A stretch of 34,282 nucleotides of DNA from Catajapyx aquilonaris (lineage: Eukaryota). The translations under genes and the position numbers were made by a program. This document shows positions 1 to 34,282 of the stretch, piece after piece. The stretch's first letter is position 1; each line of letters opens with the position of its first letter. The notes beneath the pieces are model-generated. The model had not been told where the DNA came from, made no database searches, and saw only the letters and a program-made list of their open reading frames with translations. The DNA is taken from positions 1 to 34,282 of the forward strand of contig JYFJ02004154.1 of assembly GCA_000934665.2 (NCBI GenBank), given 5' to 3'.

Positions 1-222
1 TCGGATCGGCACTGAAGCGGGAAAAACCAAACGAGCCCAAACGTTTACGCCCGATCCGCCGCCAGGTGGCAGGGCAAGCCATCTCCACGGTCCCTTAGTC
101 TGTTTTGAGCTCCCAAACAATGTGTGATGAAAAATAATGGATGCTTCTCCAAGTGTTCAATAATTGGTTATGTGATGTTTCATTGCAATTTTTACAGGTG
201 TCGATCATCCGCATTTTAGAAG

Positions 223-426
223 ATGGGAATATTGTGGAGCATGTGGGGTAGCAACAATGAAGAGGGCATCAGTAACAATGCGAAGCTTGAGTGCTGCATG
301 TCGTTGCACTGTACCAACACTACTGGAAGTACCAGCAATGCAAATGGTAAGGGTCATGGAGTAGTGAGTGATTCTAAATGCCAATTAATCCAATGTTCCT
401 GTGGATAATTTATTGATAATCATTTC

Positions 427-500
<74 letters not shown>

Positions 501-2347
501 CCGGGGTAGTGCTTGACCTCATCTGAGGTATGCAGCACGGACCTTGATTTATTACATCAAGTACATTTGAGCCTTTTTACGTAGCGCCCGGGCCCATGGG
601 CAGGATGACAGGAGGGGATGTGCAAGGTGCAGTGCAATGTCTTAATGTGGCCATTTTTAGTGAACTCCCCTGGGTGGTTTAGTATGTGGAAATACCACCC
701 GAGACGAAGCCAGAGGTGACCCTGAACTCTGCACGAGATGAAAGGGGGTGTCCCCGGGTTGGGATGGAACCCGGGACCTTAACATCCGTGGGCGCATACG
801 TTACCGCAGCACCACTCCGCCTCTCCTCATTTCATCATAATGATGGGCAGCAATGGTCGAGTCTTTCATCCTGATGCATTTTAGTTTTTGCATTATTTTG
901 CATTATTAATTACACTTACCTTGACATTTTGATTGACCCTGCTCTCTCCTGTGGGATGCTGGAAAGGGGAAAAAAATTCCAACAGGACCGGAGTCGTTTT
1001 GTAGGATTTTATTTCCCCCCCCNCCCCCCTTTCCAGCATCCCACAGGAGAGAGCAGGGTCAATCAAAATGCAGGACAGGACTGCAGAGCCATTTTGTTAT
1101 GCATTCGTAGATCAATAACCCTTGAAGCAGAGGTTATCAGCAGTAGCTAATTATTCACAAAAAAAGAGTAAGCGTAATCTTTCATCAAACATACTTTTTC
1201 AGATGAGAAAAAGAAGTTACAAGTGGAAACTTTCATTACAATAATAATTATAATTTTGCTCACATGAATGGTACATGAACCTGAAATGAGGGGAACGGGT
1301 TCTAATTTTTACAGAATGATGAGGTCTCTATGCAGAATGAAAATATGATAACAAGGTTGCAGATAAATTTAGGACAACTTTCTCTTCAAGGTACTGCATT
1401 TCTGCAAATTGTGAATTCAGTTACTTTTGCATGCCAGCATGTACTTCAGCCAAGTTCTGTGGTTAAAATAGGTGGAATTTAGTGTTTACCATATACATAC
1501 AATTGACTTCGGATATAACAGACTCTCAGTTATATCAGACTCGAAATGCTGGTAGGTTCTGCAATACTTCCATATAATTATGGCGTCTGTATATTTGGCT
1601 ATAACAAACCTCGGTTATAACAGACTGATTTTTGTGGTCTCTTATTGAAGTCCGTTATATTTGGAGTCTAATAACAATAGAGGCATGTCACAATGTACTG
1701 CTTTATCCACAGGCCATGATATTGCTCAGTATTCTGAGCATGAGCTTCACGGAGAAAGCAGCGAGCTGGAGCAGGAAATGGAATCTGCGAGGCAGTCATT
1801 TAAGAAAGTGTATGAGGATCTGATTTCATTGCTTAGTATGGAAATGAATTTTTTTGATAAGGCACTTGAAGTGTGCCAATGTTACTCCTCTGTGCATCTG
1901 AAAATCATATGGCTGAATAACATCTTATTCACTGAGGCTTTGAAACTGTTGAGGATTTACGGTGAGCTTGCACCTATGGATGCTAGGGTTAAGAAGCTAA
2001 TTGGAGAGTTACTGGAAAACCTAATAAGAAGCAAAATTATGCTAACAAGTGATGAGCAAGATCTCGACGTGCTGGTGACTGTCAGTGAGAAGGTGAAGAT
2101 GATCAGTGGACAAGTTTGTCAGATTTTTTCAAAGGAAACGACCAAGCAAAAGACAGCTAGTACAGAAGGTGTGATTGGAAGTAAGAGTGCAGTGGCACAT
2201 ATCTACTACAAAATGATAGTACATGTGAGGCGTATCAATCAACTTGTAGGACTATTGCCAGAGGCAAAAGCGAAGGTCTGGATGTGTAGGAAAGTGTTTG
2301 CTGACCTGAGAAGGGAGCTTGATGCCTTATTAGCGGCAGTTGAGTAG
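223..2347 (+). CDS. Orphan coiled-coil protein, paralog A (spliced: 223-346, optional 1203-1222 and 1315-1390, terminal exon 1713-2347)
   Basis: Exon 198-346 (tttacag| ... G|gtaagg) carries MGILWSMWGS...SNAN and ends in phase 1. Acceptor ttatccacag|GC at 1713 is phase 1 in the 1661-2347 ORF. The terminal exon encodes ~210 aa of heptad-rich helical sequence, with AATAAA at 2520. The optional internal exons keep the frame but one donor is weak. Confidence 0.65.
428..821 (-). mobile_element. tRNA-derived SINE with (TTA)n tail
   Basis: Minus strand starts GGCGGAGTGGTGCTGCGG (A-box-like) ... GGGTTCCATCCC (B-box-like), followed by a ~250 nt body and a (TTA)n tail (plus-strand AAT repeat 428-500). 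A possible TSD TCATTTCAT lies at ~420-428 and ~827-835. Confidence 0.7.
925..1070. mobile_element. MITE/foldback element with ~45-bp perfect terminal inverted repeats
   Basis: CATTTTGATTGACCCTGCTCTCTCCTGTGGGATGCTGGAAAGGGG at 925 is the reverse complement of CCCCTTTCCAGCATCCCACAGGAGAGAGCAGGGTCAATCAAAATG ending at 1070. Confidence 0.75.
1500..1673. mobile_element. Degenerate Tc1/pogo-type MITE
   Basis: TA-CAATTGACTTCGGATATAAC ... GTTATATTTGGAGTCTAAT forms an imperfect TIR with internal repeated (G/C)TATAAC motifs. A related copy lies at 18114-18243. Confidence 0.55.
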
Positions 2348-3901
2348 GTTTTTGCCTACTGGAGGATGTGATAAAAATGTGCACTTAGTTAAGAAGACCC
2401 TAGAAAATCATCAGAAAGGAGCAGTACTGGCTTATATCTGTATAAGGAAACACAGGCATAAATGGCAAATCCAAGAAATATTAGATGAATCCAATTAAAA
2501 TTGTTTGGCAGCCAGTTGCAATAAATGCAGATGCAAGTGATGTTTATTTCAATTCCACGTGTGTGAAATTAACCCCAAGAAATTCTAGAACATTTATGTA
2601 TAACATTCTTCACTTTCATGTTATGCAATACACAGTTCCTTGAAAGTATTTATTCAGTACCGTTAATGATGATAGTTCCGAGATTGAGAAATTGTGAGTA
2701 ATTCCAATGGTCAGTCAGTGTTCCATTATTTTACTCTGTAAGTGCAACACATGCACCCTATAATATTAACCAAAAATACTTGATGTAATGGCTGCTCTAT
2801 TGACCAAATAAATTTTTTGACAAGACCAGTTGTTAACCTTGTATAGTAAGCCAGTTTATGGCTCACAATCCTCACATAATAATGGAAACTTGTCTAGTAC
2901 AGAACATATTTTTTGTGATTTGTTCTCTGTTTTCAGTGTGTGTTGCATAGAACTGAAACTCTTGTTCATTGCAGCAGATTTTCTTGGAATTTGAGATAAT
3001 TTGCTACACCCAAGGATGAACAGTCTCATCGACAGCCAGTTGCAATAAATGCATGTACTTGAGATGTTTATTTGAATGTGTGAGATATTGACCCCTTGAA
3101 AATCAGTATGGTAGTTTCTTTGCTATCTTGGTTGCAAAATATTTATGAGAATTTTATACCATATACGATCGATATTCTATGAACAACCAATGTCTGTGTA
3201 CTTCCCCCAATTAATTCATTATAATCAAGAAAATGAGATCTTCATAATTATGCAGGGTTCCAATGGAGTGTTAGCAATTTAAGATGCAAATCTGCTTACT
3301 GTTAAGCTAGTTACTTGCAAGCAGGTACTTTTGGCAGTTATTAAAATGCCAGGTTGTTGTCAACTGATTGATTAAGTCCCTAAATTTGGATAATTTTGAG
3401 CTTAATCAATTGTAAACAATTCCCTTTGCCCTGGTGGGAACACCTGAAACGAATTTTCAAAATCTAAATCCTCCTGCAAACATTGCATTCATTCATTCTC
3501 AAGTACTATGATGTTAGTAGCTCTTATTTTAGAGAACCTATGAAAGTAAATGTAACATTATTGCTGAATAATTAACAACTTAGTGCAACAAGAACACTGA
3601 CATTTTCAATACAATCTTTTGTTTCTCATAGGTTAATGTTACCTACACATTGCCAACAAATGTCTCATGGTTGGAATAGACATGTACTTTGCCTAGACTG
3701 CTTGTCTTTTTGAACCGACTCAATTAAGGAAAGAGCATGAGCATCAGAACAATCCTTCATGATTTAAGCATCAGTTCTCATTACGTCTACATGCAAGTCC
3801 CTTCTGACATTCAAGAATCAAACACACTGGATCCTCATGTTATTGTCACTTTTATTCGGCATCACCTCGACAATAATACACGTTGGTGTCTGTACCAAAT
3901 G

Positions 3902-4862
3902 TTACATTGGTGCAGGTGCAGCTGGTGCTGGAGCCGTGCTGACATGAGCTCTGAACAGATAGTCCGAGTACTCCTGCAGAGGGCTCTTGAGCAAGGTAGT
4001 CTCCCTCCACAGATCAGGGGTCAGAAAGCTGTATGACTTGGCAATAGCAGCAAATGTAGCTTTGGCTGTGAAGTAAAGTTATTATGAAATAAACTTATGT
4101 TTCAACACATAAATCCATTGGGTAAATCACTATGTTTTCAGGCCCTTGTTTGGAGAGTGCTGAGAAATTATCTTACCAAAATTGCCCAAGGTGCCAGTGT
4201 TTCCTGAAGTGGACGTGTAGCAGTCCTCCACCCCTGCCATCTGCAACAGCTTCTTGGGCACAGGGGCTCCCACGATCCCAGTCCCCCTAGGTGCCGGGAT
4301 GAGGCGGACAATGACAGAGCCACATTTGGCTGACACCTTGCATGGCACGGTGTGTGGCTTCCCAATCTTGTTGCCCCAATAACCCTTCCGCACAGGCACA
4401 ACGGACAACTTGGCCAAAATGATGGCTCCCCGAATGGCTGTGGCCACCTCCTTGGAGCACTTCACTCCCAACCCAATGTGGCCATTGAAATCCCCCAGTG
4501 CTGCAAAGAAAGTGCTACGTTAAACCGATACTTCCCCAACACTAATAAAGGTCACAAGCTGTATGATATCCTAAACTAGATGTCCCAGCAGCTAGTGCAT
4601 CATAAGATACTTACCCACTATTGCTTTGAAGTGAGTCCTCTGCCCAGCTCGTGTCTGCTTCTGCACTGGCTGGATCTTCATAACCTCATCCTTCATCACC
4701 GAACCGAGGAAGAATTCAATAATCTCCGGTTCCTGCAACAACAACCAACATTTTTCAATTAGCTGTCAATTTTATGAGCTATCAATTTATTAGTTTATGC
4801 CAAAGCAACTACCGCTATCTCAAGCCATTATCCTCTACCAGCAGCACTACTGGTATGTAGAT

Positions 4863-4893
<31 letters not shown>

Positions 4894-4936
4894 TAGTAGT
4901 AGTGGTGGTGGTAGTAAATAGTAGTAGTAAATAGTC

Positions 4937-4976
<40 letters not shown>

Positions 4977-5295
4977 AATAGTAGTAGTAGTAGTGGTGGT
5001 GGTGGTAATAAATAGTCGTAGTAGTAAATAGTCAGTAGTAGTAGTAGTAGTAAATAGTCAGTAGTAGTAGTAGTGGTAGTAAATAGTAGTGGTAGTAGTA
5101 GTAGTGGTAGTAAATAGTAGTAGTAGTAATAATAGTAAGCAGTAGTAAATAGTAGTAGTAGTAATAATAGTAAGTAGTAGTAAATAGTAGTAGGAAATAG
5201 TTAGAATTAGTAGTAGCAGTAGTAGCAGGAGGAAGTAGTAGTAGTAGTAGTAGTAGGAAGTAGTAGCAGTAGTAGTAGTAGGAAGTAGTAGCAGC

Positions 5296-5327
<32 letters not shown>

Positions 5328-5724
5328 GAAGTAGTAGTAGTAGGAAGTAGTAGTAGTAGGAGGAGGAGGAGAAGGAGGAGGAGGAGAAGGAGGAGGAGGA
5401 GTAGTAGTAGTAGTAGTAGTAATTTCGAATAGGTGCAGATGACTGTACCTTGATGGGCAGGGAGTAGAGGTAGATCTCCTCGATGGACTTGATCTTCCCA
5501 TCCCGGACCAAGCGTCCCAGCTTGGTGACTGGGGTCCACTCCTTCTCCTCCTGCTTGCCTCGCCCCCTGCCCCTCATCCCTCTGCCCCTGCCCCTCGTCA
5601 TCCCTCTGCCCCTGGCTCCAAACCCGCCCCTGAAGCCACCGCGACCACCACCGGGGCCGCCGCCTTGGCCGCCGCCACGACCACCACCACCGCCGCCACG
5701 ACCACCACGACCAGCGTCTGCCAT
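3902..5724 (-). CDS. RPS2: 40S ribosomal protein S2 (uS5); coding exons 5724-5449, 4732-4615, 4500-4177, 4065-3902; ~293 aa
   Basis: RGG-rich N-terminus, then [97 protein letters not shown] and LTPDLW. All introns are GT-AG with consistent phases. Minus-strand AATAAA at 3851-3856. Confidence 0.97.
4863..5420. repeat. Compound (TAG)n/(TGG)n/(GAG)n microsatellite in an RPS2 intron
   Basis: Long imperfect trinucleotide array seen directly; it explains the poly-Y/L/T ORFs in the ORF track. Confidence 0.95.
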
Positions 5725-5889
5725 ACTACCCTTCTCTTGATTGTGTCGGACACCAACAATAACTGATGTACTATACCCTGCAACATAATATGAAACATAT
5801 GACTAATGGGTCCTTTCTATCCTGCCCTTGGGTCGGCCCCTGGTCTCTCCCCGGAGTGTGGATCGCCCCAGATGGGGACAGATACGAAC

Positions 5890-5928
5890 CTTAGAGACGA
5901 CGACGATGCGGAGAACGATGCGGAAGAG
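5890..5928 (-). promoter_or_regulatory. Putative TCT/5'TOP start and non-coding first exon of RPS2
   Basis: Minus strand CTCTTCCGCATCGTTCTCC...CTAAG|GTTCGT gives a pyrimidine-rich initiator followed by a donor. A matching acceptor ttgcag| at 5778 lies upstream of the ATG at 5724. Confidence 0.55.
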
Positions 5929-6710
5929 CTGGCTGTTAAAAAACCGTTGGTAAAAAAACCAGTGTGCCTCAAGGGGGTGACGTCAGATCCGGCGGATGTT
6001 ATGCTGCTGGCACACTTGCGTTTTTTGCGCATCCAAAATCGGAATGCATTTTATCTAATAAAATGTTCTAGGTACATATTTTTGAAAATAGCGATTGTAT
6101 GTGTATGAATTATGACAAATGAGATGGGCCCGAAAAGAAGGAAAAATAGGCCCTCCAGTTCCTAGCCTATTTAAAAATAGCAGACGTAATAGCTATACGG
6201 CGGCTATTAACGTTATGTTAAATGGAATTAACATATTATGGAAAATAAATTTATACATAAATTGCATTAGTTGGTCACTTCAATACATATAGAACATAAA
6301 TACAAGTACGTACATTATGAAAATAGCTACATAATGGTACGTACTGTACATACGAAAATACATACATTAAATACATGGTACATTAAATATATTTAAAATT
6401 AAATTCACCAAATAAATTAATAATAAAAGTTGATTATCCGCCGGCACCCCAGTCTTTTTTTGGGGGGGGAAAAGCCGCGATGAATATTGATGATTATTAT
6501 TAAGAATCGAAATAAATCATCATCACCATCCCCATCACTACATTTCCCTATAAGGGCAGCGATGACGCGTCGAAATAAATAAAATAAATAATCAAATAAA
6601 AATAACTAGATAAAATATAGAAATTAATAATATGCGTGCATGGCCCGGGTGTCCTTTTCAAACCAATGTAGCTGCTATCCTATTTCGTGAAAATAACGGT
6701 TACAAAACTG

Positions 6711-6721
6711 GCGCATGCGCA
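6711..6721. promoter_or_regulatory. NRF1/Erect-wing-like motif GCGCATGCGCA in a CpG-rich segment between divergently oriented genes
   Basis: Motif read directly in a GC-rich island upstream of paralog B and RPS2; function is inferred. Confidence 0.4.
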
Positions 6722-7259
6722 GTGTGGCGTCCCCCCAATTCGGACGCGCCCTTCCAACAACATGTGTTGCTGTGGTGCGCACGTGTTGTTGTTTTGTTGC
6801 CCAGCGATTGTTGTTGTTGTCACTCTGCATTGTTGCTGAGGGGGTTGGGCGGGTGTGCACTGCGTCGTTCGTTGTCGTCGTCTGGGTCTTGTTGGGCCTC
6901 TCCAGTGGTAGAAGGGGGCTTGGATATACAACAACAAAGATATATAGATAGCCCCCCAAAAGAAATATTCAAGTGGGGGTTTTTTATTTATATTTTTTAT
7001 TTTACATAATTACAAGGGAATCATCAGGTAACAACACTTTTGCTACAGGGCGACCCTGAAGTCCAGGGAACACATAGGTAAATTGTTGCTTGCGGATTGT
7101 CAGCCAACAAAATGCAATACTATATTTACTTATGTGTTACCTCTGCACTTTTGAGTCACCTTATGCCAACGATATAAAAATGATTGGTGTACAACATCGA
7201 GGTATTAATTGCTGTTTGTCTCATCCGTAGGATTCGTCGCTGTACCAGCATATGAGGTG

Positions 7260-8424
7260 ATGGAAGGTCCAGGAGTAGATGTCGGCATGACAAATTCCCA
7301 GAGTGGTAAGAATAACTGTTAATATGACTTCATTTGCAAAGATTGGTCCATAAAATTATGCTGTAATGTTCTTAGTAAATGTCCATGCATTATTTGTAAT
7401 GTTGGGACTAGCCCATATGGTACTCTGTTGCCATGGACAAACAAACAAGCGTTCCCTTATCTGTTGCTTAAACCATTGCCATGGACAAAGAGACAGAATT
7501 CCCCTTATCCGTTGGTTAATCCGTTGCCATGTGGTAACCTCTGTTTCTTGGAGATGTTCATGCCTTATTTATGTTGTTACTAGCCATGGACAAACAAACA
7601 AATTTTCCCTTATTATATCTGTTGCTTAAATCACTGCGTTAATCCATTGCCATGTAAATCCTGTTGACATGGACAAGCTATAACAAACTTTCTCCTTATA
7701 TGTTGCTTAATCCAGGGTAACCTGTTGCCATGGACAAACAAACTTTCCCTTAAGTCTATGTAAGATGTGATATTTCTTGCACGCCTTTATCTATAACCCA
7801 TCAGATATTGAAGGGAAAATGCTCCAGGAGAGCGTGAAGCTGCGAGCGACTCGGTCCGTGGTGGCGGCGGAGTGCTCGTACTTGCTGAACACAGTTTCAA
7901 GCCTCAGTAGCTTGAACCACGACCTGGACGTGGATATCTACATGCTGGAGGACGAGCGGAGACGACTGGAGGAGAGGATGGAGGCATGCAGGTTTGAGTG
8001 CGGCGTGGCGGTGGTGGACTACTGCGGCTTCTACATAAGGGAACGCGGTTTGAGCTGTGTCCCAGTGGAGCAGATGGGAGACGACCAGATTGAAGCTTTG
8101 GTCAGGAAGGAACTGGCTGGAGAATCTCCTGCTGGAGCGATGACCGCCAAGAGCCGCGTGTCGGCCGAGAAGACTGAGAGGACGCGAGCGGCCCTTCAAC
8201 GCTGGAAGAGGACCAGAGGTGAACACGACAGGGTAGCGGAGAAACTGGAGAGGAAGGTTGCGGTGCTCCAGCACATGATACATTGCAACTACAGCGAGAT
8301 CCGGTGGACAAACGAGGTCCTGGACGAGTACCGGAAGGTCCAGATCGAGATAAACAGGCTGCTGGAAGAAGAAGGACAAGAAGAAGGACAAGAAGAAGGA
8401 CAAGAAGAGGAGAATCACACCTGA
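7260..8424 (+). CDS. Orphan coiled-coil protein, paralog B (spliced: 7260-7305, terminal exon 7805-8424)
   Basis: Exon 7231-7305 (catccgtag| ... G|gtaaga) is phase 1 and joins acceptor cccatcag|AT at 7805 in frame, giving MEGPGVDVGMTNSQSDIEGKMLQES.... The exon is GC-rich and coding-like, ends in an acidic EEGQ-repeat tail, and has AATAAA at 8442. Confidence 0.7.
7425..7752. repeat. Degenerate minisatellite (TTGCCATGGACAAACAAAC..TTCCCTTATCTGTTGCTTAA units)
   Basis: About five imperfect copies in the intron of paralog B. Confidence 0.7.
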
Positions 8425-9144
8425 TGTTGTCATATGGATGGAATAAATTGTTTTGTTTTTTTATTTTAAAAGAATTTGAGATACTGGCTATAGCTGTTCC
8501 TTCATAGAATCGTAGCTGCTACGTTACCGACCCGGTTCGTCGTCTGGGGATTCGGACGCGGCCTGTCTTTTTTTCCTTTTTTTTTTGCTGCTTTGCACGT
8601 GTCCCGATTGGATTTCGTCCCGCTTCTGGCAGCGTATGTGGGACACCGTTGGACGGGGTTTTTTTTTTGAAGAGGAATCGCTGCAGGGTACTGCTGACGC
8701 ATGTAGTACATGCAGTGTTGCATCGGAAAGACTGATTGCAACGCACGCTGCTCCAGTTTGACTGGGTGTTGACAGCAACTGGTAAAAAAGGTGATTATTT
8801 ATTTTTAAAATGTGCAGTAATTGCAAAGAGTGTGATTTAAACAATGGTCACAATTGCAATCTTAACCAAATATGAACAGCCACCGACAGCCACACAGTGC
8901 AACAATGATTATACTGATGGATAGAAACCATTTCATTGTTGTTATGCATGTCTTCCTCCAGTTCTATGGCAGCTTCATTGTTGTGTGAAACATTTAACGT
9001 AAGAGATTTACTTGCTTGGATCACTATACAATAATTACATATGCAACCAGGACGGCTGACCAACCTGTTGGTTAATGTGGCAGCTTCATGCGCCTGATGT
9101 GTAATGTTGTTGCTCTGTTTCAGAGTCTGTATGAGCAACAGATC

Positions 9145-10781
9145 ATGGCCGAAGGAAGGGAAGCAAGCACCGCTGAAGGTACGATATACCAGCTGTGCTA
9201 TAGTAGGGGTGAGCTAACTTATGGGTTTTGGTGGGAGGTGGCTTGTGTCATTGGGAACCATAATTAGCCCCGCCCACTATACCGGTTGACCAATCAGAGG
9301 ATTCGATTTCAAAGGAGGTGGGCGTTATAACCTCAGGGATGAGATGAGTTTGTTTACACTTAGGCAGTTGGTAACCCAGCAGGTGGGAAATATTTCTCCA
9401 CTAATCGTTCTAAATTCCGTACAAAAAACTCAGCAGGGGGCGGGGCTAATTTGCCAGGGACACAAGCCACCTCCCAAAACCCATAAGTTAGCGTACCCCT
9501 ACTATAGCAATGGATAAATTTGCTGCGCTCTGTGGTACAAATAATTGCATACCACGACTGCTAACCACTGTTAAACGTGCTCACAGTGGAAGTAATCCAT
9601 TCCCTGACATGTTTCTTCAATTAAAATATTTCCATATGCTGTACTGGGCAGTATCAAACCAAGAGAAGGAATTGAGTGGAAAAAAAATTGGTTAAAATCA
9701 TAAGCATCAAAATGTCTGATCTTGTCGACTAGTCTCCAAGGCCACAATGCATCACGTCGGTGATCATGCAAAACCTCGTATATCTTCCATTGGTTTTTGC
9801 AGGAGATACGAGGTTTTGCATGATCACGACGACAGCTCTCTTTTTATAGCAGGGGTTAACTGCAGGTACTCCACTTACTAATACTACTACTTTATAGTAA
9901 TGCAAGCTTCTGTTACTAACATCTTGTCATCTGACGCTACCTTTGAGCATCATACAAAGGTGGCTGCCGCAGCTGCAGTCGACCCTCATAGGTATGTATG
10001 TCCATATGACACTTGAATTGCCAGTGACTCAGGGAGTGCCAAGTGCTTAGATTTTCTTCAAATTTGGTAGCTTAGTTTGCCTGCAGTAAAGTTATTTTTT
10101 GACCAATTTTGTGCATTTAATTTAAAGATTGACTACAGCATTACTTTCGTGCATGTAAAACCTTGCCTTGTGGTTACAGGACTGGGCCATGATGGATTGG
10201 TAGCGAAACTTGACTTTCTGTCGGATATGATCCCCAACATTGTCAAAAAGATGAAGATGGTGCACGGGCTGTACGTTTTGATGATAGAAGAAAACGAGCA
10301 CCTGAGAGCATGCATCAAGGACTTGCATGATGAGCTGCAGGAGTTAACGGATTTGTTAGACAGGCTGAAATTGGAGGCCCACGATCATCTGGGTGAATAC
10401 AACAAGCTGAGGATTCAAATCAATAAACTGATACAGCGGAAAATCAGGATGATGAAGGTACGAAACAGGTCGATGTATCACGGGACGCTGGATTGCACCG
10501 AAGACTTGGTGCATAGGAATAAGGAGCTGCTATCCAGGAAGGATGTGAGGATTGAAAAGGTCAATCGAGATTTGGCGGTGATCAAGAGAGCGGTGTTGGG
10601 AAGGACTAGGTCGGTCATGGTGATTCGGAGGATGATCACCGGGAAGGAAAAGGCAGTTGTCCATAACGAGGAGGTGATGAAAGATAACGTGGAAAAGGTG
10701 ATGGCGTACAAAACGGAGATGGAGCAACTCCTTAAGAAACTTAACGAGATCAGTCAGAGCAGCCCAGCCTTCACAGGATAA
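9145..10781 (+). CDS. Orphan coiled-coil protein, paralog C (candidate exons 9145-9178, 9850-9865, 9960-9991, terminal exon 10180-10781)
   Basis: Acceptor tggttacag|GA at 10180 is phase 1 in the 10077-10781 ORF. Upstream small exons with GT/AG join in frame (MAEGREASTAEAGVNCRWLPQLQSTLIGLGHDG...). An alternative ATG at 9131 is possible. The terminal exon encodes ~200 aa of heptad-rich sequence. Confidence 0.65.
9196..9509. mobile_element. MITE with long imperfect terminal inverted repeats
   Basis: TGCTATAGTAGGGGTGAGCTAACTTATGGGTTTTGG..GGAGGTGGCTTGTGTC pairs with GACACAAGCCACCTCCCAAAACCCATAAGTTAGCGTACCCCTACTATAGCA; the inner ATTAGCCCCGCCC pairs with GGGCGGGGCTAAT. Confidence 0.8.
9755..9831. 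repeat. Near-perfect ~77-nt hairpin (mini-foldback or pre-miRNA-like)
   Basis: CGTCG-GTGATCATGCAAAACCTCGTAT...loop...ATACGAGGTTTTGCATGATCAC-GACG. Confidence 0.7.
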
Positions 10782-11763
10782 GTCGGCTAATCTCGTCAAA
10801 CAGCCTTCGTGCATTTGAACTAAGTCATAACACCAGCTACCACAGAGATATTACGATCATACAGCTCTTATTTGTAGCCCTATAAAAATTGTGGTTGTTA
10901 TTGACAGTTTGCTAAAATTATTAATTTTAATTATGTTTGGAGAAACTGACTGATTCTTGCTGTATGAATTCAGGTGAATATATTCAGCTGTATTTTCACT
11001 TGAAGGCCATGTGCACTTGCCATTATTGTTGATGCATTTATCTGTAATGTATTCGAAATGTCTTTCTAGTCGAGCAATTGCTAGCTCATACATTTGTGCA
11101 AATAAGTTGAACATTTTCCGTTCGGAGTACTGTGCCATTGAGCTGTACGCAATGTCCAAAACTTGGCTGTGATTGACCAGCTGCATTTGTTCGAAACACT
11201 TCTTTGCAGTCCAATAAGAAATTTTAAATAGTTCCTATTGCTTTAAAGAGTGTTGGACCAAATATGCAATTAAAGGCTGTGGCTGTGACCTTTTTTTTAA
11301 AAATAAAAATTGTTTGTATCATTTTATTGAGGATATAGAGTAGTAATTGCGATTATGAGTTGTAACCATTTACGTCAAGTTTGTGATATGTTTTTAAGAC
11401 CAAATAAAGATCAACATGTCGATTTCCATTGGATAGTTTTTTTAATGATGTTTTGAGAATTTCTTTTTCCTAAGAAAAATCTTGACAATGTTTACAGCTT
11501 GCTTATTTGAACATGTGCCGTTAATTAGGAGCAGCATAATTATGTAGCTAGTGTCAAGAATGTCTATTATACTGTGTGTTTCATAATTTAGCTCCCATCT
11601 GCATCATTTTCATCGACATAAAGTGATGCAGAACTTTAATGTTGTTCGGAGAAGCGTTATAGAGAGCAAAAAAGACTAAAGGCTATTGACAGGCAAATGT
11701 ATGTAACTTTATTTTCACGTAAGGCTAATTAATTATACAAGTACGCAAATTTTGTGCTGCATC

Positions 11764-14700
11764 TTATCTTCCCTTCCTTCCCTTGGGCTTCCCCCCCGTC
11801 TTTGCCTTCTTTCCTTCCATTTTCGAGAGCATTCGGAAGACTCTCTTCTTCAGCTCCTTCCTCCTCTTCCACTGCTTCTCCTCGTTCTTTGCCAGCACTC
11901 TCTTGTGCTCCGCAGTCTTTTTCCTCGATGTCTCTCGCAGGTTAGCTTTCCTCTCCTTGTACGCAGTGTGGATCATCCTCATCATGTCCACAGCCTGTTC
12001 AAGAGACAGCACAAAATTAGCCTCAGCAAGCTAACATATTTACGCAATATTACAAGATTCGGCATTTACAAAACACTCGCATCATAAAATATGTGCTTTC
12101 AAACTACTACAGAACTAAACTGACCTTCTTTTCCTCTGGCTCCAAGACGACTGCCATTCTCTGATGTTCCAATGGCTTTGGCCCACCTTTTGCAACCAAC
12201 TTCGGCTTGTTCTTGTATGGAAGCTCCTTCTGAAGGGATCTGGGCACCACCAATGGTTTGAAAACCTTAGGTTTCCTCCGTATTTCCTGAAATGAGCATG
12301 ATTTCATTTAGAGTGAAGCGTCTTACCGCAAACGATCTATGAATGTTTGCTTACTCTGTACAGGCTGTCCTCGTCGGGCAGATTCTTGATGTTCTGCTCC
12401 CTCTTCAGCTGTCCCACTGTCTTCATCCCTTGCCACTGGTTCTTCTCCTCCAGTGGAAGCAGAAGGGAAGTGACTGGGTTGTAGTAATGTGGCACTTGGA
12501 TTTGGTACCAAGTTCGGCAAAACACAATATCTACAGAAGAAAAGACAAAACTTGATCTAGTATCGGTCCGACAATCGTTTCAGTACGTACTTACCGCTGA
12601 GAAGTATTTTATCCTCAAAAGTTGCCCGAAACGCTCCCTCAGGATTTTTCATGGCCCTCTTGACCTGCCCTCTGACCCCCGACACTGTCCTGATCTTTGC
12701 CCCCTCGAACTTGGCCACCTCTAGTTGCGAGGAAAACATGTCGCTAACAAATGCAGTCTTCTTGTAGATCTTGTACGGGTGGCCAACAAGCTTCAGCTTC
12801 TTGGTTATCTGCACAGATTTGTCCAGGTCCAGCACCGATCCGGTGGCTGCAATGCGGAAGTCAGCCTGCGGAAGCAAAGATTTCAGTCTCTTGATTTTGC
12901 TATATCGAAAATAATGCCAAGGTTTTTTTTCTGACCTGCGTGGAAGCGAGGCTCTGCACGGCTAATAACCCAGTCCCCTGAGGCGTGATTGGCCCCCAGA
13001 AATGAGCCATGCAATGCATGTGTTCAGGGGTATACTTGAGCAGACGGTTCCTTCCGTTGTGGTCTTGCACCGAATACAAGGGAATAGTCTGAAACCTCCG
13101 CCAACCCATGGATATTATCAGGGGATCACGTGTCTTTAAGATACGCTTGTGCCAACGATGCTTCTTTAGACGGACCTGAGAAGGAAAATTTAATAGTAAA
13201 CGCATTAATGCTACCAAGTGACATTTAAAAAAATAATGTAGCTAATAAAATTGCTGCAAAGCTTTCACTGTTACGCATATTCATAACTGATCTAATGCCG
13301 ATTGCACCACCCGAAAGGACTGATTCGATAGCTCGTAACAGATCGTTAGCAGATGTTAAAATGATCCATTAGGAGCAATCAGATCGGTAATTTCGGTTGG
13401 TGCAATCGGGCATAAGTGTAATAAGTAATTAATTTTCACTACTGAGGCAGCAATGTTAAACTGACCTGGATGTAACCTATGTTTTCCTCGCCATGCAAGA
13501 GTCCGCCACACAGCATAGGGTACGTAGGATCAAAGTTTTCAATGAGTTCGCATGGAACACGCTCGATCTCAATCCGAACGTACATCCCAGGGCGGTATCC
13601 CTCGTAGTGGACCCGAATTTCATCCTCCATGCCCTCGAACTCTCCGAGGTTGAGCTGGAAAAATTCATGTTAATGATCAAACTCTTGCGAATTATATCCT
13701 CGCTGAAAAGGTTTTCGGATCGAATGTCAAAATTCACCTTGGCCTGGGCGTCTACTTCTTGCTTGAGATCCGCATAAAAATTTTTCCCACCTTCCTGTTC
13801 ATCGTACTCCGCATTGAATAGAGCTTTGAGCCGCTTCTTCTTTTCCAGCTGCTTTTCGCGAGCAGTCAGCTTTGATTCGGGAGGTTTCGCCTCGTCTTTT
13901 TCGCCGTCCGGTGCGTCAGCTGTCAGAAAAAGCATGCTCTAATTGCATGCATACGAGCTAGAAAATCACTCACTCACCTTCTCCCTCTTCTTTCTCCTCC
14001 ACTTTTCCTTTCTTTTCTTTTTCACTGGGTTTCTCCTTGCCAATGTGAGTCTCTCCAGTCTCCAGATCCTCAAAGTCTCCATCTAGTTCGTCGTCGTCGT
14101 CGTCGTCTAATTTCAAAAGTTCCTCTGCATCTGCGGATTCTTTCCATTTGCCAGTCACAAAGCAATCTTTTATCAATTCTTGTGTCTGAAACAAGTTGAA
14201 TTAAAGCACAGTGAGATTAAAACAACTTTAAACCACAAGGAATAAAAATTAACCCTGGCGGGTCATTTCTATGGTTTGTATTGATCACTGCTTCCTACTA
14301 ATCCGTTACTGTTAAAAAACGTTTAACATTTAGACGCACCTCTTCACTCTCCCAGTCTTGCCGATGGGTCAGAACAAATCGAGAACAGTCAGATGCATTC
14401 ATTGTCGCTCTTTCTGTTTGCTGCCTTTCCTGCTCCTCCTGAACAACCTTGAACAGGCCTGCAACTTCTCCGTCACCTTCACTCTCGTCTTCATCTGATT
14501 CTACCCGCTTGGTACTGCCAACTGCAAAAATATGACAGTGAAAGCATGATATTGAATCGAGTTAACAGAAGCAGCTGTAAAATTACTTACGTTTCCCGTA
14601 AACCATCTTGACAATATTGGTTGTGGTTGCTTGTCTCTCGTAGAAAGCTGTCGATGCCTTCTTGGCCAAGTTTTCCTTCCATTTTAAGCCCGACTCGGCT

Positions 14701-17206
14701 CCGTTATTGGATTCCTCCTCGCTTTCCTCTTCATCACTTTCTTCCTGGCCACTGTCATTGCTGTCTTGCCCTTCACTCTCACTGTCATCATCTTCGCTCT
14801 CGGACAGTACATCCTTCTGTTCAGGCTTCGAGCAGGACATCTTTTCAAGCCTGGATAGAGTTAGGCTTATTTTTTCAGTGACTGACGATTTCTCTGTTGC
14901 TTTCAGCTCTTTCTTAGTAGGCTCCTGCTCCATTTCCTCTTCGCTCTCGCTGCTGTCTGACGCGCTCTGGTCTTTCGCATCATAAGGTTCGTCAACATCA
15001 GTCAACACAAGTTCATCTTCATCCTCTCCTAGGTAAGCTGCAATCGATACGTCAGGCTTCTTTGCCTTCCGTTCTGCTTGCGTAACTTTTTTGGCAGCGG
15101 CCAGCTCCATCTCAAGGTCATCATCGCTGTCGGCAAAAGCAAAGTCTTCGTCCTCCTGAAACAGAAATCGCAGTCATAAATTGCTCGAAATTCACCCACC
15201 TAAACACCAAGTTTTATTCTCTCATTGTTCTTTTTATAATCAATGTGAAGTTGTTTAGGATTTCAGACATGATAAATTTTAATCTTAAAAATTTGCACTG
15301 TTTCACTTGTACGAGGCCAATTCTTACCATTTTGAACTTTTTGGATGCCTTTGGAACATCAGGCGCAAGTTTCCTCTTCTTCTGAATGATTCCGCCGCCC
15401 CAGCCGCTCTGCTCTTCCTCCATTTCACTCTCAGCGTCCTGGTCACCTTCTTCGTCACCACTGGCGTTATCCTCGCCATTAATTTCTTCATCACCACTAC
15501 TTGCATCTTCGTCATCATCAGCATCAAACACAGCCTTCCTCCTCGTCCTTCCATTGTCATCCACAACCAGCTTTTCGGTGGGCATCTGCTTCATTTTGCT
15601 AGCAATTAAAAATCAAGTTGTAGGATCATCACAATTGCTTGCATCGACACTAACTTGAGGTTAAATTGGCCATACCTTTCTACATCCTCGGACGTAATTG
15701 GCTGCGAATGACTGAAAACCTGTAGCATACTTTTGGCAATCTTGCTGTCGACAGTTTCCACAGTGTCGATTATGTTGTCGGCCATTTCCTCTTCAATAGG
15801 CTTTTCTTGGTCCTGAAAAGTACGTAAATGCACACATGGTCGTAACAAAGTTAAAATATTGTTCTCTCCGCCCATTCCCACACCGTAAAGTAGCTAACCT
15901 GACGTTTATTGTGAGAGTGGCTCCCACCCAATTCGATGTAAACGGCATCCTTGTCGTACACAATCCCTCCAACCCCTGAAAACGGGGCGTAGATAACTCT
16001 CTCCTTATCCACCAGCGATCTCTTCTTCTTCCCTTGCGGAAGCGGACATGGATCAGGCAGGAAAGACACATCTGAAATCTTCAGATCTCCGCATCCTGAA
16101 AAGTATTTAAAAATTAGTACCAATAACTACAAATGTGCGAATGTGAACTAACCTGGGATATGCACACTCATGTTGTTCTTGAAGTGAATCCCTCTGACGT
16201 AACCGTACAGAGAAACATTCCTGTCACACTTTGGATTCTGTCGGATGTCTTCGGGCGATGTGAGGTCTTCAAATCGGTCGACTACGAAAATTACAATTAA
16301 ATATCGAACCTGCTATTGCGCTGCACACAACGAGTATTAATTTAACTTACCCAATACATATGGATGAGTGGTCCTCCACTGTACTGGCGGAAACTTCATG
16401 ACGGAGATGAATCTCCCCAAGTTGTGTGTCTCTTGCCTCAGATATTCGCCGTGGATCATTCCCGACAGATAGAACAGCTTGGCTCCCTGGTACACTTCAG
16501 TCCAGAACCTGTGCTTCAACCACTTTTTGGTCTGCTTCAGCAGCTTCTGCTTCTTAATCATGTCCAGATGTGTCAGCACACCCATTATCTTCGGAAACCC
16601 ATGCACCTGACATACATTCAGAAACTCAAACACTTCCATCTCGAATCCAAACGACGCATCGACAAGCAGGAGTACCAGATCCGCAACTTTGGCCAGATCT
16701 ATCATGCAGTTGATGTCATTGTTGCACTCGATAAAAGTGAGTCGCCTTTTCTTTCCGGACACGACGGTCACCGGTCCTTTAATGTTGGTCAGGTTCTGCC
16801 TCGTGAAGTTGCGTATAAGACACTGCATTAGGATGGACTTCCCAACTTTCGGGGGTCCCACGATAACAATGACGGCCGGTGGCGGCTCCAGAGGCGTCCT
16901 GTCCACTGTCGGAAGTCTGGTCCTCTTTGCTTTGATGTCCTGTGCCCTTCGGAACTGCCTCTCGGCCCTGACCACGGACTGAAAAGTGAAGGCCTTGGGA
17001 TTCCTCTCCCTTGCCGACTGAGGCTGTGCTTCAGGCTGGCCATCTTTGTTCTTAGCCTTCTTCTTCTCAGCTTTGCGACCTGAAAATTAAAATTTGTGGT
17101 AAACAGTACTCGTACACAATCTAACTACACTGCTCAGCACTTCACCTGCCGACTTCTTCCTATGCTTCTTGTTTTCCCGGATGAAATCCTTCTCGTCGTC
17201 AGGCAT
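11764..17206 (-). CDS. BMS1: Ribosome biogenesis GTPase BMS1; 16 coding exons (17206-17146, 17079-16351, 16281-16153, 16095-15899, 15812-15676, 15598-15328, 15155-14591, 14521-14340, 14185-13978, 13919-13738, 13654-13466, 13175-12936, 12865-12595, 12530-12355, 12286-12125, 11994-11764)
   Basis: [21 protein letters not shown]-loop [45 protein letters not shown], acidic middle region, [62 protein letters not shown]. Introns are canonical; minus-strand AATAAA at ~11708-11713. Confidence 0.97.
13296..13412. mobile_element. PIF/Harbinger (Tourist-like) MITE in a BMS1 intron
   Basis: TIR TGCCGATTGCACCACCCGAAA / TTTCGGTTGGTGCAATCGGGCA, flanked by TAA at 13293-13295 and 13413-13415 (3-bp TSD). Confidence 0.8.
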
Positions 17207-18113
17207 ATCTGCGATGTACTAAATCACCAGTCCCTGCAACAACCAAATGAGAAGTTACTTCTCACGTTCAATACACACTTTTTTTTTTCATGCTGTTAAC
17301 CATACTTGAATTCATGCGCCTTAACCTTCCAACGGCAAAGGAGCACAGTTCATGACCTTTTTTTTAGACAACGGCTCATGTAACTTCTGATCACGATGCA
17401 AAACCAAGGAAGTGTTTCACTTTCTCTGCATTAAGCAGCCCTATTAATATCCACTAAAAAAACAGGACCCTTTCACATCTAGGTCAACGTACCGGACGAG
17501 GTAACATTCTAAGCGAAATGCAGGGACATGACATAATGTGACAGTCTGGCTAAGCACACTTGTCGAACGGCACCCAAGGTGAGGTTGTAAACCAGCACAT
17601 AAAAAGAGGTAACAACCCTGCAAATGCAATTGCTGTGTAAAAAAAAAATTTGGTGTCGAAACCTCATTTTTGCAGTAAACCAATTCGGGCTAATTGCCTT
17701 TTGAAGCAATTGGCAGAGCAGGCCACGAAGCCTTAATGAAAGGAGATGGAAGGGGGGAGATCGTTGCGCCCTGATGAAAACCAAGCCCCCGTCCGTCATA
17801 CCCATTCAATTAGGTGCGCTAATTACTTTTCACAGCATGAAGTGAGATAAAAGGGAGGGTATTTGAATACAAGTAATTGCTTCTGTACTGTCTCATAATT
17901 AACCTTCACTGGGAACAGGCAATCAATCAGAAATTGCCTCTCGGGGTCCCGTTTGAACAATGACGCTGCAATTCCAGCAGTCATTGGCCTGTCGTTTTCA
18001 CCAGCCGTCAACAATCAACTGTGAACTGCAGCCAGTTCTCCGACAGTCAGCCAAAACATTGTTGCATTGCATTAATTGTTGCCCAACACTTTAAATTATA
18101 TTAGAGCTCTATT

Positions 18114-18243
18114 CAGTTGAATCCGGATATAACAGCCTTTGGCTATAAGAGACTAGAAAGGCCGGCCCCGGCAAACTTCAATATGTGGCTTGTGTATTCG
18201 GCTATAACAGATCGATTTCCGCGGTCCCTTCCGTATTCAACTG
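18114..18243. mobile_element. Degenerate Tc1/pogo-type MITE related to 1500-1673
   Basis: CAGTTGAATCCGGA ... TCCGTATTCAACTG termini with internal GGCTATAACAG repeats. Confidence 0.6.
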
Positions 18244-18461
18244 TGCTTGTAAAAGGCAAATTTTGTTTGTTTGTCCAGATTTGGTTCCCACAGCATAGTA
18301 AATATGTAATTAACATTAAAGTTAACTTTAATTTAAATAATTCACTATGCCATTGCTGTGAGAAAAACAAAAGAAAACAAATTGCTTCCTGTTAGTAGCG
18401 TAAAATAACAATACACTGCAAATACACTAGTAACAAAAATTTAAAAAAAAATTAAATTATA

Positions 18462-18848
18462 GATGGTGTCTATAATTTAAACAAATTAAAATTTCATTTA
18501 ATTTCAATTATTTTATTTTGATAAATTTAAATTCAATGATATTAGCTTTCAATTGAAGTCGAATTAATTATAAAGGAATAAAATGTCATTTAATTAAAAT
18601 TATTAAAATTAATGAGAAAGCAATTTCATTAGATTGAAATTAAATTAATGGGAAATAAATTGAAATTAAATTAATGGGAAATAAATTGAGATTAAATTAA
18701 TTGAAATTAAATTGAAATTAAATTAATGGGAAATAAATTGAGATTAAATTAATTGAAATTAAATTGAAATTAAATTCGTTCTAAATTAATTGAAAATAAA
18801 TTATTAATAATAAATAAATTGCAATTAAATTAAATTGTAGACACCGTA
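18462..18848. repeat. AT-rich foldback-like element with internal tandem repeats
   Basis: GGTGTCTATAATTTAA pairs with TTAAATTGTAGACACC, enclosing repeats of GAAATTAAATTAATGGGAAATAAATT. Confidence 0.6.
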
Positions 18849-19386
18849 TTTATTTTCGTTATATGTCACTGCAGTATTTTTACAGCATTGTTATTTTTAA
18901 TAATCATACTGCAGTAACTGAATTATAGTTATTAGCTAACTATAAACAGGAACCTTCACCTAAATATAAGTTGCGCTTTTAATGTACTGCCAATTAATTC
19001 CAACAGCCCAAGGACTAATGAAATGGGCAGTCTTCAAATCACGCAATTTCGCGGAAAACAAAACTTTCTAATTAATATTAAGAAGAATAAAGAAGAAGAA
19101 AAAAAGGTTTTTTCCACTGAAAACGAGCCGATCTGATTCCTGCAACGCCAAGTTCCGGACACGCAGGCAGTTCTCCAAAGGGTCAGTTTTGCTGGTTGGG
19201 GGTTCGCCTTTTAAAACGTATGACCCCCTTTTTGTTTTGTTTTTTAAATCTCTTCCGCAAAAAATTTTGTGTGCACATCATGTATACGTGCGCGTCGACG
19301 TGACATCCCTCCCTAATATTTTGCTAATCTCCATTTATGACTCCGTATGTCTCCTGCCCATTCGGGACAAATGTAGGACACACACA

Positions 19387-19966
19387 CAGGGTGGTACACT
19401 GCCCAATTCAAGTGAAGAAAGGTTGTCCACTCCAGCAACCAGCATAACAAAGTGGCAACAACCACTGCATACATGCCAGTTGCTGGGGCGAACAATCCGC
19501 ACATTTTCTCCTTAAAAAGGCTCTGTTCAGCCGACGATAATGTGGCACAATAAATAAATACCGGTACGTAAATAAATAAGAGTGGATAACAACACTTGCC
19601 CTCAGAAAAATTGGTGCATAAAAATTCGCGAAATGTTTTGTCACCCCGGAAAAACAGCTTCCAAAAATGGCAACTAACGATAATGTGACGCAATAAATAA
19701 GTAAAGGTGTGTCAAACACGTACGGAAAAATTCGTGCATAATATCGCGAAATGTTTTTTTTTTGTCACATCGGTCGGAAATTAGTGTTCAAACTTTATTA
19801 ACATGTAAGTTCTTTTTTTTCTTTTCTTCCTTTTTTTTTTTTGCAATATCTTAAAATTACGTGTCCCAGAAAATATTTTGCGAGATTTTTTTTAAAAGTC
19901 ATCAGAGTCGCATAATCACCGGAGAAAATTTCTGATCACCCGAGCCATGAGTAGTGCACCACCCTG
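19387..19966. mobile_element. Non-autonomous DNA transposon remnant
   Basis: CAGGGTGGTACACT pairs with AGTGCACCACCCTG; internal duplicated GAAAAATT(G/C)GTGCATAA..TCGCGAAATGTTTT. No clear TSD. Confidence 0.5.
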
Positions 19967-20689
19967 TGTTATGTTGATCATCTCACTTGAAGCACTCAAT
20001 TCATGCGAAACAAAAAAAGAGTCCCTTCACTTATTACAAGCCGACCTCTCTTCTCCGCCACAGGCAACAAAAAAAAAGTGACGCTATTTCCGGTTCATCG
20101 ATCCTTTTTGAATGCGGAAAAAAAAGTATCACATGCTGAGAGACGGTATTGCGGTTAAACGAAACAATGCTATTGTCACTCTCCTTAGCTTTTTTGTTTG
20201 AGAGGTGAATAAATTGCCCTTGCAACCTTTTCACAGCGGATTGTTTCGGGGTCTTTAAAAAATAAAACAAATGAGGATATGAGGTAATTTGCTTCCAAGA
20301 AATCGACTGCAAGGACATTGAGTTTACCGGTACTGTACTTGTTACATACCTTCTAATGTCCAGGTAATTCGAGTATTTAACTTATTGCTGTAATAATGAC
20401 GTTACCGCGTTATCATGAGCAAGGTTTGCTCTCTATGTGTGTAAATAACAATAAATAATTGCAATAAATGAAGTGTCAAATAATGTTGTAAGTGATTATT
20501 GTACCCCATGGTCACTTACAACATTTTTCGGGGCGACCCTTCAAATAAGCATAATTCAAATCATATCAATAGTGAAATAAGTACAGATACTTAATGAACA
20601 AATTTAATTAATTATTTATTTATTTATGATGTAACCCCTTGCGAGGGCACAACCCTTTTTGGGGGACAACAAATATAATTACATGAATA

Positions 20690-21400
20690 TAACTAATTAA
20701 ATGAATACAATTACTATAATTAATTACATGAATATAACTAATTAAATGAATATAATTGCTATAATTAATTAAATGGATATAATTACTATAATTAATTACA
20801 TGAATATAATTGCTATATGGTAATTAATTAAATGAATATAATTACTATAATTAATTACATGAATATAATTACTATAATTAATTACATGAATATAATTACT
20901 ATAATTAATTACATGAATAATTGCTATATGGTAATTAATTAAATGAATATAATTGCTATATGGTAATTAATTAAATGAATATAAGTTTAATTACATACAG
21001 CTAAATAAATGCTTTATTTAATATAATTAATACAATTGACTAATATAATATTATTATTATTATATATTAGTCAATTAATGGTATTATATATTAAGACAGC
21101 ATTTATTTGTATGTAATTATTACATACAATTAAATAAATGCTCTATGAATATAATACCATTAATTGAATAATCTATGAATAATCTATTACTATAATTAAT
21201 CGAATAATCTATGAATAATCTATTACTATAATTAATCGAATAATCTATGAATAATCTATTACTATAATTAATCGAATAATCTATGAATAATCTATTACTA
21301 TAATTAATTGAATAATCTATTACTATAATTAATTGAATAATCTATTACTATAATTAATGGAATAATATATTACTATAATTAATGGAATAATCTATTAGAA
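20690..21400. repeat. AT-rich minisatellite arrays around a central palindrome
   Basis: Repeats of TATAATTAATTACATGAATATAATTAC and GAATAATCTATGAATAATCTATTACTATAATTAATC; central inverted repeat at ~20989-21118. Confidence 0.8.
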
Positions 21401-23704
21401 TAAATAATTAATAAATAAAACTGTTTCTTAAAAGTAGTAATTGGTTTGAGCGCATCATTGGGATTTTCCGCAGCTCATTAGACATTTTCCTTAACAAATT
21501 AACCCCCTATCAGCGTATCATAAAATATTCCTCCTCCTCCTCCTCTTGACCTTGTGTGCACACAGGTCAGCACATTTTCCCCTGGCCTTCCTTAAATGAA
21601 TACAAAAATTAGCCCACAGAATTCAAACGCGGTTGCTGGGGTAGACAATCAGCCACCTTTCCTCTCTCTCTCTCTCTCTCTCTCATAAAATCCGTGGATC
21701 ACAATCTGATCTCGATCCAGGAAGCAGAAGACCTTGAGGAAGCCGAAACCTGTCACTGATTAGACTTCCCCATTGCACTGGATGGTTGGCCTGGTTTCAA
21801 GGTGAAGGCCAAGGTGTCAGCTAGGTTCAGCAGGTGTGGCTCTGACCCCACCTCAAAAATGTACAGTATTGGTGGGGGAGAGACAGAGGGACAGGAGGGG
21901 AGGGAGGGGGAGAGAAAAAAAGCCTTGGCTCTGAGCACTTTTGAAGAGTGAAAGTGCATCAGTAGTGTGGTGAAGTAGGTTAGTGTTTGAGTCAGGCTGG
22001 AGAGGAACACCTGACTACAGGTGCATGTGTTCAGAGGGGCTGCTGTCACAAGATGGAGCAAAGGGTGAGTGTGTCCATGTGTCATATAGGTCACATGTCA
22101 AAAGTATGCTATACCAGTCAGGATAATAGGTACTGTACAGAGGGGAAAAAAAAAGTTTAGCACTGAAACATGTACATTCATTTCATCAAGTTAAGGATTT
22201 GACCATTACCATAAAACCACAAGTTATTAATATGTAGAAATATTATTAATATATTCAAATTAATTTTTAAAAAGTGAACCATCGAAATGTCCAAATATAT
22301 GGACATAGCCTGTATGTCACCACATTAATGATTTATTAAACGTGCAATGTTCAAGCTGCTAAATTTGATATGTGGTGGGTAATCACTATATGTTCAGTAT
22401 ATTAATTCAGCCTCCTTTTCTTATAAGACCAAAAAAAAAAATTATTTCAATTTTTAAATCCGCATCCACGGTTGGGAAGGTCGCTTGTTCATCCGGGTAC
22501 GCACTATCACTATCTCTATCTGTACGCCTCCTACTTTTTTATATATAATAATTCCCACAGCAATAAATCACATGTTACCACATGTATATGAAGTGCGCAC
22601 GTGGTCAGGAACAATATTTTCTCTCAGAAAAAAACCAGATGGCGACTCAACTTTCACGAATTAAAACAAGAAGAAGAGATGATGTATAATATGTGCAACT
22701 CTAAAAGTGTCTGCTTTTTTCCTTTCCTCTTCCGGATGGCCCTTTACATTTATTTGGCTTGACCAGAACTGACCAGGTGAAAGCAGCACGGTCCCGTTTG
22801 AGGGGTCTGTTGTTTCAAAAACCGAGATAAAACTAGTTTCGGCTTAGCTGGCAAAATAAGACATTCAAAATTGGAGCCTTGGCAGTGCTTCAATTAACAG
22901 AACCTGTGACATGTTTAATTATTTCTCTCTCCAAAATAGGGGTCAAGGTCAGCAATTTTTCTATGAAAATTTTCTAGCTTCTTCCTGCTTGGTTGGTGGC
23001 CGTTTGGCATTTCGAGTTATAATGCACGACAAAATAAGCAGCCTTCCTGGAGAAAATAGTTTCGTCACCTGTTGCTAAGAGGGTATGGTCGTAGGCGGAC
23101 CTTTATACATCCTTTGAACCTACCACATTAGAAGTGCTTATGGGGGAAACCTTTGTAGGGCACTTTCTACCATGTTAAAAAAAAGGGAGGAAAAATAAAA
23201 ATGAGCCATGTAGGTGCCACCTTTCAGTTACGACAATGGACCAGGTTATAAATCGGGTTTTAACAGCCTAGACGTCAGACACTGAGGAATTACACGGATT
23301 CAATGGGGCTCTTTAGGTTATGAATCATCACTGGTTGGCAGCATGTTTAACACTTCAATGAACTGGGATGGAAAAAAAAGTGATGGTAAAAAAATTTAGC
23401 ACATTTTTTTTGCTATTTTTTACCATCCCTTCTTAAATTTTAAATGTAACTTTACTGTCAAATGACATGTCACATCTAGCCGTGCAAGTCATACTGCAAT
23501 GTACAGTATTATACAGGGTAATGAATTTCCAAGGTTAGGTTACGCCGAGGGTTACACATTGTTCACTTCAGCAACGTAGAAATGATCATTAATCCATCTC
23601 AATGCCTTCTCCTCAGATGACAAGACAAATTCTCATGTTTTGTCCTTAGCGAGTGACCAACATAATCGACGTAATCAAAACTGTGTTTCTCATCTTACTA
23701 CCAG

Positions 23705-26700
23705 AGCAGCAGCCATTGGGGCAGACTTATAGCAGCCATTGTTCTGACCTCGGTGGTGGTGCTCCTGCCTGCAAGGGTCAATGCCAAGTGCGGAGAGTAC
23801 GGAAGCAATTGCTACGATGACAACCCATTTCTTCCCGCAGCACCTGGGAAGACCCCCAAATGTGCGAAGGGAGGGGATACCTACTGCGAGAAGATTGAGA
23901 AGTACCCCACGTAAGTTCACTTAATCGAATTATCAGTAATGTTACAACATTAGTCGTTTGGCCAATTTTAAGATTTCTCATCAGTACATGACAGAATGAT
24001 AGTCTACTGTTATGCTCAATTTTTGAAAATCATATGCAATAAAAGCAATTTATTCGTGTCCATAAATTTTCATTTGACATTACAGAGACCTCATCCGATA
24101 TCTTTTGGAGAAGTGGGGCTACGATTATGTGAGTTTGCTGGCCAGTGAGACCAGAGATGAGTTCATGCCACCTGTGAGGTAAGTACGGACCACACCAAAA
24201 CAATGAAAATAATTACTTACACCTTGCCATTATCAAACTTTTAATTAATAACTAATATTCTGCTGGCATTAGTAACAAGTGTTACATTAATAGCATTGAA
24301 CAAGACGTACCAACTGAACAATCAAAATGACAATATTTGTTACTAATAAATGATCTGATATGTAAAGCTATGAAAACTTTCAGCCAACAATTAAACTGAT
24401 CAAAATTATTTATGATTGGGTAAAAATCGCCTCTAACAATCACTTTCCTCTATTGCACGCACTTTGTGTTTAGTACTTACAAGTTGAATCCGACAAAACT
24501 TTAAAACGAAGCTCTGCTTAGTATAATTTTTAACTTGCTTCCAGAGAACCCACGTACAACTACAACCAGCTTCCGCAGTCATACTACTACCACCCGCCTC
24601 CCCAGACGCCTCACTACGGCCCATACAACCACAGCACCTACCAGCCGCACTACAATCCGCCTCGTCACCAGCCGGTGGACTACCACCACCAGAACGGTGG
24701 CCAACCTCATCACGCGTACCCTACGAGGTTTGACACACCTTCCTATTACTACACTGCCGTCGTGCCCACCAAATACACGCCCTCCGATTCGTGGTGGACG
24801 AGGTAAAACCAGACGAAAATTATTTCGTATCAGGCTGTAGCTTGGGCACCAGGATTTGTACACAGAAAAAATAGTGCTTGTTGCAATTGCTTTTTTACCA
24901 TTATTTTTGAAGCATGGTTAACATTGGTTCAATGTTGCACCAATTTTGGTAGATATCCTGGGGCTACTGTTATTTCTAATTGTTGCCTAACAATTAACAA
25001 CAATGGTAATCTGATGATTTTGAGCAAAACCCATGATGGCGCAACCGAGACTAAAAAATGGGACGGGTACCAGGAATTTAGTTTATTTTTCCTCCTAACA
25101 TTAACATTTAGAGTATTGGTACGTTAACATGTTGTTTTTTTTATAAATTAAACAAAAATCCCTTCTTTCCTTGATTACAAGTTCAAGTGATTCCGGATCT
25201 GAATTGTTTGGTAATCCCAAACGTGTCCCTGTCATTAGGTCATGCTCCGTAGCTTGACAATTAGATTTCTACACATGCAGACCTTGTTTTCACTTTTGAT
25301 CCCTGCCAACAAGGTCAGTCACTCACTCCTTCTACTTCCTTCCAAGTGATTCACTTGCCCTTGGAAGCAAATTGTATCGATTTGCATATGGCGGACTGGG
25401 AAAGTGTGACAATTACGCGTCGAAAGGCGAGTGAAAATCCAATTATTCCGCAAATGACACAAATGCATCATTGTAATGAAATCTGAAAGTACGTTTGGAA
25501 TAATTAGGTCGACGTTTAGGCTATCTGCATAATCATTCTGGGTTTTGAGAAATTTATCTTTGAAACATTTGCAACTCTCAAATTCTATAGTCAATAATAG
25601 GGTGATCCACTTTAAAAAAAAAGGGCTGCAAAACCTAAGCTTAATTCTTCAACATCCCGACCTGTACCACTTTCATTTCTCCGACTAGTTTAAAACAAAT
25701 CCCCATTCTCAAAAAATGCATATACAGGTTTAACTTGCTCTCACCTAATGAACCAGGTCAGAAAAAAACAAAATGCGTACCTGTTCCATTGCAAGTACGT
25801 TGGAAAAAAATCCGCAAACTTGGCATTCCCCACAAAGCATCATAAATCAAACTTCCTGCCAAACCTTCCCAAAAACTACTCTACTCCTATTTATCTCCCG
25901 TGAATGACGCACATTGGAAACAAGCTCCAATCACACAAACGCAAGAATTGGCAGGGCTACGAGTGTAATCAGAAAACTTGTTCCCGAATAATTTGTTGAT
26001 TTTTCATTAGGCAAATTACACACCCTTCTCCCCACTATACCTGCTTAATGAGTCTTAACAATGAGTCGCAAATGTGGCTGGGGATCAGATATGGCTTGGC
26101 AGTTTTATTTCTGGCATATCACGTTAGATACAGCTGTACATAACGCAACAAATTATTTCTCGGAGTTGGAGGTCAATGATTTAATGCAATGCGGTTGACG
26201 TTAATGAGAACTTGCAGTTAACTGAAGCTGCTAAAAGTATGGACCATTATGTATTTTGTTGTCAATTCATTCCTTCCCATCTTTTAATAGGTTCCGTCGC
26301 TCGTCGAATCGAACCCGAAGACAAGCGGCATCTCAAACACAGTTGTGCCCAACTACTTCCCAGTTCGTAATGCCCAAAGCAGCCATGAGCAACGGAGGGA
26401 ACTGGATGTACGTGGTGAACCTCAGCGAGGTCAACCAGAGGTACACGCAGCTCGTAAAAGCAGAGAGATGCATGTGAGTAATGCCGAGAATAGAGTTTTC
26501 TCAACTAGATATACGGTAAAATAAATTATGTCCTGTTACGCATCAATTGGTTGCTTTAAAGTTCCGCTGTCACATGTGATAGGAGGTGACAAGTAACTTT
26601 AAAGTGCCAATCCAGCATTAGTGGATCAGAAGGTAGAATTACAGTACAACCCTGCTCCGCCGACAGTATTGAAGTGTGTACGAGCTTCTCAACCTATTAA

Positions 26701-26943
26701 AATGAAGCACGTGCCTCGCAATATCTTCTGATATGAAAATGAACCATCCCGCCCTATAATTTCCGCAGTTCCGACCAATGCAACGGAGTATGTTCACTTC
26801 CATCGGGATTCACGTCCTCATGCCAACAGAAATTCGTGCAGAAGAGACTAGTGGCCCTGGAAGGGTCGGGAGAGCGACTCTACAATGATGTCTTCTGGTT
26901 TCCGCACTGCTGCACGTGCGAAATTGCCCAAAACAATGGATAA
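23705..26943 (+). CDS. spz5: Spaetzle-5 / neurotrophin-2-like cystine-knot Toll ligand; exons 23705-23910, 24086-24178, 24545-24802, 26291-26473, 26769-26943; start-codon exon upstream and uncertain (candidates ATG 20356 or 20468)
   Basis: Signal-like LIAAIVLTSVVVLLPARVNA, then PAAPGKTPKCAKGGDTYCEKIEKYP (spaetzle N-terminal Cys motif), a Y/H/P-rich prodomain, RFRR and RTRR sites, and LCPTTSQFVMPKAAMSNGGNWMYVVN...QLVKAERCISDQCNGVCSLPSGFTSSCQQKFVQKRLVALEGSGERLYNDVFWFPHCCTC. Phases are consistent. The subfamily call is from motif recall. Confidence 0.85.
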
Positions 26944-28895
26944 TTGTCGTATTGTAACAAGAAATAAAAAATTTAATAAAGAAACCCAGCCAAAGCTTCC
27001 ACTCGGAGAGATGCGACTTACGTTGCATTGGGTAAGTCGCATCTGCAATGTGTTCCACGTAACCAATAATCGGGCTACGGAATGACTGCAATACATCGGT
27101 AGCTTACTGAGCATGACATGTTTCAAGTGTTGTAAATACAAATACTGGATTGCGTTCCAGGAAATGTTTGCGTCTCTTACACACATGTTAGAAGTAGACA
27201 AAAATAAATTAACTTGTTTTTCTGTACATTGTGTTCACAAAAATAATTTCCTTATCGAACAGGCTTCGTCATATGACAAAAAACGAGCTGCATATCTCAT
27301 CAGGACACATTTAATTACACTGAAAAATTAATCTCCAGGTATAATTTAATGGGCTAAATACACGGCATGTGTTATTGCATCGGGCCAAACAGGCCAAGCT
27401 CAACTGTGATTGTTCTTTACGAAGCTTGAGAGTGCGCTACATACCTGCCAGCAAGTCCAGTGGTCCAGCCTGTGCCAAAAATTAACGTCCAGGAGAATCT
27501 AAATAGACAGAAAAAGACACCCAAAAACTTTCCGTTAAAACAACAACGTGGTCTACTCGGCCGCCATCTTGGAAGGGTGCGTTCAGAAATTAATTAAATT
27601 TAAGTCTTTGATAAGAAAAGTGGTTTGTAATTTTAATTACGTATAAGTACATATAAGTATATAATTAAAATTTTTAACATATTTATATATTAAATGAATA
27701 CGGCGATATGGAATGACCTACATTTGTTTTGGAAATAGCTGCTGCAGTAGCTAAAGAGCGGTTATTGGTAACGGCTACATGGCGGTTACAGTCGCAGTTA
27801 AATAGCGGATAAGGCTTCATTATCTCAAATAATATGCGATATTGCAGATTACTCTGGTGCTAATATTTATGATAAAATAATTTTGTTAATTTAAATTAAT
27901 CCCGATCTATGCTCTAGAGAACGCGATTTTTGTTCCATTCCAACCAATTTTGAGTTGACAAATTTATTTCTGCGAAGATTTTACTCAGTAGGCTACTGAG
28001 TAGGCTGTATTATGTAATAATTTATTACATGCAGCATACTATAGCTTGCTTTAAAAGCTTCGTGTTAGGCTACAGAGAGGCAGAGTGAAGCAGGCAGATA
28101 TTTATTGAAATATTTTCATCTCACACTATATGTCAAGAATGGCTCGCAATAATAAATGTTCTTTTTCCTGTTGACCTCTGAGTTTTATCATGACACGATA
28201 ATGACGCAAGTGAGGTTTGAGGGTTATGCGCACAAAAATCAGAGCGACAACCTGACAGCCCTAGTTACGATCATGAGTCCTCGAAGTCGATTATAATGAC
28301 CTGTCCTTCCAGTGAAAAAAAAAACTACTCCCATCGCATGTATACGTGTACCTATAAGCAGCGGATCACTGCCCAGTTCATTGTCATATATTATTTATGA
28401 TTTCCTGCCCATAGTCATACATCTCAAGTTAATGCCTGTCAGATGCGGATGGGCGAGACCCTCAAACTTTGTCAATATCACGCTACCAACACTTTAAAAA
28501 AAATGATAAAACATTAATTTTCACACCATGTTTGTATACGTATATAAGAAATTGCTGTCTGTGATATTGCACCGTTTATATTTTTTTTAATTTAATTGCT
28601 GCTTCTTCCTACATGTAACAATTGAGCTAATATTGTTACAATGGGATTAATTTCAATGATCGTCGTGTATTTAGGTCAAGGCTCTTGAGGGCTCACTATC
28701 AAAATATTTGAGAGAAGATAGAAAAAAAACGGCGTCACGACAGAGGAAATGTCATTCACTTGTCTTGCTATCCAAAATAGAAAATACACACCCCTTGTAA
28801 AATATTATGATGCATCGTTGCTTTTGCCTCGAAAACTACATTTATATACCGCACATTTTACAACTTGTCGTGTCAGATATCATTATACGGACTCT

Positions 28896-29740
28896 ATGGC
28901 AAACATGGACTTCTCTCACTTTGCCTATGGCTGCATCTTGTTTTTGGTACTGCTGCAGGTAAGTTGAATTTGGATTTTACATGAAATGTACCGTAGTGTG
29001 ATCGTATATAAGGACAGTCGGTATTAAACTTTAATTGGAATAATCGTGTTTATGTAGGGGTACAAATGCGAAGATTGCAAAATGCCTGCGGATGATGACC
29101 TCATGATTATGAGATTGAAAGAGTGCGCAGCCGAAGCAGGGACGAATAAACTGGTAATGAGCTGAATAATATATTGTTTTTGAAGCTGTTAAACATAATT
29201 ATTAAAACGGATTAGTCGAACGTGCTAATGGCGTCGATTCTTTCAGTGTGCTTTGAAGTGTTTTTGCCTCAAATCCGAAATCGTAAGTGTAACATTCGAA
29301 TTAATTTTAACTTAACACTTTATGTATCTCGTGAAATTAATTTGAAATGTCTCATTATGAAGATATCAGCTGAGGGGCAAGTCGACAAGAAGAAAGCTGC
29401 TGAATATATTTCTCAGATGCCTCCCGACGACGGACTGACGAAAGCTTTTACAAAAATTAACAATCAATGCCTGAAAGCAGGTACGCACTGGTAAAATAAT
29501 GTACTTGGTATGAACCACCTATTTTTCCTTAATAATAATATAATTGTTGCAGAGAAAAAGTTCAACATGAATGACAAGAGCTGCATCGACTTTGTCAGAC
29601 TGGGCCAATGCTTCATGACTAAAATTAAGGGGGTAGGTCATTTTTATTCCCTACATATCTTTGTGATATTGTGTAGTATTAATCCGGTTTATGTTCCACA
29701 GGTATGCCCCAACATTTATGAAGCAATCTCAAAGGCATAA
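28896..29740 (+). CDS. Secreted odorant-binding-protein-like protein 1; exons 28896-28958, 29058-29153, 29247-29282, 29363-29480, 29553-29632, 29702-29740
   Basis: Signal-peptide exon; mature EDCKMP..LKEC-x9-CALKC-x42-C-x13-C-x8-C-x8-CP, with the ISAEGQVD turn typical of PBP/GOBP-fold proteins. Introns are canonical; AATAAA at ~29828. Confidence 0.8.
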
Positions 29741-30169
29741 GAGAATTCCGGCCACAAAAGTTGCCGTGGAAAATGAACACGTTGGAAACCTCCTTCGTCA
29801 TATTTCGTCATATTTGTAGTTTTCCGAAATAAAGTAGTGATTTGCAAGAGTATCATATCACTTTTTAAAAATAAATTTCAACTTGTTCTTGAATTTCATT
29901 GGACATCTTCGACACCTCTTCTTACAGACAAATACAAGCTCAATGTGCTCAAACCCTGTGTTGAATTCAGAATAAAATAAGATCGAAAATATTTATGATA
30001 CCACAACTTTTTATCTGGCTGTATTATGGATGGCTGGAAAAACTGAGGAGAAATAAAAAAAAACGACTTAAAAAGACGTGTAAGCAGAGTGTATACTATA
30101 CAGTTTGTTGGATCTTGCGTATTGTACATGTGCAGAGTGTTCCTACTTAGATAGCTGTTAACAATAATT

Positions 30170-30401
30170 TTGAGGCGTTGACATGGAAAAAAGGGCGTAA
30201 GTCACAATGGGAAATGAGCCCACAAAAAGTAGCCTACAATTAAATGTTAAACTCATAAACTGCTTCTACTTTTACTTTTCACGACTTTGTGTAACAAATC
30301 CAACAATAAGAAATCTTTTATGTAATAAAATCTGCTCCAAGGTGTCCTCAAAATGGGTTTAAAAAAATCTTATTTGTCACTTACCCATGTCAACGCCTCA
30401 A
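30170..30401. mobile_element. MITE with TTGAGGCGTTGACATGG / CCATGTCAACGCCTCAA termini
   Basis: 17-bp perfect inverted repeat bounding a ~230-bp non-coding segment. Confidence 0.65.
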
Positions 30402-30757
30402 TTATTAACGTTAACTGTTTGTTTGTAAAGAGTTATTTACATATAGTTTTTTCTCACGTGTCTAGGAGGATCTCCTGAAATATTTATAGAAACTGTCACA
30501 TCAATTTCAACCGAATTTGCGTGCTGGACATTCACACACTATTTTCTCCAGCCCAACATTCATATCTTCGTCCGTGACCATTTCGTATTCAGGAAGTCGG
30601 AACAAAAGGTTTGATAAAGTAAGGCGGGCTTGTCGCATGGCCTTCTTTGAATATATTTGAAATGCGTGAGCATGCGATGTATTCAACACCCTTTATTATT
30701 TTAGTATTTATTGGATCTTGAACGTCCTGGGTTACATTCACTTCGGGACAATTCTTC

Positions 30758-31999
30758 ATGGCTTCAGCAGCTGGGATGTTTAGCTTATTAGCCATCAAGG
30801 GTTTTATCCTGCTTCTAGCGGTGAGATAATTTTTTTACTCATAACCTATAGTTAAAATCGATTTACAGTGCAATTTATCATTACTTAATTTGACTCGTAT
30901 GTTTACGAAGGGATGCGCTTTGGGCCAAGACTGTGAGCTGCCTCCAAAGGATAACATCGTGATGAGCACTTTAATGGAATGCATGAAAACCAAAGATAAA
31001 CTTGTGAGTAGAGTCTAAGCCTAAAATATTGCTACACAGTTTTTACTATTATCATAATCAAATATGTCAGCAGTGGCTTTAGAATGTGCCCAACGTTGTA
31101 CTTATTAATTTTGCGATTATAAACAATGAACCCAATACACTATCCAAATAATACCGCCGGTATTATAAATGTGTATACAGTACACTAACATAAAGAACTG
31201 TAGCCTACATTTTAGATATGATTTCAGATGATAATCGTCTCTCAGGTCCAATAGTTAAATCGCAAAGAAAATCGAATTGGTTAATAATATTATTGCTAAC
31301 TATGTATTAAAATAATTACTCCTTACATTATACTCTTCGTCTCTTCTATAGTGCATCCTGAAGTGTGTGGGAGTAGGAACAGACATCGTAAGTGTTTCAT
31401 TTGACGAGATCTAATTTTGTGACTGAAGCAGCTGTTAATTCAAAATGTCCGATTGCTTCATTCCTAAGGTTACACCTGAAGGCAAAGTGAACAAAGCAAG
31501 ATTGAGTGAATTAATTGGGGATTTGCCAGAAGGGGGATATAAGGATGCTTTGACGGAGATTGACAGGAAATGCTTCAAAGAAAGTGAGTGACAGCAGCAC
31601 TTTGTATCTTTCTACTGTGTATCTTTATTAATGTACAGTACAACGCATTCATTACGTAGGCTACCCTACTTTATTAATAACATATTTCCTTAAAGGCAAA
31701 CGCTACGACATGAAGGACAAGGATTGCATCGGATTTGCTCAAACTGGGATGTGCTTTGTGAAAGTTGCGCAAAAGGTATGTTTCGACAGCATTTCCGTTT
31801 GTGTTACGGTACGTCTTTACCGTAACCAATTTATTGCGGGTTAAACTTCCTACACTAAATATTATTTTCCTGTTACATACGTTATGTCTGATTTAGTGAT
31901 TTTATTGCATTTAAAAAAACTAGGCAATCGGTAATAATCGTACTTTCTTTTGAACAGAGGTGCCCCAACATAGCAGAACTCATTAAAAAAAATGTGTAA
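30758..31999 (+). CDS. Secreted OBP-like protein 2; exons 30758-30820, 30911-31003, 31352-31387, 31469-31583, 31696-31775, 31958-31999
   Basis: Same six-exon layout and phases as copy 1: MASAAGMFSLLAIKGFILLLAGCALG-QDCELPP..LMEC-x7-CILKC...VTPEGKVN...RKCFKE..KDCIGFAQTGMCFVKVAQKRCPNIAELIKKNV. Confidence 0.8.
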
Positions 32000-32699
32000 T
32001 GGAAGTTTCAGCCATACGAGAAGAAGGGGTATGCCAATTTCCCCATAAAATTGTATGATTTTGTAGTTATGATGTAGTTATAATGTGATTTATATCCCAC
32101 AGATATACATATTCTGCAGTTTCAAATGCACGAGCGATGTTCTGAAACTTGAGTCCGCAAGGTTATTGGGGAAAATAAACATGTTGTCTATGTATTATCG
32201 GTAAAATAAAATGATTGTAGTCTTCCGAAATAAAGTTGTCATTTGCGAGCATTCACTGTTTTCTTCCAAAATATATCCTGGTTACACTGTTCTGCAAAAA
32301 AAAAAAAAAAAACTTTCTTTCGCTCTTTTGAAACCTTTTTTTGTGCTTGTTATGGATTTTGGGGTGCTGAATCCGAATCCGGCAACAGATTTGCTCTATC
32401 AAGTAGGGTGTTTGAGATATATAGTTTTAAAACATTGTGCGTCTATTGCAACAACTTTGCGTGCTGGACATTCACACTAGTAATGTTTTCTCCAACCCAA
32501 CATTCACATTCGTGACCATTTCGTATTCAGGAAGTCGGAAAAGGTGTGATCAAGTAAGGCTGGCTTGTCGCATGTCCTTCTTTGAATAATAAAATTTATT
32601 TGAAATGTGCATATAAGCCATTCAACCGTATTCAACATCCTTTTTAGTATTTATTGGCGCTTGAAACGTCCTGCGTTACATTCACTTCGGGACAACTTC

Positions 32700-32933
32700 A
32701 TGGCTTCAGCAGCAGGGATGTTTAGCTTATTAGCCATCCAGGGTTTTATCCTGCTTCTAGCGGTGAGATAATTTTTTGACTCCTAGTTAAAAGCATTTTA
32801 CAGTGCAATTATCATTACTTAATTTGATATGTTTACGAAGGGATGCGCTTTGGGCCAAGACTGTGAGCTGCCTCCAAAGGATAACATCGTGATGAGCACT
32901 TTAATGGAATGCGTGAAAACCAAGGATAAACTT
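32700..32933 (+). CDS. OBP-like protein 3, first two exons (32700-32762, 32841-32933); near-identical duplicate of copy 2, remainder displaced beyond the window or lost
   Basis: 32456-32981 closely matches 30516-31051 including upstream sequence, exons 1-2 and intron. Similarity stops abruptly at the LTR start. Confidence 0.75.
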
Positions 32934-32981
32934 GTGAGTAGAGTCTAAGCCTAAAATATTGCTACACAGTTTTCACTATTA

Positions 32982-33465
32982 TGTGGCGTGCGTAGGATGC
33001 ACTTACTGAGGGTCAAGTTCCCTTCTGTAAGTTGAGGGTGCAGAGAAAGTAACGTACGGTTGGGTGAGCAGTTTATTGGTCGCTGTGGATACAGGATGAC
33101 GCTACTTACAATTAGTTGGAGATCTCACTTTAGATTCACTTCGCAGTCTAGGCAGGCACTTCGTGGCGGAGAAGGGTGTAGCGAGTAGGGGGGGGGGGGG
33201 GGGTGANGATCTGTACAGCGTGAGGGGTGGACAAGAAGTCCCCTTTTCCTCTCTGGTTTGGCACCGGAAACCCCCAGACCCCACCAGGAGCAGGTGGGAC
33301 CTCCCCGTGCCCCCCCCAGATGGCACTGGGGGAAACCAGGGAGGGAGACAACCGCGACATCCCCCCTCCCCCCGGGATAATTATGCATAATGACAAAACT
33401 ATAGGAAAAACCATGTACACTAAACAAGGCCAATGACAAAGCAAACATAAAGACAATACTGCAAT

Positions 33466-33497
<32 letters not shown>

Positions 33498-34282
33498 CAA
33501 ACAAGCTACGGGCTCAACCACACAAATCGCAGCACAGAGTGTCAGTCACTGTATAGGGTGTCGGATGCTGCCAGCGAAACCACGTCATCCATCTCCCCAG
33601 ACGAGGAAGGAGAGTCCTCCATGGACGGGAGCTCCCGGGGGGAAGCCGGCGACACGGGGAGGGGCGGCAAGCGTGGGCGTGAGCAGCCCCGTCCCGGTGG
33701 TGTCCCGTTGATGTCCTGTTGTCCGGTGGGCGATGCAGATGGTGTTCCGGGTAAGTCACGGCGTCGACGGCGGCGCTGTCGTGGCCGAGGTCGTGCAGGT
33801 CCAGACTGGGCTCTCTGCAGCCGATCCCACAAGATCCCATGAGAGGCGAGCAGCTCCCAGATCAAGTCCGTCGTGGCCGGATGCTCATCGCGAGGGACGC
33901 AGAGCGCCTCCCGCAACCTGGCCACCAGGGGCAGCCAAGGGTCTCCCAACTGGCTCGCTGGAGACAGGACCGGCCTGCTCCGGAGCTGAAGCACAGGGGT
34001 GGGAAGAAGAGCCGGGCGGCGAGTCATTGCGTCTGCGAAGGGGGAGTAAAAAAAAAAAATGGGACGGAAGAGGGTGGAGGGGGAGGGTAAAAGGGGCGGC
34101 TTAGAAATGAAAGTAAAATAAAGGCAAAAGTGTGCACCGTCAAGGTGAAGCTACAAGCACCACTCATGAGGGGACGGGATTAAGAGAAAAGGTAGTGTTT
34201 GAGGTCACTGACCGCCCACACAATCCCGTCCGACTTGCCCCGCTCGTCAGCGAGGAGGCAGGTGTTGGGGGAGGGCTTGTCA
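32982..34282 (-). mobile_element. LTR retrotransposon 3' end: LTR 32982-33359, polypurine tract 33360-33373, internal region continuing off the window
   Basis: The insertion begins TGTGGCG exactly where identity to OBP copy 2 intron 2 ends, and the LTR ends CGCGACA (TG...CA). On the minus strand GGGGGAGGGGGGA immediately precedes TGTCGCG (PPT), with AATAAA at ~33072-33077. Composition shifts to GC-rich. No pol domain is visible. Confidence 0.75.

What the first reader, a model, noticed from the sequence alone, without database searches (positions are those of the whole stretch)
223..10781. Hidden family of three highly divergent orphan coiled-coil genes with shared motifs and exon architecture
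Seen in sequence: three + strand genes each have short 5' exons ending in phase 1 and one ~600-nt terminal exon encoding ~200-210 helical residues. They look unrelated at first but align without gaps in two blocks. N-block: A ELHGESSELEQEMESARQSFKKVYEDL, B MLEDERRRLEERMEACRFECGVAVVDY, C DLHDELQELTDLLDRLKLEAHDHLGEY. B and C extend this to N-x2-L-x3-I-x2-L-x-DE...[DE]Y-x4-I. C-block: A KVWMCRKVFADLRRELD, B VLDEYRKVQIEINRLLE, C KVMAYKTEMEQLLKKLN. I recognise no known family. Inference: an old, fast-evolving tandem family of helical-hairpin proteins, possibly co-polymerising subunits such as germline, sperm or synaptonemal structural proteins, or membrane-remodelling or pore-forming helical bundles.
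Basis: partly seen in the sequence, partly recalled or inferred. Interest (0 to 1): 0.8.

Follow-up and report, generated by a model that had tools for sequence, protein, structure and literature searches.

The report
Three neighbouring orphan coiled-coil genes
Three neighbouring genes in an arthropod-type genome encode helical proteins with no known relatives, but the motifs said to unite them into one family are no better than what any two coiled-coil proteins share.

Summary
The three + strand reading frames are real and look like coding exons: 1713-2347, 7805-8424 and 10180-10781. Each follows an AG acceptor in phase 1, and each encodes about 200-211 strongly helical residues. Codon statistics support them, and ORFs this long are rare in shuffled sequence.

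No search found a relative for any of them: Pfam, PDB sequences, the 5.8-billion-cluster protein search, 1.84 billion representatives (C only), the ESM Atlas (A, B), and viral and metagenome DNA.

- The quoted blocks score 3-24 (BLOSUM62), at or below the best segments in shuffled sequences (about 26-27).
- A-B and A-C are indistinguishable from shuffles.
- In A the two blocks lie on different diagonals from B and C.
- The full-length gapless B/C register looks significant only until heptad periodicity is preserved in the null; then 1062-1330 of 3000 shuffles match it.
- The one excess signal is an 18-residue B/C motif (12 of 3000 shuffles), and it sits at different positions in the two proteins.

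A common origin of B and C stays plausible from architecture. A's membership is unsupported. Function is untested: no RNA run was listed and the complex predictor was unavailable. The scan's earlier notes hold nothing similar.

The parts
223..346 (+). Gene A, candidate ATG exon (41 codons plus 1 base, ends in phase 1). It follows an AG at 196-197.
   Evidence: donor TGGTAAGG at 347 matches 6 of 8 positions, and the frame is open from the ATG at 223. Sequence read. There is no RNA evidence, and the coding statistic is uninformative at this length.
1713..2347 (+). Gene A, terminal exon: 211 residues, stop at 2345-2347. All-alpha, with one long heptad run (residues about 15-90) followed by shorter helices.
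   Evidence: acceptor; codon LLR +0.083 only in this frame; periodicity z 6.2; Pro/Gly at 84, 88, 98, 133, 153, 156, 180, 183.
7231..7305 (+). Gene B, candidate ATG exon. Coding starts at 7260 (MEGPGVDVGMTNSQS plus 1 base, phase 1).
   Evidence: donor TGGTAAGA at 7306, 6 of 8 positions. Sequence read. There is no RNA evidence.
7805..8424 (+). Gene B, terminal exon: 206 residues, net charge -13, (EEGQ)x3 tail, AATAAA at 8442.
   Evidence: LLR +0.091 only in this frame. AlphaFold single sequence, pLDDT 67, pTM 0.40, helices 2-81, 93-104 and 121-203. Searches give generic coiled-coil hairpin matches only. Net charge.
9124..9178 (+). Gene C, candidate ATG exon. Coding starts at 9145 (MAEGREASTAE plus 1 base, phase 1). 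An alternative in-frame ATG lies at 9088.
   Evidence: donor AGGTACGA at 9179, 6 of 8 positions. Sequence read. There is no RNA evidence.
10180..10781 (+). Gene C, terminal exon: 200 residues, net charge +7.
   Evidence: LLR +0.223 only in this frame; pLDDT 65, pTM 0.24, helices 4-98 and 104-194. Periodicity z 4.9. Net charge.
8320..8373 (+). B residues 173-190 (LDEYRKVQIEINRLLEEE). This is the only segment with above-chance similarity to another of the three proteins.
   Evidence: best ungapped segment scores 49, reached by 12 of 3000 global shuffles and 14 of 3000 heptad-class shuffles.
10389..10442 (+). C residues 71-88 (LGEYNKLRIQINKLIQRK), the partner of the B motif. It lies about 102 residues earlier in its protein than the B copy does.
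4130..5730 (-). Context: ribosomal protein uS5/RPS2 gene lying between A and B on the opposite strand.
   Evidence: Ribosomal_S5 N-terminal domain E 9e-14, C-terminal domain E 5e-16 on 4133-4519. ORFs.
11764..17086 (-). Context: BMS1/TSR1-type ribosome-biogenesis GTPase gene downstream of C, on the opposite strand.
   Evidence: RIBIOP_C E 1.4e-37 on 12560-12961; Tsr1 G-like domain on 16340-17086. ORFs.

Best explanation
The region holds three separate, real, lineage-restricted protein-coding genes in the same orientation, set among housekeeping genes (RPS2 between A and B, BMS1 after C).

Each probably has a short ATG exon and one terminal exon of about 600-635 nt. Each encodes a soluble protein of about 210-250 residues with no signal peptide or membrane segment, built from long amphipathic, heptad-patterned helices. 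B, and probably C, consists of two helices of 80-95 residues that can fold back into an antiparallel coiled-coil hairpin. A has one long helix followed by shorter ones.

The 'shared motifs' are what any two heptad-patterned helices give when slid into the same heptad phase. They do not show a three-member family. At most B and C are old duplicates. A shows no detectable relation to either.

Inferred, not shown: like other small coiled-coil proteins, they most likely act by oligomerising through their helices, as structural or adaptor subunits of a larger assembly rather than as enzymes.
For: GENES ARE REAL.
- ORF length is far beyond shuffles, and codon statistics are positive only in the claimed frames.
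- The codon-position GC pattern resembles the RPS2 and BMS1 exons.
- Canonical AG acceptors precede all three exons, and B has AATAAA 18 nt after its stop.

HELICAL.
- Periodicity z is 2.6-6.2.
- AlphaFold gives two long helices each for C and B.
- B's model matches only generic antiparallel coiled-coil hairpins: Foldseek best E 0.085; VIA top Z 10.8-10.4 for the dynein stalk, an SMC arm and similar, below the roughly 13 that the tool says helical models reach by arrangement alone.

ORPHAN STATUS.
- No Pfam hit reaches E < 0.05 or any gathering score.
- 0 hits for A, B and C in the word-indexed protein search.
- For C, 1 hit in 1.84 billion representatives. It is a bacterial LPXTG Ig-repeat surface protein whose E-value comes from summing about 14 weak repeat matches.
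- Best PDB sequence match is E 0.08.
- Atlas scores are 0.80 and 0.85, below the 0.9 lead level.

NO DEMONSTRABLE FAMILY.
- BLASTP gives A-B E 1.2 and A-C E 5.2.
- Smith-Waterman against 500 shuffles gives z 0.0 and -0.1.
- Best ungapped segments are reached by 910 of 3000 (A-B) and 579 of 3000 (A-C) shuffles.
- Among the 15 comparisons of protein halves, only B2-C1 stands out.
- The collinear B-C diagonal is matched by 1062-1330 of 3000 shuffles that keep local heptad classes.
- No DNA repeat links the three loci.
- A differs from B and C in GC3 (0.46 against 0.70 and 0.67) and in CpG o/e (0.39 against 0.86 and 0.79).
Against: ARCHITECTURAL COINCIDENCES FAVOUR COMMON ORIGIN.
- The genes share strand and neighbourhood, the same phase-1 acceptor, terminal exons of 635, 620 and 602 nt, and an all-alpha heptad make-up.
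- The heptad register steps by the same +2 between the first and second long heptad runs in all three: A 1 to 3, B 2 to 4, C 3 to 5. This is post hoc, and the a/d register is ambiguous.

RESIDUAL B-C SIGNALS.
- The B-C motif is reached by only 12-14 of 3000 shuffles.
- The pre-named +1 diagonal keeps a residual excess under the strict null, reached by 113-119 of 3000 shuffles.

ACCEPTOR REGIONS.
- Within 30 nt either side of the acceptors, A-B and A-C DNA alignments are reached by 17 and 21 of 2000 shuffles. This is post hoc, and it fades to 79 and 174 of 2000 at 60 nt either side.

LIMITS OF THE EVIDENCE.
- Coiled-coil proteins are known to keep length and coiled-coil layout while losing sequence similarity (PMC8598163, abstract read). 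Failure of sequence tests therefore does not exclude homology.
- Gene models and expression are unverified.
- Orphan status may partly reflect sparse sampling of this organism's relatives in the libraries.
Confidence: 0.5

Rival explanations
1. One reading: A, B and C, or at least B and C, are an old tandem-duplicated family. Its sequence has decayed past detection, but it has kept intron phase, exon length, heptad layout and a helical-hairpin fold, and the members co-assemble.
For: - Same strand, phase-1 acceptors, and terminal exons of 635, 620 and 602 nt.
- All are strongly helical.
- The same +2 heptad-register step occurs in all three.
- The B-C motif is reached by 12 of 3000 shuffles.
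- B(i)-C(i+1) is the best of 81 diagonals, with 27 identities in 199 residues.
- The acceptor regions show small DNA similarities.
- B is acidic (-13) and C is basic (+7), as complementary partners could be.
- There is a precedent for conservation of length and layout without sequence, in synaptonemal-complex proteins (PMC8598163, abstract read).
Against: - A-B and A-C are at shuffle level in every test.
- The B-C diagonal excess is explained by heptad phase. The top diagonals are mostly congruent to 1 mod 7, and 1062-1330 of 3000 local heptad shuffles match it.
- The only significant motif is off-register by about 102 residues, which contradicts the collinear alignment. The halves show no internal repeat (B1-B2 z -0.8, C1-C2 z -0.6).
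- The predicted tertiary arrangements differ: B is a packed hairpin at pTM 0.40, C is extended at pTM 0.24. Both are low confidence.
- A differs in composition from B and C.
Confidence: 0.3
2. One transcription unit starts near 223, and the three exons of about 600 nt are mutually exclusive alternative terminal exons. RPS2 would be nested in an intron. The shared phase 1 would then be a splicing requirement, not a sign of ancestry.
For: The donor at 347 ends in phase 1. All three acceptors accept phase 1, so each join would be in frame. Each terminal exon has its own stop, and a poly(A) signal candidate lies downstream of each.
Against: - B and C each have their own ATG exon candidate.
- CpG-rich, promoter-like zones lie upstream of B and C, at 5850-6900 and 8400-8850.
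- An RPS2 gene with its own CpG-rich 5' end lies in between.
- No RNA data support either view.
Confidence: 0.05
3. One or more of the ORFs is not a functional host gene. It could be a decaying pseudogene, a transposon-borne or virus-derived ORF, or a translated-looking part of a non-coding RNA.
For: No homologue was found anywhere. No RNA run was listed. MITE-like inverted repeats lie in the presumed introns. The 5' exons have no measurable coding signal.
Against: - The ORFs are intact at 200-211 codons, with a host-like codon bias in one frame only.
- There are no transposase, reverse-transcriptase or viral Pfam domains.
- No relatives were found in viral contigs.
- The ORFs are not repeated within the window.
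Confidence: 0.05

Closest known systems
Generic long antiparallel coiled-coil hairpins: dynein stalk (PDB 5ayh_A), SMC arm segments (5xg2_A), RipA N-terminal domain (6ewy, 9hmx_A)
   Same: B's model aligns with them as two helices of about 80 residues packed antiparallel. VIA gives Z 10.6 (rmsd 1.8, 132 aligned) for 5ayh_A and Z 10.4 for 5xg2_A. Foldseek gives TM 0.50-0.58 for RipA.
   Different: Sequence identity is 10-17 %, with no significant E-value (best 0.085). The Z scores are below the level that helical models reach by arrangement alone. The matched proteins are domains of large motors or enzymes, whereas B is a free-standing protein of about 220 residues. C's model does not even pack as a hairpin.
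Synaptonemal-complex proteins with 'unconventional conservation' (Kursel, Cope and Rog 2021, PMC8598163; abstract read)
   Same: These are coiled-coil proteins whose length and coiled-coil layout persist while sequence diverges beyond recognition. That is the mode of evolution the family hypothesis needs. One row of C's VIA list is SYCE2-TEX12 (6r17_A, Z 7.4, residues 103-195).
   Different: That row is a single-helix match, tied with dozens of unrelated coiled coils. There is no sequence or profile link and no expression data. Nothing here ties A, B or C to meiosis.
Taxonomically restricted (orphan) genes of arthropods, often short, with few exons, and helical or disordered (general knowledge, recalled; no paper read for this)
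   Same: No detectable homologue in very large libraries, a simple two-coding-exon structure, a helical product, and clustering near one another.
   Different: The origin cannot be told here. Both a de novo origin and a fast-diverged duplicate remain possible, because no related genome could be searched.

Membership tests
   A-B and A-C fail: BLASTP E 1.2 and 5.2; Smith-Waterman z 0.0 and -0.1; best segments reached by 910 and 579 of 3000 shuffles. B-C has only one 18-residue motif, reached by 12-14 of 3000 shuffles.
   Block scores are 24/14/23 and 13/13/3, against a shuffle best of about 26-27. A's blocks sit at offsets +36 and -16 relative to B. The B-C +1 diagonal is matched by 1062-1330 of 3000 local heptad shuffles when taken as the best of 81 diagonals, and by 113-119 of 3000 as a fixed diagonal.
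   The phase-1 AG acceptors and the exon lengths of 635, 620 and 602 nt are in the sequence. ATG exon candidates exist for all three, but they are unverified: no RNA run was listed and there is no coding signal at that length.
   B is a hairpin-like model (pTM 0.40). C is two long helices that are not packed (pTM 0.24). In both cases only 1 of 5 models exceeds pLDDT 60.
Named Pfam coiled-coil families seen at noise level (HAUS-augmin3 PF14932, Snapin_Pallidin PF14712, CENP-F_leu_zip PF10473, Mod_r PF07200) | Score at or above the family's gathering threshold | tested here: not met
   the best is 14.1 bits against a cut-off of 34.5. All E-values are at least 0.05.
LINES (PF14694/PF14695), an Atlas lead for A | Pfam profile match, or an Atlas score of 0.9 or more | tested here: not met
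   The Atlas score is 0.80 with 145 shared features; the tool says a third of shuffled proteins reach 0.8. No LINES row appears in the Pfam scan at E up to 10.
Transposon-borne or virus-derived ORFs | Transposase, RT, integrase or viral domains; relatives in viral sequence; multiple genomic copies | tested here: inconclusive
   No such Pfam domain was found. No relative was found in viral contigs for A, B or C. BFVD's best match is E 0.017, a generic helix match. No second copy lies in the window. Genome-wide copy number could not be tested because no genome is held.
Synaptonemal-complex central-element type proteins | Profile membership or meiosis-specific expression | not testable with these tools
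   There is no sequence link. Only a tied single-helix structural row was seen (6r17_A, Z 7.4). No expression data could be obtained.

The most novel reading that the evidence does not exclude
B and C, possibly with A, are survivors of an ancient tandem duplication that has kept only intron phase, protein length and heptad register. This would be the 'unconventional conservation' described for synaptonemal-complex proteins. The acidic B and the basic C would then pair through their long helices into a heteromeric antiparallel coiled-coil assembly specific to this arthropod lineage, for example in the germline or in sperm.
Probability: 0.15. Interest if true: 0.5.

Novelty: new member of a known kind. 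Interest (0 to 1): 0.2.

Why it matters
As it stands, this adds three unannotated-looking, lineage-restricted coiled-coil genes to an arthropod genome. It also gives a cautionary example: motifs that look shared between coiled-coil proteins vanish once heptad periodicity is kept in the null model.

If the family reading were later proven with orthologue profiles, it would be a small further case of proteins that conserve length and coiled-coil layout but not sequence. It would also give a candidate heteromeric structural pair to test. On the present evidence neither outcome would surprise a specialist.

Tried and rejected
DATA THAT COULD NOT BE OBTAINED.
- Whole genome: none is held, so copy number and further paralogues could not be checked.

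HOMOLOGUE AND FOLD SEARCHES THAT FOUND NOTHING.
- The search for homologous proteins for C, A and B.
- Representatives search for C: a single false positive.
- Atlas for A and B: scores 0.80 and 0.85.
- PDB phmmer: best E 0.08, an apolipoprotein E helix bundle, for B.
- Metagenome contigs for B and C, and viral contigs for A, B and C.
- Exact look-up of the three Met-start ORFs.
- Foldseek PDB gave 0 rows for C and nothing at E 0.001 or better for B. BFVD gave nothing at E 0.001 or better. VIA wide gave only generic coiled-coil rows.

EARLIER SCAN NOTES.
- Nothing near, no look-alike stretch, and no sequence match. The word search returned only prokaryotic cases.

IDEAS DROPPED.
- An RFX X-box in B's intron repeats: GTTGCCATGG occurs twice, but the X-box consensus gives 3 matches against 2.6 expected, and none lies there.
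- Using CpG depletion to infer breadth of expression: BMS1, a housekeeping gene, is not depleted, so the inference does not hold in this window.
- The minus-strand ORF 10857-11234 as a fourth member: it has no coding signal.
- A MAFFT alignment of the three acceptor regions was uninformative.
- Rfam found nothing in the window.

TECHNICAL. One search timed out and was rerun. One search had a frame slip, corrected.

Full report
WHAT IS THERE. The window is eukaryotic. Earlier notes on the same genome call it an arthropod, and I did not test that. No whole genome is held for it.

Each contains a canonical pyrimidine-tract AG acceptor, at 1711-1712, 7803-7804 and 10178-10179. This gives terminal exons 1713-2347, 7805-8424 and 10180-10781, all entered in phase 1.

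Between A and B, on the other strand, lies the ribosomal protein uS5/RPS2 gene. After C, also on the other strand, lies a BMS1/TSR1-type GTPase gene.

ARE THE ORFS GENES? Four ORFs of at least 200 residues occur in 1-12000: the three here plus an RPS2/repeat read-through. Only 6 of 200 block shuffles contain any.

I built a codon table from the RPS2 and BMS1 exons of the window. It gives a positive log-likelihood only in the claimed frame of each ORF (+0.083, +0.091 and +0.223 bits per codon). The five other frames range from -0.33 to -0.86.

GC1 exceeds GC2, and GC3 is raised (0.46, 0.70, 0.67) over flanks of 0.34-0.43 GC, as in the known exons. B has AATAAA 18 nt after its stop. I take the terminal exons as real coding exons.

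The 5' exons are weaker. Each gene has one ATG-bearing candidate that ends in phase 1 with a donor matching 6 of 8 consensus positions: A 223-346, B 7260-7305, C 9088 or 9145-9178. They are too short for a coding signal. No RNA run was listed, so the shared architecture is seen in the sequence but is not verified.

WHAT THE PROTEINS LOOK LIKE. Hydrophobic 3.5-residue periodicity is far above shuffles: z 6.2 for A, 2.6 for B and 4.9 for C.

- C: single-sequence AlphaFold gives helices 4-98 and 104-194 (pLDDT 65, pTM 0.24). The model is extended and matches only single long helices.
- B: helices 2-81, 93-104 and 121-203 (pLDDT 67, pTM 0.40). The model packs as an antiparallel hairpin and matches only generic coiled-coil hairpins. 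Foldseek's best is E 0.085, the RipA N-terminal domain. VIA gives Z 10.8-10.4 for axonemal coiled coils, the dynein stalk and an SMC arm, below the roughly 13 the tool quotes for helical models by arrangement alone.
- In both cases only one of the five models exceeded pLDDT 60.
Its proline and glycine positions and heptad tracks indicate one long helix (to about residue 84) followed by several shorter ones.

None of the candidate N-termini looks like a signal peptide, and there is no membrane-length hydrophobic run (sequence read directly). Net charges are A -3, B -13 and C +7.

ORPHAN STATUS.
- Pfam gives nothing below E 0.05, and nothing near a gathering score.
- The word-indexed search of 5.8 billion clusters gives no hit for A, B or C.
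- The exhaustive HMMER search of 1.84 billion representatives with C gives one hit. It is a bacterial LPXTG Ig-repeat surface protein whose E-value arises from summing about 14 weak matches to one repeated segment, so it is a false positive.
- PDB sequences give nothing better than E 0.08.
- Atlas scores are 0.80 (A, LINES lead, not backed by Pfam) and 0.85 (B, unnamed). Both are below the tool's lead level.
- No relatives were found in metagenome contigs (B, C) or viral contigs (A, B, C).
- The Met-start ORFs are not in the protein collection.

How well this organism's relatives are represented in those libraries could not be calibrated. Here 'orphan' means 'no detectable relative in these libraries'.

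THE FAMILY CLAIM. The six quoted blocks are present, but their BLOSUM62 scores do not stand out. The N-blocks score 24 (A-B), 14 (A-C) and 23 (B-C). The C-blocks score 13, 13 and 3. The best equally long segment found anywhere between one protein and a shuffled partner averages 26-27, sd 3.4-4.6.

In A the two blocks sit at offsets +36 and -16 relative to B, so A is not on one register with B and C.

A-B and A-C fail every test:
- BLASTP gives E 1.2 and 5.2.
- Smith-Waterman gives z 0.0 and -0.1 against global, windowed and heptad-class shuffles.
- The best ungapped segments are reached by 910 and 579 of 3000 shuffles.
- Semi-global scores are reached by 203 and 50 of 500 shuffles.

B-C needed more care. 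Only 12 of 2000 global shuffles reach it.

However, four of the five top diagonals are congruent to 1 mod 7. The signal is therefore mostly two coiled coils sliding into a common heptad phase. When residues are shuffled only within heptad classes inside blocks of 49 or 98 residues, 1062-1330 of 3000 shuffles reach the observed best-of-81 score. At the fixed +1 diagonal, 113-119 of 3000 reach it.

One segment remains above chance: B 173-190 (LDEYRKVQIEINRLLEEE) against C 71-88 (LGEYNKLRIQINKLIQRK).
- BLASTP gives E 0.006.
- The ungapped score of 49 is reached by 12 of 3000 global and 14 of 3000 heptad-class shuffles.
- It is the only standout among the 15 half-against-half comparisons.
- It lies about 102 residues out of register, contradicting the collinear alignment.
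- Neither protein shows an internal repeat that would explain the displacement.

WHAT STILL SPEAKS FOR COMMON ORIGIN.
- Same strand, same acceptor phase, and terminal exons within 5 % of one length.
- The first and second long heptad runs differ by the same +2 register step in all three: A 1 to 3, B 2 to 4, C 3 to 5. This is post hoc, and the a/d register is ambiguous.
- Small DNA similarities lie at the acceptors: A-B reached by 17 of 2000 shuffles and A-C by 21 of 2000 within 30 nt either side, fading at 60 nt.
- Coiled-coil proteins such as synaptonemal-complex components are known to keep length and coiled-coil layout while losing sequence (PMC8598163, abstract read).

Against this, A differs from B and C in GC3 and in CpG o/e, and no DNA repeat links the loci. 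I put a three-member family at about 0.3 and a B-C pair alone somewhat higher.

MECHANISM. Shown: soluble, all-alpha, heptad-patterned products. Inferred: they work by helix-helix oligomerisation, as structural or adaptor subunits. The opposite net charges of B and C would suit a heteromer, but the complex predictor was unavailable. Nothing links them to meiosis, sperm, membranes or pores.

VERDICT. The genes are real and currently orphan. The 'hidden family with shared motifs' is not demonstrated, and its sequence evidence is coiled-coil background. Interest is low. The decisive data are RNA junctions and orthologue profiles from related genomes.

Noticed in passing
window 4830-5440: The RPS2/uS5 gene (minus strand) carries an intron of about 600 nt made almost wholly of degenerate trinucleotide repeats (AGT/GGT/AGG units on the + strand). 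This creates spurious ORFs of up to 256 aa.
   Followed up: no
window 925-1070: A perfect 45-nt inverted repeat (925-969 / 1026-1070), MITE-like, lies in the presumed intron of gene A and flanks the single N of the region.
   Followed up: no
window 9196-9509 and 9760-9827: Two more inverted-repeat elements lie in the presumed intron of gene C: 43-nt arms at 88 % and 30-nt arms at 90 %. They are probably small transposon remnants.
   Followed up: no
window 7419-7743: Four loosely spaced copies of a unit of about 28-48 nt (TTGCCATGGACAAACAAAC...) lie in the intron before B's terminal exon. GTTGCCATGG occurs twice against 0.09 expected. It is not an RFX X-box by consensus.
   Followed up: partly
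window 8365-8410: B ends in a 12-nt repeat (GAAGAAGGACAA x3) encoding EEGQ three times. This coding microsatellite may vary in length between individuals.
   Followed up: no
window 5850-6900 and 8400-8850: These are CpG-rich zones (o/e 1.0-1.7) in an otherwise CpG-poor stretch. The first lies between the RPS2 5' end and gene B and contains the palindrome GCGCATGCGC at 6711-6720, which I recall as an NRF-1-type site. The second lies upstream of gene C. Both are likely promoters.
   Followed up: partly
window 1200-5400 versus 7800-10800: The A locus and the 3' part of RPS2 form a CpG-depleted block (o/e 0.1-0.5; A exon 0.39). The B and C exons are not depleted (0.86 and 0.79). BMS1 exons range from 0.55 to 1.17.
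   Followed up: partly
window 10857-11234 (minus strand): A 125-aa ORF lies between gene C and the BMS1 3' end. It has no coding signal (LLR -0.24, flat GC1-3) and no Pfam hit, so it is probably BMS1 3' UTR or intergenic DNA.
   Followed up: yes
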